From Deltaproteobacteria bacterium (GTDB taxonomy: Bacteria > Desulfobacterota > Desulfobacteria > Desulfobacterales > JAUWMJ01), in contig DAOWEJ010000103.1 of NCBI GenBank assembly GCA_030638575.1, positions 5,417 to 69,416 on the forward strand: 64,000 nucleotides of DNA, given 5' to 3'. This document shows positions 1-64,000 of the stretch, one piece after another. The position numbers and the translations under genes were made by a program. The notes under the pieces were generated by a model, which was not told where the DNA came from, ran no database searches, and saw nothing but the letters and a program-made list of their open reading frames with translations. Position 1 is the first letter of the stretch; every line of letters begins with the position of its first letter.

Positions 1-2259
1 CAGAGGGTTGGGAATTGGCCCGGTGTTACTGTGGAACGTAAGATCGGAGAATACACACATACCGGCAAAAAAATTGAAGTGGTGGATTTGCCGGGAATCT
101 ATTCGCTATCTGCAGCGTCGGTTGATGAGGAAGTTGCACGGGATTATATACTATCCAAAGAGGCTGATATCATTGTCAGCATTATAGATGCATCCAACCT
201 TGAACGCAATCTGTATCTCACTGTCCAGCTTTTGGAAATGAAGACGCCGCTGGTTATAGCACTTAATATGATGGATGTTGCCAGAAGCCGTAAGATAGAT
301 ATCAATGTTGACGACTTGTCCAGTCGTCTTGGTTGTCCTGTTGTTCCGATTGTTGCGACAAAAGGAGAAGGGGTCGAAGGGCTTAAATCCGTTATCAATC
401 AGGCGGCGGCAAAAAAAACAGTACCGGCGACACCGGTTAATTATCCTGCCGAAATAGAGCAGGCCATCGACGAACTGGTTCAGGCAATTCAGTGCTCTAT
501 TGAAAGTCAAAATCTGGAACCTCGATGGGCAGCCATTAAGCTTCTTGAAGAGGACAGAATGGTATCCGAACTCGTGGGTAATAAAGCAGATAAAATTCTT
601 ATGCGCTGTAAAGAAGATATTGAAGTAAAACTTGCTGAAGAGGCCGATATTATACTGGCAGACAGCAGGTATGGCTTTATAAATGAGCTGACCGGGGAGA
701 CCGTTAAGAAAGGCACCAGGATACGCAAAACGGTTTCAGACAGGATTGACCGGATCGTGTTAAATCGCGCTCTTGGAATTCCAATCTTTCTTGCGGCCAT
801 GTATCTTATGTTTATGGTTACAATAAACTTAGGGAGTGCTTTCATAGACTTTTTTGACATCTTTGCAGGCACTATCTTTGTGGACGGATTTGGGAAATTG
901 CTGTCAGCTATTGACAGTCCGGATTGGCTCATTGCAATTTTTGCAGGAGGAATCGGAGGCGGCATTCAGACTATTGCTACCTTTATACCGCCCATTGGAT
1001 TCATGTTTCTTTGTCTTTCCCTGCTGGAAGACTCCGGCTACATGGCTCGTGCAGCATTTGTTATGGACCGGTTCATGAGGTTTATCGGATTGCCGGGCAA
1101 ATCCTTTGTTCCCATGCTGGTCGGTTTTGGTTGTAATGTTCCTGCTATTATGGCGACACGTACCCTGGAAAATCAACGGGACAGAACTCTTACCATCATG
1201 ATGAATCCATTCATGTCTTGCGGAGCACGTCTTCCGGTTTATGCGCTTTTTGCCGCTGCTTTTTTCCCATCAGGCGGGCAAAACCTGGTTTTTGGTCTCT
1301 ATCTCATCGGCATTGGATTTGCCGTTATAACAGGGCTTGTATTAAAAAGCACCATGCTGAAAGGGAAGATTACGCCTTTTGTAATGGAACTTCCCCCATA
1401 TCACATGCCTACTGTGCGAGGTGTAGTTTTACGAGCCTGGGAGCGGCTTAAAACCTTTATATTTCGTGCCGGAAAAATCATTATTCCTGTTGTAGTAATC
1501 TTAAGTTTCCTAAATTCCATGGGAACCGACGGAAGTTTTGGTAACGAAGATACGGACAAGTCAGCCCTTAGCGTTATAGGGAAATCAATTACGCCTGTTT
1601 TTTATCCCATGGGGCTTACCAAAGATAACTGGCCGGCTACAGTGGGAATTTTTACAGGAATATTTGCCAAAGAAGCGGTTGTCGGGACTCTTGATGCCAT
1701 GTATTCACAGATGGATGCAAGTGCCTCGGGCGAAGAAGGAGAAGAAGAGGCTTTCGATTTCTGGGTCGGCATCAGAGAGTCGTTTTCTACTATTCCTGAA
1801 AACCTGGCAGGTGTGGCAGGGACATTTTTCGATCCGCTGGGAATTTCGGTCGGTGATGTCAGCAATATAGAAACAGCTTCAGAAGAGCTGGAAGTAGGCA
1901 AAGGAGTTTTCGGATCGATGATCAAACTTTTTGATGGAAAGATCGGAGCATTTGCCTATCTTCTCTTTATTTTGCTCTATTTTCCATGCGTAGCTGCAAT
2001 AGCTGCCGTTTATCGAGAGACTAATTTAAAGTGGACTGTTTTTTCTGGTGCCTGGACGACCGTTATCGGCTATATGGCTGCAACGCTTTTCTACCAGGTT
2101 GCCACAATAAACCGTCATATGGCTTCTTCATTGATATGGGTTTCAGCTTTAATCAGCGTTTTCGTTTTTGCCGTGTTCATAATGGGATACCTTGGCCGGA
2201 AAGAAGAAAAAGCGGACTATAAAGTTTTGAAAACGGCAAAAGCGACGGTAAAAGCATAA
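1..2259 (+). CDS. feoB: Ferrous iron transporter FeoB (5' end cut by window edge)
   Basis: Frame 1 is open from base 1; QRVGNWPGVTVERK precedes the track's GTG start at 31. A GTPase region (VVDLPGIYSL, ALNMMD) is followed by the long polytopic membrane domain typical of FeoB. Confidence 0.95.
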   Translation, partial: QRVGNWPGVTVERKIGEYTHTGKKIEVVDLPGIYSLSAASVDEEVARDYILSKEADIIVSIIDASNLERNLYLTVQLLEMKTPLVIALNMMDVARSRKIDINVDDLSSRLGCPVVPIVATKGEGVEGLKSVINQAAAKKTVPATPVNYPAEIEQAIDELVQAIQCSIESQNLEPRWAAIKLLEEDRMVSELVGNKADKILMRCKEDIEVKLAEEADIILADSRYGFINELTGETVKKGTRIRKTVSDRIDRIVLNRALGIPIFLAAMYLMFMVTINLGSAFIDFFDIFAGTIFVDGFGKLLSAIDSPDWLIAIFAGGIGGGIQTIATFIPPIGFMFLCLSLLEDSGYMARAAFVMDRFMRFIGLPGKSFVPMLVGFGCNVPAIMATRTLENQRDRTLTIMMNPFMSCGARLPVYALFAAAFFPSGGQNLVFGLYLIGIGFAVITGLVLKSTMLKGKITPFVMELPPYHMPTVRGVVLRAWERLKTFIFRAGKIIIPVVVILSFLNSMGTDGSFGNEDTDKSALSVIGKSITPVFYPMGLTKDNWPATVGIFTGIFAKEAVVGTLDAMYSQMDASASGEEGEEEAFDFWVGIRESFSTIPENLAGVAGTFFDPLGISVGDVSNIETASEELEVGKGVFGSMIKLFDGKIGAFAYLLFILLYFPCVAAIAAVYRETNLKWTVFSGAWTTVIGYMAATLFYQVATINRHMASSLIWVSALISVFVFAVFIMGYLGRKEEKADYKVLKTAKATVKA

Positions 2260-2292
2260 AATTACGATACCGAAAAAGAAGAACGGCGTTCA

Positions 2293-2317
2293 GGCTCACG
2301 GGCCGTGAGCTTTGATT
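2293..2317 (+). terminator. Possible intrinsic terminator after feoB
   Basis: GCTCACG-ggc-CGTGAGC stem lies 35 nt after the feoB stop and is followed by TTTGATTG. The loop is short and the U-tract weak. Confidence 0.35.
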
Positions 2318-2333
2318 GTGCGGATGAGATGAA

Positions 2334-2464
2334 GCAGGGCGGAAAAGCTCCCAAGGCCTTGATCCGCCCTGCTGCCAGTTTGAACCATTAGACCCAAAAT
2401 GGAGGTTCGGTTCCGCCAGAGGCAGAAAACTTACCTGGCGTGCAGACAATACCACCGGACCTCC
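2334..2464 (+). promoter_or_regulatory. Structured 5' leader of the porin-like gene (unclassified)
   Basis: Three helices can be read directly. GCAGGGCGGA (2334-2343) pairs with TCCGCCCTGC (2363-2372). GGAGGTTCGGT (2401-2411) pairs with ACCGGACCTCC (2454-2464, one G-U). Nested inside the latter, CGCCAG (2414-2419) pairs with CTGGCG (2435-2440). The structure ends about 9 nt before the SD AAGGAGGA. Confidence 0.3.
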
Positions 2465-2488
2465 TTAAAGTAAAGGAGGAAAGGATTT

Positions 2489-3649
2489 ATGAAAAGATTA
2501 TTCAATTTGGCTGTTGTTTTGTTAAAGCGCGATGGTGAGACAAAAGAAAAACATTGGTTAGGAATTGCAAGTATCTTGAGTATCGCCCTGCTCGGATTTA
2601 CTTCCCATGCATTGGCGGTAGACATTAATGAGAAGCTGTCCATAGGGGGAGTAATAGGGGGCGCATACCAATATCAGAGCGTAAACGATACAGATGCTGA
2701 TAACGCCGGCCGGGGTGGCCTACCAATTCAGGCGGAGATTAGCTATAGGCCCACGGATAAAAACGAGTTGTTTGCCAAACTAGGATTTGCTGCAGGCAAC
2801 GGCTTAAACGAAATCTCACCCTTTGTCCTTGCCCCCTGGGCGGCCCCTATGGAGGACGATGTGAAAGACATCAACGGCCGAAACAGAGACTACCTGCTCA
2901 CTGCCTGGTACAAACATACTTTACAGTTCGGCGAAAGCACTTCGCTGGGATTAACTGGTGGTTTGATAGACGCAACGGATTATCTGGATGAAAACGCATT
3001 TTCCAATGACGAATTCACCCAGTTCATGAACGAGGCCCTGGTCAATGGCCCCAACGGTTTTGCGCCTTCCTTCGATATTGGTGGCGCAGCAGAACTGGAC
3101 CTGGACAATTTCAGCGTCAGGGGAGTTATCATGGAAATTGGTGAAAATGACGACGGTAACAGTTACCACTTCTACGGTCTCCAGCTTGGATATAGGATAG
3201 AGACCTCTCTGGGAGAGGGAAACTACCGGTTGATTGTCAACGGCACCAGTAAAGAATTCTTGGATATAGATGGTGAGGATAAGGAACGGAAGGTATGCGT
3301 ATTACTGTCTTTTGACCAGCAGTTGGGCGATATTTTTGGCGCATGGATCCGGGTTGGCAAACAGGATGACAAGGCAGCGATTGATTGCGAGAATCTTCTA
3401 TCAGGAGGTATCAATATCAGCGGCAAGCTATGGGGACGCGAAGACGATAACTTCGGGATCGGCTATGCCTATATAAATGGTGGCAATACAGACCTGGACA
3501 GCAGTCAGGTGGCCGAAGCATATGTGCGTTTTGCGCTCGATGAATATGTTGCATTGACACTGGATGTCCAGTACATGCAGGATAAATACGATGATGCGGA
3601 TGATCCGAACGGATTCATCTATGGTCTCCGATTAGCGTGTGAGTTTTAA
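2489..3649 (+). CDS. Putative outer-membrane beta-barrel porin
   Basis: Signal-peptide-like LGIASILSIALLGFTSHALA/VD, G/Y/D/N-rich alternating pattern, and C-terminal ...GLRLACEF with a terminal aromatic residue. A strong SD sits 8 nt upstream. I could not assign the family by eye. Confidence 0.55.
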   Translation: MKRLFNLAVVLLKRDGETKEKHWLGIASILSIALLGFTSHALAVDINEKLSIGGVIGGAYQYQSVNDTDADNAGRGGLPIQAEISYRPTDKNELFAKLGFAAGNGLNEISPFVLAPWAAPMEDDVKDINGRNRDYLLTAWYKHTLQFGESTSLGLTGGLIDATDYLDENAFSNDEFTQFMNEALVNGPNGFAPSFDIGGAAELDLDNFSVRGVIMEIGENDDGNSYHFYGLQLGYRIETSLGEGNYRLIVNGTSKEFLDIDGEDKERKVCVLLSFDQQLGDIFGAWIRVGKQDDKAAIDCENLLSGGINISGKLWGREDDNFGIGYAYINGGNTDLDSSQVAEAYVRFALDEYVALTLDVQYMQDKYDDADDPNGFIYGLRLACEF

Positions 3650-3707
3650 CTGAGATACAGTAATGTGCAGCTTAAGATAGATGGAAGATCAGGAGTTAGC
3701 GGTGTAG

Positions 3708-3798
3708 AATTTGAGAATGATGATGAAAGGGATCTGCTGACCGCCCATCTTCCATAGAATATTAATGATGCGGTAAATTTGAAAATGATGATGAAACC
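3708..3798 (+). promoter_or_regulatory. Two direct repeats containing Fur-box-like hexamer arrays
   Basis: AATTTGAGAATGATGATGAAA (3708-3728) and AATTTGAAAATGATGATGAAA (3776-3796) lie 68 bp apart. GAnAAT-GATGAT-GAAAnn resembles the GATAAT-hexamer model of Fur boxes. The site lies in the iron locus between convergent genes. Confidence 0.25.
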
Positions 3799-3940
3799 GA
3801 TGTTGTTACAGCGCAGCTTGCAATAGAGTTCTAAGGGAAAAAAGATCAAGGGGGCTTGCCGTAAAGAAAGAAGCCTCCTTGATTTAAATTTAAACTTTTT
3901 TATCCAGAAAAGCATAAAAAATACTGGGAAATGGCACAGT

Positions 3941-4082
3941 GAGACCTTTGCAAAACGGCACTTTTTGCCCGATTTTTGCGTCAGGCTTAAATTTTAATCC
4001 TCGAAATATTCCATATATTCATGTGGTTGAAATTTTCGCCTTCCTTGAACTCGAACAAAAAAGACCATCTTTCAATGGGTTC
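3941..4082 (+). mobile_element. MITE-like repeat family A, copy A1 (right end degenerate)
   Basis: Starts GAGACCTTTGCAAAACGGCA and ends ...GACCATCTTTCAATGGGTTC. Flanked by the 5-bp direct repeat ACAGT (3936-3940 and 4083-4087). Abuts the stop codon of the DtxR-like gene. Confidence 0.85.
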
Positions 4083-4087
4083 ACAGT

Positions 4088-4846
4088 TTAAAGCAGTTGA
4101 ACCATAATTTTCGATGCCTCATCTTCGTTTAGGGAAAGATGGTAACCTCTAACCTTGATATCGATAGATCCGTTTTCAGGGGATATTTGTTCCATTTCAA
4201 TAATACTCCCTGGAGTTATATCCAGATCCGAAAGGCGTTTGTTGATACTTCCCTTTCCTTTAACCTTAATAAGTTTTGCCCTCTGGCCCGAATCGAGATC
4301 TTTAAGAATAACAGGGGATTGAGGCTTACCTGCAACCCTTTTTTTCCTCTTTTTCAAATCTTCCAGGCACATTGTTATCGATGTTCCACAATTTGGGAAA
4401 GTTGTGCCCTGATCGCAAAATTTGTTAAAACCCTTTATCCATTCATCTCCGCCACGCGGGCAAATTTCAACAAATTCGATAAAACGGATGATTTTCTCTA
4501 AAATGTTATTTGAAACAGCATGTTCCATTTTGCATGCAGATTCGTCAGCTTCTGCTTCATCAATGGAAAGGACCTTAATAAAAAATTCCCGTAAGACTTC
4601 ATGTCGCCTTACAACATCTTTAGCAAGCTCACTACCTTTTTTTGTCAGTGTAATCAGGTCGTAAGGTGCATAGTTGATGTAACCCTTTTCAGACAGGGCA
4701 CGTAGTGCACCGGTCACGGAAGAATTATTCACACCAAGGCGTTGTGCAATGTCTTTGGCTCTTGCAGCCTGCTTTTTTGCAGCAATGTGAAAGATTGCCT
4801 CAAGATAGTCTTCCATACTTGCGCTGATCATTTGGGCATTTTTCAT
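4088..4846 (-). CDS. DtxR/MntR-family metal-dependent repressor with C-terminal FeoA/SH3-like domain
   Basis: N-terminal winged HTH and dimerisation region (EDYLEAIF..., ARAKDIAQRLGVNNSSVTGALRALSEKGYI, RRHEVLREFF). The C-terminal ...GQRAKLIKVKGKG...RLSDLDITPGSIIEMEQ is FeoA-like. Confidence 0.85.
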   Translation of the reverse strand: MKNAQMISASMEDYLEAIFHIAAKKQAARAKDIAQRLGVNNSSVTGALRALSEKGYINYAPYDLITLTKKGSELAKDVVRRHEVLREFFIKVLSIDEAEADESACKMEHAVSNNILEKIIRFIEFVEICPRGGDEWIKGFNKFCDQGTTFPNCGTSITMCLEDLKKRKKRVAGKPQSPVILKDLDSGQRAKLIKVKGKGSINKRLSDLDITPGSIIEMEQISPENGSIDIKVRGYHLSLNEDEASKIMVQLL

Positions 4847-5084
4847 TTTTAAGCCTTTGGAATAATTTTTTAAGATATCAAAGTTTATATGGCTTTCCGA
4901 ACATTTGTCAAGTTATTCTTTGATTAGTAAACAGCCAATTTATATGGAACATTAACAGAATGTATTGTTTCAGTGCTCTGAAAAACATGCCCAAATGATC
5001 ATTCAGGTGATTCGGTTTTGAAACGGCCTCTACGGTTTTACTGGATAGAGGCTTAAAAAATAAGAAAGGTTTAGCGCTGAAAAA

Positions 5085-5435
5085 TCAAGCCTTCAGCCAT
5101 GCGGGTGATGCGATAACAAGAATGACGCAATCTTCCTGACCATTATTTAGAAGTGAATGACGGGACCCGACAGGAATCCAGGTTGCATCGCCGGGAATAA
5201 CCTGTTTTTTTTCATCGTCCACCTGGATTTCACCCGATCCGCTCAAGACATAATATATCTCTTCCATAGGATCAATATGTTCCTCGATTATCCTGCCTGG
5301 GGCAAGGGTTGCAATGGCTAGGAAACCGATTTCTTCTAGCGTTCGACGATCTAAAATCATTTGTGCAACTGCACCGCCATGTGCAATATAGGTGGTATCC
5401 ATAACTTCTTTATCTTTTAAATTTCTGACGATCAT
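5085..5435 (-). CDS. Cupin-domain protein
   Basis: 116 aa with a cupin_2-like core (EEHIDPMEEIYYVLSGSGEIQVD...GDATWIPVGSRHSLLN). Confidence 0.7.
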   Translation of the reverse strand: MIVRNLKDKEVMDTTYIAHGGAVAQMILDRRTLEEIGFLAIATLAPGRIIEEHIDPMEEIYYVLSGSGEIQVDDEKKQVIPGDATWIPVGSRHSLLNNGQEDCVILVIASPAWLKA

Positions 5436-5544
5436 TTATCCTTCCTTTATTTGCAGTAAAGTATATTGCAGTGATATTGATATTTTGCCTGATCATGACT
5501 TTTCTTGTAGAAGAAATAATCTTTTTTTTTATATTAATTTAGCT

Positions 5545-5594
5545 CTTTGAAAAACGGATTATATGAATGCGGCTTTTTAAAATGCTAAAATGTT
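5545..5594 (-). repeat. Family E palindromic repeat, copy E1
   Basis: Reverse complement reads AACATTTTAGCATTTTAAAAAGCCGCATTCATATAATCCGTTTTTCAAAG. The same 5' block recurs at 43614 and 59812. Confidence 0.5.
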
Positions 5595-5622
5595 ATTCTT
5601 TTTAAATAATGTGGAATAGTTT

Positions 5623-6789
5623 TTAATGAATCTTTGAAATTTCGCCAAATGTTTTTATGTCACCAGGGAGGTCTTTAACTTGAATAGTCATGTCAACTCC
5701 CATAGCAAATGATCTTTCTATAACGTTTTCCAACTGGATAACATTTCCCGGCCAATTATATAAAAGTAAATAATCCATGGCCTCTGTGGAAACATTCAGA
5801 ATTTTCTTTCCGCCTTTGCTTTCAAATTTATCCAGGAAATTGATTATCAACAGGGGAATATCTTCTTTTCGATCTCTTAATGGAGGCATTTTAATAGAGA
5901 CAGCATTTATGCAGTTGAAGAAATCTCTTTTTAAGCTGCCGTTTTCAAGGGCTTCTTTGGGGTCCTTATTTGTAGCAGCAATTATTCTGACATCAAGAAA
6001 TGATTTTTTATAATTGATATCAGATTCTTTCGACTTTTGCTTTAAGGCGTGAAGAAATTCAATTTGGATTGGAGGTGAAATTTCAGTTACTTCGTCTAAA
6101 AAGACAGTTCCGCCTTCCGAAGTCTTAAGCAGTTCAATAAGGCTATCATGATGTTTGGTTTTGGGAAGTTTTTTTGTAAAACTGCTGCAATTTACAAGAG
6201 TAAAGGGTTTATCGTCCCTGTCGCTGTTTTTGTGGATGGCGTGAGCGGTCAATTCTTTTCCGGTTCCGCTTTCACCTTGAATCAGAACGTTGGGGCTGTG
6301 TTGCTTCATTCTGTCAATTATTTCGTAAATCTCCTGCATCATAAGATTGATTCCGACCATTGCATCGTATTTATGTCTTTCTCTTATTCTTTTTTTTATG
6401 AAAGCATTTTCCTGTTTAATCTTTTTTTCATCGATAATTCGGTTGATAATTATTTTTAAAAGTTCGAGTTTAAAAGGTTTTTGGAGGAAATCGTAGCTGC
6501 CTATTTTCATAGCTTTGACTGCGGCCGCCATGGTTCCATGGCCGGTTGCTATAATCACTTCTATTTCAGGACGGTATTCTTTTATCCTGGAAAGAAGTTC
6601 CAGCCCATCGATTTCCGGCATCTTGAAGTCGGTAAAAACAATATCGAAGTTTTTCTTTTTTAACAACTTAAGGGCTTCAATACCATTTTCCGCAAGAAAT
6701 ATTTTATATCCTTCTCTGGACAGATAGGCTTCCACCAATGCCCGTATTGCACTGTCATCATCGACAAACAGAATTTCAAAATCCTTCAT
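5623..6789 (-). CDS. Response-regulator receiver fused to a degenerate sigma-54-type AAA+ domain (no GAFTGA loop, no HTH)
   Basis: REC domain (FEILFVDDD...DIVFTDFKMPEIDG), Walker A GESGTGKE and Walker B VFLDEV. The GAFTGA region is replaced by KKLPKTKHHDSLIELLKTSEGG, and the protein ends without a Fis-type HTH. ATG at 6789 has GGAGG 5 nt upstream; the track start at 6801 is a TTG. Confidence 0.8.
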   Translation of the reverse strand: MKDFEILFVDDDSAIRALVEAYLSREGYKIFLAENGIEALKLLKKKNFDIVFTDFKMPEIDGLELLSRIKEYRPEIEVIIATGHGTMAAAVKAMKIGSYDFLQKPFKLELLKIIINRIIDEKKIKQENAFIKKRIRERHKYDAMVGINLMMQEIYEIIDRMKQHSPNVLIQGESGTGKELTAHAIHKNSDRDDKPFTLVNCSSFTKKLPKTKHHDSLIELLKTSEGGTVFLDEVTEISPPIQIEFLHALKQKSKESDINYKKSFLDVRIIAATNKDPKEALENGSLKRDFFNCINAVSIKMPPLRDRKEDIPLLIINFLDKFESKGGKKILNVSTEAMDYLLLYNWPGNVIQLENVIERSFAMGVDMTIQVKDLPGDIKTFGEISKIH

Positions 6790-6896
6790 ATGTGCCTCCA
6801 AGAGACGCAGGTGTGCTGTGATCTTTATGGTTAAAACAAATTGGTTAACATTTCCGGTTTATCTGGAAAAGAAGAAAATGTTTGTAAAAGTTTATA

Positions 6897-7883
6897 TCAC
6901 ATTTCTTTTTTTATTTTGTGTCTTTTTATTTTTTCCACAAGAGTAGTTCGTTTAATCTGGAGAAGTTCAGCTGCTTTGTTTTTAATCCAGTTAGTCTTTT
7001 CCAGTGCTTTTATGATAAGGGCTTTTTCATATTCGGTTACCGCAGTATTGAAATTTATTCCTTCCCCCGGGACGTCTATCTCTAGAAGGGTTTTTCGATC
7101 TTTACCTGACTTGATTTTTTCAGGCAAATCCTGATGTAATATCTCTCCATTTTCATTTAAAACCACCAGTCTTTCAATCAAATTTTTAAGCTCTCTTACA
7201 TTTCCAGGCCAGGGATAATCCATTATAATATCCATTGCCTCATCTGAAATTGTTACAATGCCTTTTTTTTTCTCCTCGGAAAATTTCCTAAGAAAATGAT
7301 AAACTAGAAGGGGTATATCCGATCCTCTTTCTTTTAAAGGTGAGAGAACTATAGGAATGACATAGAGACGGTAAAACAGGTCTTCTCTGAAATTTCCTTT
7401 TTGAACCTCTTTTTCTAAATCCCGATGTGTTGCGGTGATGACTCTAACATCTGCCTTTATGGTTTTGTTTCCGCCTACCGGTTCAAATTCATTTTCTTCC
7501 AGAACCTTTAATACTTTTACCTGAAGGTCCATGCTCATATCGCCGATTTCGTCCAGAAAAACAGACCCTCCTTCTGCCAGTTCGAATTTTCCGGGTTTAT
7601 TCGATATGGCACCGGTAAATGCTCCTTTAACATGACCGAAAAGTTCGCTTTCCAGAAGGCCTTCGCTAATTGCTCCGCAATTTAACTGGATAAAAGGTTT
7701 GTTCTTTCGGTTGGAGCATTGGTGAATCGCTTTGGCTATTAACCCTTTGCCTGTTCCTGTTTCTCCGTTGATCATTATCGTAGTGTCACTGTTTGAAACT
7801 TTCTTGACTATACTGAAAATTTCTTTCATCGGTTCGCTTTCACTGATGATACTATCAAATATATGTGTATGTCCGGATTTCAT
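6897..7883 (-). CDS. Sigma-54-dependent activator, AAA+ plus HTH only (no sensory domain)
   Basis: GETGTGKG Walker A, intact ELFGHVKGAFTGA, GSVFLDEI, and C-terminal Fis-type HTH (NKAAELLQIKRTTLVEKIKRHKI). Only about 20 aa precede the AAA+ core. Confidence 0.9.
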   Translation of the reverse strand: MKSGHTHIFDSIISESEPMKEIFSIVKKVSNSDTTIMINGETGTGKGLIAKAIHQCSNRKNKPFIQLNCGAISEGLLESELFGHVKGAFTGAISNKPGKFELAEGGSVFLDEIGDMSMDLQVKVLKVLEENEFEPVGGNKTIKADVRVITATHRDLEKEVQKGNFREDLFYRLYVIPIVLSPLKERGSDIPLLVYHFLRKFSEEKKKGIVTISDEAMDIIMDYPWPGNVRELKNLIERLVVLNENGEILHQDLPEKIKSGKDRKTLLEIDVPGEGINFNTAVTEYEKALIIKALEKTNWIKNKAAELLQIKRTTLVEKIKRHKIKKEM

Positions 7884-7951
7884 TATATCAGAAGATATTT
7901 TATTTTCGTAAGAAGTCCTTAAAATTCATTTAGTCTTTTAAAAACATACTC

Positions 7952-8287
7952 AAAGGAACATTCAGGAGATCCGGTTTTCAGGGCGGATACTTGGTTGAGC
8001 ATATTAGTGGGCGAGTTCGATACGGCGAGACCTTTGCAAAACGGCATTTTTCGAAGTCTTGCGCTTATCTGCCCGATTAGCGCTAAAGCTTCACTAAAGT
8101 GCCTGCGTCAGGCTCAAATTTCGGCACTTTAGTGAAGCTTTAGCGCTATCCTCGATCCGCCTGAGGCGGATCGCCTTCCTTGAACTCGAACCCCGGTTAA
8201 ATATAAAAAAGATTTAACAGGGCAGGCAAAAATTACCATTTTTCAAAGGTCTCACGGCTTAAAACCGGATCGTCTGAATGTTCCTTT
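7952..8287. repeat. Family E-like 30-nt inverted arms (7952-7981 / 8258-8287) enclosing MITE A2
   Basis: AAAGGAACATTCAGGAGATCCGGTTTTCAG versus the reverse complement of CTTAAAACCGGATCGTCTGAATGTTCCTTT, with 3 mismatches. Confidence 0.6.
8029..8253 (+). mobile_element. MITE-like repeat family A, copy A2 (long variant)
   Basis: Canonical ends GAGACCTTTGCAAAACGGCA...TACCATTTTTCAAAGGTCTC. 5-bp direct repeat ACGGC (8024-8028 and 8254-8258). The internal module carries a 25-bp perfect inverted repeat and a GATCCGCCTGAGGCGGATC hairpin. Confidence 0.9.
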
Positions 8288-8315
8288 TTTAAGTGGATAA
8301 AATATTATGTTTTTT

Positions 8316-9848
8316 TCAGTTTTTTTGCAATATGGAACTCCGAGTCATTCCAGCACCTACAGAATCATTTAGGATTATTTTTGCATTCAGCAGATTGTCG
8401 AGGTTTGTATTAACAGGGTAGCCATGTATAGTATCTTCTTTAAGAGCTCCTCGCTGAAGATCATAAGGGAGCCTTTGTATACACACAACGGAACAATTGC
8501 CTCTTGTATGAATATTGTTTACCATTTTATTTGCGATAAAATCTTTGACAATTTTCTTTTTGTTCGGTTCGGCATCCCAAAAAACCTGCTCCAACGTCAG
8601 AGGTATCATGGCAAAATTCGCCTGATGTTCAATGAGAAGGTCAATATCGTACATGGTAAGGTTGTTTTCCGACAATAATTTGGTTATATGGCTCCTTGCA
8701 CCGCGGGTGGCATAAAGAAAGACACCTTTTCCGTCCATATCTCCAAAGACATCTCCATCTTCCGAAATTGCTTGAATAAAATTGCCAAAGCAGCCATGGG
8801 TGCTTGTGCACGTGTCCACAATACCTTTAGAGGGCCTTTTGAAGTTAAAATCTTCTCCTTTATGAATTACAAGCTCTACGTTTAAGTCAGGAGACAGAAA
8901 AACTGAAACAACCGTCTTATATTTTCCGGATTCCACATAAGCCCTGGCAATTCTTTTTACAACAGTTGGATTTTGGCTTAGTGTCTTAATGTCAAAGGCA
9001 AATGATTCTATTTTTTGATTATAAAACTCCAATGTATCCTTAAAGCGTTTAAAGGCTCCCTTTGCCGCCTCTTCCGGATACATCTGTTCAGCCATGCTGT
9101 GTTGAACCCTTGCAGCAAGCGCCGGAATTCTGTAAATAATTTGTCCAAGCTGATTGTCAATAATTATTCCGTCAATTTTATTTTGCCCGCTTGACTTAAT
9201 GATCATTTTTGCGATGCCCGCAATAAAATCATCTTTTAAAGAGGCCTTTATCTTGTCGCTGCAGGAATAATGTCCTTCTGGTTTAAAGGTAACTTTTGTT
9301 TCAAGGGATGTAGCTAAAGCGTCATCACCGAAAATAATGCCTGCTGTGTTGTTTTGTTTAAATGCCTGAGCACGATGCAAATTCTCAGCCCCTATGATAA
9401 CAGATGTATCATCTTCCGCGAGAGCACCGGTTAGAGAAAGCATGAAAACAAGCTCTGCTGCAACATTAAAACCGGGACAACCGGCATAAAGGTCAATAAC
9501 AATGGCATCCGGGCAATACTGCTTAAGAAGTTCAAATGGATATCTGACCAAAGGTCCCGGGTCATATTTGTCATCCCCGACATTTGTTGCACCGATGAGG
9601 ATTTTGATCCGGGAAGGGTCGATATCGGATGTATGAAGAAGATCTTGAAGGGCAATTACGCCGATTCTTTCGTCAGGCCCGGCAGCCATCCTTGTACGGA
9701 TACCGATTCTTTCTTCAATTGTTTTGTTGTTGACAGGAATGCCGCCTTTAAATGACATTCCCTTTTTTGAATAAATTGAATTATCTACAAGAGTACCACC
9801 ATTCCATGCACCTTGTGCGGTGATTTCCAAAACAGAATTTGGTGACAA
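8316..9848 (-). CDS. KAS III (FabH)-like condensing enzyme with a large internal insertion
   Basis: Cys/His/Asn motifs align with the canonical FabH in this window: LYAGCPGFN, IEHQANFAM, TRGNCS, then GAGMT. The Cys-to-His spacing is about 150 aa longer (510 aa versus 328 aa). TTG start with AAGGAAAC upstream. Confidence 0.7.
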   Translation of the reverse strand: MSPNSVLEITAQGAWNGGTLVDNSIYSKKGMSFKGGIPVNNKTIEERIGIRTRMAAGPDERIGVIALQDLLHTSDIDPSRIKILIGATNVGDDKYDPGPLVRYPFELLKQYCPDAIVIDLYAGCPGFNVAAELVFMLSLTGALAEDDTSVIIGAENLHRAQAFKQNNTAGIIFGDDALATSLETKVTFKPEGHYSCSDKIKASLKDDFIAGIAKMIIKSSGQNKIDGIIIDNQLGQIIYRIPALAARVQHSMAEQMYPEEAAKGAFKRFKDTLEFYNQKIESFAFDIKTLSQNPTVVKRIARAYVESGKYKTVVSVFLSPDLNVELVIHKGEDFNFKRPSKGIVDTCTSTHGCFGNFIQAISEDGDVFGDMDGKGVFLYATRGARSHITKLLSENNLTMYDIDLLIEHQANFAMIPLTLEQVFWDAEPNKKKIVKDFIANKMVNNIHTRGNCSVVCIQRLPYDLQRGALKEDTIHGYPVNTNLDNLLNAKIILNDSVGAGMTRSSILQKN

Positions 9849-10062
9849 AATTGTTTCCTTTTCAATAAAAATTTAAGCAATTAACGATTGCGTATTTGTG
9901 CTAAAGAGTATAGACGGAGTAGGCTTGTATGTCAAATAAGAAAGTATTTTAAGACAAATAACCTTGTTTTGCCTTCCGTTTTTATTGTATTATAGACACC
10001 TCATATCTTAAGACCCCTATAGGGCAAATAATCAATTCTCAATTTACTGCAGGCAGGAGTTT

Positions 10063-11217
10063 ATGTCCGGCATTAGAAACGTATTAATGATGTTCTTTCT
10101 TTTAGGAGGGATGCTGTTGGGCTTGCCTTTTATAGGCATTATGCTGGCCGGATATCAGATTGCCAAATATTTTGATTTTCCTCCTAAAACTCAGTATGTG
10201 AGTCATGCACCTTTTTCGTGGATTGCTTTTACGGCACTCAGTCTTTTTGTTCTCGCTACGTTTGTTCCTATAATAATTAAAGGATTCAGGAGAGTGAAAC
10301 TTGTAAGAGACGGCTCAGTGACTAAATATTTTTTTCCATGGTGGGGGTGGGTTGGAGTTTTTACCGGAGCTGTTGCCTGGACATTTGCATGGACCCGTTT
10401 TCCATGGTTTGCCCAATTCCAGCCGCACACTTTTTTCCCATTGTGGTTTTCTTTTATCCTGGTAGTAAATGCGCTGTCATATCGGAAATCCGGGTATTGC
10501 ATGATAATCAATCGACCGGTATATTTCCTTTTGCTTTTCCCTGTAAGTGCCACGTTCTGGTGGTTCTTTGAATATTTAAACAGATTTGTTCAAAACTGGC
10601 ATTATGTGGGCGCTACTTTTGGCCCCTGGGAATATTTTTGGTATGCAACCCTTTCATTTTCAACTGTTCTTCCTGCGGTTTTAGGAGTTCGGGATCTTCT
10701 TCTCAACGCTTCATGGCTTGAAAAGGGTTTTGGAAATTTTATGCCTATCGAAGGATTTCAGTCTAAATTTCCGACCTTAACAGTCCTTGTACTGTCAGGG
10801 ATCGGACTCGTAGGGATCGGGGTTTGGCCTGACTATCTTTTTCTTCTCCTCTGGATTTCTCCTTTGCTTATCATCGTTTCAGTTATGTCTTTGTTCGGAG
10901 AAAGTAGCGTTCTGTCCGGCATTAAAAGGGGTGACTGGCGTGTTGTTATATCTTCATCACTGGCAGCATTTGTATGCGGATTCTTCTGGGAGATGTGGAA
11001 TTTTTATAGTCTGGCTAAATGGGTATACAGTGTTCCGTTTGTTCACCGATTCCAAATTTTTGAGATGCCGATACTTGGATATGCAGGATATTTCCCTTTT
11101 GGGTTGGAGTGTGCTGTAATTGGCGGGCTGCTTGAAGGGATAACAAAATCAAAGATTGACGGTCTCGTAAAAAGTCTCCCGCTTCAGTGCAGCGGGACGT
11201 TATGCTGCATTTCGTAA
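10063..11217 (+). CDS. Polytopic membrane protein of unknown function; last ~20 codons lie inside MITE B1
   Basis: About 10 hydrophobic segments rich in W/F (FWWFFEYLNRFVQNWHY). I recognised no family. The ORF runs 60 nt into repeat B1 before its stop. Confidence 0.6.
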   Translation: MSGIRNVLMMFFLLGGMLLGLPFIGIMLAGYQIAKYFDFPPKTQYVSHAPFSWIAFTALSLFVLATFVPIIIKGFRRVKLVRDGSVTKYFFPWWGWVGVFTGAVAWTFAWTRFPWFAQFQPHTFFPLWFSFILVVNALSYRKSGYCMIINRPVYFLLLFPVSATFWWFFEYLNRFVQNWHYVGATFGPWEYFWYATLSFSTVLPAVLGVRDLLLNASWLEKGFGNFMPIEGFQSKFPTLTVLVLSGIGLVGIGVWPDYLFLLLWISPLLIIVSVMSLFGESSVLSGIKRGDWRVVISSSLAAFVCGFFWEMWNFYSLAKWVYSVPFVHRFQIFEMPILGYAGYFPFGLECAVIGGLLEGITKSKIDGLVKSLPLQCSGTLCCIS

Positions 11218-11327
11218 TCATTCAGCGTACGAAAAGTACGATTCATGATTATCCCGCTTTAGCGGGACACGCCTTGAATTTGAACTTTTTACGAAACCGT
11301 CTAAATCGGACTTTTTACAAGATCATC
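11158..11327 (+). mobile_element. MITE-like repeat family B, copy B1
   Basis: Ends GACGGTCTCGTAAAAAGTC...GACTTTTTACAAGATCATC. Internal TCCCGCTTCAGTGCAGCGGGA and TCCCGCTTTAGCGGGA hairpins. Flanking direct repeat AAGATT (11152-11157 and 11328-11333). Confidence 0.85.
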
Positions 11328-11640
11328 AAGATTAGGATATAGAAAAAAGGATGCTTTTTGTGAGTTTATCATTTTAAAAATATAATACGCATCTTGTGTG
11401 CTAGGTAGTAGTGAGCACAATATGTTGTTGTTAAACAGTGTTTGTTCAAACCAGGGCATAATAAATAGGCAGATAGCCTGCGTAAGTTAATTTAAAAATA
11501 TTTTCGCAAAATGAATTATAGTTCTTTTTTTCTTTCCATCCTGTTGTATATGCTGTTTATATATGGTAATGGGAAAAGGTCTTTTCGTTAAATGTTGGAG
11601 TATTATATCCTTGCTGGCGCTTTAAAGAAAGAGGTAGGAA

Positions 11641-13797
11641 ATGGCAAACAAAGCACACAAAAACAACATTCAGCTTCTCGATACAACCACAATAGCTGCT
11701 GAGCAGGAGAAAGAGAAGATCTACAAGTCCACTAAAAAAAGTACTGGAGTCAGCGAACAGAAAAAAGATGTAACTTTATCGACCCCCCCGGCAAGCATTG
11801 AAGCAGTTGAGCATGAAATAGGCAATGAAGTCAGCAGAGAATATTTGGTCAACAAACTCAACTTCACAAATTTCCAAGATGGCACTATCCTTATAAATTT
11901 TAAACATACAAAATATAACCGGATTATTACTCTTCACGCTAAGCCGAAGCCATGTCTTGGGAATCATCTGGATTGTCTTTGGGTGGAAACACAAGGACTT
12001 GATGAGAAGTTGCGTCCTTATAAATTTGACAATTTTTTTGTCATAGATGGTAAAAAACTTCTTTCAGTGAGTCCGGAAGAATTCAGCATTAACGATGAAG
12101 GGATTAGTTTTGAACTGCCTGAAACATGTTATGAAATCAATTCTCGTAAAGTAACAAGGCATTCATGCGAAGGAATAGAGGTTCAGTTGATTCAGAGCAG
12201 TTCTCTTTTTTATGGCTCTCTTATTGATTTCAACGCTGTTTCCTTTTGTATCAAACTGAAAACAGTGCCTCCCCAGACCTTTCGATGGCTTGATAAGAGC
12301 CTTCCGGCAAATCTTATTTTTTCTGACAGGAACGAAGTATTATATGCAGGGGGATGCAATATATTAAGGAATACCCGTGGACACAAAACGAGAAAATATG
12401 TCATAGAGCCTCTTGAATACCACATAAAAAGGTATCAAAACAAAGATCACCGCAGCACGAGACAGAAAGTAATACCTTCCCCTGATATTATTTTCAGACA
12501 CCCTTTTACAAAAAAGCTGGTAACTTTAAAAGCCTTAGATATCTCGGGGTCCGGTTTTTCAGTAGAAGAAGACGAGAATAGCGCTGTACTTTTACCGGGA
12601 ATGGTCATACCTGAACTGGAACTTAGCTTTGCAAACAGTTCAGCGATAAAGTGCAAGGCTCAGGTTGTATATAGAAAAATTTCCGGCGGAGGCAAGAGAG
12701 GGATGCGTATCAAATGCGGCATTGCCGTATTAGACATGCTGTTCAAAGATAACATGAAACTTTTATCTATTTTGCATCAGGCAAAAGAAAGTAATTCTTA
12801 TGTCTGTAACAGGGTGGACTTGGATGCCCTGTGGGACTTCTTTTTTGAAACCGGTTTTATTTATCCTGGTAAATACGAGTTTATTCAAAAAAACAAAAAG
12901 AAAATCAAAGAAACTTACGAAAAACTTTACGCTCGGAATCAAAATATTGCACGGCATTTCATATATCAGGATAAGGATCATATCTCCGGCCATATGGCCA
13001 TGGTACGCTTTTATAGAAATACATGGATGATTCACCACCATGCTGCAAGGAAGTCGGCTCTAAATAGGGCAGGGCTGATTGTATTGAACCAGATCGGAGA
13101 TTTTACATATAATTGCCACAGGCTTTATTCTCTCCATATGAATTTTCTTATATGTTATTTCAGGCCCGATAACAAATTCCCCAGCAGGGTTTTTGGAGGG
13201 GCTGCCAGATATATAAAAAATCCGAAACAATGTTCAGTAGATGCTTTTGCCTATTTTCATTTTAAAACCGCATTGAGTGTAAAACATAGGTTATCAAGGC
13301 CGTGGGAACTGACTGAAACCCGGCGTGAAGACCTTTTAGAACTGGAAAGTTTTTATGAACACGAGTCAGGAGGTCTCATGTTAGCTGCACTGGATCTTGA
13401 ACCGGGGACGGCTGATTTTGATGAACTTATAAAAGAATATCAAAAAATCGGATTTAAAAGGGAACGGCTTTTATTTTCATTAAAAAAGAACAAAAGACTA
13501 AAAGCCGTTGTTATGGTGGATATATCAGATATCGGTTTAAACCTGTCTGATCTTACTAACAGCGTAAAGGTGGTTGTCGTGGATTCAGATGATCTTTCAA
13601 GGGAAGTGCTTTACGGGATGCTTGCATTACTTACTGAAAAGATAGATCAAAAGGATATACCCATACTTCTCTTTCCTGCCGCATATGCTGAGCAAAAGGT
13701 AATTCCCTATGAAAAAACATATAATCTATGGGTTCTTGGCACACAAGATTCAGATCCTTATTTCAAATATATTGACCGCCTCCTAAGATTTACTTAA
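11641..13797 (+). CDS. Large protein with two PilZ-like segments and an unassigned ~330-aa C-terminal domain
   Basis: RKVTR...(no DxSxxG) in the first segment. RSTRQ...27 aa...DISGSG (DxSxxG) in the second. I did not recognise the C-terminal half. Good SD (AGAGGTAGG). Confidence 0.5.
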   Translation: MANKAHKNNIQLLDTTTIAAEQEKEKIYKSTKKSTGVSEQKKDVTLSTPPASIEAVEHEIGNEVSREYLVNKLNFTNFQDGTILINFKHTKYNRIITLHAKPKPCLGNHLDCLWVETQGLDEKLRPYKFDNFFVIDGKKLLSVSPEEFSINDEGISFELPETCYEINSRKVTRHSCEGIEVQLIQSSSLFYGSLIDFNAVSFCIKLKTVPPQTFRWLDKSLPANLIFSDRNEVLYAGGCNILRNTRGHKTRKYVIEPLEYHIKRYQNKDHRSTRQKVIPSPDIIFRHPFTKKLVTLKALDISGSGFSVEEDENSAVLLPGMVIPELELSFANSSAIKCKAQVVYRKISGGGKRGMRIKCGIAVLDMLFKDNMKLLSILHQAKESNSYVCNRVDLDALWDFFFETGFIYPGKYEFIQKNKKKIKETYEKLYARNQNIARHFIYQDKDHISGHMAMVRFYRNTWMIHHHAARKSALNRAGLIVLNQIGDFTYNCHRLYSLHMNFLICYFRPDNKFPSRVFGGAARYIKNPKQCSVDAFAYFHFKTALSVKHRLSRPWELTETRREDLLELESFYEHESGGLMLAALDLEPGTADFDELIKEYQKIGFKRERLLFSLKKNKRLKAVVMVDISDIGLNLSDLTNSVKVVVVDSDDLSREVLYGMLALLTEKIDQKDIPILLFPAAYAEQKVIPYEKTYNLWVLGTQDSDPYFKYIDRLLRFT

Positions 13798-13832
13798 TTT
13801 TTTATCATTTTTTCATTATCAGATCTGTATTT

Positions 13833-15782
13833 ATGAAAAAACCATCAAACTTTGCCAAAAGATCTTTATATAACAGCAGAATAATCGATACTTATGTTAA
13901 GCTTATTGAAAGGAAATACAGCTATGTAAACGTAGAAGAACTGCTGCACTACGCTAAAATGGAGCCGTATGAGGTTGCTGATCAGGGACATTGGTTCACC
14001 CAGGATCATATAGACCTATTTCACGAGAAGCTTTCTCAGATGACTCAAAACAGAAATATTGCACGGGAAGCCGGTCGATACGCCGCATCACCTGAAGCTA
14101 TCGGTGTAATGAGGCAGTATTTTCTTGGGCTGGTTGGTCTGGCAAAAGCCTATGAAATGATAGAGAAAGGGGCTAAAAATTTTACCAGATCGACTGTTTT
14201 AAAATGTAACAAGATCACTTCAAACAAAGTAGAAATAACAGTTGAACAAAAAAAGGGGGTTGTTGAAAAACCATACCAATGTGAAAACAGAATGGGTTTT
14301 ATTGAAGCGATTGCAATGGGCTTTACAAACAGACTGCCCAAGGTTGAACACCCGGAATGTATTTTCAAGGGTGGAAAATCCTGTCGCTATATAATTTCGT
14401 GGAAAAAAACGGTTTCTGCCTTATTAAAGAAAATCAGAAATTATCTCTCCATCTTTTTTATTTTAATCTGCACAGGCCTTAGTTTTATCAATCCATTTCT
14501 TACCTTAACAACTCTTTTACCTGTTTCAGCAGCCATCATTCTTATATTGACCTTATTTGCAAAAGATAGTGAAAACGGAGAGTTAAGAATAAGTCTGAAT
14601 AACCTAAGCGATTCAACAGACCAATTGATCGATCAGATAAACATCAATTATAATAATTCTCGCATGACAAATGAAATTGGGCAGGCGATTAGCAAGTATA
14701 CAAAAACCGAAGATATTTTGTCAAACATTGTAAGGCTTTCAAAAAAAAGACTAAATTACGACCGCTGTATGATTCTTTTATCCGATTCTGAAAAGAAAAG
14801 ACTCTATTTCAAAACGGGATTCGGTTATTCAGAATATCTGGTTAAAATTTTAAAAAAGACATCATTTCATTTAGATAAACCGGAATCTAAAGGAGCTTTT
14901 GTTGTAGCATTTAAAGAGAAGAGATCGATCCTGATAAATAATATTAACGAAATTAAAAATGATCTATCATTACAAAGCCTGTCCTTTGTGAATAAAGTGG
15001 GTGTACAGTCTTTTATCTGTTGCCCCATCATCAGCAGCGGAGAATCGATAGGTATTTTTGCGGTTGACAACCTTAAGTCAAAAAAGCCTCTGGTCCAAAG
15101 TGACGTGAGTTTATTGAAAGGACTGGCCTCTGTTTTAGGGATCAGTATCCTAAATGCTCGCCTTATTGAAACCAGTGAGAAACAGTTCAGATCAATTATA
15201 CGGGCACTGGTTGCCAGTATTGACGCCCGCGATCCGATGACAGCAGGACATTCGGAGAAGGTGACCGAATACTGTTTAGGGATATGTGATGAACTGGGAC
15301 TTTCCAGGGATTACAGGGAAATGATTGGTGTGGCGGCCATGCTTCATGATTATGGAAAAATCGGAGTTCCAGATGAAATTTTAAAGAAGCCTGAAAGATT
15401 GAATAAAATTGAGTTTGAAATCGTAAAAACACATGCTGAAAAAACCAGGAGAATACTTGAACAAATGAATTTCGAAGGAATTTTCAGCCAGGTTCCTGAA
15501 GTTGCAGGGTTACACCATGAAAAATTAGATGGCAGTGGTTATCCTAATGGGCTTAAAGGGGACGAAATTCCGTTGGGTGCCAGAATAATCGCAGTAGCAG
15601 ACTTTTTTGAAGCTGTAACATCCAGACGACATTACCGTGATTCGATACCACTAAAAAAAGCATTTGAGATGTTAAACAAAGAAAGTGGCAGTCGTTTTGA
15701 TGAAAAAGTTGTTGACGCTTTTACCTGCTATTATGCAATGACACATGCAGGCAAGCCCGAATACCGGGCCTTGTCGATGTGA
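13833..15782 (+). CDS. Membrane-anchored GAF / HD-GYP domain protein (c-di-GMP phosphodiesterase type)
   Basis: HD-GYP signatures GHSEKV...MLHDYGKIGVPDEIL...HHEKLDGSGYPNGL. A GAF-like segment precedes them, with two TM helices and an unassigned N-terminal sensor domain. Starts 35 nt after the PilZ-like gene. Confidence 0.85.
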   Translation: MKKPSNFAKRSLYNSRIIDTYVKLIERKYSYVNVEELLHYAKMEPYEVADQGHWFTQDHIDLFHEKLSQMTQNRNIAREAGRYAASPEAIGVMRQYFLGLVGLAKAYEMIEKGAKNFTRSTVLKCNKITSNKVEITVEQKKGVVEKPYQCENRMGFIEAIAMGFTNRLPKVEHPECIFKGGKSCRYIISWKKTVSALLKKIRNYLSIFFILICTGLSFINPFLTLTTLLPVSAAIILILTLFAKDSENGELRISLNNLSDSTDQLIDQININYNNSRMTNEIGQAISKYTKTEDILSNIVRLSKKRLNYDRCMILLSDSEKKRLYFKTGFGYSEYLVKILKKTSFHLDKPESKGAFVVAFKEKRSILINNINEIKNDLSLQSLSFVNKVGVQSFICCPIISSGESIGIFAVDNLKSKKPLVQSDVSLLKGLASVLGISILNARLIETSEKQFRSIIRALVASIDARDPMTAGHSEKVTEYCLGICDELGLSRDYREMIGVAAMLHDYGKIGVPDEILKKPERLNKIEFEIVKTHAEKTRRILEQMNFEGIFSQVPEVAGLHHEKLDGSGYPNGLKGDEIPLGARIIAVADFFEAVTSRRHYRDSIPLKKAFEMLNKESGSRFDEKVVDAFTCYYAMTHAGKPEYRALSM

Positions 15783-15929
15783 TTATTCGAAAGGCTTGTG
15801 TCTTCGACATAAAATTACTAGTGTATATATAGATCTTTTCGGATTAAAAAAATATTTTTATACTCTTTATAAAATTTCTCATATCCACCTTTATAGTTTT
15901 TTTCAAATCGGTATCCCGAATGTCTATCG

Positions 15930-15957
15930 GCAAAGTCGAACTTTTTGCAAAGGTCTC
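15930..15957 (-). repeat. Solo terminal fragment of family A
   Basis: ...CTTTTTGCAAAGGTCTC matches the family A terminus, with no partner end nearby. Confidence 0.5.
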
Positions 15958-15987
15958 GTCCGGTTGAAGTCATCACCATCACAGAAT

Positions 15988-16023
15988 AAAAAAAAGGGCA
16001 GAGGCCATTTGTGGCCCTGCCCT
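15988..16023 (-). terminator. Orphan intrinsic terminator (minus strand)
   Basis: Minus strand reads GGGCAGGGCCACAAATGGCCTCTGCCC followed by TTTTTTTT. No ORF of 60 aa or more lies upstream of it on that strand. Confidence 0.6.
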
Positions 16024-16175
16024 TTGCGCCTGGGATTTCAAATATTTGTCCAAGGACTTGTTGTGTTCGTTTGAGTCATCACCCATATTGAGTGTGTAGT
16101 CATCCGAACATTAGTAATAATGGCATGTCCTAGCACTATTTGTAGAACACACCAGGGATTGAACTATCCCAATAT

Positions 16176-16282
16176 AAAAAAAACTGGCTTCTCGAAATGC
16201 CGTTATTCTCGCACGGTGCATGTCTCATTTGTTTTTTTATTTTGACACCCGTCTGAAAAGATGCACGTACACCGGAGAAGCC
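16176..16282 (-). ncRNA. Candidate small RNA / long hairpin with U-tract (unclassified)
   Basis: Minus strand: GGCTTCTC...(inner GTGCAT/ATGCAC helix)...GAGAAGCC followed by AGTTTTTTTT. It lies in a 1.3-kb gene-free region. Confidence 0.2.
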
Positions 16283-16642
16283 TTTTAAATATAATTTCAA
16301 ATCAAAGAACATAATACAAAAAATAGTGAAGATAATTATTAACCGTTTGTAATATGTATATTCAATATTCGTGCCAAAAGCATAAAAAATTTAATATATT
16401 GATTTATCAAATAGTTACGCCGTATGACTATTATAGTGGTTTTTCCGAGGGGACAAAAATCGTCACTTTATTGCCGTTAATTGTCATTTTATTGTCTCCA
16501 GGCGTATTTTCTTGCTACCTGTAGGTGTTTTTATTTAAAAAGGATACATATATGAATGCCGGTAAACAAAAAAGTTTGTCTCTGCAAACTTCTATCCTTC
16601 CATACGCCTGACCTCCAGGCTTTTCATTTGTTCCATGTAATC

Positions 16643-16978
16643 GAAGGGCCTGAGAGTTTCTCCTCAAAGATTTTTGGTGAATTGTTTGCATTTTAATGAT
16701 TGTAAGAGGTTCGTCCGGGGAAACGCCCATTAGCCCGTTCAAGCCTTAACAAATGGTTACAGTTCTTCGTACACGCCCCCTATCTTCTGCGTTAAGCCCA
16801 TACAGGCAGAGACGATCATCGCCGTCGAGGAAATCTGTCTATTGGGGCCGGCTCAAATCTAATCTCAGCGAGATAGCTGCCGTACGTCAGTTCCTCGATA
16901 TTATTGTTAAGGCTTGAACGGGCTAATGGGCGTTTCCCCGGACGAACAGAGAAGAGATTAAAAACTCCCCGACCTCTC
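16643..16978 (+). mobile_element. Element C, copy C1 (MITE-like with long inner stem and conserved core)
   Basis: Right TIR ...TCCCCGACCTCTC; the left TIR is degenerate. Direct repeats ATGTAATC/ATGTAATT at 16635-16642 and 16979-16986. A perfect 42-bp inverted repeat (16711-16752 / 16904-16945) encloses 151 nt. Confidence 0.8.
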
Positions 16979-17102
16979 ATGTAATTACTTCCTTGACATA
17001 TTAAAGATTGAGCAGATAAGTTCTATTGGTCCTAAAGAAAGTATGGGGTTTTGAAAAAGGTTCTAAGAAAACCGGGAATAAAATCTTTAAAGGAGGCTTT
17101 GT

Positions 17103-17879
17103 ATGAAGTATGAGGAGATTCTGTTTTCTACTGAAGAAGAAATAGCGTTTTTAACATTGAACAAGCCTGAAAAAATTAATGCTCTGTCAAGAAGAATGAT
17201 CAGGGAAATGATACATGCTTTAACCGCGGTTTCATCTGATGAATCTGTTAAAGTCGTCATTCTGAAAGCCACCGGCAAGCATTTTTGCGCCGGGCACTAT
17301 ATGAAAGAAATGGTTGATGATAATTTAAAGGAATATAAGTTTATTTTTGATCAATGTGCTAAGATGATGCAATTAATCCATGAAATTCCCCAACCTGTCA
17401 TAGCTCAGGTGCAGGGGGTTGCCACTGCCGCAGGCTGTCAGCTTGCTGCCTGGTGCGATCTTGTTGTGGCTGAGGAAGGCGCCCAGTTTGCCACACCCGG
17501 AGTCAAGATCGGTCTTTTTTGTACAACGCCCATGGTGGCAATCACCAGAGCTATCGGCAGAAAGGCGGCAATGGAAATGCTTTTGACCGGCCGCTATTTT
17601 TCAGCCCGGGAAGCGAAAGAACTGGGTCTGGTGAACAAGGTGGTATCTTCTGAAGATTTAGGTAAAGAAACCAGGAAAATGGCAGGCCACATCGCAGAGG
17701 CAAGCAGGTTCGTTTTAGCCATAGGTAAACAGGGGTTTTACGCTCAGGTTGACCAAGCGGATGAAAAAGCAATGCATTTTGCCAAACATACAATTACCAT
17801 GAACTTGATGGCCGAGGATGCTCAAAACGGTATAAAAGCCTTTATTAAAAAAGAGACGCCTCAATGGAAAAACAGGTAA
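17103..17879 (+). CDS. Enoyl-CoA hydratase/isomerase (crotonase) family protein
   Basis: FLTLNKPEKINAL...KVVILKATGKHFCAGH...GVATAAGCQLAAWCDLVVA is a typical crotonase fold signature. SD AAAGGAGG upstream. Confidence 0.85.
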   Translation: MKYEEILFSTEEEIAFLTLNKPEKINALSRRMIREMIHALTAVSSDESVKVVILKATGKHFCAGHYMKEMVDDNLKEYKFIFDQCAKMMQLIHEIPQPVIAQVQGVATAAGCQLAAWCDLVVAEEGAQFATPGVKIGLFCTTPMVAITRAIGRKAAMEMLLTGRYFSAREAKELGLVNKVVSSEDLGKETRKMAGHIAEASRFVLAIGKQGFYAQVDQADEKAMHFAKHTITMNLMAEDAQNGIKAFIKKETPQWKNR

Positions 17880-18071
17880 TTTTTTTCAATTAAACCACGG
17901 GCTATGCCCGAGCGACCCTAAAAAGTTTTACCGTTCCGGCGAGAATAAATATACTCAATAGTATCAAAAAGAGAAAGAACAATATTTTTGATTCCCTCTC
18001 CTAATAGCATGGTCGTAAAATTAAGAAATAAAATGTTTATGATAAGAGAATATTGAACGGCAGAGTAAAGC

Positions 18072-18098
18072 GTTTTTTGAACATCGAACATCGAACGT
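18072..18098 (-). terminator. Coordinates entered in error; the intended HNH-gene terminator is listed as the next feature
   Basis: This range falls inside repeat D1, not on the terminator hairpin. The minus-strand stem ACCACCCG-tagaa-CGGGTGGT plus TTTTAT was mis-indexed here. Correct coordinates are 18271-18298. Confidence 0.1.
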
Positions 18099-18197
18099 TG
18101 AACATCGAATGGTGAAATCGCTTCGCTCCGCCGGTTTATAAATTGGCAGAATACCTTATTCAAAATTCGACGTTGGACGTTCGATGTTCGACGTTCA
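18077..18197. repeat. Family D heptad-arm hairpin, copy D1 (empty)
   Basis: Left arm TTGAACATCGAACATCGAACGTTGAACATCGAA and right arm TTCGACGTTGGACGTTCGATGTTCGACGTTCA are imperfect complements built from 7-nt units. The centre is 56 bp. Confidence 0.7.
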
Positions 18198-18270
18198 TGA
18201 CGGCTACGTCCTTGATATTGGATTGTAATCTGCAGGAATAGCGATGCTTTTAGACCCCTTCGAGGGGTCT

Positions 18271-18298
18271 TCATAAAACCACCCGTTCTACGGGTGGT
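18271..18298 (-). terminator. Intrinsic terminator downstream of the HNH gene
   Basis: Minus strand: ACCACCCG-TAGAA-CGGGTGGT (18298-18278) followed by TTTTATGA. A second hairpin, GACCCCTCGAAGGGGTC, follows. Confidence 0.7.
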
Positions 18299-18341
18299 AG
18301 ATGATTTTTTATCAAAAGGCCAAAATATTGTTACTATACAC

Positions 18342-18638
18342 CTAAACTTTAATCTTGTCTTTTAAGTATTCATCCCATTCCATGGGAAGGAGTTGCTTTT
18401 TTCTTGTGTTGCATTCTTTGCAGGCAGGGACAACATTACCCTTTATGCTCCGGCCCCCGCGTGCCACCGGAACTATATGGTCCATAGTTAGTTCTTTTGG
18501 GGGTGTTGGGCGTCCGCAGTAATGGCACACGCCTTTTGCAAGGCGTCGTTTCCACCACTGGGACTTTCTTAGTTCCCTTGCTTTGTGGCGTTCCCTTTTT
18601 ATATCCGCCTCATCCGGATCAAATGCAAAAGGTTTCAT
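18342..18638 (-). CDS. Small HNH endonuclease-domain protein
   Basis: CHYCG...DHIVPVARGG...NVVPACKECNTRK is an HNH/zinc-finger core; 98 aa. Confidence 0.85.
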   Translation of the reverse strand: MKPFAFDPDEADIKRERHKARELRKSQWWKRRLAKGVCHYCGRPTPPKELTMDHIVPVARGGRSIKGNVVPACKECNTRKKQLLPMEWDEYLKDKIKV

Positions 18639-18673
18639 AATATTTTTTAAATTTTTTTATATTTATCGTTTTG

Positions 18674-19813
18674 TCACTTTGTCTTATTTATAAATGTGTC
18701 ATTTTGATTTTTTTTATTTGTCACTTTGTCATTCAAATAAATGGTCAGTCGATCTCCAGGGTGTATGTGCCTCCAGCGTTTAAGGTTATTCCATATTAAA
18801 ATGTCCTGCAGAGAAACATTGAAGCGCTCAGCAATTGAGGTCAGATTATCGCCCTTTTTCACTACATAGGAGTGTACTTTATTTTCTAACAGCCACTCGT
18901 TAAAAGCCTTTTCAAAACGGGGGTGAAAATCAATGGCAGCACCTTTAGGAATTAAGATCAGGTGGATCCCTTCGGAAACATAGTGCCCTCTGATTTCAGG
19001 GTTTAAATCCTTTATGACTTTAAAATGTGTTCCGGAAGCCTGGGCAATAACATGGATTGGTACTTCCTTAGAGATTGTCAGGTAAACGTGATCAAATTGC
19101 AAAGGGGGATAAAGATCATCCTCCGTAAGATAAAACCCGTATTTTTCAGGGTCGGATAAAATTAATTTTGCAGCAATTATTCTGAAAACATACCTCTGGG
19201 TTTCTAAAGAGAGATAAAGCTGGTAATAATCACTTGTTTTTTGAGCCTCAATTTCAGATTTAAGACCATCTTCTCCCATATTATAAGCAGCAGCAGATAG
19301 TGTCCATGATTTCAAATCAGCATATAGGACTTTTAAATAATTTATGGCAGCTTTTGTGGAAGTAAAGATGTTTCGACGTTCATCCCTATCTCCGTTAATT
19401 GTCAGCCCATAGACAATACCTGTGTCTTTCATAAACTGCCAGAAACCTATCGCTCCTTTGCGGGAACCGACATGGGGTCTTAAGGCACTTTCTATAATCG
19501 CAACATATTTAAGGTCTTCAGGCATATCATTTTCATTTAACGTTTTTTCGATGTATGGCATGTATCTGTTGGACCTCTTAATCCAGAGAATCACCTGTGT
19601 TCGATCAGAAAGAGAAAGCAAAAGCTCCTTTTCCAATCTTTCACGCACCTCTCGTTTGTCAAGGGGAACAGCTTCTCCGCAGAAATCTAAAGGTGTGTTT
19701 ATCCGGATACTGGAAATTAATGATGGAAAAGAAGAGGGTTCCAAGAGCGGCTCAGCCAGAGCCCCCGAAATTCCGGTAATAAAAACACAAAAGAATAACA
19801 ATAATTTCCGCAT
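18674..19813 (-). CDS. Lytic transglycosylase (SLT domain) with C-terminal LysM
   Basis: AIIESALRP...GAIGFWQFM...AAYNMGE is an SLT core. LysM motif: YVVKKGDNLTSIAERFNVSLQDILIWNNL. I start it at MRKLLLFFCVF... (signal peptide), because the 18 upstream codons of the track ORF run into a family B fragment. Confidence 0.85.
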   Translation of the reverse strand: MRKLLLFFCVFITGISGALAEPLLEPSSFPSLISSIRINTPLDFCGEAVPLDKREVRERLEKELLLSLSDRTQVILWIKRSNRYMPYIEKTLNENDMPEDLKYVAIIESALRPHVGSRKGAIGFWQFMKDTGIVYGLTINGDRDERRNIFTSTKAAINYLKVLYADLKSWTLSAAAYNMGEDGLKSEIEAQKTSDYYQLYLSLETQRYVFRIIAAKLILSDPEKYGFYLTEDDLYPPLQFDHVYLTISKEVPIHVIAQASGTHFKVIKDLNPEIRGHYVSEGIHLILIPKGAAIDFHPRFEKAFNEWLLENKVHSYVVKKGDNLTSIAERFNVSLQDILIWNNLKRWRHIHPGDRLTIYLNDKVTNKKNQNDTFINKTK

Positions 19814-19839
19814 GCAGCACCTCAGAGCAAAATAGTTTT

Positions 19840-19878
19840 GATGATTTCGTAAAAAGTCAAAAACCACTTTCTACGAAA
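19840..19878. repeat. Minimal family B copy (two termini only)
   Basis: GATGATTTCGTAAAAAGTC-aaaaacc-ACTTTCTACGAAATA contains only the two family B termini. Confidence 0.5.
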
Positions 19879-19882
19879 TATT

Positions 19883-20164
19883 TTAAATATCTTTAAATGC
19901 GGAAAACAGGGTCCATATTCCCACAATGACAAAGAAAAAGCCTGCGCCGATTTTTATGTAATGTGCCGGCATAAAACGACTGAATGTTGCGCCGAAAAAC
20001 ACAGCAATAAGAGAACTTAAAACAAGTGCACCGGCAGAGCCTAAAAAAACAGATAGTCTCGAATCATTATCTGCTGAAAGGCTAAAAGTTGCAAGCTGGG
20101 TTTTATCTCCTAACTCGGCTAAAAAGACCATGCCGAATGTTGTTAGAAAGAGTTTAAAATCCAT
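19883..20164 (-). CDS. UPF0016 (GDT1/TMEM165) family half-size membrane protein, putative Mn/Ca transporter
   Basis: Signature ELGDKTQLAT in the first TM helix; 93 aa with three hydrophobic segments. Confidence 0.8.
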   Translation of the reverse strand: MDFKLFLTTFGMVFLAELGDKTQLATFSLSADNDSRLSVFLGSAGALVLSSLIAVFFGATFSRFMPAHYIKIGAGFFFVIVGIWTLFSAFKDI

Positions 20165-20339
20165 GACAGATCTCCGATTTTATAATTCAAATTTTAAATA
20201 TCATTCACTTAAGAGAAGGATTTTGGCGTAAAAGAAATATTTCTTTTACGCGCTATCAATTAATTTTGTCTAACGTATTCGGCACTTGTTGCTTCGGACA
20301 GATTAAAAGCGGCTTGCCAGGGAGTTTTTAAAACCGTTT

Positions 20340-22364
20340 TTAGCGATTAAGAAGTTCTGTCGCGTTTTTAACGATATTTTCAGTTGTAAAACCGAATTTC
20401 TCCATAACGGTTCCACCGGGTGCTGAAGCGCCAAATCCTGTGATTCCTACTACCATGCCGGCGTTTGTGACATACCGTTCCCACCCCATGGGAAGACCTG
20501 CTTCAACGGCAATTCTATCTGTTACATCCGGCGGAAGAACTTTGTCTTTATATTCCTGGGGGGTTTTTTCAAACAGTTCCCAGCTAGGCATATTCACGAC
20601 CCTGGCTGAAACACCTTTTTCAAAAAGCTCTTTTCCGGCTTTAAGGGCTAAAGGAACTTCCGACCCTGAAGCTATCAGGATAATTTCCGGTTTTTTGTCT
20701 GTATCGGCCATAATATAAGCGCCCTTTGCAAGTCCGTCGGAAGGATCGATGCTGCTTCTGTCGAGTACCGGGAGTTTCTGGCGGCTTAAGATCAATGCAA
20801 CAGGACTGTCGGTAGTCTTGACAGCAAGTCGCCATGCTTGCACTGTTTCAAAAGCATCTGCCGGACGGATAACTGTCAGGCCCGGAATAGCACGCAAGGA
20901 GGCGAGATGCTCAACAGGCTGGTGAGTCGGACCGTCTTCGCCCACGGCAATGCTGTCGTGTGTGAAGACATAAATCACCGGCAATTTCATCAGGCAGGCA
21001 AGGCGTATTGATGGGCGCATGTAGTCTGCAAAGACAAGGAAGGTTCCGCCATAGGGGCGAAGGCCCTTATGAAGTATAATGCCGTTCATTATTCCACCCA
21101 TTGCGTGTTCGCGTACACCAAAACGGATATTTCGGCCATTGTAGCTGCTTTTCTGAAAATCAGAGGAAGAATCTATAACAGTCTTATTTGACGGTGCAAG
21201 ATCAGCAGATCCTCCGATTAGCAGGGGCATTTTTTCAGCAATTGCATTTAATACTTTGCCTGATGCACTGCGTGTTGCAATGGGATCATCAGCAGGTTTA
21301 AATTCAGGCAAATCAGCGTCCCAATCAGGCAACAGATCGCCATTTATGGCATGTGTCCATTGATTTGCCATATCAGGATATTTGGTTCGATAGGCATCGA
21401 ATTTCTCCTGCCAGATTGATTCAGCCGTTTTTCCTCTATCTACGCATTCCTGGAAGGTATCCATGACCGGGCTGGGTACCTGGAAATGATCGTTTTGAGG
21501 AAACCCTAGGCGCTCTTTGGTCAGGCGCACTTCTTCTTCACCCAGCGGTGCGCCGTGGGCATCTGCCGAGCCCTGTTTGTTGGGGCTGCCGAATGCAATC
21601 TGGGTGCGTAACATAATCAAGGAAGGTTTCTTTCTTTCTTTCTTTGATTCTTCGATAGCCCTTTGGATTGAATCGATATCATTGCCGTCATCAACTTTCA
21701 GTACATGCCAGTTATAAGCTTTGAATCTAAGGGCGACATCTTCTGTAAAAGCGATATCCGTACTCCCTTCGATAGATATTTTGTTGTCATCATAGATACA
21801 TATCAATTTTGACAGGCCTAAATGTCCGGCAAGGGATGCAGCTTCGGATGATATACCTTCCATCATATCTCCGTCACCGCAAAACATATAAGTATAGTGG
21901 TCCACTATCGGGGCATCATCCCGGTTAAAAAAGCTTGCAAGGTGCTGCTCAGCCATTGCCATGCCCACAGCATTTGCAAATCCCTGTCCCAAAGGACCGG
22001 TTGTAGTCTCAACTCCCGGAGTATGACCAAGCTCAGGGTGTCCGGGGGTTTTGCTTTGCCATTGCCGGAAATTTTTTAAATCATCAATGATAAGGCCATA
22101 TCCTGTAAGGTACAAAAGACTGTACAAAAGCATGGAGGCATGCCCGCAGGAAAGAACAAATCGATCCCTGTCAGGCCAGTCGGGATTTTTCGGATTATGT
22201 TTCAGGATGCGGGTCCACAGGACATATGCAGCGGGTGCCAGACCCATAGGTGCGCCGGGATGGCCGGAGTTGGCCTTTTGAATCGCATCAATGGAAAGTA
22301 TGCGGATTGTATTAACACAAAGTTCATCGATTTTTGACTGGCTTACTGGCAAGCCTTCATTCAT
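20340..22364 (-). CDS. tkt: Transketolase
   Basis: 674 aa. [17 protein letters not shown] (ThDP/metal motif) and GEDGPTHQP are classic transketolase signatures. Confidence 0.97.
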
Positions 22365-22407
22365 GATTTGGTTCTCCTTTTTTTGAATTTTTCCCGGTTG
22401 AATATTT

Positions 22408-22602
22408 GATGGTTTCGTAAAAAGTCAGATTTAGACGGTTTCGTAAAAAGTTCAAATTCCCCCGCTAAAAAGCAACGGGATAAAAAGGCGTGTCCCGCTA
22501 AAGCGGGATAATCACAAGAAGTACTTATCGTACGTTGAATGATTGCGAAATGCAGCACAACGTCCCGCTGCACTGAAGCGGGAGACTTTTTACGAGATCG
22601 TC
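22408..22602 (-). mobile_element. MITE-like repeat family B, copy B2
   Basis: GATGGTTTCGTAAAAAGTC...GACTTTTTACGAGATCGTC, inverted relative to B1. Flanking direct repeat AATATTT (22401-22407 and 22603-22609). Confidence 0.85.
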
Positions 22603-22675
22603 AATATTTGCCTGGCTTGTTACACTGCTTTTAATTGTTATGCAAGAATTTATGAACTGGAAATACAGGTGAAAT

Positions 22676-23545
22676 CTAAAGAGCCCTTAAGTACTCCGGC
22701 TTAAGCGTTATATTGCCTGCCAGGGCATTATCTATCAGTTTTAATGTTGCTTCTTTATCTCTTGGCATTCTTGCCCGTATCGGCAGGTAATTCGAAGCAT
22801 GGTTTGCATGGAAAAGACCCCTTGAAAGGTTTGTATTAGCAATCATGATTCTTAGCTCTTCAAGCATTTCATCGGGCTCAAGGAGTGAAAATTTGCCTGA
22901 TTCGTAATCTTTAAATAAAGGTGTGCCTGGAATCAGCATTAAACTTAAGGCACCGACATATTCGGGATCTATTGCTGAAAGGACCCTTCCGGTTTCTTTG
23001 GCATGTATTTTGGATCTTTCTCTTCCGGCGATTGCCAAAAGAACAGTAATCGAAAGTTTAATGCCGGCAGCTCTTGCTTTTTTCCCCATACGGATCATTT
23101 GCTGTGCTGTTGCGCCCTTGTTTATATTTTTTAAGGTAACGTCGTCCCCTGTTTCAAGACCCATATAGGCGATGCCAAGTCCGTGTGCCTTAAGCTCTTT
23201 AAGTTCATCAGGACTTTTCATATTCAGGCTTTTAGCATTGGCATAAACGCCGACCCTTGTGACCCAGGGAAGCTGCTTTTTTATTTCGACAAGGATTTTC
23301 ATCAGCCTTTTCTGGGGAATAATAAGCACATCTCCGTCACAGAGAAAGACCCTGCGCTGTCGCTTGCAATAATTGGCTGCAAAAGCTATATCTTCCATAA
23401 TAATGGAATCCGGTTTTATTCTAAAGCGTTCCCCTTTGTATGTTCCACAAAAAGTACACTTGTTGCGTGAACATCCCACAGTTACCTGAAGCAGAATGCT
23501 GTTTGCCTCACTTGGCGGTCTTATTATGTTACCTTCATAATGCAT
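22676..23545 (-). CDS. Radical SAM protein with CX4CX2C cluster motif
   Basis: IRPPSEANSILLQVTVGCSRNKCTFCGTY; the Cys spacing read from the DNA is C-x4-C-x2-C. A TIM-barrel-like remainder follows; 289 aa. Confidence 0.75.
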   Translation of the reverse strand: MHYEGNIIRPPSEANSILLQVTVGCSRNKCTFCGTYKGERFRIKPDSIIMEDIAFAANYCKRQRRVFLCDGDVLIIPQKRLMKILVEIKKQLPWVTRVGVYANAKSLNMKSPDELKELKAHGLGIAYMGLETGDDVTLKNINKGATAQQMIRMGKKARAAGIKLSITVLLAIAGRERSKIHAKETGRVLSAIDPEYVGALSLMLIPGTPLFKDYESGKFSLLEPDEMLEELRIMIANTNLSRGLFHANHASNYLPIRARMPRDKEATLKLIDNALAGNITLKPEYLRAL

Positions 23546-23636
23546 TGTTTTTCCTAAACCGTATTGATACGTCTTTGTAAAGCCTTAAGTCAGACTGTTT
23601 ATTTCAACCACAAAGGAATAAAGAACACAAGGGATT

Positions 23637-23852
23637 TCATATTCCAAACTGGTCAAGGCAGGCCATGAAATCGTCGGAAAAAGCGTCAAGAATTTTTTCT
23701 TCCTGCCCAAATTCTGAAACGTCTGTCGGCTTATTTTGCCCTCTTCCGTATTCAACATCCCATCCCTTTTTTTTCAACATTTCAATCAATTCTATAGTCT
23801 GTTCCTTTGTCGCATCATTTCCGATATTTCCTTCTTCAATAAAAAATTTCAT
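23637..23852 (-). CDS. Hypothetical acidic 71-aa protein
   Basis: ATG ORF 91 nt upstream of the radical SAM gene on the same strand. No recognisable motif. Confidence 0.4.
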   Translation of the reverse strand: MKFFIEEGNIGNDATKEQTIELIEMLKKKGWDVEYGRGQNKPTDVSEFGQEEKILDAFSDDFMACLDQFGI

Positions 23853-24117
23853 TTAGGTCCCCTCTTTATTAATTATATTCTATCCGTTTGATTTAAACTA
23901 ATGGTTTTTTTTGAATATGCAAATAAAAAATGGTGTTGAGTTTATGCGGCTATAATGATATCTGCATGTTATTATTTTGTATTTTGGGCCATTATTGAAT
24001 TAAAATAAGGATATCAGGGCAAAAGAAATATTAATTTTTAAGCGGTGTCAATCAATTTTGCCCGGCATTCATGTAACTGAACGTCGGATAGGACACAAAC
24101 GTTATGGAGCAGGATAA

Positions 24118-24462
24118 ATGAAAAAGAAACAGGTAGATATAGACTGGGAGAACAGGAGGCTGTGCATCGATGGGAACTGTATTGGAGTGATCGGCCCTGA
24201 CGGGCGCTGCAAGGAATGCGGAAAACCTTATGAAGGCGAACTGCCGGAAGAAATCACAAAGACACAAACCGGCCTTGACGAAGACACAGTGTCAAAAGAA
24301 GACTCTGATAAATTCAAGAAAGACGAAGTTAATGATGAAGAAAAAACCTCAGTGAATATAGACTGGGAGAATCGCACACTATGCAGCGACGGGAACTGTA
24401 TAGGGGTGATCGGCCCTGATGGGCGCTGCAAGGAATGCGGAAAACTCCTTGAAAGCGGGTAA
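24118..24462 (+). CDS. Small protein with two tandem copies of a 4-Cys module
   Basis: IDWENRRLCIDGNCIGVIGPDGRCKECGKP and IDWENRTLCSDGNCIGVIGPDGRCKECGKL are separated by an acidic linker. The DNA of the two modules is highly similar. Confidence 0.65.
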   Translation: MKKKQVDIDWENRRLCIDGNCIGVIGPDGRCKECGKPYEGELPEEITKTQTGLDEDTVSKEDSDKFKKDEVNDEEKTSVNIDWENRTLCSDGNCIGVIGPDGRCKECGKLLESG

Positions 24463-24570
24463 TTTTATTTTGAAATTGGCTCTTGATTATTTATTTGGCC
24501 CTTAACAACTTCATATCGACATCTTGTTGCCGATCTCAGCCAGCATGTTGTTTTTACGTTGCAAGATTAT

Positions 24571-24658
24571 GTTACGAGTTACGAGTTGCGTGTTACGAAT
24601 CATAAAAAAGGAAACCATCCTATTTAAGACCCGTAACCCGTAACGCGAAACCCGCAAC
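24571..24658. repeat. Family D heptad-arm hairpin, copy D2 (empty)
   Basis: GTTACGAGTTACGAGTTGCGTGTTACGA ... CCGTAACCCGTAACGCGAAACCCGCAAC. The arms have 7-nt periodicity and the centre is 31 bp. Confidence 0.6.
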
Positions 24659-24829
24659 AGGGTACATGGACCCAGCAATTCTCGTTATTCATTGCTTTGA
24701 AAGAGCCCCATTTTTTATCACGTTGCTTTGGAAAATGCGTAGCTCTCAACAGGCCCAATGAACAGTAGATTTTAAAACAAGAAAAAGAAGATGTGTTTTG
24801 GTAGCAAATCCTGGTAATGGAGAAAGAGC

Positions 24830-26008
24830 ATGTTTTTTTTCGATTTAATTCCGACTCCCACATGGCGTGATTTTGCCGATATTCTTTTTCTTACATTCGT
24901 TACCTACCAGCTCTATGTCTGGTTCAAAGAGACCCGTGCGCTTCGAGTCCTTATAGGCCTCGCAGTGCTCGGAGCTATCTATTCCCTGGCCAAGCTGTGG
25001 GGCTTTTTCCTGACTACCATGGTTTTTCAGATTCTATGGCAGGTGTTGTTAATCCTTTTGCTGATACTCTTTCAGTCCGAAATCAGACAGGTTTTGGAAA
25101 AAGTAAGCCCCCTTCGTTATCTTAGATCGAAAAGGCGCGCTTTTCGTGGTTCTTTTGCAAAGAGCCTTGCCAGGACAGCCTTTGAGCTTGCCGGTGAAGG
25201 AACAGGAGCCCTCATCGTTCTTGTAAGAGATGACAACCCCGCTGAATTTGTTCATTCAGGCCAAACCATAATGGCCCTTCCCGAACCTTCTTTAATTAAA
25301 AGTATTTTTAGCCATCATGCTCCTGCTCATGACGGTGCTATAATCCTGTCTCAGGATTGCCTTACACAAATGGGATGTATTTTGCCTTTATCTAAAAAAG
25401 AGGGACTTCCGGAACAGTATGGAACCCGTCACCGTGCCGCCCTCGGCCTTTCAGAAAGGACAGATGCTGTTTGTCTTGTCGTTTCTGAAGAAAGGGCTGA
25501 AGTCTCAACAGTAACAGGCGGGGAAATTCAAACCTGGGAGGATTCCGAACTCCTGGCGGAAAAACTTAAAAAATTGCTGGGCGTTCCGGAAAGTATAGTG
25601 GGCTCACCAAAAGATTTTATAAAAGAGGCCTTTATCCAGAACTGGAAGGCGAAACTGGGAGCCCTGGCGTTGGTAACAATGGCATGGCTGGTTCTTGCAA
25701 GCCAGCAGGAAGTTAAAACCAGTATTACCGCTCCCATCAGACACCTTAATATACCTTCTGAACTTGTTTTGGGGAAGAATTCGGCGGAATCGGTCAGTCT
25801 GACCATTTCCGGCAGGAGAAATAGTATAAGGGCATTGCGAGACCAGGATATCCGGGTTGATGTTGATCTTGCAAATTTATCTTCAGGTATGCATCAGATA
25901 AGGTTGTCTGCAAAAAATGTTGATTTGCCTCTGGGCGTTAAAGTTGACAATGTAATGCCGAAGAATATTAGGGTTGTATTGAAGTCGTTGGGCAAGGAGA
26001 TTCGATAG
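24830..26008 (+). CDS. cdaA: Diadenylate cyclase CdaA fused to a YbbR/CdaR-like domain
   Basis: Three N-terminal TM helices, then DAC motifs HDGAIILS and GTRHRAALGLSE. An extra TM helix (LGALALVTMAWLVLA) follows, and then a YbbR-like beta-rich segment. Confidence 0.8.
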   Translation: MFFFDLIPTPTWRDFADILFLTFVTYQLYVWFKETRALRVLIGLAVLGAIYSLAKLWGFFLTTMVFQILWQVLLILLLILFQSEIRQVLEKVSPLRYLRSKRRAFRGSFAKSLARTAFELAGEGTGALIVLVRDDNPAEFVHSGQTIMALPEPSLIKSIFSHHAPAHDGAIILSQDCLTQMGCILPLSKKEGLPEQYGTRHRAALGLSERTDAVCLVVSEERAEVSTVTGGEIQTWEDSELLAEKLKKLLGVPESIVGSPKDFIKEAFIQNWKAKLGALALVTMAWLVLASQQEVKTSITAPIRHLNIPSELVLGKNSAESVSLTISGRRNSIRALRDQDIRVDVDLANLSSGMHQIRLSAKNVDLPLGVKVDNVMPKNIRVVLKSLGKEIR

Positions 26009-26053
26009 TTCTCTTTTAATCCGCCCTACCTTGCAGGAACCTTGGTTGTAACC

Positions 26054-26126
26054 GTTCACGGGTTCTGGGTTCCGGGTTCAACTAAAAAAAGATAACCCTG
26101 AACAGCGAACTCTGAACCTGTGAACC
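26054..26126. repeat. Family D heptad-arm hairpin, copy D3 (empty)
   Basis: GTTCACGGGTTCTGGGTTCCGGGTTCA ... CCCTGAACAGCGAACTCTGAACCTGTGAACC, with a 14-bp A-rich centre. Confidence 0.6.
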
Positions 26127-26137
26127 CCTATCCTTAT

Positions 26138-28468
26138 TTAAGCAATTCCGATGAATTCAAAATTTAACTTTGCCTGGAACTTTTCAATTCTTATAAAGAT
26201 TTCCTTTAGCATTTTCTGTTCGATACGGGTAAGTGTTTTTGGGTTTATATAGTTGTCGGGTTTTGCCTTTTCATCAATTATTGCTGTGAGTTGGCGTACA
26301 AACCGCAGCTGCAGGAGGAAACTGTAAGCTCTTTCAAGTTCTTCATATTCCTGTCGGTTGAAGACCCTTTTTATGTATAGCTGGCGCAGTCTTTCAAGAG
26401 TATTGGTTTCTTCGATTTTATTTTTCAGGGCATAAATTCTTGCAAAATCGACGATGGGCGTCATGGCGCTTTTAATATCGAAAGCATCGCGGTGTTCGCC
26501 TTTTGATTCAACGACAAAATTTCGAAAAAAGCCAAGAGGCGGCTTAAAGTACAGGGCATTTTCAGTCAGATGGCGGAAAAATCCCGACCAACCTTCCAGG
26601 GAACCAAAAAGGTGCCGGCGGAGGGAATCGATAAGGGTGTCATCACCATAACCTATGCGAAAATCAAAAAAGATACTGGCTTGAAGCAGGTCTTCAGCTT
26701 CAGCAGCATGAATCCAGCTTGAAAAATATTTTTTCCATTTCGATAAAGGTTGGCACCATTTGGGGTTTTTTGCCATTACATCGCCGGTGCAAAAGTCATA
26801 TCCGGCCTTGTCGAGCATGGTGCATACTTTTTCTCCGAACTTAAGAAAATAGTCTCTTACCCTAGACTCATCTTCTTTTGGAACATCTTCAAAAATAATT
26901 GCATTATCCTGGTCGGTTTTCAGAGTTTGTTCCCTTCTGCCTTCACTCCCTAAAATCATGAATACAAACTTAGCAGGCGGCTGTCCTAATGTATCGAGTG
27001 TATATCCTATAAGCTTGGCAAGGATGGAGCACGACACCGTGGTGATAAATCGGGTTAAGTTTTCCGCCTTTGCCCCGCTGGTTATCAGACTCTGGATCTG
27101 CCTGGGAAGCTTGTTATGTCTGTCGATGATCTCCTCTATGTTGTTTGCTGCCGAAATTTCGCGAACAAGGAATACCGGTGATTTTCCCTGGGCAGTAAGA
27201 AGGTCGCGGTTGGTAAGAATTCCTGTTACCTTTTCATTGGCATCCGTAACGGCAATATGCCTGATATCTTCCTGCATCATTGCCATAAGGGCCTCAAAAA
27301 TAAGGGCGTGGTCTGAAATCGTGTACACGGGTGAAGACATGATATCTGAAACAGGCCGTGAAATATCATATCCGGTTGCAATAACTTTTTTTGTAAGGTC
27401 TTTTTCCGTTACAACCCCTACACAGTTTCCATCCTGCGTATTAATAAAAATAGAACTTATTTGTTCCCGGCTCATTATTCCGGCTGCTTCCTGGATGGAC
27501 ATTTTTGTATTACCGAAAACAGGTTTTTTAGCAGAAATGTTTGCAACAGTCTGGTTGAAAAATTGCAGCCCCTCTTCTTCGGGCTGCATTGTCTTTGCAA
27601 TAATGGAAGCATACGATTTTTCAAGCATCCGTTTGCCGAAGGTATCTGTAAAATATTCGGTGAACGCTTTATAGCGTGAGCAGATATCTAAAAACAGTTG
27701 TTTCGGAAGAAGATAAAAAGACGATATTTCATTTACCCTAAATGTCCGCACCGAGATACCGTCATTTACAAGCATCGATATACCGCCGTATATGTCGCCT
27801 TCGCTTAACATCTCAATCATAGTTTTTTTATGGTTTTCTTCGTAATATCGCTCTGCCGAACCTTTTTGTACGATATAAAGATATCCCACCCTGGATCGTT
27901 CCTGAACAAACAGGACTGTATCTTTAGGATGATGCACCATGGTAAGCTTGGGGACTATCCGACTAATCTCCTCTTCAGGGAGGAAGGAAAATGGCTCCAC
28001 TCCGGTCAGGAAACGTTTTGCCTGGCCGGTTTCAATAATCGATGCGATTGATTCATCAAATATATTTTTACTGAAATTTTTAACAAAGTATTCGTAAAAT
28101 GCCTTGTTACGTGTACAGTAATCCTGGAAATCTTCTTTGGGAATCATATAGCCGGAGCAATCCTTGTCAACAATGATCGTTCTTAAGGAAATACCACCGT
28201 TCATCAGTATTGTAATTCCACCGAACACTTCACCAGGCTTAATATAGCCTACCAGTTTTTTTTCTCCCTGTTTTTCGTTATAAAGTGCGAAAGAGCCCTT
28301 TTGCACGACAAAGATACTGTCTATTTTTGTCTTGTCCTGAACTGCAAAAAGAGTGCCCTTAGGATGGCTTTTAAAGGAAGCCTTATCGGAAATTTTTTTT
28401 AATTCTTTCTTTGAGAGAAAGGAAAAATGGGGCATGTTTGACAAATATTTTAAGGCTTGTTCACTCAT
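26138..28468 (-). CDS. Two cNMP-binding-like domains + CBS pair + DUF294-type nucleotidyltransferase protein
   Basis: Two cNMP-barrel-like segments (GEVFGGITILMNG, GDIYGGISMLVNDG), then a CBS pair. The pol-beta NTase signature is GSEGRREQTLKTDQDNAI. Start set at MSEQALKYL (ATG 28468); the track's upstream 26 codons lie in MITE B3. Confidence 0.8.
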   Translation of the reverse strand: MSEQALKYLSNMPHFSFLSKKELKKISDKASFKSHPKGTLFAVQDKTKIDSIFVVQKGSFALYNEKQGEKKLVGYIKPGEVFGGITILMNGGISLRTIIVDKDCSGYMIPKEDFQDYCTRNKAFYEYFVKNFSKNIFDESIASIIETGQAKRFLTGVEPFSFLPEEEISRIVPKLTMVHHPKDTVLFVQERSRVGYLYIVQKGSAERYYEENHKKTMIEMLSEGDIYGGISMLVNDGISVRTFRVNEISSFYLLPKQLFLDICSRYKAFTEYFTDTFGKRMLEKSYASIIAKTMQPEEEGLQFFNQTVANISAKKPVFGNTKMSIQEAAGIMSREQISSIFINTQDGNCVGVVTEKDLTKKVIATGYDISRPVSDIMSSPVYTISDHALIFEALMAMMQEDIRHIAVTDANEKVTGILTNRDLLTAQGKSPVFLVREISAANNIEEIIDRHNKLPRQIQSLITSGAKAENLTRFITTVSCSILAKLIGYTLDTLGQPPAKFVFMILGSEGRREQTLKTDQDNAIIFEDVPKEDESRVRDYFLKFGEKVCTMLDKAGYDFCTGDVMAKNPKWCQPLSKWKKYFSSWIHAAEAEDLLQASIFFDFRIGYGDDTLIDSLRRHLFGSLEGWSGFFRHLTENALYFKPPLGFFRNFVVESKGEHRDAFDIKSAMTPIVDFARIYALKNKIEETNTLERLRQLYIKRVFNRQEYEELERAYSFLLQLRFVRQLTAIIDEKAKPDNYINPKTLTRIEQKMLKEIFIRIEKFQAKLNFEFIGIA

Positions 28469-28486
28469 AGTTACACCCTTTATTTT

Positions 28487-28681
28487 GACGTTCTCGTAAA
28501 AAGTCTCCCGCTTCAGTGCAGCGGGACGTTGTGCTGCATTTCGCAATCATTCAAAATACGATAAGTACTTCTTGTGATTATCCCGCTTTAGCGGGACACG
28601 CCTTTTTATCCCGTTGCTTTTTAGCGGGGGAATTTGAACTTTTTACGAAACCGTCTAAATCAGACTTTTTACGAGTTCATC
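28487..28681 (+). mobile_element. MITE-like repeat family B, copy B3
   Basis: GACGTTCTCGTAAAAAGTC...GACTTTTTACGAGTTCATC. Flanks are TTATTT(T)/TTATTT. Begins 19 nt upstream of the cNMP/CBS gene start. Confidence 0.85.
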
Positions 28682-28702
28682 TTATTTAGATAATCACTAA
28701 AC

Positions 28703-28854
28703 GAGACCTTTGAAAAATGCCCAGTTTTGTTCAAGTTCAAGGAAGGCGATCCGCCTCAGGCGGATTAACCACAGGTCCGCCTGAGGCGGATCGAGGATTA
28801 CAATTTGAGCCTGACACAGAAATTGGGCAAAAGGGGGTGTTTTGCAAAGGTCTC
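28703..28854 (-). mobile_element. MITE-like repeat family A, copy A3 (inverted, double-hairpin variant)
   Basis: GAGACCTTTGAAAAATG...TTTTGCAAAGGTCTC. 5-bp direct repeat TAAAC (28698-28702 and 28855-28859). Carries two GATCCGCCTSAGGCGGA hairpins. Confidence 0.9.
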
Positions 28855-28936
28855 TAAACCTGATGGATATGACTGTCGATAAATTCATCATGTATACAGT
28901 ATAAGAAAAAAAAGTTTTTGTGTCAAATTTTCGCCA

Positions 28937-29929
28937 TTATATATATTGCCTCATATGAAAAGGAGCTTCGATCATAGCGCTCCACTGAAGGAGGATTGAT
29001 ATCCAGGAAAGAGTGTTCGCACTTTTTGGTGCAATAAAGCCTGACCCGAGTAAAAGCCCGATTATGAGCATACTGCTGACATAACACCCCAAAAAATACC
29101 AGCCTGCCTTATTTCGTTTCTGGAGAAGCTGCCCTGTCCCAGGGCAAAGCCACCCCATAGCGAAAAGGGCAATGCCATATGCTGCCGACGGCTTTGTCCA
29201 TTTATTGTCAGCACCCGAAGAATGATAAGCTAAACTTGCAATAGTACCTGCTATGGCAAAATATCTGGCTGTCTCCTGAAAGAGATTACCAAAACTGAAG
29301 TTCAGTTTAATCATCTGTTCTTTTATAATATTAATGAGTGCATAGGGATTGTCGGTCGATAGTTGTCCGCTCTTTACCATCAAGGAAATACTCTGGTATA
29401 AATGTATATAGGCCGGAAGAATAAGAAGTATTCCAAGAAGGTATCCGGCAAACAGGATATAACCGAATTGTCGCGAACCTGTATAGATTTGACCGGCTCC
29501 GGGGCAAAACCAGGAGATCGCCACTCCCCATGGCACGCTTTCCTGTGGAGGTTCACCGGTTTTTTTTTGATGTTTTATTGCAACATCGACTGATGAAATC
29601 ATAGCCCACGACCAGATGTAATAAATACCTAAACAAGAGATTCCGAAGGAGAAAAAGGGTAGATCGGGCAACGCAAATGGCCTGGCCTGGTTGATACTGT
29701 CAAAAAACAGATTCATGGTACTTACCATGATATCTATAAACGTCCAGTTAAACCATACCAGGAAAAAAATGAATAATGATGCAGTAATAAAACCCCTGAT
29801 GCGGGAACCGGCATATATTTCACCAAGCCCTGGGGCACTGGCACCATAAATAAAGGCGCGGTGCACACTTATAGGCTTTTTGCTGTCAGGCCTTTCTTTA
29901 GTTTTATGTATTTCGCCCGGTAAGATCAA
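28937..29929 (-). CDS. Polytopic membrane protein with three PG-GQ/E-Y-G repeats
   Basis: APGLGEIYAGSRIRGF, CPGAGQIYTGSRQFGY and CPGTGQLLQKRNKAGWY each precede a pair of TM helices. No family assigned. Confidence 0.55.
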   Translation of the reverse strand: MILPGEIHKTKERPDSKKPISVHRAFIYGASAPGLGEIYAGSRIRGFITASLFIFFLVWFNWTFIDIMVSTMNLFFDSINQARPFALPDLPFFSFGISCLGIYYIWSWAMISSVDVAIKHQKKTGEPPQESVPWGVAISWFCPGAGQIYTGSRQFGYILFAGYLLGILLILPAYIHLYQSISLMVKSGQLSTDNPYALINIIKEQMIKLNFSFGNLFQETARYFAIAGTIASLAYHSSGADNKWTKPSAAYGIALFAMGWLCPGTGQLLQKRNKAGWYFLGCYVSSMLIIGLLLGSGFIAPKSANTLSWISILLQWSAMIEAPFHMRQYI

Positions 29930-30376
29930 TATTTTCGCCTTTTAATGGATTTTTACTTATTTTTCTACATGCCTGCCTGAATCGACGGGCTCTGTAAGTT
30001 GATTGTTTTATTTAGGACATGGTTTTCCAGTATTGTTAGGGAGAATATTTTGCTTTCGAATACGTTCCTTGTTCGGCGGAAGTAAATAAACCTGATAATA
30101 TAAAAAAAACTAGGAGTAGTAAGCTTATAAAAAATCATTTCTAAAAATAGTAGATTTTCACCGTCGAATGAAGAACTCACTAGCAACAAAGCCGCAAGGC
30201 TTTTGCTGTCAGGTGAAATGTAATGATAATATTGAAGGCTTTCTCCCAAGGCATGATAAAGTATTCTTAACCAAAAAACATTTCAAACCAAAGAAGGAAG
30301 CCAAATGTGATTTTACAAAAAACAACACAATACGTTTTTTGAAGTGCTAAAATGCTAACTGTATTTTAATATACTA

Positions 30377-31363
30377 TCAGTGTCTGTTCGTTTTAATATT
30401 GAATTTAAGTAGTTTGTATCTCAAAGTTCTGGGGCTGATGTTAAGGATCCTTGCTGTCTTTTCTTTATCACATTCGGTTCTGTTTAGAGCTTCTAAAATG
30501 GCTTTTGTTTCTGCAGTTTTACGTACTTGTGCTAAATCCATCATTTGAGGTGGTTCTTGAAAATGCCAAAGAAAATCCGATGGGAGCGATCTTGGACTGA
30601 TAACATCTTTATCATTAACAATGAACACTCTTTCAATGAGATTTTTTAGTTCCCTGACATTTCCCGGCCAGTCATACCGAAGGAAAATATTAATGAGCTC
30701 CGGTGTGACTGATGGTTTCGGCTTTTTATATTTGGCCGCCATTTGATTAAGAAACTGATCTACCATTTTGGGGATGGCTTCTCTTCTTTTTCTAAGTGGT
30801 GGTAAGTGGATAGGTACAACCTGAATTCTGTAAAAAAGATCCTCCCGGAAAGAATCGGCTTTGATAAGAGATTTTAAATTTTTATTCGTTGCGGAAATCA
30901 GGCGGATCGATACCTGAATTTTTTTTTCGCCTCCGATCCTTCTGAACCTGAAATCTTCTAAAACTCGTAAAAAATCAACTTGATTTTCAACAGGTAGCTC
31001 AGAAATTTCGTCAAGAAACAGGGTGCCTTGATGTGCCATTTCAAAACAGCCCTTTTTTCTGCGGGTGGCACCTGTAAAAGCTCCTTTTTCATGCCCGAAC
31101 AGCTTGTCTTCAAACATTAAGCCTGAAAGAACACCACAATTTACAGGGACAAAGGGATTCACAGCTCTGGGACTAAGGAGGTGAATAATTTTAGCAAGCA
31201 ATTCCTTGCCGGTGCCACTTTCCCCGGTAATCAAAACATTTACATCAAATCCGGCTACCTGATTGACAACCTTCATTATAGAATGCATGGAAGAGCATTC
31301 TAAAACAAACTCTTGTATTGCAGCATCACGAAGAAACTTTATGTTGGATGATTGAAGTTTCAT
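30377..31363 (-). CDS. Sigma-54-dependent activator, AAA+ plus HTH only
   Basis: GESGTGKE, HEKGAFTGA, LFLDEI, and HTH KTARILNISPRTLRYKLLKF. I start it at MKLQSS (ATG 31363). The track's TTG start at 31507 would add 48 low-complexity residues. Confidence 0.85.
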   Translation of the reverse strand: MKLQSSNIKFLRDAAIQEFVLECSSMHSIMKVVNQVAGFDVNVLITGESGTGKELLAKIIHLLSPRAVNPFVPVNCGVLSGLMFEDKLFGHEKGAFTGATRRKKGCFEMAHQGTLFLDEISELPVENQVDFLRVLEDFRFRRIGGEKKIQVSIRLISATNKNLKSLIKADSFREDLFYRIQVVPIHLPPLRKRREAIPKMVDQFLNQMAAKYKKPKPSVTPELINIFLRYDWPGNVRELKNLIERVFIVNDKDVISPRSLPSDFLWHFQEPPQMMDLAQVRKTAETKAILEALNRTECDKEKTARILNISPRTLRYKLLKFNIKTNRH

Positions 31364-31580
31364 AAAATTTAAATGAAAAATCAGGTGTTGAAAAGTCGAG
31401 TGTGGGAGCCTGATCGGCGCATGAAGGGTAATTATGTTCAGGCAAATTCTTAAAATGCTTCGGCAGCGAAGCACCCTCAACAAATCAGGTTTTATCGGGA
31501 TTGTCAAAAAAAACAGTTTCCAGCCAAGCTTTAATTAAATCTGAATTGATTTAGAGTCAAGATAATTGGCAAGCTTTTTC

Positions 31581-31606
31581 ACGTTTTGGCAATATTTTGC
31601 CAAAAC
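31581..31606. promoter_or_regulatory. Perfect palindrome, candidate enhancer (UAS) for the adjacent sigma-54 activator
   Basis: CGTTTTGGCAA-tatt-TTGCCAAAACG is centred about 107 bp upstream of the -24 element. An extra half-site TTGGCAAG lies at 31565-31572. Confidence 0.55.
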
Positions 31607-31699
31607 GGTACCGTCGGTCTTTTTTTCTTAAAATGTCGGCGATTTTGATTACTGTTATTATAACAGTTAGTTATAAGCCATACCTATTATATTCAAATT

Positions 31700-31715
31700 T
31701 GGCACATCCTTTGCT
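31700..31715 (+). promoter_or_regulatory. Sigma-54 (-24/-12) promoter
   Basis: TGGCAC-atcct-TTGCT matches TGGCAC-N5-TTGCW exactly. It lies 40-65 nt upstream of the first CBS gene and is divergent from a sigma-54 activator gene. Confidence 0.8.
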
Positions 31716-31778
31716 TTACCTTATTACTTCGCTATTGCCTGTAGAGGCTCAGTTTTGAATTATAAGGATACAAACTTT

Positions 31779-32285
31779 ATGCCTTTTGAAAAGATCGTTA
31801 ATGAATTTATGCGCCCCTTAAACCAGTATCCTGTTTTAAGAACCGGGCAAACGGTAAGCACAGCTTTAAATCAAATCAAAAAGTCTTTACGCCGGAATAA
31901 ATTACCTCATCTAATTGTAGCGGAAAATGACGCTTCAGGGGCCGAAATAATCAAAGGGTTTATTACACCTTCGGATATAGTCTTCGGGATGGCTGAACAT
32001 TTTCTTAAAGGCGCGGAAAAAACCGGCCCGATTTTCTGGGAAGGCCAATTGGAAACAGAATGCCGGTTTGCCGTTCAAAAACGTATTGAAGAAGTCATGA
32101 CGCCTATTAAGGTCTGTATTAGAGATGATGAAATGCTGATGGAAGCGATTTTTTTATTAAAGAAATATCAGGTAGATCTTCTTCCGGTAGTTCATGATGA
32201 CGAAGTGATCGGATTGATCCATCTTGAAGACATTTTAAAGCAAATTGCTCATATGGCCATAAAAAAAATCCCAACCGGTATTTAA
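31779..32285 (+). CDS. Stand-alone CBS-pair protein
   Basis: Two CBS-like motifs (…IIKGFITPSDIVF…, …VIGLIHLEDILKQI). ATG at 31779 has AAGGA 9 nt upstream; the track's TTG start is at 31755. Confidence 0.75.
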   Translation: MPFEKIVNEFMRPLNQYPVLRTGQTVSTALNQIKKSLRRNKLPHLIVAENDASGAEIIKGFITPSDIVFGMAEHFLKGAEKTGPIFWEGQLETECRFAVQKRIEEVMTPIKVCIRDDEMLMEAIFLLKKYQVDLLPVVHDDEVIGLIHLEDILKQIAHMAIKKIPTGI

Positions 32286-32470
32286 AATAAATTCCGGCAG
32301 GCCGGATAAGGGGACAAGGGAATCGTATTATCAATATCCTTGTTTTAACATTAGAGCGAAAGGGATAAAGAAGTTTTTTTCCAATACCTGGGAAAAGCTA
32401 CTGAGCGTTTTTTATCGATAGTTCATTAATGTTACTTCATGCCCAACTATTTTAATTAAGGAGATTTTAT

Positions 32471-33025
32471 ATGAGAGCGATAATTGTAAAAAATTTGATG
32501 GTGCCACTCAAAGAATATGCAACTGTTTCCCAAGAGGCTACTCTGTACGAGGCAGTCCTTGCTTTGGAAAAAGCTCAAATGGCACTTGACCCGTCACAGC
32601 ATAAACACCGTGCAATATTGGTGCTTGATGAGAGCAGAAAAGTTTTGGGTAAAATAAGCATGAAAGATATCCTGATCGCACTTGAACCGAATTATGGGAA
32701 ATTGGAAGGTATGGGAGTGCTATCCAGTTCAGGATATAGTCCGGAGTTGATCAAGTCCATGCTCGAAGATAACGTTCTTTGGCGTGAACCTTTAGAGTTT
32801 GTTTGCAACAGGGCAACCAAACTGAAAGTGAGCGATTTTATCAGAGCTCCCCTGGATGGTGAGCATATTGATGAAAATGCTACACTGGGTGAGGCAATAC
32901 ACCAACTGGTTGTGTATCGTTTTCATTCTCTGCTTGTGACCAGCGGTGATGAGGTCGTGGGAGTATTAAGGCTGTCTGATGTATTCACAAAAATTTGTGA
33001 CAAGATCAAATCCTGCGAATTTTGA
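32471..33025 (+). CDS. Stand-alone CBS-pair protein
   Basis: VLGKISMKDILIAL and VVGVLRLSDVFTKI are CBS motifs. SD AAGGAG upstream. Confidence 0.75.
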   Translation: MRAIIVKNLMVPLKEYATVSQEATLYEAVLALEKAQMALDPSQHKHRAILVLDESRKVLGKISMKDILIALEPNYGKLEGMGVLSSSGYSPELIKSMLEDNVLWREPLEFVCNRATKLKVSDFIRAPLDGEHIDENATLGEAIHQLVVYRFHSLLVTSGDEVVGVLRLSDVFTKICDKIKSCEF

Positions 33026-33102
33026 ATCCGAACTGTTTTTGAGAACAGGCGAGATACAATTAAATAGAAATTTTAATGAGATACATAAGGAGGAGTTTTT
33101 TT

Positions 33103-34707
33103 ATGGACGTTAATACTCACGGAGAAAAAACCGGAATATTCGCCAAGAAAGGACTGTGGATCGGTATAGGTGTTGGTATTTTTATACTAGTAGCCTTTAT
33201 TTTGCCAACGCCCCAGTCTCTTATCGACGTAATGGAAAAATACGGGTATGTCCAAAAAATGATTGACTGGGAGATCGCCCATGACGTTAAGGAGGCTTCC
33301 GCTAAAACGATGATCGTACTGGGGATTGTTCCCATGGCGGTTATCTTTTTTGCCGTAGAGGCCCTCCCCATCGGCGCAACGGGCATCCTGATGCCTCTCA
33401 TGGCTTACTTTTTCGGGCTTCTTCCTTTCAACCTGATTGGGAAAACCTTTTCCGGTGATGCACCTTTGTTCATGCTTGGCGTTTTTGCCTTGGGAGCGAC
33501 GGTTGTAGAGGTAGGTTTCCATAAGCGATTGGCCGTTTGGCTGCTGGGATGGACCAAAGGGTTCTGGGTTCCTATGATCGTGTTGTGCATAAGTATGTCA
33601 ATCGTGGGTTCGTTTATGTCGGCCCCAGCTATGTGTTCTTTTATGGTGCCGGTGATAATGGCTGTCTATTACGGGTCGGTGAAGGCCAACAGCCCGGAGG
33701 GGAAGGTGGTTCACGATCCGGCTCTGGCCAAATTTCTGCTTTTTTCCCTTTGCTTCGCCCTGAATATGGGAGGGCCCGGAACACCTTCTGCCGGCGGACG
33801 TAATGTGATCATGATGGGTTTCTTTAACGAATACGGCATACCGATCACTTACTCCGGCTGGATGAAATACGGGTGGCCACTGGTGCCGCTCGGCAGTGTC
33901 ATGCTGTTGCTCTATATGGCAACTTTTTTTAGCAAGAAAATTAAGACTCGGGATCTGACCCCAGGGCTGCAATATATAAAGGACGAGACGCGCAAAATGG
34001 GAAATATGAGTTATGCCGAATATATCACTGCCGGGTCGCTTTTCCTCATTGTGGCCCTCTGGATATTTGGCGGAGAAGCAACGGGATTGGGCGGTCCGGC
34101 TCTTCTGGCTCTTGTAATACCGGTTTTATTCAAGACCGTGAAATTTGAAAATATACTGAACCGTATATCCTTTAATGCATGGTTCATGTACTGCGGTGCT
34201 TTGACTCTGGGCGCCCTTCTTAAGGAAAGTGGCGGCGCCCTGTGGCTGGCGACAACCTTTCTGGACGGGCTCTCACAAGTTGGCATGGATAAAGGTTACG
34301 GGTTGTGGGTCGGGATGTCCGCTTTCTCCGGTCTTGTTACCAATTTTATGTCTGATGCCGCCACCGTCGCCCTTATCGGGCCGATTGTCGTCCCCATGGG
34401 GATTATGACTCAGGTCGCCGGGGAGCCCTGGGCCATCGGCATGGCCGTGGCACTGGCATCTTCTTATGCCCATTTTCTTATTGTGGGCTCACCTGCCAAT
34501 GCGCTCACATTTGCACTGGGAGTTTATCCCGATACAAATAAGCGGGTCCTTGAAGCGATTGATTTTGTAAAATACGGTTTCGGATTTTTTGTGCTGTCCA
34601 TGCTTTTGCTCTGGATCGTCGGATTTTTTGTGGTCTATCCCATCGTTGGTTTTCCGGAAGGGGTTCTCGAGCAGGCAACGCAGGTGCTTCAAAGTACTGC
34701 CCGGTAG
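33103..34707 (+). CDS. DASS/SLC13-like (ArsB/NhaD superfamily) anion transporter
   Basis: About 12-14 TM helices with paired hairpin-like SFMS-APA / SDAATVAL motifs. ATG 33103 is preceded by AAGGAGGAG 7 nt upstream (track start 33076). Confidence 0.65.
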   Translation: MDVNTHGEKTGIFAKKGLWIGIGVGIFILVAFILPTPQSLIDVMEKYGYVQKMIDWEIAHDVKEASAKTMIVLGIVPMAVIFFAVEALPIGATGILMPLMAYFFGLLPFNLIGKTFSGDAPLFMLGVFALGATVVEVGFHKRLAVWLLGWTKGFWVPMIVLCISMSIVGSFMSAPAMCSFMVPVIMAVYYGSVKANSPEGKVVHDPALAKFLLFSLCFALNMGGPGTPSAGGRNVIMMGFFNEYGIPITYSGWMKYGWPLVPLGSVMLLLYMATFFSKKIKTRDLTPGLQYIKDETRKMGNMSYAEYITAGSLFLIVALWIFGGEATGLGGPALLALVIPVLFKTVKFENILNRISFNAWFMYCGALTLGALLKESGGALWLATTFLDGLSQVGMDKGYGLWVGMSAFSGLVTNFMSDAATVALIGPIVVPMGIMTQVAGEPWAIGMAVALASSYAHFLIVGSPANALTFALGVYPDTNKRVLEAIDFVKYGFGFFVLSMLLLWIVGFFVVYPIVGFPEGVLEQATQVLQSTAR

Positions 34708-34807
34708 CCTGCGAAAATATTAGCGGTCAGCTAAGATCTCTTTGAGCAATATTGTTTTTTACTTTTAACTTTTCAGGCCGTTCGGGTTGGGAGGTAAAGC
34801 ATAAACT

Positions 34808-36574
34808 ATGGAGTCTAAAATTTCTTCAAAAAGTTCAGTCCTGCATTCAATCTTAAGGGGTTTGTTCTCAGATGAACATGCCATTACGGCCATATTGGGT
34901 ATTATAGTGGGGGTGGCAGGTGGTTTTGGAGCTGTCGGGTTTCGCTACCTTATAAACTTTTTCCAGTTTATCTCTTATGGGTCTGCAGCCGAATTGCTTG
35001 GTGTGGTTCAATCGATTCCATGGTATTTCAGGATTGCAATTCCCGCCCTCGGCGGACTGATTGTGGGTCCGGTTGTGTATTTTTTCGCCAGAGAAGCCAA
35101 GGGACACGGCGTTCCGGAAGTCATGTACTCCGTTGCCCTCCAAAGGGGGATTATAAGAAAGCGGATCGTTGGTATCAAGGCTCTGGTATCCGCTGTTTGT
35201 ATCGGAACCGGCGGCTCGGTTGGAAGAGAGGGCCCCATCGTTCAAATCGGCTCTGCAGTCGGATCGACCCTTGGGCAACTATTTAAGGTGTCGGGTAATA
35301 GAATGAGAACTATGGTGGGCTGCGGCGCTGCTGCCGGTATTGCAGCCACTTTCAATGCCCCCATTGCCGGTTCCATTTTTGCCATTGAAATCATTCTGGG
35401 CGAATTTGAAATTGCCAGTTTCAGCCCTATCGTTATCTCTGCTGTTTCGGCCACGGCTATTTCACGCCATTTCCTCGGGGATATCCCTGCATTTATTCTT
35501 CCTGCCTATATCCTTCACAGCCCCCTGGAATTTCCTTTGTATGCTATTTTGGGTGTCTTTTGTGCCCTGGTTGCCGTGGCTTTTACTTTATTTCTCTACC
35601 GTGCAGAAGATGTATGGGATGCGATTAAGTTCCCCGAATATCTCAAGGCAGTCGTGGGGGGATTAATGATGGGAACGATGGGGCTTATGTTCCCTCAGGT
35701 TTTAGGTGTAGGTTACGGCGCTATTGATCTGGCGCTTATGGTAAAGCTGTCCTGGTGGTTCATGGGTCTTCTGGTTCTCTTTAAAATCCTGGCCACATCC
35801 ATTACGATCGGATCTGGAGGTTCCGGCGGCATTTTTGCGCCTTCACTTTTTATGGGTGCTATGGCGGGAGGCGCTTTTGGAACGGTCGCTCATCATTTCT
35901 TTCCTTCAGTGGCGGCCTCTGCCGGAGCTTATGCTGTTGTCGGCATGGGAGCGGTCGTGGCTGCCACCACACATGGCCCTTTACAAGCGATATTGATTAT
36001 TTTTGAAATGACCGGTGACTACAAAATAATTCTTCCACTGATGATTACATGCATTATCAGCACCCTGGTTGCAAGACGGCTATGCGGTGAATCTATTTAT
36101 ACCTTTAAATTAATAAGAAGGGGGATAAACATCAAGGCGGGCAAAGAGGTCAATGTATTAAAATCAATGTATGTAAAAGATGTGATGTATCATAATGTAG
36201 AAACAGTACCGGAGAGCATGTACCTGAAAGAATTCGCCGAAAACCTGCCGGAAAGCAGGTCTAACAATTTCATAGTTGTTAATGATGAAGAGGAAATTAC
36301 CGGGGTGCTTACATTTCTAGATTATTATGACGCCTTATTTCGTGGAAAGATAAATGATCAGATGGTAATAGGAGATATTGCAGCCCGGGATGTGGTTACT
36401 GTATCAAGGGAAGATAATATCAGCACGGCTCTGGGAAAAATCACTGCGGAGGATTTCTCTATTCTGCCCGTTGTGTCCTCGGACAATCCTTTAAAACTGT
36501 TAGGAATTCTGACGCGCAGAGATATCCTTGAAGCTTATGATGAGGCTGTGGTTAAGAAATCTATCAAAAAATAG
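34808..36574 (+). CDS. ClC-family chloride channel/antiporter with C-terminal CBS pair
   Basis: Selectivity-filter motifs GSVGREGP, GAAAGIAATFNAPIAG and GSGGIFAPSLF, with two CBS motifs at the C-terminus. Confidence 0.92.
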   Translation: MESKISSKSSVLHSILRGLFSDEHAITAILGIIVGVAGGFGAVGFRYLINFFQFISYGSAAELLGVVQSIPWYFRIAIPALGGLIVGPVVYFFAREAKGHGVPEVMYSVALQRGIIRKRIVGIKALVSAVCIGTGGSVGREGPIVQIGSAVGSTLGQLFKVSGNRMRTMVGCGAAAGIAATFNAPIAGSIFAIEIILGEFEIASFSPIVISAVSATAISRHFLGDIPAFILPAYILHSPLEFPLYAILGVFCALVAVAFTLFLYRAEDVWDAIKFPEYLKAVVGGLMMGTMGLMFPQVLGVGYGAIDLALMVKLSWWFMGLLVLFKILATSITIGSGGSGGIFAPSLFMGAMAGGAFGTVAHHFFPSVAASAGAYAVVGMGAVVAATTHGPLQAILIIFEMTGDYKIILPLMITCIISTLVARRLCGESIYTFKLIRRGINIKAGKEVNVLKSMYVKDVMYHNVETVPESMYLKEFAENLPESRSNNFIVVNDEEEITGVLTFLDYYDALFRGKINDQMVIGDIAARDVVTVSREDNISTALGKITAEDFSILPVVSSDNPLKLLGILTRRDILEAYDEAVVKKSIKK

Positions 36575-36904
36575 AAAGTATAACCTGAATTTTGGTAAAT
36601 GTTTAAGGGGTAAAGGTTTTATCCTTCCATGTAAGCAAATTTAAGTTCGGGTGTTATCCTTTGAAAAATGAATCAATTGCAACCATTAAGGCTCATAGGT
36701 CGCAGGAGGAATGCGAGTTATCTCCCACCTCCCGCATTCCTGTAGAGACCTTTGTCTCTCCTTTGGGTAGTTGAATTTATATTTGTTTTCTTGTATCATT
36801 AGTTTTCGTGACGGATTATTGGGAACTGCGCGCAGCGTAATACAACAAAATGCTACGTGACCGGTTGAAATAGACGACAACTATTTAATAAAACGGAGGA
36901 TATT

Positions 36905-37198
36905 ATGACACGATGCAAAAAATGCGGAAAAACCGGTCTTTTCCATAGAATTGAAAAAGATACCGGATTATGTCTTTCCTGCAATGAGAATTTTGCCAGG
37001 GAAGGAAAGGATCTGACTGAAAAAATTGTACGGGCTAAAAAAAATGCTGCTGAAGCAAAAGAACCTGCTCTGGTCCGGGAGAAGTGTAAAGAGGTCGAGC
37101 GTTACGGAAGCTATTTAATTGAATTACACAGACGCTACAATCTTGAACCCAGTCAGGAACTTCTGGATTTAATCGAAACCTACAAAGATAAAAGGTGA
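36905..37198 (+). CDS. Small zinc-ribbon protein (hypothetical)
   Basis: CKKCGK...CLSCN at the N-terminus and a helical charged remainder. SD ACGGAGGA upstream. Confidence 0.5.
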   Translation: MTRCKKCGKTGLFHRIEKDTGLCLSCNENFAREGKDLTEKIVRAKKNAAEAKEPALVREKCKEVERYGSYLIELHRRYNLEPSQELLDLIETYKDKR

Positions 37199-37251
37199 GT
37201 TTTATGAAAATAAAACCAAATTATTGGGATAAGTCCCTATATTTTTAAACT

Positions 37252-37426
37252 GAGCCAATTTCAAAACGTCCCCTTTTGTCCGATATCTGCGTCAGGTTCA
37301 AATTTTGGCACACAGTGAAGCTTTAGCGCTATCCTCGATCCGCCTCAGGCGGACCTGTGGTTAATCCGCCTGCGGCGGATCGCCTTCCTTGATCTTGAAC
37401 AAAATTGAACATTTTGAAACCGCCTC
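37252..37426 (+). mobile_element. MITE-like repeat family A, copy A4 (degenerate ends)
   Basis: GAGCCAATTTCAAAACG...ATTTTGAAACCGCCTC aligns to the family A termini. Internal double GATCCGCC hairpin module. The flanking AACT repeat is only partial. Confidence 0.7.
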
Positions 37427-37460
37427 AACTATTTGAAGTTTTCATCAAGAAGGAGGATAC

Positions 37461-37940
37461 ATGACTGATAAACATGACAAGATAGAAGATTTAATCATTC
37501 CACTGAGTGATTATCCCCATATGCCATACTGGGGAACACTTCGGGAGGCAATCGCCCAGCTCAATGTCGCATATGAAACAGGCCACCATACAGTCCTGGT
37601 CTTTGACGAAGGATACAAGCTTGTAGGGATGCTTTCACGAAGGAATATTTTAAAAGGTCTGGTTCCTAAATTTGCAAACCAATATTCAGAAGGCATACCC
37701 GTATTCTGGGATGACTTATTCGCGGCGGGAAGTGAAGAGCGACTTGCCCTTCCGATTAAAGATTTTATGTCTAAAGCTAAATCAAGTATGGATCCTAAAG
37801 ATAGTCTCCTTAAGGCGGCGTATATTCTCCTTGAGGAAAACACTTATGTACTTCCTGTTATGGAAGCGGAAAAGGTTATCGGTGTCGTGCGGATGGACGA
37901 TATATTCCATGAAATTACCAATGTCGTTTTAAAGCTGTAA
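37461..37940 (+). CDS. Stand-alone CBS-pair protein
   Basis: LVGMLSRRNILKGL and VIGVVRMDDIFHEI are CBS motifs. SD GAAGGAGGA upstream. Confidence 0.75.
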   Translation: MTDKHDKIEDLIIPLSDYPHMPYWGTLREAIAQLNVAYETGHHTVLVFDEGYKLVGMLSRRNILKGLVPKFANQYSEGIPVFWDDLFAAGSEERLALPIKDFMSKAKSSMDPKDSLLKAAYILLEENTYVLPVMEAEKVIGVVRMDDIFHEITNVVLKL

Positions 37941-38025
37941 TCAGTCTCATCCTGCAAATCAGTTAATAATGTAATTGTCTTAAGATAAAGATATCGGAGC
38001 AAAATGAATATTCCTTTTACTCCTT

Positions 38026-38184
38026 GAGACCTTTGCAAAACGGCACTTTTCGAAGTCTGCGCTTATCTGCCCGATTTCTGCGTCAGGCTCAAATTTCAAT
38101 CCTCGAAATATTAAATATATTCCTGTGGTTGAAATTTTCGCCTTTTTTGAACTCGAACAAAAATTACCATTTTTCAAAGGTCTC
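38026..38184 (+). mobile_element. MITE-like repeat family A, copy A5
   Basis: Canonical termini. 5-bp direct repeat TCCTT (38021-38025 and 38185-38189). Confidence 0.9.
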
Positions 38185-38264
38185 TCCTTTAAAGGCAAGC
38201 CCTTTGTATAAGAATATTTATTGGCTTTTTGTGAGTCAACATGATTATTACAGCAAGGAGATAA

Positions 38265-40853
38265 ATGGCGAAATTTTTAAGCATTTTCGATTTTTTTAGT
38301 AAAAATCGGCGTGACAAGGTCCTTAACGATGAAGATGAAAAAGAGCTTTTTGTCGAACGTTACAGGGCCTTTCGCGAGATCCTTAAAAACAACCACCAGG
38401 TGCTGATGACCATGGGAGATATGCAGGAAAAGGCCGGCGGAGCCTACCTGTTTGATAAAGCTTATATCAGGTCTTCAAGCAGCACTCTGCTTTTAGGGAT
38501 TGAGAAAATTATCGGCCAGTTGAATCTGCTTTCCGATGACCGGTATAAGGGCCTGATTGTTTCATTTCAAAAATGTATGGCCGGAATTCAAAATCTGCTG
38601 GAATCCAGGATCAGTATTCCTCAGACAGAATGTACTAAAGATTTAAAAAAAATAACTAAAAGAGATATTGCATCGGCCGGAGGAAAAATTGCAAATCTGG
38701 GAGAACTTACCTCTGCACTTGATCTGCCGATTCCCCCCGGCTTTGTTATAACGACATGGGCCTACAAGTCATTTATGGAATTTAATCAAATCCAGGATTT
38801 TTTAGTAGATGAGCTAAAGAAGCTGGATATTCGTAATTACGATGCTTTGCGGGCAACAACCGATATAATTCAAAAAAAAATTCTAAACGCCAACATTCCG
38901 CCCGAGCTGAAAAATGAAATATTGGACGCATACCGGACCCTTTGCCATGTAACGGGTCAGTATCAACTCAAAGTAGCCGTGCGAAGCAGCGCCATTCATG
39001 AAGATATAAGAGCAAGTTTTGCAGGGCAATATATAAGCGCTTTGGATGTGCCGGCGGACAGGATTTTGGATGAGTACAAATCCGTTATTACAAGCCAGTT
39101 TTCACCACGGGCGATTTTCTATTTTAAAGATAAACAATTTAATATTGAGAACATGGCGATGGCTGTCGGAGTCCTCGCCATGGTGGATGCTGATGTCAGC
39201 GGTGTCATGTATTCACGTGATCCTGCAAAGCCGGACGAGCACTGCTCCCTTATTAACGCGGTTTGGGGTCTGGGAGAATATGCTGTTGGCGGTGTGGTTT
39301 CAGCAGATTACTACTCTGTTTTAACAGAAAATGGTGAAAAAAATATTAGTCTGGAATGTGGCGATCAGAAAGTAATGATGGTTACAAATCCGGAAGGTGG
39401 AACAGACGAGGTCGAAGTTCCTCGGGATAAGCTTGGCACACCATGTCTGGATAACGACCAGATAAAAGACCTTGTTGTCATAGCAGAAAGATTAGAAGAT
39501 CATTTCGGGTATCCCCAGGATATTGAATGGTCAATTGATAAAAAAAACCGGATATACGTTTTGCAGAGTCGGCCTTTACACTTTGCCTCATCTGCACTTA
39601 GGTCCGGAACGAAAAGGCCTTCTGTTATCAAAGGACAAACAATTTTGCTTAATAAGGGGAAAGTAGTCTGTCGCGGGGTTGGTGCAGGGAATGTTCATAT
39701 TGTGCGGCGGGAAGAAGATATGGCGAATTTTCCTGATAGTGGGGTACTTGTGATCAGACATAGTCATCCTGAATTTGCAGTTTTGCTTAAAAAGGCGTCG
39801 GCTGTTATCTCCGATGTCGGCACACCTCTGGGTCACCTGGCTACAGTGGCACGAGAAAATAATGTGCCTGCGATTTTTAATACTGAAAATGCAACAAAAA
39901 TTCTCGAGAACGGCATGAAAGTTACAGTTGATGCCGTATACGCTAATGTTTACAAAGGAAGTGTAGATGAACTTTTAGGCCAGGGAAAAAAAGAGGACGA
40001 TTTTTCTTCATCTCCGGTTGTTAAGCAACTTAGAGAAATTTTAAAAGTAATTACGCCATTGAATCTGACCGATCCCCGCAGTCCATCATTTACTCACACG
40101 GGATGCAAGACTTTGCATGACATCACACGTTTTTCCCATGAAATGGCAATGCAGGAGATGTTTGATTTAACTATAGACAGCAATTTTTCCGAGCGATCGG
40201 CCAGGCGGCTGGTTGCTGAAATTCCGCTGCAATGGTGGGTCATCGATTTGGAAGACGGAATTCAAGGGGGCAGTAGAGGAAAAACCGTTAGAATTGACCA
40301 GATCGTCTCTATCCCAATGCGTGCCTTATGGGAAGGAATGATAGCTATTCCTTGGAAGGGTCCGCCGCCTATTGATACCAAAGGATTTCTTTCGGCGATG
40401 TTTAAGGCTTCGAGCGATCCAAGTATTGATCCCGCAGTATCAAAACGCTTTGCCGATAGAAATTATATTCTTGTTGCCAGGAACTTTTGCAATATAAGCG
40501 CACGACTCGGATTCCATTTTTCTACTACCGAATCATTTATTGACGAGGAGGAGAACCAGAATTATATCAGTTTCGTATTTACCGGCGGCGGTGCGGATGA
40601 TGGAAGAAAAAACCGACGGGTTAAATTAATATCAAGGCTTCTTGAACGATTCGACTTTCGTGTTACATTAAGAAACGATACTGTTTTTGCCCGTATAGAG
40701 GGGTATAAGCCTGCTTTCATGAAAGAGCGCCTTAAAGCGCTCGGTCATATTATTGTACATACACGTCAGATGGATATGGTTATGTACAATGACAAGATGG
40801 TTGACTGGTATTATAAAGAAATAGAGAAAGATATTTTATCTTTTTTTAGTTAA
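38265..40853 (+). CDS. PEP-utilising (PpsA/PPDK-like) enzyme with non-canonical C-terminal domain
   Basis: N-terminal ATP-grasp/PPDK_N region (ASAGGKIANLGEL...VAVRSSA..ED) and a swivel phosphohistidine domain (SDVGTPLGHLATVARENNVPA). In the last ~310 aa I see none of the PEP/pyruvate TIM-barrel motifs. Confidence 0.7.
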   Translation: MAKFLSIFDFFSKNRRDKVLNDEDEKELFVERYRAFREILKNNHQVLMTMGDMQEKAGGAYLFDKAYIRSSSSTLLLGIEKIIGQLNLLSDDRYKGLIVSFQKCMAGIQNLLESRISIPQTECTKDLKKITKRDIASAGGKIANLGELTSALDLPIPPGFVITTWAYKSFMEFNQIQDFLVDELKKLDIRNYDALRATTDIIQKKILNANIPPELKNEILDAYRTLCHVTGQYQLKVAVRSSAIHEDIRASFAGQYISALDVPADRILDEYKSVITSQFSPRAIFYFKDKQFNIENMAMAVGVLAMVDADVSGVMYSRDPAKPDEHCSLINAVWGLGEYAVGGVVSADYYSVLTENGEKNISLECGDQKVMMVTNPEGGTDEVEVPRDKLGTPCLDNDQIKDLVVIAERLEDHFGYPQDIEWSIDKKNRIYVLQSRPLHFASSALRSGTKRPSVIKGQTILLNKGKVVCRGVGAGNVHIVRREEDMANFPDSGVLVIRHSHPEFAVLLKKASAVISDVGTPLGHLATVARENNVPAIFNTENATKILENGMKVTVDAVYANVYKGSVDELLGQGKKEDDFSSSPVVKQLREILKVITPLNLTDPRSPSFTHTGCKTLHDITRFSHEMAMQEMFDLTIDSNFSERSARRLVAEIPLQWWVIDLEDGIQGGSRGKTVRIDQIVSIPMRALWEGMIAIPWKGPPPIDTKGFLSAMFKASSDPSIDPAVSKRFADRNYILVARNFCNISARLGFHFSTTESFIDEEENQNYISFVFTGGGADDGRKNRRVKLISRLLERFDFRVTLRNDTVFARIEGYKPAFMKERLKALGHIIVHTRQMDMVMYNDKMVDWYYKEIEKDILSFFS

Positions 40854-40924
40854 GAAAATTAAAGCCTGGTTATTTTATAACAAATATATTTATTTTTGCC
40901 CGGTTTTAAGAATAAGGTGTAATT

Positions 40925-43159
40925 TTGAAGAAACTGCAGGAGGATGTCAAATCCAAACATACTGTCAGGTTGGTTATTATTATCATCCTTGCCTTACTGG
41001 CTGGTGCGATTGCTCTGGGTTATTATTCCGTTAAGGATATGAAGCGAATGATCGGTAAGGATTTTAATGATCAACAGCTCGCTCTGGCCAAACATGCCTC
41101 TGTTATCGTTGAACAATATTTTAAGATTCTTAAAAACGAACTTCTCATATCAGGTCTATCTCCTTCAATTCAGTATATTGAATCCGTTTCCTGGCGTAAT
41201 AGAATGGAGATATCATTATCGAGTGTTCGTGAATACGGTGTCTTCAGGATTATGCTTATTGATGCTGATAAGATGCAGACTTACTCTATTGACTACAACC
41301 GGGCGTTGTTTCAAGAAAACGGTTTAGATACTGATGCCGAGTATTTTAAATGGTGCAAAAACCCAATAAATAAAAACAAAGTATTTATCAGCAGCGTGCG
41401 GGAAGGCATTGTCGAAAACTCGGAGCCCGGACTCGTTATGGAAATGGCAACGCCTGTTTACCAGATTTCTCCTGACGAAGCCCATCCCACACCGACTAAT
41501 AAATTCACAGGCGCACTTGTTTTTTCCTTAGACGTTGAATTGTTGACAAAAAGGGTTATAAGCCCAATCAGATCGGGCAAGAGCGGTTATGCATGGGCCA
41601 TTGATCAGCAAGGAAAGTTTCTATATCATATGGAGAAGAAGTTTATTGGTCAGAATGCCTTTGAAGCCAGAAAGCTCGAAGATTCGCATATTTCCTTTAC
41701 CAAGATCAATCTTATTCAAAAGGAGAAGATGTTGCAGGGAAAAGAAGGATCTTCCTGGTATATATCAGGCTGGCACCGGGGGGAAACCGGCCGGATGGAA
41801 AAACTAATCGCTTTTGCTCCTGTTTATATCGGTGGAGCTAACAACACACAAATATGGTCGGTGGCGGTCGTAGCGCCTATGAGTGAAGTGCAGGAAACGA
41901 TTTATATTGTTTATTTCAGGCAGGCAATGATCCAGCTCGTTTTTACTCTGGCTGTTATAGTCATCTTGTTTTTTCTCAGAGCAAATGAAATTAGCTGGAT
42001 TAAGACGCTTGAACGAAAGGTAAAAGAAAAAACCGAAGATCTCAAAGACTATGCCGAGCGCCTGAAAAATTCAGAGAAAAGATACCGAAGCCTTATTGAA
42101 TCGGCTGACGACATGATATATGCACTGGATAAGGATTGTAACATTCTTAGCATGAATCAGAGTTGGACACGGCTTACAGGGCAAAAGGCTGACAATATCA
42201 TTGGGAAAAATCTTTTAGATGTTATTAAATTCAGCAAACCGGATCATATTTGTGCGATTGTCGAAAAGGTATTAACGGAAGATCAGGCAATCGCTCAAGA
42301 AGAAGCTGCCAAAATAGGTGATCGTGAATACTGGCTTAACACCAAATACAATCGTGCAACAGGGATTGGAATTTTCGAGGATTTTGATAAGCCTTTTGTT
42401 CTAGTGATTGCACGAGATTTATCAGAACATAAACAGATCGAATCGCAGCTCTTTAATACACAGAAATTAGCTTCTCTGGGAGAACTATCGGCCGGGGTTG
42501 CTCACGAAATCAACAACCCTATTGCCATTATTCTTGGTTTTACCGAAATGTTGCTGGAAAAAACCACTGAAGAAACGAAGCAGCATAATATGCTTAAAGC
42601 GATTGAACGCCAGGGGGAAAACTGCAAACGGATCGTTGAAAATCTGCTGGCCTTTTCCAGAGTTCAAAAAAAGGAAACCACCTATACAGATGTAGCAGCC
42701 GACCTGCATAAGGTCATCGATGTGGTGGAAAATGTGCTTCTTACAGAAAAAATTGATATCAATATAAAAATTCCTGACAATCTTCCAAGAGTTTATGGTG
42801 ATAGCCAGGAGCTGGAGCAGGTTTATCTCAATATCATCAACAATGCTGTAGCAGCAATGGAGGACGGGGGTTTACTGTCTATTTCCGTAGATAAAGATAA
42901 GGAAATGATGCGGATAAGGTTTCAAGATACCGGCAGTGGGATTCAGCCTGAATATCTGGATAAAATTTTTGAACCGTTTTTTACGACAAAAGAGGTTGGA
43001 AGGGGGACCGGACTTGGCCTTTCCGTAAGCTATGGTATTGTAAAGAAGATTGGAGGAGAAATTTACGTAGATAGTCACCTTGCGTTGGAGGAGGATGCTG
43101 AATCAGGCACAATATTTACCATACTTCTTCCCATTGTGGATGATACAAAAGTGGCGTAA
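40925..43159 (+). CDS. Sensor histidine kinase (periplasmic Cache-like, PAS, HisKA, HATPase)
   Basis: TM-flanked extracytoplasmic domain and a PAS segment. H-box SAGVAHEINNP, N-box NIINNAVAAM, G-boxes DTGSGI and GTGLGLS. TTG start. Confidence 0.9.
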   Translation: MKKLQEDVKSKHTVRLVIIIILALLAGAIALGYYSVKDMKRMIGKDFNDQQLALAKHASVIVEQYFKILKNELLISGLSPSIQYIESVSWRNRMEISLSSVREYGVFRIMLIDADKMQTYSIDYNRALFQENGLDTDAEYFKWCKNPINKNKVFISSVREGIVENSEPGLVMEMATPVYQISPDEAHPTPTNKFTGALVFSLDVELLTKRVISPIRSGKSGYAWAIDQQGKFLYHMEKKFIGQNAFEARKLEDSHISFTKINLIQKEKMLQGKEGSSWYISGWHRGETGRMEKLIAFAPVYIGGANNTQIWSVAVVAPMSEVQETIYIVYFRQAMIQLVFTLAVIVILFFLRANEISWIKTLERKVKEKTEDLKDYAERLKNSEKRYRSLIESADDMIYALDKDCNILSMNQSWTRLTGQKADNIIGKNLLDVIKFSKPDHICAIVEKVLTEDQAIAQEEAAKIGDREYWLNTKYNRATGIGIFEDFDKPFVLVIARDLSEHKQIESQLFNTQKLASLGELSAGVAHEINNPIAIILGFTEMLLEKTTEETKQHNMLKAIERQGENCKRIVENLLAFSRVQKKETTYTDVAADLHKVIDVVENVLLTEKIDINIKIPDNLPRVYGDSQELEQVYLNIINNAVAAMEDGGLLSISVDKDKEMMRIRFQDTGSGIQPEYLDKIFEPFFTTKEVGRGTGLGLSVSYGIVKKIGGEIYVDSHLALEEDAESGTIFTILLPIVDDTKVA

Positions 43160-43207
43160 AGTCGCTAACAAAAAAATATTCTAAAAATTTAACCGGAGGA
43201 TAAGATT

Positions 43208-43615
43208 ATGCCTGAAAGGATAATCATCATTGACGATGAAATCGACATGTTAATGTTACTAAAAATGATTCTTGAAGATAGTACTGAATATGTAGTTGAA
43301 ACGACCAACAATCCGTCTGAAGGGTTGAAATTGCTAATTGAAAAAAAGTTTGATCTTGTAATTACTGATTTGAAGATGCCTGGTCTTGACGGTATGGAGC
43401 TTTATTCAGAGATAAATAAAATCCATCCTGATGTTCCGGTTATCATAATTACAGCTTACGGCTCTCAAGATGTAGCCGACGAAGCAATCCAAAAAGGTGT
43501 AACAGACTTTATTACCAAACCATTTAAAAAACAAAGAATTTTGTTTAGCATCAAAAAAGCGTTTGAGATAACAAAACTAAGAAAGGAAAATCTGGAACTT
43601 AAAGGAAAATTGTAA
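43208..43615 (+). CDS. Single-domain response regulator (CheY-like)
   Basis: IIIDDE...DLVITDLKMPGLDG...TAYG...KPF; 135 aa, receiver domain only. Confidence 0.9.
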   Translation: MPERIIIIDDEIDMLMLLKMILEDSTEYVVETTNNPSEGLKLLIEKKFDLVITDLKMPGLDGMELYSEINKIHPDVPVIIITAYGSQDVADEAIQKGVTDFITKPFKKQRILFSIKKAFEITKLRKENLELKGKL

Positions 43616-43660
43616 CATTTTAGCATTTTAAAAAGCCGTATTCAGAAATCGAAGTTTTAA
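43614..43660 (+). repeat. Family E repeat, copy E3
   Basis: AACATTTTAGCATTTTAAAAAGCCGTATTCAG... starts inside the stop codon of the response regulator. Confidence 0.45.
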
Positions 43661-43820
43661 TAAGCCATAGGCTTATAAAGACGTGTCGAATTCACGCACT
43701 TGTCCGCCTTTGTAGTGTAAGTAAGCGTAAAGAAAGAACAGGTGTAATCCTTTTATAAAAAATTTACTAAACTGTCATATTATTTGTAAAAGTTAAATAC
43801 ATTTTTTCCTGCAAAGAATC

Positions 43821-44282
43821 CTACCCGATATTCGGCATGAGAGTCCACTTGATTATCCAAGAAAGAGTGTCAGGATCTTTATCTAAGCAAACAATACCCC
43901 CGTTTTGAAACTTGAAGACAGCCTTTTCGATAGAGCCGGTTATCAGGTAGGCTGTCAGCCTTTCCATAAAGGGAAGGTGACCAACTATCATTATGTTATC
44001 TTTACTGTTTATGGTATCTGCAATGGCTGTCACATCGTCTAAAGGTTTCAACCCGCTTCTTTCATGGATACCTCCGGAGGGCTTAAGGGCTGAAGCGAAG
44101 ATTTCAGCAGTCTGGCGAGCCCTTGTTTTCACGCTGTGGTTGATTTGCGAAATGTGAATAGAGTAATCTTTTGCGACATTTGCAATGCGCTCAACTTCTG
44201 AAATCCCTTCTTTTGAAAGACCCTGATCGGGGTCTATGTCCTTGGGTAGACTCTTGCCGTGTTGTACGAGAAAAACTGCCAT
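43821..44282 (-). CDS. sixA: SixA-like phosphohistidine phosphatase (QHG variant)
   Basis: MAVFLVQHGKS (Q replaces the R of the RHG motif), HSVKTRARQTA and IVGHLPF. Start set at ATG 44282; the track's TTG start is at 44333. Confidence 0.7.
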   Translation of the reverse strand: MAVFLVQHGKSLPKDIDPDQGLSKEGISEVERIANVAKDYSIHISQINHSVKTRARQTAEIFASALKPSGGIHERSGLKPLDDVTAIADTINSKDNIMIVGHLPFMERLTAYLITGSIEKAVFKFQNGGIVCLDKDPDTLSWIIKWTLMPNIG

Positions 44283-44339
44283 AATATTTATCCTCCTTGA
44301 AAGTTTCAGTAATTCAGTATATATGATGTTCAAAGAGTT

Positions 44340-44523
44340 GATGGCGTCGTGAAAAATTTCATCTACTGCGTTGTAGCGGTTTTTCAGGAACTCGACATAC
44401 TATATATGTATAGTCTCGTCCCTGAAAAACCGCTATGCCTTTTTATCCCGCTGATTTTTAGCGGGGGTATATGAGCCTTTTTATTTAGCCATCCGGCCCT
44501 TATAGACTTTTTACGATACCGTC
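44340..44523 (+). mobile_element. MITE-like repeat family B, copy B5 (divergent interior)
   Basis: GATGGCGTCGTGAAAAATTTC...GACTTTTTACGATACCGTC. The internal hairpin is TAGCGGTTTTTCAGG...CCTGAAAAACCGCTA. No clean flanking duplication. Confidence 0.65.
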
Positions 44524-44621
44524 AAAATTGATACGATATCAAATTAAAAACATCAATATATATCTCTTATATACGGTATAGCAACTCTTTTGTAACCTGA
44601 ACTGAATTTGGAGCAGATGAT

Positions 44622-45530
44622 ATGAGAATTGTAACGAGACCTGATTTTGACGGTATTGTTTGTGCAGCGCTTCTTTATGATGTAGAAAATATAACGGAAG
44701 CTGTGAAGTGGGTCGAGCCAAGTGATATGCAAAGAGGCCTGGTTGAAATTAGAGTGGGTGACATCATTGCGAACCTGCCCTATGTTGAAAAATGCTCATT
44801 GTGGTTTGATCATCATTATACAAATAAGATAAGCAAACCGTTTAAAGGAGCTTTCGAGATTGCACCATCAGCCGCAGGGGTAATTTTTAAGTATTACAAA
44901 GATAAATTTAAGCACGATTACATAGAATTAATTAAAGAAGCAGATAAAATTGATTCAGCGAATTTATCTTTAGACGAGGTTCTTTATCCTGAGAAGTATG
45001 ACTACATACTCCTTTCCATGACGATTTCAAACCGGGATGAGTCTGATGAAGCTTACTGGAACAGGCTCGTTGATTTAATAAGAAGACATAAAGTCAGTAC
45101 TATTATTGAGGATACGGAAGTAAAAGAACGCTGTAAGGTGGTTGCCGAAGAGAACAAAGAGTATAAAGAGTTTTTAATAAAATATACACAGGTAAAAGAT
45201 CATGTGGCTATTACCGATTTTCGTTCTTTAGGTAAAACGCCGAACGGGAATCGTTTCCTGGCCTATTCTTTGTTTCCGGAATCGGTTGTGAATGTTTATA
45301 TCCGTTATGATAACAAAGATAGAAATATGATTGCGTTAAGTGTAGGACATAGTATTTTTAATCGAAATTGCAATGTAAATGCCGGGCTTATGCTTTCCAG
45401 ATTTGAAGGCGGCGGGCATAGGGGGGCAGCTTCATGCCGTTTTTATGCCGGCAAGGCAGATGATTATATCCCTGAAATTATAGAAATATTATTAAAAAAC
45501 GAGTCAAATGAAAAGGAAATTGTAAGATAA
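44622..45530 (+). CDS. DHH-superfamily phosphoesterase-like protein (NrnB-like)
   Basis: N-terminal RPDFDGIVCAALL (DxD-type motif) and WFDHHYT (DHH motif); 302 aa. Confidence 0.6.
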   Translation: MRIVTRPDFDGIVCAALLYDVENITEAVKWVEPSDMQRGLVEIRVGDIIANLPYVEKCSLWFDHHYTNKISKPFKGAFEIAPSAAGVIFKYYKDKFKHDYIELIKEADKIDSANLSLDEVLYPEKYDYILLSMTISNRDESDEAYWNRLVDLIRRHKVSTIIEDTEVKERCKVVAEENKEYKEFLIKYTQVKDHVAITDFRSLGKTPNGNRFLAYSLFPESVVNVYIRYDNKDRNMIALSVGHSIFNRNCNVNAGLMLSRFEGGGHRGAASCRFYAGKADDYIPEIIEILLKNESNEKEIVR

Positions 45531-45533
45531 CGA

Positions 45534-46520
45534 TCAATCCATGGCCCATTTAAACAGACAGCTTCCCCATGTATAGCCTGCACCGAATGCTGAAATTACA
45601 ATCCAGTCTCCTTTTTTCATTAAGTTATCCTGGTAAGCTTCAGACATGGCAAGCGGTATGGTTGCTGCTGTTGTGTTTCCATATTTGCCTATATTAACAA
45701 CCACATGATCCTTATCCAGTTCCATCTTTTTTGCTACAGCATCGATGATTCGGTAATTTGCCTGGTGGGGAATCAAAAACCTTATATCCTTTCCGATGAG
45801 GTTGTTTTTTTTCATAATCTGTAAGGAGACATCCGCCATGTCTGTTACAGCACGTTTGAAGACAGCTTTCCCGTCCTGATAAACATAATGCCGCTTTTTA
45901 TTTACTGTTTCCTGAGAGGCAGGTTTTAAGCTGCCTCCGGCATCCACATATAAAGATTTGTAACCACTCCCGTCAAGATGAAGGATAAAATCTTCAATAC
46001 CAAGATCGTTGTTAGATGGCTCAAGCAATACTGCTCCGGCAGCATCTCCAAATAAGACGCAGGTGTTGCGGTCCTCATAATCAACAATTGCACTCATTTT
46101 ATCAGCACCGATAACCATAACCTTTTGATGCTTCCCGGTTTCTATGAACTGAGACGCTATGGATAAAGCATAAACAAATCCGGTACAACCACCGTTCAAA
46201 TCAAATCCCCAGCAATTTGATGCTTTCAGTTCATTTTGAACCAATGCAGCAGTTGCAGGAACCAGCATGTCAGGAGTTACAGTGGCAACGATTATTAAAT
46301 CTAGTTCATCCGGGGAAATATTTTTTTGTGAAAGGACCATTTCTGCGGCCTTGACAGCCATAAAGGATGTTCCTTTACCTTTTTCAAGAATTCTTCTTTC
46401 TTTAACCCCTGTACGGGTAGTTATCCATTCATCGTTGGTATCTACCATTTGTTCAAGATCTTTGTTGGTAAGCTTGTTCTCAGGAGCAAAATGTCCTACT
46501 CCGGTAATAATCGCTCGCAT
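45534..46520 (-). CDS. fabH: 3-oxoacyl-ACP synthase III
   Basis: Canonical length and motifs: GGCTGFVYAL, PHQANYRII, GNTTAATIPL, GAGYTWGS. Confidence 0.93.
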   Translation of the reverse strand: MRAIITGVGHFAPENKLTNKDLEQMVDTNDEWITTRTGVKERRILEKGKGTSFMAVKAAEMVLSQKNISPDELDLIIVATVTPDMLVPATAALVQNELKASNCWGFDLNGGCTGFVYALSIASQFIETGKHQKVMVIGADKMSAIVDYEDRNTCVLFGDAAGAVLLEPSNNDLGIEDFILHLDGSGYKSLYVDAGGSLKPASQETVNKKRHYVYQDGKAVFKRAVTDMADVSLQIMKKNNLIGKDIRFLIPHQANYRIIDAVAKKMELDKDHVVVNIGKYGNTTAATIPLAMSEAYQDNLMKKGDWIVISAFGAGYTWGSCLFKWAMD

Positions 46521-46715
46521 TCAAGTCCTCCTAAAATGTATTTTATTAAAATAGACAGGCTATGATATGAAATTGTCTGATGTAATATCCTAAAATAAAA
46601 TAATTTGTAAAGAGATATATTCTTTTTGGATAAGTTGATACATAAAGTTCTTTATGTTAAGTCACTCATAGGTTGATTGATATGGCATTGAAATTTCCTG
46701 TATAAAGGAGATAAG

Positions 46716-48422
46716 ATGGAAAAACACCAGGATATAAAGCGGCTGCTGATAAAAATATATGGCGAAGAAAAAGGAAATCCGGCGTTTATTAAAATAAACT
46801 CATTGATAGAAAAATTTCCGGTAAAAAAAGAAAGAAAAAACGGATATTTTTCCCAGGACGATGTTGTATTGATAACATATGGTGACACTTTAAATAAAAA
46901 AAGGGAAAAACCTTTGGTTACGCTTCATGAATTTGCAAACGGGTATCTAAAAGGCGCATTTTCACACATACATTTTTTGCCTTTTTACCCTTTTTCTTCA
47001 GACGATGGTTTTTCCGTTATCGATTTTTTTTCCGTTAATCCGGAACTGGGTTCATGGGGGGATATAGAATCAACAGGAACCGATTTCAAATTGATGTTCG
47101 ATCTTGTATTAAATCATATTTCAGCAAAAAGTAAGTGGTTTGAATATTATTTAGAAGAAGAAGAAAGCTTTAAGGAGCTCGCCATTGAAGTCGATCCGTC
47201 TACCGACATGTCAATGGTTACCCGCCCACGATCGTTACCGCTTTTAACTGAAGTTAAAAAACAATCCGGCGAAATCGCCCATGTCTGGACAACATTCAGT
47301 GCGGATCAAATCGATCTGAACTTTAAAAGCATAGATGTTCTTGAGAAAATGGTTGAAGCTCTTTTATATTACGTACGTCAGGGGGCAACCATCATACGGC
47401 TTGATGCCATTGCATATTTATGGAAGGAGATTGGGACGACCTGTATTCATCTGAACCGGACTCATGATGTGGTGAAACTGTTTCGTTTGATACTCGATAA
47501 AGCAGCTCCCTACGTCATGATACTTACAGAGACCAATGTACCCCACGATGAAAATATCAGCTATTTTGGTGATGGCCGGAATGAGGCACAGATGGTTTAT
47601 AATTTTACATTGCCACCACTTTTGTTTTATTCCTTTGTAAAAGAAGATGCATCTGCTCTATCAGCCTGGGCAAAGGGGCTGGCTTTAAAATCCGACAGCA
47701 ACACTTTTTTTAACTTCACAGCTTCACATGACGGCATTGGTGTCAGGCCCCTTGAAGGGATATTACCGGCAGAGGAAATAAATAAGCTTGTCAAGACCGT
47801 CAAAAATAATGGTGGGAGAGTTTCATATAAAACAAATCCAGACGGTTCAGAAAGTCCTTATGAGCTGAATATTACCTATATAGATGCTTTCTTAAATAAG
47901 AAATATAAGCCTGATATATATCACGCACAAAGATTTTTGGCCTCTCAGGCGATTGCGTATTCTATTCCCGGAGTTCCTGCAACGTATATTCACAGTCTGC
48001 TTGGTTCAAGGAACTGGGAGGAAGGGGTCATACAAACCAAGAGGGTAAGAACAATAAACAGAGAAAAATTGCAAATAGATAACGTGCTGTTACAACTAAA
48101 AAATCCTGAAACTTTTCGTTCCAGGATCTTTTTTCCTTATATCGAAATGATTAAAGTCAGAAAAAAGCAGCCTGCTTTCAATCCAAATGCTGCTTTTAAA
48201 ATAATAGACGTTGGCCCAAAAATTTTTGCAATAGCAAGATATAGTAAAAACCAGACTATATATGCTCTTATAAATATTTCACCAATGCATGTTTCTTGTT
48301 CATTGAAGGAAGACGGTCTGCCTTCAATGTTTAAGGACCTTCTTACAGGGGAAAGATTCGCAGCTGATTCACTACGGTTAAATCCGTATCAATATGTATG
48401 GCTTGCTGTTACAAGTGTATGA
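46716..48422 (+). CDS. GH13 sucrose-phosphorylase-like sugar phosphorylase
   Basis: FLPFYPFSSDDGFSVIDF, LVLNHIS, IIRLDAIAYLWKE and TETNVPH are GH13_18-type catalytic signatures. Substrate not inferable by eye. Confidence 0.8.
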   Translation: MEKHQDIKRLLIKIYGEEKGNPAFIKINSLIEKFPVKKERKNGYFSQDDVVLITYGDTLNKKREKPLVTLHEFANGYLKGAFSHIHFLPFYPFSSDDGFSVIDFFSVNPELGSWGDIESTGTDFKLMFDLVLNHISAKSKWFEYYLEEEESFKELAIEVDPSTDMSMVTRPRSLPLLTEVKKQSGEIAHVWTTFSADQIDLNFKSIDVLEKMVEALLYYVRQGATIIRLDAIAYLWKEIGTTCIHLNRTHDVVKLFRLILDKAAPYVMILTETNVPHDENISYFGDGRNEAQMVYNFTLPPLLFYSFVKEDASALSAWAKGLALKSDSNTFFNFTASHDGIGVRPLEGILPAEEINKLVKTVKNNGGRVSYKTNPDGSESPYELNITYIDAFLNKKYKPDIYHAQRFLASQAIAYSIPGVPATYIHSLLGSRNWEEGVIQTKRVRTINREKLQIDNVLLQLKNPETFRSRIFFPYIEMIKVRKKQPAFNPNAAFKIIDVGPKIFAIARYSKNQTIYALINISPMHVSCSLKEDGLPSMFKDLLTGERFAADSLRLNPYQYVWLAVTSV

Positions 48423-48449
48423 ACAGCCTATCTAAAAGAAATTTGTTTA

Positions 48450-48731
48450 TCAGTCGCCGTTGATTTTATCTCTTAGTTTCCCGGAACATTTGAATGTAAC
48501 GACTTTGCGTTCTCTCAGGATTAAGTCTGAACCTGTAGCCGGGTTTCGCCCACGGCGCTGGTTTTTGTATTTCACACAGAATTTCCCAAATCCAGAGATC
48601 AGGACATCGTCTCCCCTCTCAAGCGTGTTTTTCATGATTTCCAAAAGAGATTCAACGATATCAACAGATTTTTTTTTGGTAAAGCCGAGTTCATGTATTC
48701 TTGTAACAATGTCATTCTTGGTTAACGCCAT
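48450..48731 (-). CDS. HU/IHF-family DNA-bending protein (IHF-like)
   Basis: 93 aa. GFGKF...RRGRNPATGSDLILRERKVVTFKCS is the beta-arm signature. Confidence 0.88.
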   Translation of the reverse strand: MALTKNDIVTRIHELGFTKKKSVDIVESLLEIMKNTLERGDDVLISGFGKFCVKYKNQRRGRNPATGSDLILRERKVVTFKCSGKLRDKINGD

Positions 48732-48794
48732 ATTTCCTCCTAAAAGATATTGTTCCGTTTTAATCCGTTATGAATCGATGTTTATTTAATTAAT

Positions 48795-49001
48795 TTAATG
48801 ATTAACGTCAACTGTTATTTTGCCTGTTGGTGGGTCCGATGTTTTTCCATTGGTCATATCTTGTTCCCGGCTTGATACGTACTTTTTAGCAGGAAAAAAA
48901 TTTTCTATTTTTTTCATTGTGTTATCAATGCTTTTCATTATTTCGTCGATTTCAGTTTTTAGCTTTGAATCGTGACTATTAGCCATTAAAGATCGCTCCA
49001 A
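48795..49001 (-). CDS. Hypothetical small protein
   Basis: 68-aa ORF 63 nt upstream of the IHF-like gene, same strand. Helical N-terminus, no motif. Confidence 0.3.
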   Translation of the reverse strand: MERSLMANSHDSKLKTEIDEIMKSIDNTMKKIENFFPAKKYVSSREQDMTNGKTSDPPTGKITVDVNH

Positions 49002-49277
49002 GCAGATTATGTTTTAAAGAAAAGTAGTACTTAAATATACGAAAATAAAAGATATGTCAAGCCGCTTGCAAAAAAATCAGCAACAATTTAGCTGTTTTAA
49101 AGAGTTTTTTTGACTGGATTGCCGGGGCAAATAGGATTTAACTGATTGAAATACAAACTTATTTCTGATTTTTAAACAGAACCTTGTCCGTCACATCAAA
49201 ATATTGCTGTGGAGGCTTTTATAAAGCTATAAAAGTCATAAATTATCAATATCTTGACGGAATTGCATTGTTGCCAT

Positions 49278-49453
49278 CGCTTTTTACGAGTCCATCAATA
49301 TTTGATAATCTCGTAAAAGTCTGATTTAGACGGTTTCGTAAAAAGTTCAAATTCAAGGCGTGCAAATTTTGTAATCATGAGGCGTACTGATCGTACGTTG
49401 AATGATTACGAAATGCAGCACAACGCAGAAGTTGGACTTTTTACGGAATCGTC
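49278..49453 (-). mobile_element. MITE-like repeat family B, copy B4 (49304-49453) preceded by a solo B terminus (49278-49296)
   Basis: GATAATCTCGTAAAAGTC...GACTTTTTACGGAATCGTC is flanked by AATATTT on both sides. An extra CTTTTTACGAGTCCATC lies immediately to the left. Confidence 0.8.
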
Positions 49454-49475
49454 AATATTTCAGAGAGGTTAATTA

Positions 49476-49715
49476 TCATTTGCCGATGGTAACACTACTG
49501 TCTTTAAACAAATCTCTTATCCCGGCTTTCCTTAAGGAAGGGTTAATAAATAGTTTATATTTTTTTGCTCCTCTCGCATCAACAAAAGTGTTGTTAAAGG
49601 TTAAATCGGTCTTTTTTAAAAATTTAATACTTCGGTCCATTAGTATAAAATGGAAATTCAAGGCCAAAAAAGTAAGAGCTCCTGCAATGATAATAACAAT
49701 AAATGATTTTTTCAT
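49476..49715 (-). CDS. Hypothetical small membrane-anchored protein
   Basis: N-terminal TM helix (FIVIIIAGALTFLALNF) and basic remainder; 79 aa. Confidence 0.4.
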   Translation of the reverse strand: MKKSFIVIIIAGALTFLALNFHFILMDRSIKFLKKTDLTFNNTFVDARGAKKYKLFINPSLRKAGIRDLFKDSSVTIGK

Positions 49716-49796
49716 AAAGGACCTCCTTAATCTGGATGATAAATTTTAATTATGGAATAATAAATACGGGGTGATTTTTTAAAAAAATAGTCAGGG

Positions 49797-50291
49797 CTAA
49801 ATCAGTTTATCTATACTAAGATCCGGTTCTTTTTTATCAAATCTTTCGCCGGTTTTCAGCGTATCAAAAAATATATCAATTACACCTTTATGAATAACAA
49901 ACTTGCTTTTCAATAATTCTTTAAATTCCATGAAATCGGGTTCATTAAAAAGACGGTCGATTTCATATGCTCTTTTATTCAATTGCCTGCAATATTTGTC
50001 AATAATAGTCTGGGGCGCCGTCCCTCTTTTTTTTGCAACCCTTTTGGTTGCCTCTGTTCTCGAATATCCATTTATTTCCATTTCATATACAACCTCAAAA
50101 ATTTGTGATAATGCTTTTGGTACGCCCTTTATAATAATAGGAGGACTAGTACTAGTATCAGCTCCTTGCTTTTTACTTTCACTGAAAAGGAGTCTGTTCA
50201 GAACAGAATTTGGTGTGTCTGTAAATGGCTCAGCAAACATTTTAAGATGGTTCCAGACGTTATCGTCTATTTCAATTTGATGCATTTTCAT
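49797..50291 (-). CDS. Hypothetical protein with SeqA-N/ribbon-helix-helix-like N-terminus
   Basis: MKMHQIEIDDNVWNHLKMFAEPFTDTPNSVLNRLL resembles the SeqA N-terminal pattern (TIEVDDELY...SDILRRML). GGGAGG lies 6 nt upstream of ATG 50291. Confidence 0.45.
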   Translation of the reverse strand: MKMHQIEIDDNVWNHLKMFAEPFTDTPNSVLNRLLFSESKKQGADTSTSPPIIIKGVPKALSQIFEVVYEMEINGYSRTEATKRVAKKRGTAPQTIIDKYCRQLNKRAYEIDRLFNEPDFMEFKELLKSKFVIHKGVIDIFFDTLKTGERFDKKEPDLSIDKLI

Positions 50292-50553
50292 GTTATGCCT
50301 CCCAATTGTGCTAGTATAATAATAATTAAACGAAAGTTTTTTAAGCAAGTCAAGTACTTTTTCGTAAAATACAAAAAATAGTTGCAGTTAAAAATATCAG
50401 CAGCATCGAAAGTTTAGAAAAGATCATTAAGCGGCTTGAGAGCGGCACAAGATTCTGTTATATAAAAAGCCACAGACAACTTGAAAATTGAGCGCTTTTT
50501 AAAGGCCTCACTGATGCCGCACACAAAACGCACCATGTTATCGGAGATAACTT

Positions 50554-51297
50554 ATGGGAAGATGTAACATTTATATAAACACCGCAGTCTTTCTGTCAGT
50601 TATTATCGTTTGTGGTTGCTTGTATAGGACAAAAACACCTATTGATGCTTTGGTTTATGAGGCGAAAGGGAATAAAAAAAACACGCAGCTCTTTGTTTTT
50701 CTAAGGGGAATGGGAGGCAGTCACAAGAACTTTAAAAAAAATGGTTTTGTTGATGCTGTGCGAGACAGGGAGTTGCCTTTTGATATGGTCGCTCCAAATA
50801 CTCATTTGGGGTATTATAATGATCGCAGTCTTGAATTGCGGTTGAAAAAAGATATCATTGACCCTGCCAGGGCCAGTGGATATAAAAAAATCTGGTTGGT
50901 TGGCGTTTCATTAGGAGGCCTGGGGTCGATTTTTTATGTTAGAAAGTACCCGGATGACATTGAAGGGGTGATTACAATAGCGCCGTTCCTTGGTTCAGGT
51001 GCTATAGTTAAAGAGATTGAAAAAGCCGGCGGATTGAAAAAATGGAATCCCGGGATGTATGATGAAAAAGATTGGCAGCGTTTGCTCTGGCACTGGCTGA
51101 AAGTATATACTCGGCAGGATAAGGATTTGCCTCCACTTTACATCGGTTATGGACAAAGTGATATAAATTCGCGTGCGAATAACTTGCTGGCGGAAGTATT
51201 GCCAAGAGAACAGGTCGTTATGATCAAAGGGAGACATTCAAATTCTACGTTTAAAAAATTATGGGAAATCTTTCTTGATGGTTTTATAAAAAGTTAA
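50554..51297 (+). CDS. Alpha/beta-hydrolase lipoprotein
   Basis: Lipobox-like IIVCGC, nucleophile elbow GVSLGG, and a late GRH segment. Confidence 0.7.
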   Translation: MGRCNIYINTAVFLSVIIVCGCLYRTKTPIDALVYEAKGNKKNTQLFVFLRGMGGSHKNFKKNGFVDAVRDRELPFDMVAPNTHLGYYNDRSLELRLKKDIIDPARASGYKKIWLVGVSLGGLGSIFYVRKYPDDIEGVITIAPFLGSGAIVKEIEKAGGLKKWNPGMYDEKDWQRLLWHWLKVYTRQDKDLPPLYIGYGQSDINSRANNLLAEVLPREQVVMIKGRHSNSTFKKLWEIFLDGFIKS

Positions 51298-51423
51298 TTA
51301 CTTACTTTTACAAAGCATTTACGGTTTTAGGATTTAAGTATTTGAACAGATAATTGCTTTAACCTAAAACATATTAGATACGGTTTTTACGAATACATTA
51401 ACTCGACTTTAAGGAGAAATAAA

Positions 51424-51984
51424 ATGGAAAAAGTACAGCTTGGTCCTCAGACATTGCTTTACCCGATGCCCGCAGTTTTGGTCGGTTCAAAAGTGGACGA
51501 AACCCCCAATTTTATGACAGCCGCGTGGTGTGGCATTGCATCGCACAAACCGCCGGCCATCTCTGTTGCAATTCGGGAAGGCCGTTTTACAATGAAAGGT
51601 ATCAAAGAGAAAGGAATGTTCTCTATCAATGTACCATCAGCCGACCTTGTTAAAAAAGTCGATTTTTGTGGAATTTACTCCGGAAAAAAAAAGGACAAGT
51701 CTCAATTTTTTCAAATTTATTATGGCGTATTGGAGACAGTCCCCCTTATTCAGGAGTGCCCGGTAAATCTTGAATGCAAGGTAATCCATTCCCTTGACCT
51801 GGGAAGTCATACACTGGTCGTTGGCGAAATAATGGAGACTTACATAAATAAAGATTGCTTAACCGATGGTAAAGCAGATGCCGAAAAGATAGATCCTCTG
51901 GTCTATTCAAGCGGCACCACACAATACCAGCGTTTGGGAGAGGTTATAGGCAAAGCATTTCATATCGGAAAGGAGAAGCCATGA
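51424..51984 (+). CDS. Flavin reductase-like (split-barrel FMN-binding) protein
   Basis: YPMPAVLVGS...NFMTAAW...S..PP is typical of the flavin reductase domain family. Confidence 0.75.
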   Translation: MEKVQLGPQTLLYPMPAVLVGSKVDETPNFMTAAWCGIASHKPPAISVAIREGRFTMKGIKEKGMFSINVPSADLVKKVDFCGIYSGKKKDKSQFFQIYYGVLETVPLIQECPVNLECKVIHSLDLGSHTLVVGEIMETYINKDCLTDGKADAEKIDPLVYSSGTTQYQRLGEVIGKAFHIGKEKP

Positions 51985-52451
51985 TAGAAATAGCCATTCC
52001 CGGATACAAGACCATAAAGCTTAAACACCTTGTCCTGGATCACAACGGCACCCTTGCCTGTGATGGAATTCTAATAAAAGGGGTTAAGGAATGCCTGGTG
52101 ACACTGGCATCTGATTTGCAAATCCATGTTCTTACTGCAGATACTTTCGGCAAGGCCCGTTCTCAGCTTGAAGGTGTTCCATGCGAATTGTCAATCCTTC
52201 CGGCAGACAATCAGGATGTGGGTAAACTGGAATATGTTAAAAACCTTGGCTGTGAAAATGCGGTTTGCATCGGAAACGGCCGTAACGATAAGTTAATGCT
52301 GAAAGAAGCAGTCCTTGGTATTGCTGTTGTTCTTAAAGAAGGTGTTGCTGTGGAAACCCTGGTTTCAGCAGATGTTGTTTGCACGAGTATTATTTCAGCT
52401 CTGGAGATTTTGATGCACCCACTGAGGCTGACTGCGACATTGCGGTCTTAA
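51981..52451 (+). CDS. HAD-superfamily protein (soluble P-type-ATPase-like HAD domain)
   Basis: LVLDHNGTLA (DxxGT motif I) and GNGRND (motif IV). ATGA start/stop overlap with the upstream gene. Confidence 0.7.
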   Translation: MIEIAIPGYKTIKLKHLVLDHNGTLACDGILIKGVKECLVTLASDLQIHVLTADTFGKARSQLEGVPCELSILPADNQDVGKLEYVKNLGCENAVCIGNGRNDKLMLKEAVLGIAVVLKEGVAVETLVSADVVCTSIISALEILMHPLRLTATLRS

Positions 52452-52526
52452 GGGGGAAACTGCTACTGGTGATTCTTTGTTGCTGGACTCCTTGAATCCT
52501 GGGACCCTGATCAATCGACCAACTCT

Positions 52527-53033
52527 TTGGGAGATGATCCTAAAATTAATGCAATGGCTAATGGCATGAAAAAACCGAATCCAAAACATATAAAATCAAT
52601 TCGCAACATTATAAATTCATCTCCTTACCCGGCATTGCTCTCCATGAAGCTAATGGATATAGGGAGAGGATTTGCTGTAATTGAAATTGATATAGAAAAA
52701 AAGCATACGCAGCTCTTGGGTGCTGTTCATGGTGGTGTGTTAGCATCGTTAATTGATACAGTAGCCTTTTGGGCTGTCTATTATGGCATAGAAAAGCAGA
52801 ATACCTGGCTGACATCCGTTGACCTGAAACTTAATTACCTTGCGCCCATGATATCAGGTAAGCTTATTGCAAAGGGGCGGCAGATCAAGGTTGGAAGAAA
52901 GCTTTGCTATGCAGAGGCTGAAGTCAAAAGTGAAAATGACAAGATGATAGCCCATGGGTCTTCAACACTTATGATTATGCCTAAATTGGATATTACAACA
53001 GATTTTTCTTTTCCCCCCAAATTTATTGAGTAA
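52527..53033 (+). CDS. PaaI-type hotdog-fold thioesterase
   Basis: GAVHGGVLASLIDT and a late GR...KLCYAEAEV pattern. The start is uncertain: TTG 52527, or ATG at 52554 or 52566. Confidence 0.75.
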   Translation: MGDDPKINAMANGMKKPNPKHIKSIRNIINSSPYPALLSMKLMDIGRGFAVIEIDIEKKHTQLLGAVHGGVLASLIDTVAFWAVYYGIEKQNTWLTSVDLKLNYLAPMISGKLIAKGRQIKVGRKLCYAEAEVKSENDKMIAHGSSTLMIMPKLDITTDFSFPPKFIE

Positions 53034-53294
53034 AAAACTTACTTTAGCTTTTTAAAAAGAAAGAGTAATACAAATCCAAACCGGTGAAAGAAAGGGTTTT
53101 GAGCCTATTTAAATCGTAATATAATTATAGGAACTACTATAGAAAAAAATATTAGCCGACAGTAAAAAAACTCTTGATTAGTTGTTTTCAACCTGTTAAT
53201 GGCAGCAATCATAAGCTTGAGCCACAACTACTCATTTCCAGCAAAAGGCCTTGCCATTTGACGGATATTTGGTGTGATTCAGGTTGATACATTA

Positions 53295-53366
53295 GCCCGG
53301 ACCGTATTTATCATTTTGTGTGAGTAAATATAGCCTCCCACCAGTATGGTCCGGGCCTTTTTTTTT
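53295..53366 (+). terminator. Plus-strand intrinsic terminator 260-330 nt downstream of the thioesterase gene
   Basis: GCCCGGACC (53295-53303) pairs with GGTCCGGGC (53348-53356), followed by nine T residues. The minus-strand side has no U-tract. Confidence 0.6.
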
Positions 53367-53385
53367 GTTTAATAGCTTTTTAGCC

Positions 53386-54378
53386 TTAACCGCCGATTGA
53401 AGACATCTGACATGAAACGTTACCGGTATGGTTGATGGAAAGGTTGTGGTCGGAGGGTTTATGACGTACAGCCGCCAGGAAAATCTCAGATATTTCGGTG
53501 TCGGAACATCCTTTTCTCATAATGCTCCTAAGATCTTCCTGATGGTCTGATAAAAGGCATGGTCTAAGCTGCCCGCTTGCCGTTAATCTCAGCCTGTTGC
53601 ATTTATTGCAGAAGTGATGGCTCAAGGCACCTATAAATCCTATTTCTCCCTTTGCCCCTTCAAGTTTATAGCGTTCCGCCGGCCCGTCATGTATATCTTT
53701 CGTAACCGGAACAAGTTTTCCAAGCACATTAATCCTTTTTTTTATTTCAGGGACAAGCAAAAGCGGGCCGTATTTCATACGGGATTTCCCGATGGGCATA
53801 TATTCGATAAATCGTATATGAAAGGGGTATGAAAATGACAAGGCGGCAAAATCTGTCATTTCATTTTCATTAACTCCGTTAAGTGCCACCATATTCAGTT
53901 TAATGGGATCAAATCCCATTTCATGAGCAATCTTTATTCCTTCCCATACATGATCAAACCTGTCATATCCGGTTATTTCTCTGTATTTATTTTTATTTAA
54001 TGTGTCTAAGCTGATGTTAATCCGTTTTATACCGGCAGCCTTGATTTTTTCTATATTATCTTTGAGAAAAACACCGTTTGTTGTCAGGGCAATATCGCAA
54101 AGTCCGTCTATCCGGGACAGTTGGGACAGAAAATCGTAAACACCTTTTCTGACAAGGGGTTCACCACCTGTTATCCTTACCTTGGAGATGCCCAGGCTAA
54201 CGCCCACCCTGACAATCCGTAAAATTTCTTCATAGCTTAAGATATCGCTATGCGGAAGCCTTGGAATAAGATCCCGGGGCATGCAATAGATACATTGCAG
54301 GTTACACCGGTCGGTAATTGATATGCGAAGGTAGTTAAGGTGCCGGTTGTATTTGTCGATTAATTTTTGTTTCGGCAA
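53386..54378 (-). CDS. moaA: GTP 3',8-cyclase MoaA
   Basis: LRISITDRCNLQCIYCMP radical SAM motif, a C-terminal second cluster (CNKCNRLRLTASG) and GG tail. TTG start. Confidence 0.93.
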   Translation of the reverse strand: MPKQKLIDKYNRHLNYLRISITDRCNLQCIYCMPRDLIPRLPHSDILSYEEILRIVRVGVSLGISKVRITGGEPLVRKGVYDFLSQLSRIDGLCDIALTTNGVFLKDNIEKIKAAGIKRINISLDTLNKNKYREITGYDRFDHVWEGIKIAHEMGFDPIKLNMVALNGVNENEMTDFAALSFSYPFHIRFIEYMPIGKSRMKYGPLLLVPEIKKRINVLGKLVPVTKDIHDGPAERYKLEGAKGEIGFIGALSHHFCNKCNRLRLTASGQLRPCLLSDHQEDLRSIMRKGCSDTEISEIFLAAVRHKPSDHNLSINHTGNVSCQMSSIGG

Positions 54379-54382
54379 TTTC

Positions 54383-55357
54383 TTAGTTTATATTGAATTT
54401 TTTACGGTATTCGGGAATAGTTTCAATCGGTGGTCTTTCAAAGCCCTCGATTTTCAGTATATCCGGCTTAATTTCGCTTTTAACAAGATTATACTGTATC
54501 ATTTCGCAATAAATATCTTTTTTTAAATCGATCATTTCAAGTTTTTCTATGCGATTTAAAAATGTCTTAAGAATAACAAAGGACATTTTCCCTAAAGCTT
54601 TAGTATCCTGGTTTCTGTGAACACGCTTTTCAAGATCCACCTGCGCAATAACGTCAAATCCCCATTTTTCACAGATATCTAGGATCATGCTGGTTTCAAC
54701 ACCGTATCCTATGGGAAAAGGTATTTTTTCAAATATTTCCCGAAAGCCGGCATATTCACCGGATAAAGGTTGTATTATTTGTGTCAATTCAGGGAAAAAG
54801 AGTGAAAACATAGGCCTGATAACAAGTTCGGTAACTCTCCCGCCCCCTGTGGGTCTGATCTTATTCTTTCCGATAGCAATAGGCCTGTCGTAAAAGGCCT
54901 TTGCATATTTAATATTATCATAAAGAAGAAGCGGCGCTATAAGGCCGTATGCGAACCTGTGGTGAATATTTTTAATGTCTGCATCAAGATAAATAATAAT
55001 GTCACCCTTGGTTACATAAAGTGCCTTCCAGAGATTTTCGCCTTTTCCTTTAAATTTTTCAAGGTCAGGTAAAATACTATCTGCCTCATAGACATCTGCA
55101 CCAAAAGCTTTTGCAACTTCCAAAGTTTTATCTTTCGAACCGGAATCGATAACAACAATTTCATCTAAAAGCTCATGGCGGGTCATGAGTTCAGATTTCA
55201 TAATAATTATTTCTTTAGCAATGGTCTTTTCTTCATTAAGTGTAGGTAGGCATAATGATATTGAAAGGTTTTTCTTCCTCTTTTCTTTAACAAGACGGTT
55301 TAAGTCGGTGAACTCAGAGTAATGGAAAGTGTTTTTTTTAAGCCAGTTGTTATTCAT
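54383..55357 (-). CDS. gpgS: Glucosyl-3-phosphoglycerate synthase-like GT-A glycosyltransferase
   Basis: SLCLPTLNEEKTI...VIDSGSKD...YLDADI. ATG 55357 overlaps the M20 stop (ATGAATAA), which favours this start over the track's 55369. Confidence 0.65.
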   Translation of the reverse strand: MNNNWLKKNTFHYSEFTDLNRLVKEKRKKNLSISLCLPTLNEEKTIAKEIIIMKSELMTRHELLDEIVVIDSGSKDKTLEVAKAFGADVYEADSILPDLEKFKGKGENLWKALYVTKGDIIIYLDADIKNIHHRFAYGLIAPLLLYDNIKYAKAFYDRPIAIGKNKIRPTGGGRVTELVIRPMFSLFFPELTQIIQPLSGEYAGFREIFEKIPFPIGYGVETSMILDICEKWGFDVIAQVDLEKRVHRNQDTKALGKMSFVILKTFLNRIEKLEMIDLKKDIYCEMIQYNLVKSEIKPDILKIEGFERPPIETIPEYRKKFNIN

Positions 55358-56513
55358 CACACACTCCATTGTCTATGGACATGATTATACCTATGATTTG
55401 GGCGATTCCCTTAAATATCGGTTCTATTTCTACTTGAGCGTTTTTTTGGTGATAATTTTCTCCATGTGTAATTCCCAGTGTAATGGCAGGTATCTTCCTT
55501 GAGAGAAAAATAGAAAGCTCCGACTCACTGGGGCCGCCCGCAGGTTTGATCCCCAGTTCTTTCATCACTTCCCTTGCACTTTTTACCAGAGGATGATTAT
55601 ATTTTAATGTTGATGCATTAAGATTACTTATGGTCTTAAGGTTAAGTTCAACTTCATATTCGTGGCTTATACCTTCTATTATATCTTTGACATCGTTGAA
55701 AATTGATTTCACCATTTTGTCGGAATCGCTTTGTATTTCAAAACCGAGTGTTGCTTCATATGCGATTTCTCCATGCTTGAAGCCGCCGGATATTTTTCCG
55801 ATTATTACCCTTGATCGTGGTCTTTGAGGCAGGCGTAACTTCATTATCTGGTTGATTACTTCGTTTAGTATTAGTATTGCGTTTGGCTTGAATTTGTGTT
55901 TCTCTCCGTTTAAAGTAGAGATGTTACAAGCGGCTTCGCATCTAACCATTCCGGAAGAGTAATAATTGAGCCTGCCGAGTTCCATCGCCTCAATGCAGAC
56001 AGCTCCCCTGATAGGAGTCGGCCATGTTTTTACAAGGTGCCGGACACCACGCAAATTGCCTTTTCCCATTGATTGTATAACACCGGCAAGAACTATATCG
56101 GACTTAAAGCGAAGATCCAATTTTCGAAAGATTTCAGGGAGTGAAACCAGAACCCCGGCGCCGACTGAATTGTCTGTAACTCCAGGTCCTGTAATTGAAT
56201 TCTCCTTTACGATAAAATTGTGATCGACATCCTTGTCAAAAATTGTATCAATATGTGCAACGATTAAAATGGGTGGGTTGGACCCGGAACTTCCCCTTAT
56301 TATTCCGATGGGATTTCTATAGCCGTCGGTTGTACATTCATCAATCTGACATTCGGCCAACCGGTCCATGATAATTCTTGTGCGTCTTTTTTCTTTAAAT
56401 GTGGGAGAAGGGATCTGGCCGATTAAGACTATGTTAGCTATAATCGTCTCTTTTATGGATTCAATGGCATCTACGAATGACGATAGCTTATCAAGGTGGT
56501 TATTCATAATCAC
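55350..56513 (-). CDS. M20/M42-family metallopeptidase/deacylase
   Basis: VAHIDTIFD, TDNSVGAGV and a later E-rich metal site, in an ArgE/DapE-like layout. Confidence 0.7.
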   Translation of the reverse strand: MIMNNHLDKLSSFVDAIESIKETIIANIVLIGQIPSPTFKEKRRTRIIMDRLAECQIDECTTDGYRNPIGIIRGSSGSNPPILIVAHIDTIFDKDVDHNFIVKENSITGPGVTDNSVGAGVLVSLPEIFRKLDLRFKSDIVLAGVIQSMGKGNLRGVRHLVKTWPTPIRGAVCIEAMELGRLNYYSSGMVRCEAACNISTLNGEKHKFKPNAILILNEVINQIMKLRLPQRPRSRVIIGKISGGFKHGEIAYEATLGFEIQSDSDKMVKSIFNDVKDIIEGISHEYEVELNLKTISNLNASTLKYNHPLVKSAREVMKELGIKPAGGPSESELSIFLSRKIPAITLGITHGENYHQKNAQVEIEPIFKGIAQIIGIIMSIDNGVCDE

Positions 56514-56640
56514 TCCCTTTCCAATAATATTGAATATACCAAAAAGCAGGAAAAGGTCAATATATCTTTATTTATATGGTTTTCTTTTGAGTTCTTTGTA
56601 ATTTTGTGGTTGAAATAAAGGTCTAGAATAGGAGGTAGCC

Positions 56641-57438
56641 TTGAGAATTGCAATATCAGCCGATGGCCCAAATTTAGAATCAAAAGTAGGGCAAAGGTTC
56701 GGAACTTCAAAATACTTTGTTATCATTGATAAGGAAACAATGGCCTTTGAGTCGGTGCCGAATCCCGGCGCATCAAGCTTACATGGCGCAGGCGTAGAGG
56801 CTATTGTACTTGTTGTCAGTAAAAAAGTCGATACGGTTTTAACAGGATACTGCAGTCCTACCGCCATGAATCATCTCTTAAACAACGGTATAGAAATACT
56901 GACAGGTGTTGAGGGAAGTATATCCGAGGTCGTGGAGAAGTATAAAAAGGGTGAATTAATGGAAAATATGGGAGTTGAGCACAAAATTGAATCAGGGAGC
57001 AGTGAAATTAACAGGGTTGTTTTTATTCGCTCCCTTAAAAGCTCAGCCAGACAGTTTGTCAACATTCTGCCCACACTGTCAGGGGTTGTGTTGCTCATAG
57101 GGATGTTCAACACACTATTGTCAAAAGAGCTTTTATCCTCCGTTTTTTCGGGGAACGCAGCTCCGGACACCCTTTGGGGAGCATGTTTCGGCAGTATTTT
57201 TGCCGGAAATCCTGTTAACAGTTATATCATTGGGGGTGAGTTGCTGAAATATGGTATCAGCCTGTTCGCAGTTACGGCTATTATTATAACATGGGTGACT
57301 GTGGGTTTGGTACAAATGCCGGCTGAAATGGCAGCTCTGGGCAGAAGGTTTGCACTGGTAAGAAATATCGTTTCCTTTTTTATAGCCATAGCTATCTCAA
57401 TTTTAACTGTAACGGTTTTGAACTTTATCATAGGGTGA
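56641..57438 (+). CDS. NifX/NifB-like (dinitrogenase FeMo-cofactor-binding fold) domain fused to a permease half
   Basis: N-terminus: MRIAISADG...VGQRFGTSKYFVIID...GAGVEAI...TGYCSP...NGIEIL. C-terminal TM helices follow. TTG start. Confidence 0.6.
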   Translation: MRIAISADGPNLESKVGQRFGTSKYFVIIDKETMAFESVPNPGASSLHGAGVEAIVLVVSKKVDTVLTGYCSPTAMNHLLNNGIEILTGVEGSISEVVEKYKKGELMENMGVEHKIESGSSEINRVVFIRSLKSSARQFVNILPTLSGVVLLIGMFNTLLSKELLSSVFSGNAAPDTLWGACFGSIFAGNPVNSYIIGGELLKYGISLFAVTAIIITWVTVGLVQMPAEMAALGRRFALVRNIVSFFIAIAISILTVTVLNFIIG

Positions 57439-57444
57439 ATTAAA

Positions 57445-57969
57445 GTGAATGGTGAGAAATCACAGAGCATTACATGGAAAAAACGCGTGATTCGGTCGTT
57501 TATTTTTCCCTTTTTAGTACTGCTGATTTACGGGGTCCTTTTTGCTGTTATGCCTGAGAAAGCAATTGCAGCATTTAGTAGCAGCGAAAGGGTTTTACTT
57601 AACATAATTGTACCCCTTGGTTTTGTTTTCATCCTTTTGGTGGTTTTTAATATTTTTTTAAAGCCGGTAAATATCATAAAGTTTTTAGGAAAAGAATCCG
57701 GTATTAAGGGAATGGTGCTTTCTTCGGCAGCGGGGATCGTTTCTGTGGGGCCAGTTTATGCCTGGTATCCTTTGCTAAAGGAACTTCGGGAAAAAGGGGC
57801 AATGAACTTTCTTATTGCTGTTTTTATAAACAGCAGGGCTGTAAAGCCTTTTCTTTTGCCTGTGATGATTTCATATTTTGGTTTAAAATATGTGATAATA
57901 CTGACAATCTTTACCATCGCAGGATCATTTGTTGCCGGGTACTTTACCGGCGCTCTTACCAAAGATTAA
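57445..57969 (+). CDS. Permease second half (partner of the preceding gene)
   Basis: 174 aa with 4-5 TM helices. GTG start 6 nt after the upstream stop. Confidence 0.55.
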   Translation: MNGEKSQSITWKKRVIRSFIFPFLVLLIYGVLFAVMPEKAIAAFSSSERVLLNIIVPLGFVFILLVVFNIFLKPVNIIKFLGKESGIKGMVLSSAAGIVSVGPVYAWYPLLKELREKGAMNFLIAVFINSRAVKPFLLPVMISYFGLKYVIILTIFTIAGSFVAGYFTGALTKD

Positions 57970-57981
57970 CAAATTTTTTAA

Positions 57982-58256
57982 CTACTCAGGTTCACAGTTC
58001 AAGGGTTCACGGTTCAAGGTTGAAAAGAGATGAAGATTGAACGATTTGAAGACATTGAGGCTTGGCAACTGGCGCGCGAGTTGACACAAAAAGTGTACAG
58101 ACTGACGAAGAGTACATATCTTCCGGCGAATTTAAAGATACATATGAGCTGGCCAGACGAACCCGTGCTGTTGTTCGTGAATTCATCAACTATCTCAAAA
58201 AATATGAAGAGCACAAAGCAACTAACCGTGAACCGTGAACCCTGAACCTGAGTAGT
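57982..58256. mobile_element. Family D heptad-arm hairpin, copy D4 (occupied by a gene remnant)
   Basis: ACTACTCAGGTTCACAGTTCAAGGGTTCACGGTTCAAGG ... AACCGTGAACCGTGAACCCTGAACCTGAGTAGT. The outermost 10 nt are perfectly complementary. Confidence 0.75.
58030..58242 (+). pseudogene. Decayed four-helix-bundle protein gene (23S rRNA intervening-sequence protein family)
   Basis: MKIERFEDIEAWQLARELTQKVYRLT matches the family N-terminus. The family-like C-terminus EYISSGEFKDTYELARRTRAVVREFINYLKKYEE is in the -1 frame. The middle ~50 aa are missing. Confidence 0.7.
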
Positions 58257-58268
58257 TGCCAAACTTGA

Positions 58269-59789
58269 CTACTTCTTATTAAAGTACTGCACAATCGCTT
58301 TGCACAACCCTGGTATTGTGAAAAATTCTGCAGTGATATGAACCTCAAAACCCAATTTCCGGGCTGTTTCTGAAGTTATGGGACCGATACTCGCAATGGT
58401 AACGCCTTGCAAAAGGGTTTTGAAGTTTTCGGAGGGCAAAAGCTCTTTGAAATTTTTTACCGTGGATGAACTCGTAAATGTTATAAGATCTATTTTTTTT
58501 TCTTCAAGTTGTTTTAAAATCAGATCAGCGTTATCGCGAACCTTTTCGGTACAGTATGCGGTAATTTCATCAACATCGGCCCCCATTTTTTTAAGCTCAA
58601 CAGGAAGAACCGGTCTTGCTTCCCGGGCTCGGGGGAGGAGTATTTTTTTTCCGTTTATATCTTCTTTTTCAAAAGCCTGAGCAACAGATTCAGCTCTGTA
58701 GCTTTCAGGGATAATATCGCTGTTTAACCCGAAATCTAAAAGTTTTCTTGCAGTGGCAGGGCCTATGGTTACTGTTTGTATATTGTGCAAAACTCGTACA
58801 TCCATACCTTTTGCAAAAAGCCTTTCAAAGAAGAATTTTACACCGTTTACACTTGTAAAGATCAGCCAGTCATAGGCATGAAGGTTTTCGATTGCCGAGT
58901 CAAGGGGCTTAAAGTCATCCGGTGGCTGCACATTAATGGTTGGGCATTCCAGACACTCGGCGCCAAGATCGGAGAGGAGCTTTACAAGGTCGCTCGCCTG
59001 TTCACGAGCCCTGGTTATCACGACTTTTTTCCCAAACAACGGCCGGTTCTCAAACCATTTCATTTTTTGCCTGAGTTTAACGACATCGCCGACAACAATT
59101 ATCGCCGGCGCTTTCAGTCCGGCTTTGTTTATAATGCTTACAATCGTTTCAAGTGTTCCTGTGACAGTAACCTGTCTGGATGTTGTTCCCCAACGCACTA
59201 CCGCTACCGGAGTTTTTGGAGACTTGCCATGGTGGATAAGCTGACGGGTAATATGTGGCAGGTTTTTTACACCCATAAGAAAAACAAGGGTGCCTATACC
59301 CTTTGATATGGATGCCCAGTCAATACCGGATTGGGTTTTTTCGGGATCTTCATGGCCTGTAATAAAGGCAAGGGTGGATGTGAATTTTCTATGGGTTAGG
59401 GGTATTCCGGCATAAGCCGGAGCTGCAATTGCAGAAGTTACTCCGGGAACGATTTCGAACTCAATATTATTATCTATAAGTACTTGTGCTTCTTCTCCAC
59501 CCCGCCCGAAGATAAAGGGGTCCCCTCCTTTTAGCCGTGCGACCGTAGCCCCTGATTTCGCTTTTTCAACCAAAAGTTTGTTTATCCTGTCTTGAGACAG
59601 GGTGTGGTCCCCTCCTTTTTTCCCGACATAGATTATCTGTGCTTTTTTGGAGGCTTGTTTCAAAAGGGACGGGGATGCAAGGTAATCATAAATAATAACA
59701 TCAGCTATGCCTATGCATTCCAGCCCCTTTACGGTTATCAGCCCCGGGTCACCGGGTCCTGCGCCGATTAAATAAACTTTACCAGTCAT
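58269..59789 (-). CDS. cobA-hemD: Fused uroporphyrinogen-III C-methyltransferase / uroporphyrinogen-III synthase
   Basis: SUMT N-terminus (VYLIGAGPGDPGLITVKG, GGDPFIFGRGGEE) followed by a HemD-like C-terminal half. Confidence 0.9.
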   Translation of the reverse strand: MTGKVYLIGAGPGDPGLITVKGLECIGIADVIIYDYLASPSLLKQASKKAQIIYVGKKGGDHTLSQDRINKLLVEKAKSGATVARLKGGDPFIFGRGGEEAQVLIDNNIEFEIVPGVTSAIAAPAYAGIPLTHRKFTSTLAFITGHEDPEKTQSGIDWASISKGIGTLVFLMGVKNLPHITRQLIHHGKSPKTPVAVVRWGTTSRQVTVTGTLETIVSIINKAGLKAPAIIVVGDVVKLRQKMKWFENRPLFGKKVVITRAREQASDLVKLLSDLGAECLECPTINVQPPDDFKPLDSAIENLHAYDWLIFTSVNGVKFFFERLFAKGMDVRVLHNIQTVTIGPATARKLLDFGLNSDIIPESYRAESVAQAFEKEDINGKKILLPRAREARPVLPVELKKMGADVDEITAYCTEKVRDNADLILKQLEEKKIDLITFTSSSTVKNFKELLPSENFKTLLQGVTIASIGPITSETARKLGFEVHITAEFFTIPGLCKAIVQYFNKK

Positions 59790-59811
59790 TTTTTATAAAA
59801 TACCTGCTTGT

Positions 59812-59905
59812 AACATTTTAGCTATTTTAAAAGCCGTATTAAGTTGATCCGGTTTTAAACAGCCCCCGTCTTAAAACCGAATTACCTGAATGCTTATTTT
59901 AGTAT
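59812..59905 (+). repeat. Family E palindromic repeat, copy E4
   Basis: AACATTTTAGCTATTTTAAAAGCCGTATTAAGTTGATCCGGTTTTAAAC...CTTAAAACCGAATTACCTGAATGCTTATTTTAG. Confidence 0.5.
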
Positions 59906-59929
59906 ATCTTACAATAGGCTAAATTAATT

Positions 59930-60268
59930 GAGGGGTCGGGGAGTTTCTCCACTAAAGCCTTTTTGATAAACCGTTAGCGCTTTACTGATTGAGACCGGTC
60001 CGTCCGAGGAATAAGCCAATAGCCCGTGCAAGCCTTAACAAATGAGAATAGTACTCTGTACACGCCCCCTATCTTTTGCGCGAAGCCGATACAGGCAGAG
60101 ACGATCATCGCCGCCGTGAGAATCAGTCTACTGGGGCTGACTCAAATCTAATCTCAGCGAGATAGCTGCCGTACAAAAGTTCCCATATAATATTGTTAAT
60201 GTTTGCACGGGCTATGGGCTTATTTCTCGGGCGGACAGAATAGAGATTGAAAAATTCCCCGACCCCTC
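59930..60268 (+). mobile_element. Element C, copy C2
   Basis: TIR GAGGGGTCGGGGAGTTT.../...AATTCCCCGACCCCTC. 8-bp direct repeat AATTAATT (59922-59929 and 60269-60276). Inner stem 60000-60041 / 60193-60234. The core is homologous to C1. Confidence 0.85.
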
Positions 60269-60270
60269 AA

Positions 60271-61203
60271 TTAATTACCTGATTTAAGTTTTTTCAATAT
60301 TTCATCTGCGCCCATTGAAAGAAGTCGCTGTGCAAGCTGCACTCCGATTTTTTCCGATAACGCTTCGGATCCTGAACAGGTATCCTTAACAATGGTTTTT
60401 CCGTCTATATCTGCAACAAGTCCACATAGTGTGTAATTATTATCTTTTATTTCTCCATGTGCTGCAACAGGTATCTGACAACTTCCTTCCAGGTGATGTA
60501 AAAATGCACGTTCACCCATAACGATCGACCGTGTTTCCGGGTGATTCAGGCCTGAGACGATTTCATCAATTTCAGGGTCATTTTCTCTGATTTCAATACA
60601 CAGAGCGCCCTGACCGACTGCCGGGAGCATAATATCATAATCAAGATACTCGGTTATCCTGTTTTCGAGATTAAGGCGTTTTACACCTGCTGCAGCCAGA
60701 ACGATAGCATCCATATTGCCTGTTTCAAGTTTTTTAATGCGAGTGTTAAGATTCCCCCTTAAAGGGAGTATAACACAGTCCGGCTTTACATGGCGAAGCT
60801 GTGCGGCACGCCTTAAGCTGCTGGTGCCTATACGCGCCGAGGGGCCAAGCTCAGAGAGCCCAAGTCCTTTTTTTGAAATGAGAACATCCGAAGGAATTTC
60901 CCGCTCCGGTACCGGCCCGATGCACAAACCGTCAGGCAGGTCGGCGGGCATGTCTTTCATACTGTGAACGGCAAGATCGATGCGCCGATCCAAAAGTGCT
61001 TCTTCTATCTCTTTTACAAAAAGCCCTTTTCCTCCGACTTTAGCCAGGGGGACATCAAGGATTTTATCTCCTTTTGTCTTTATGACAACGATTTCAATGG
61101 AAAGGGAGGGGTGTATTCTTCTTAAGTTTGATTTAGTCCAGTTTGCCTGCCAGAGAGCGAGCTTGCTCCCTCTTGTTCCGATTCGGATATTGGATTTGCC
61201 CAT
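60271..61203 (-). CDS. hemC: Hydroxymethylbilane synthase (porphobilinogen deaminase)
   Basis: IRIGTRGSKLALWQA...KGLFVKEIE...HSMKD...RGN..TR are HemC signatures. Confidence 0.95.
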   Translation of the reverse strand: MGKSNIRIGTRGSKLALWQANWTKSNLRRIHPSLSIEIVVIKTKGDKILDVPLAKVGGKGLFVKEIEEALLDRRIDLAVHSMKDMPADLPDGLCIGPVPEREIPSDVLISKKGLGLSELGPSARIGTSSLRRAAQLRHVKPDCVILPLRGNLNTRIKKLETGNMDAIVLAAAGVKRLNLENRITEYLDYDIMLPAVGQGALCIEIRENDPEIDEIVSGLNHPETRSIVMGERAFLHHLEGSCQIPVAAHGEIKDNNYTLCGLVADIDGKTIVKDTCSGSEALSEKIGVQLAQRLLSMGADEILKKLKSGN

Positions 61204-61433
61204 CAGTGGCTACAGCTTGAACAACTGGTTGCCGAACACCCGTTGCAGGATGATGAAGAAGCGGATGAGGAAACCGTTTCTCCGCTGCTCCCCTTACTGA
61301 CAAAGCCGCACGCAGACATCATTCGTAATACTTTTTTACTGCTGCATGATGGACAATCCGGCTTTTCAGATCCAAAGACAAGGTATTCAAAGTCATTATT
61401 GCAGTTTTCACAATGATATTCATAAATCGGCAT
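61203..61433 (-). CDS. FmdB-family zinc-ribbon protein
   Basis: MPIYEYHCENC...CPSC with a Ser/Cys-rich tail. TGATG overlap with the hemC start. Confidence 0.8.
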   Translation of the reverse strand: MPIYEYHCENCNNDFEYLVFGSEKPDCPSCSSKKVLRMMSACGFVSKGSSGETVSSSASSSSCNGCSATSCSSCSH

Positions 61434-61535
61434 TTTGATAACTCCTTATAATTTTGCCGCTATGGGGATGCTTTATAATTCCTTATGATATAGATTTAAT
61501 AAACATGAATAACCTATACGTCAAGTATGATGATA

Positions 61536-62483
61536 TTATTTTAGCTTTTCTATTATCCCGGCAGCAATAAGTGGGAGCATGATTTCATGGTGGCCTACAA
61601 GATTAAAACCCTGACCGCCTTTGGATGTGGGTCTGTTAACAACATTGGTCATGGGGCGGTAGTGCTTAATAAAATCCATATTAACGGTAGTGAAGTTTTC
61701 CAGGGTGTGGCCTAAATTCCTGACAATTGTTATTGCCTTTAAAAAAACTTCAGGGAGTATAACTGCAGAGCCGACATTTAAGTAAACCCCGCCTTCAAGT
61801 GTGGATGTGACGGACGCGAGGGTTCGAAAATCCCTGTGGGTCGCTCCACCTGCTTCTTTTGGATCAAAACCGGGGTGCATGTGAATGATGTCTGTTCCCA
61901 TGGCAACGTGTATTGTGACGGGAATATCCAGATTTACGCCTGCAGCTAAAATGCTTTTGTCCTTTATGGGCAGATTCTGATCGATTATTGACTGTCCGAC
62001 GGCTTCCCCCATGCCAATTGATTCGCGGCCTGCTTTTTTTATGGCATCACTTAAAAAAATACCGGTTTCATGGGACATTCCGAATGAACCGTTTCCGATG
62101 GAGGCTGCAACATCTTCCGATGTCCGGCCGGTCATGGCGACTTCGAGATCGTGGATAATACCGGCGCCGTTCATGGCAACGGCGGTGATAATTTTACGTT
62201 TCATAAGATCTATTACAACAGGATTCAATCCCACTTTTATAACGTGCGCACCCATGCCGAATAGAACGGTTTTTTTATTCTGAAAGGCGGTTACAATAGA
62301 AGATATGACAGCTTTTAAGTCTTTACCGGCAAGTATGTCGGGAAGCGAGTCGATAAAGTCTGAAAAACTGCATCCTTTGCTTGAAGTTTTGGCAAAATCA
62401 GCCGTACTCACCTTGCTCTTTCTTTTTGAAACAGGGTATGTTTTCAGGCGGCTTAGATCTATGGGTTTAAATTTATGCGGCAT
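61536..62483 (-). CDS. Deoxyhypusine-synthase-like protein
   Basis: GMGAHVIKVGLNPVVIDLM...AMNGAGIIHDLE...HVAMGTDIIH is DHS-like in my reading. Start set at ATG 62483, because the track's 53 upstream codons are a translation of MITE A6. Confidence 0.5.
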   Translation of the reverse strand: MPHKFKPIDLSRLKTYPVSKRKSKVSTADFAKTSSKGCSFSDFIDSLPDILAGKDLKAVISSIVTAFQNKKTVLFGMGAHVIKVGLNPVVIDLMKRKIITAVAMNGAGIIHDLEVAMTGRTSEDVAASIGNGSFGMSHETGIFLSDAIKKAGRESIGMGEAVGQSIIDQNLPIKDKSILAAGVNLDIPVTIHVAMGTDIIHMHPGFDPKEAGGATHRDFRTLASVTSTLEGGVYLNVGSAVILPEVFLKAITIVRNLGHTLENFTTVNMDFIKHYRPMTNVVNRPTSKGGQGFNLVGHHEIMLPLIAAGIIEKLK

Positions 62484-62495
62484 GGCTGCTTTCAA

Positions 62496-62637
62496 GAGAC
62501 CTTTGCAAAACGGCACTTTTTGTCCGATTTCTGCGTCAGGCTCAAATTTTAATCCTCGAAATACTCCATGTATTCCTGTGGTTAAAATTTTCGCCTTCCT
62601 TGAACTCGAACAAAAATTACCATTTTTCAAAGGTCTC
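62496..62637 (+). mobile_element. MITE-like repeat family A, copy A6
   Basis: Canonical termini. 5-bp direct repeat TTCAA (62491-62495 and 62638-62642). Lies 13 nt upstream of the DHS-like start. Confidence 0.9.
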
Positions 62638-62723
62638 TTCAATTCCTACTAAATTTTTTTAATGTATCCTTTTGCGAAACAGGCAAAAAGGAGTATTCAG
62701 ATGATCCGGCTTTATCTGAAGAT

Positions 62724-63308
62724 TTAAAGTGCTGCAAACTCTTCCGGGAACAAAATACGGTCAACAAGATCGCATAAAATATGTCCCAGCGTAATATGGG
62801 TCTCTTGAATTCTTGCCGTTGTATCAGACTCAACCGACAATACCAGGTCGGCGCACGAGGCCAGTGTGCCACCTCGACCTGTCATGCCGATAGTAAAGAT
62901 TCCGGTTTTTTTTGCAGTATCTATCGCTTTTATAATATTTTTTGAATTTCCGCTGGTGCTGATTCCTATGGCTATATCGTCTTTATTGCCTATGGCTGTT
63001 ATTTGCTTGGAAAATATTTCGTCAAAATTATAATCGTTTCCAATGCTTGTTATTATAGATGTGTCCGTAGTCAAGGCGATGGCAGCAAGGGGTGGGCGTT
63101 CAATTTCAAAGCGGTTTACAAATTCCGCTGCAATGTGCTGGGCATCGGCAGCGCTGCCTCCGTTGCCGAAAATAAGAACTTTATGGCCGGAAGTAATACA
63201 CCCGGCAATCATATCAGCACCTTTGACAAGGAGGTCAATATTTCTTTTTACGCAGTTGCTCTTAACATCAATACTTTCTTTAAGTATATTTAAAATGGCC
63301 TCTTTCAT
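62724..63308 (-). CDS. gmhA: SIS-domain phosphoheptose isomerase (GmhA/DiaA-like)
   Basis: FGNGGSAADAQHIAAEF...ISTSGNSKNI...TG. Start set at MKEAILN (ATG 63308), directly after the upstream TPR gene stop. Confidence 0.85.
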   Translation of the reverse strand: MKEAILNILKESIDVKSNCVKRNIDLLVKGADMIAGCITSGHKVLIFGNGGSAADAQHIAAEFVNRFEIERPPLAAIALTTDTSIITSIGNDYNFDEIFSKQITAIGNKDDIAIGISTSGNSKNIIKAIDTAKKTGIFTIGMTGRGGTLASCADLVLSVESDTTARIQETHITLGHILCDLVDRILFPEEFAAL

Positions 63309-63309
63309 T

Positions 63310-64000
63310 TCATGACGCCTTGGCATGGGGGAGGTTTTGGATTTGTTCAATCTCTTGTGTCGATTCGTATCCAAGTTTTTGAGCAGCTTCAAATTCTTTT
63401 AATGCATCCTCGGTTCTGTTTGCCTTGTAGTAAAGTCGGCCGAGTCTGTTCCTGAAAAGACCGTTTTCCGGTGAGATGTCAACGCTCTGCCGGCAAAACA
63501 GAGTTGCAATTTCAAGATTTTCTCCCTGAGCATCAAATAACCAGCCCAGGGAAGAAAGGGAAGCAGCATCATTGGCATTTAGTTTTACCGCCTTTTGATA
63601 TGCTGAGATTGCCTTATCAATCATGTCGAGAGCAGTATAACAATCACCCAGAATGGAAAAAGCAGATCCTGATTTTGGCTTGAGCTTAATTGCTTTTTCA
63701 ATAAATTTTTTACCTTTGTCGGGTTGTTCCATTTCAAGATAAAGCTTTCCGGTTTGAAAGGCTACTTCAAAAATATTTTTGTCAATTTCGTATGCTTTAA
63801 GAAGGTATTCAAGAGCCTCTTTTTTGTTGCCTTTTAGCATATTTGCCATGCCGGCATTATAAGTGGCCATAACCTCATTGCCATTTAAGGAGATGGCTGC
63901 TTTAAATTCCTTGAGTGCTTTTTTATAATCGCAAAGCACGCCATGGCAAACGCCGAGACTGTTGTGAACATTTACATCAGATGGGTCGAATAAAAGTGCT
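63310..64000 (-). CDS. TPR-repeat protein (5' end beyond window)
   Basis: Repeated A-x-x-x-Y-x-K-A-hydrophobic TPR pattern. The frame stays open upstream of the track's GTG, through ...LGVCHGV, to the window edge. Confidence 0.8.
   Translation of the reverse strand, partial: ALLFDPSDVNVHNSLGVCHGVLCDYKKALKEFKAAISLNGNEVMATYNAGMANMLKGNKKEALEYLLKAYEIDKNIFEVAFQTGKLYLEMEQPDKGKKFIEKAIKLKPKSGSAFSILGDCYTALDMIDKAISAYQKAVKLNANDAASLSSLGWLFDAQGENLEIATLFCRQSVDISPENGLFRNRLGRLYYKANRTEDALKEFEAAQKLGYESTQEIEQIQNLPHAKAS

Follow-up and report, generated by a model that had tools for sequence, protein, structure and literature searches.

Four hairpins, termed loci A to D, lie between protein-coding ORFs of the window, the 64-kb stretch of DNA analysed here (C57:5417-69416 of G000, a MAG of 2.31 Mb in 124 contigs that is 76% complete), and three of them separate convergent genes. 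One of the four encloses the remains of a gene and three are empty, raising the question of whether filled and empty hairpins are forms of one element and, if so, whether the gene entered a ready-made hairpin or was lost from it. The evidence presented below makes it probable that loci A-D are copies of small selfish cassettes, resembling both the intervening sequences (IVS) of 23S rRNA and MITEs, in which a four-helix-bundle (4HB) gene lies between inverted heptad arrays.

A repeat search identified inverted arms at 18078-18116 / 18159-18197 in locus A (39 nt, 85% complementary), 24570-24606 / 24623-24659 in locus B (37 nt, 76% complementary), 26054-26080 / 26099-26125 in locus C (27 nt, 78% complementary) and 57970-58021 / 58224-58267 in locus D (27-35 nt, 80-85% complementary). 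The inverted arms of tandem 7-nt units that had been claimed for the four loci from the sequence alone were thus found at all of them, each arm comprising three to five units of 7-8 nt (GAACATC/GAACGTT, GTTACGA/GTTGCGT and GTTCACG/GTTCAAG). Periodicity and complementarity are also kept between families, as that reading had proposed, although not by one family drifting from locus to locus: the loci belong to three arm families, one of them shared by C and D, each multicopy and each with gene-bearing members of its own. The three gene-less elements are delimited as follows.

18072-18198, no strand assigned: hairpin A, gene-less, 127 nt, GAACATC/GAACGTY family (from arms, copies and fold).
24512-24659, no strand assigned: hairpin B, gene-less, GTTACGA/GTTGCGT family, with a left extension of ~58 nt (from arms, copies and fold).
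26046-26128, plus strand: hairpin C, a gene-less derivative of a GTAACCGTTCACGGGTTC-type cassette (aligned to the gene-bearing copies L144, L145 and L148).

The left extension of hairpin B (24512-24570) is common to its copies and contains a short, perfectly palindromic stretch (consensus ATCGACAA-TTTG-TTGTCGAT); the extension makes this element asymmetric. RNA folding on the plus strand gave z-scores of -7.1 for A (18072-18198), -7.6 for B, -5.0 for C and -5.9 for D, and shuffled sequences never folded as well (0/200). The window hairpins display arms of 27-39 nt and loops of 18-63 nt. None of the four presented a T-run or scored as terminator-like by the criterion of a short G+C-rich stem followed by a T-run, and no Rfam family matched anywhere in the window.

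Locus D comprises three parts.

57981-58021, plus strand: left end of cassette D, with the outer inverted repeat ACTACTCAGG (57981-57990, preceded by TA) followed by about four units GGTTCAC/GTTCAAG (from the repeat and its copies).
58030-58229, plus strand: remnant of a TIGR02436/PF05635 4HB gene, matched to an intact paralogue, with the breakpoint at about 58103/58104.
58224-58256, plus strand: right end of cassette D, AACCGTG AACCGTG AACCCTG AACC and then the outer repeat CCTGAGTAGT (from the repeat and alignment).

The loop of locus D aligns with the paralogue at G000:C8:24918-25304, with identities of 95% over nt 1-82 and 91% over nt 259-374. Positions 58030-58103 correspond to nt 1-74 of the paralogous ORF, and the remainder corresponds to nt 259-384 in a different frame. 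The internal deletion and the frameshift previously described for this remnant are therefore both present, not as two lesions but as one: a single 184-nt deletion, with ACGAAG microhomology at the junction, that shifts the frame. On its own the remnant is sub-threshold, ORFs within 58030-58245 reaching 16-20 bits in a PF05635 profile search with a cut-off of 33.8 and 13-20 bits over the TIGR02436/PF05635 searches as a whole, while the intact C8 paralogue (128 aa) scores 94.2 bits and the C95, C94b and L079 proteins 88-114 bits against TIGR02436 (cut-off 24). The DNA identity of 91-95% on either side of the deletion thus marks locus D as a family member by descent and a pseudogene, in agreement with the earlier proposal that it alone of the four carries cargo and that this cargo is a remnant of the protein family of 23S rRNA intervening sequences. 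The closest solved relative of the C8 paralogue is XCC0516 (PDB 2GSC, E = 6e-11), and the gene is flanked by two co-oriented ORFs, a putative Obg-like GTPase and a glutamate-5-kinase as read off the translations. The gene of cassette D is tightly packed: its start codon lies ~9 nt past the left arm and the original stop codon lies within the right arm. The number of units can differ between the left and right arms of one cassette.

The three empty hairpins are gene-less derivatives of such cassettes. Hairpin C and a further copy at C109:10858 align with the gene-bearing L144, L145 and L148, with full identity over the initial ~20 nt of the left arm, and the 18-nt loop of hairpin C consists of the last ~16 nt of the 4HB ORF. 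The arm family of hairpin A encloses an intact 123-aa gene in G001 (L079, 88 bits for TIGR02436), and that of hairpin B encloses intact genes at G000:C94:771-1157 and in G001 (L075). Hairpins A, B and C are each present in several copies in G000 with conserved loops; hairpin A has at least 8 copies in G000 and roughly 15-20 or more matches in each congener, mostly 85-93% identical compared with 74-84% for flanking genes. The loss of the gene can be followed in the TTGAAAy family, whose hairpin loops, compared with the intact G001 copy L077, present at least seven distinct internal-deletion junctions (62/244, 54/272, 86/377, 91/374, 60/405, 54/408, and 59/401 with filler, 59/401 occurring three times). 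These copies, located at different genomic sites, form a series from a near-complete gene down to the arms alone. Repeated gene loss, one of the two histories offered by the sequence-only reading, is thus borne out by the TTGAAAy series, the 184-nt deletion at locus D and the ORF end in the loop of hairpin C. That occupied and empty hairpins belong together, as the same reading assumed, is supported by the ORF ends in the loops and by the gene-bearing members that share their arm families.

Comparison with three congeners, G001, G002 and G003, reveals what is gained or lost at a site. At the site of locus D all three congeners have convergent genes 17-26 nt apart, with neither arms nor gene. 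G002 and G003 lack locus C, their convergent genes being 6-30 nt apart, and G001 holds unrelated sequence there. Loci A and B are missing from the orthologous sites of all three. The families of loci A-D nevertheless occur elsewhere in these genomes. In a wider survey the joined 250-nt flanks of 22 further hairpins were searched against the congeners, and at 8 of the 17 informative loci the coordinates indicated contiguous flanks in at least one congener; six of these further loci were aligned, of which five are clean absences and one retains a short solo array. Sites are therefore polymorphic for presence or absence, a comparison that had been suggested for these loci, at all four window loci and at 8 of 17 further ones. 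Other sites are filled in all genomes or decaying, and at C95:19620 the left arm is kept while the gene present in G001 has been replaced. At nine aligned loci (the four of the window and five further) the congeners lack arms and loop together, which argues that the hairpin is the inserted, mobile unit, with the arms as its ends, and not a pre-existing dock.

The spacer between two convergent genes at 17880-18360 of the window is a nest of several repeats that includes hairpin A; its flanking genes are 18 nt apart in G002 and separated by 441 and 366 nt of other sequence in G001 and G003, respectively. A cassette of G002 (L062, on C157) contains a ~150-nt unrelated repeat, and at the orthologous G000:C23:18696-18919 this repeat stands alone, arms and gene both missing. 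C64:1427 was considered as an orthologue of L079 decayed in situ and was rejected, since similarity stops ~20-40 nt beyond the arms, as for another copy of the element.

The joint absence of arms and content bears directly on the foremost rival explanation, in which hairpins exist beforehand and a 4HB gene with one arm enters or leaves by recombination within heptad arrays, as at an integron-like dock. In favour of a dock, at G000:C15:11365 G000, G001 and G003 have only a small palindrome of TTGATTG-type units and G002 has the order arm-gene-arm-loop-arm', with a ~20-nt direct repeat around the arm and gene. This is the expected product of a circle integrating into the left arm, and, as G001 seems to be the most divergent of the genomes, parsimony favours a single gain over at least two losses. 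However, deletion between the same direct repeats yields the same product in every lineage, so that parallel loss is equally easy, and the site is ambiguous, as it would fit both integration into an existing array and parallel deletion between direct repeats. Some orthologous sites in congeners keep a solo array or one arm, as at C27:3683, where a short solo array is retained; arrays can thus outlive, or predate, the hairpin. Against a dock stand the nine loci lacking arms and content jointly, and the ORF ends that empty loops keep at many different junctions, which point to decay in place and not to clean excision. A dock is thus unlikely, and a cassette that enters and leaves hairpin sites, the other history previously proposed, does not hold as a general rule.

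In the cassette reading preferred here, a full cassette holds one TIGR02436/PF05635 gene packed exactly between inverted arrays of three to five tandem 7-8 nt units, and what comes or goes at a site is the whole unit, arms and content. It lands in the short spacer immediately behind a gene, which the gene of the cassette matches in orientation, so that the latter is probably transcribed by read-through. Internal deletions, at locus D at a short microhomology, then remove the gene and leave arms with a shrinking loop, and the gene-less forms are maintained as MITE-like families of several copies. No recognisable transposase is encoded by the cassette, so that movement may depend on a function supplied in trans.

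The ends of the elements were inspected with this in mind. The terminus of cassette D is also found in copies C93, C101, C47, C84 and C96, in G025 and across many phyla, and D-type copies are bounded TA-ACTACTCAGG...CCTGAGTAGT-TA. The same ACTACTCAGG terminus bounds a ~163-nt GGCTGAA MITE family, with about 20 termini in G000. Cassette D and its kin might accordingly be passengers of a TA-targeting, IS630/mariner-like MITE whose transposase recognises ACTACTCAGG, the heptads and the 4HB gene being merely internal, and both the TA-bounded ends and the terminus shared with the GGCTGAA family favour such an origin. It is nevertheless improbable: the ACTACTCAGG-type terminus is confined to the D subtype, and families A and B, together with most C8 relatives and every XCC0516 relative, keep their heptad arms without it; the right-hand TA is TG at locus D itself; and no matching transposase was found, a single PF13358 (IS630-type) gene being present in five genomes, in G001, without D-type termini. 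No transposase was found in or beside the cassettes, in which the 4HB gene is the sole parental ORF. TA flanks that could represent a target-site duplication are restricted to D-type copies, none is visible at A-C, and the aligned empty sites display no convincing target duplication. The gene-less hairpins resemble MITEs in being small, non-coding and multicopy, with inverted ends, and present or absent at orthologous sites; they do not derive by deletion from a transposase-encoding element, as their deletion-related parents encode the 4HB protein only. REP/BIME elements are palindromes of 20-40 bp with a GTAG or CGTC head, tied to a RAYT transposase; by eye, no conserved tetranucleotide head of this type was identified in families A-C.

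Several other small repeats were encountered. At G000:C106:1360-1620 a GGCTGAA-type MITE with ends GTAACTACTC...GAGTAGTTA lies within the loop of an AGCTsAy hairpin, and the nested structure is entirely missing at the orthologous site in G001. The window also contains, at 22405-22610, a multicopy element of ~200 nt with many matches of ~70-93% identity in all three congeners, which has no relation to the heptad hairpins and probably corresponds to the MITE family B of an earlier note. A segment of ~30 nt, AGGCTTCGCCTTCGGCTACGCCCGGCAAGC, occurs 14 times, at G000:C11:10346-10378 and 10816-10846 and 12 other places, nearly always within heptad or octad arms of several families, and is mirrored in both arms of the C11 cassette; it looks like a tiny insert targeted to arm units. 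The mirrored 33-nt insertion at C11 was considered as proof of copying from arm to arm and was discarded, since with 14 recurrences two targeted insertions fit equally well.

A genome-wide census places the window hairpins in a larger population. G000 contains 262 period-7/8 arrays compared with 22-32 (about 28) in third-order Markov simulations, and 64 of them have a complementary arm at most 900 nt downstream, compared with 1 in a random-window control. Arrays and hairpins comprise about a dozen unit (arm) families, the four largest being GTTCAnG/GGnTCAAG (50 arrays), TTGAAAy (28), AGCTsAy (26) and GTTrCGn (19), and exactly these four have gene-bearing copies in G000. No gene-bearing members of the TTTTArG, GGCTGAA and AAGkCACw arm families were found in the genomes searched. 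PF05635 has 17 matches in G000, with the ORF intact in four or five, and inspection of the flanks identified inverted periodic arms around nearly all of them, the unit differing with the gene subfamily. A flanking inverted-repeat score of at least 17 was reached at 11 of 16 testable matches, all intact ones included; among 3000 random 310-nt windows, 0.1-1% reached this score and 1/3000 was also periodic. The association is likewise present in the congeners and in G025. To the question of whether 4HB genes always sit between heptad arms, the intact genes give a uniform answer: every one in G000 is armed, and hence none of the unarmed intact genes that would speak against the association was found there. 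The four intact genes carry four different arm families.

An octad-armed (GGGTCAAGG) 4HB subfamily has at least 8 copies, all decayed (G000:C57:4156-4380, ~1 kb before the start of the window, and on C29, C39, C11, C85, C75, C19 and C23), and is embedded in a longer repeat whose outer ends, GGATCATCTCCCGATTAGTTGTAGTTAATTAAGG ... CTCCAACTAAATTGGAGAAGAACC, are conserved.

Among the long repeats of bacteria heptamers rank first, and the arrays might be ordinary simple-sequence repeats made by slippage that occur beside 4HB genes by coincidence or draw such genes in, with no relation between the empty hairpins and the genes. Many genomes are rich in heptanucleotide repeats, for which an origin by polymerase slippage has been proposed (PMC4679880); moreover, a partner arm within 900 nt is lacking for about half of the 262 arrays, and unit number is unequal between arms of one cassette. 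Against this, the association of gene and arms is far beyond chance (1/3000 controls) and extends across phyla, the loops contain ORF remnants, copies have outer ends and loops in common and not just units, and the biggest array families are the gene-bearing ones. Slippage by itself therefore appears largely refuted, and we regard it as highly improbable.

Of the hairpins of G000, 35 lie between co-directional genes, 10 between convergent and 9 between divergent ones, with no significant preference compared with a naive expectation (p = 0.09). In contrast, the gene upstream of the 4HB gene is co-oriented in 27 of 33 cassettes (p = 3e-4), usually tens of bases away. Only the orientation of the cargo gene is thus biased, not hairpin position overall. 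No convincing promoter stood out for the 4HB genes, so that, with a co-oriented gene upstream, their expression by read-through is likely. An origin of the empty hairpins as transcription terminators or as mRNA stabilisers of REP type, without any historical tie to the cassette, is scarcely credible, even though three of the four in the window separate convergent genes and long 3'-end stems can stabilise mRNA, since none is terminator-like or has a T-run, arms (27-39 nt) and loops (18-63 nt) are long, congeners lack them at orthologous sites, hairpins genome-wide occur in all three gene arrangements and hairpin C aligns to gene-bearing cassettes; this is refuted as an origin, and the hairpins may have a secondary mRNA-stabilising role. 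The unrelated terminators that the sequence-only reading had named as its own counter-case were thus not found.

Arm mismatches on the sense strand were divided almost equally between G-U (42) and A-C (38; p = 0.74), without an RNA-specific signal, and transversion-type mismatches were commoner (109). As no G-U preference is observed, nothing here demands a role at the RNA level. Slippage and template switching or gene conversion are established mechanisms, and from the absence of G-U bias and the differing unit numbers of paired arms we infer that complementarity and unit uniformity are kept at the DNA level, by slippage in the arrays and by template switching or gene conversion between inverted arms.

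The cassettes have spread across bacterial families and phyla. Copies of cassette D in G025, a member of another family within the order, are 84-86% identical to it, with the adjacent gene at 71%. Relatives of the C8-type protein reach 70-89% identity in records assigned to more than 12 phyla; some of these records are MAG bins, and individual taxonomic labels may be wrong. The labels (L103-L182) include Thermotogae, Nitrospirota, Chloroflexota, Verrucomicrobiota, Acidobacteriota and Bacteroidota, and identities of 70-89% are far above the levels of housekeeping genes between phyla. GGTTCAnG arms flank 46 of 70 C8 relatives by a strict test and most by eye, and arms built from a wide variety of units flank 61 of 72 XCC0516 relatives from many phyla. 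In four Xanthomonas species the XCC0516 relatives are flanked exactly by GGGAATCGGGAGTGGAGAATCGGGAATCGG and its complement, which is the published GGGAATC repeat. Arm units are constant within a protein subfamily across phyla and differ between subfamilies.

Among elements already described, the ORF-bearing IVS of 23S rRNA comes closest. In Coxiella burnetii the IVS, located in helix 45 of the 23S rRNA and encoding S23p, has a 28-bp stem with two to three GACAGAT heptamers, and RNase III cuts at the first repeat (PMC4990558). The cassettes resemble the ORF-bearing IVS of Coxiella and Leptospira in protein family, in the long terminal stem and in the tandem heptamers of that stem (PMC4990558), their terminal inverted repeats tightly enclosing an S23p-family ORF. 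The ORF of IVS is often decaying, and a selfish, possibly once-mobile nature has been proposed for them (PMC4990558), a likeness that extends to the cassettes described here. Unlike IVS, these elements lie between protein-coding genes, none of loci A-D being in a 23S rRNA helix, and they are multicopy, with about a dozen arm families per genome, gene-less derivatives and presence/absence at orthologous sites. Cleavage by RNase III is demonstrated for IVS; by analogy, the arms of the cassettes may form a long RNA stem that would be cut by the same enzyme. On that view, insertion into rRNA would be just one of the destinations of an element with a far broader distribution.

Correia elements of Neisseria are bacterial MITEs. 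Like them, the gene-less hairpins are small, non-coding, multicopy and site-polymorphic, with inverted ends and an origin by internal deletion from a longer parent. In contrast to them, the parent encodes a helical bundle of ~120 aa and no transposase, the ends are short tandem-unit arrays and not a unique terminal repeat, and a clear target duplication was not seen. The 4HB protein also belongs to the same four-helix-bundle superfamily as Avd, the accessory protein of diversity-generating retroelements (PDB 4DWL), but its gene is alone inside the hairpin, with neither a reverse transcriptase nor a template or variable repeat in the vicinity.

Dispersed heptamer repeats have been described in Xanthomonas (GGGAATC, 70-75 inverted pairs per genome; PMC4692102), in Geobacter metallireducens (4-5 x heptanucleotide elements; PMC2700814) and in Beggiatoaceae (TAACTGA) and cyanobacteria (PMC4679880). 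They share with the arms described above the tandem 7-nt units (typically about four), the intergenic and often transcribed position and the frequent convergent pairs able to form stem-loops. The papers treat the repeats as G-quadruplex or regulatory motifs, whereas here they are tied to a cargo gene and its loss. The text searched of the three papers (PMC4692102, PMC2700814 and PMC4679880) does not name the gene family, the Xanthomonas paper, in the part covered, reports no mobile-element link for GGGAATC (PMC4692102), and no paper joining heptamer repeats to the 4HB gene family was found in the literature searched.

The cassette reading can be carried further. Each 4HB protein could be a sequence-specific partner, on DNA or RNA, of its own heptad arrays, perhaps with one unit per oligomer subunit, such that a cassette and the gene-less hairpins of the same family would form a transposase-less pair of autonomous and non-autonomous elements, with dispersed heptamers as progeny and the rRNA IVS as one landing site. 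This extension is speculative and on balance doubtful; the four arm families of the four intact genes, the gene-bearing nature of the largest array families and the constancy of units within protein subfamilies are consistent with it and do not test it.

These observations join two puzzles, the origin of ORF-bearing 23S IVS and the abundance of heptamer tandem repeats in bacteria. The same arm families occur in G000 with an intact gene, a broken gene or no gene, which ties the repeats to one gene family. To this the locus contributes a deletion series and the gene-less derivatives themselves, presence/absence at multiple sites in a single genus, a bias in orientation, a G-U test with negative outcome and the link to Xanthomonas. 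Xanthomonas, in which the crystallised XCC0516 (2GSC) is encoded between GGGAATC repeats, offers a cultivable and tractable system. For annotation, such hairpins should by default be taken neither as terminators nor as regulatory motifs. If the partnership between 4HB proteins and their arrays were true, the dispersed heptamers long known from Xanthomonas, cyanobacteria, Geobacter and other bacteria would descend from cassettes.
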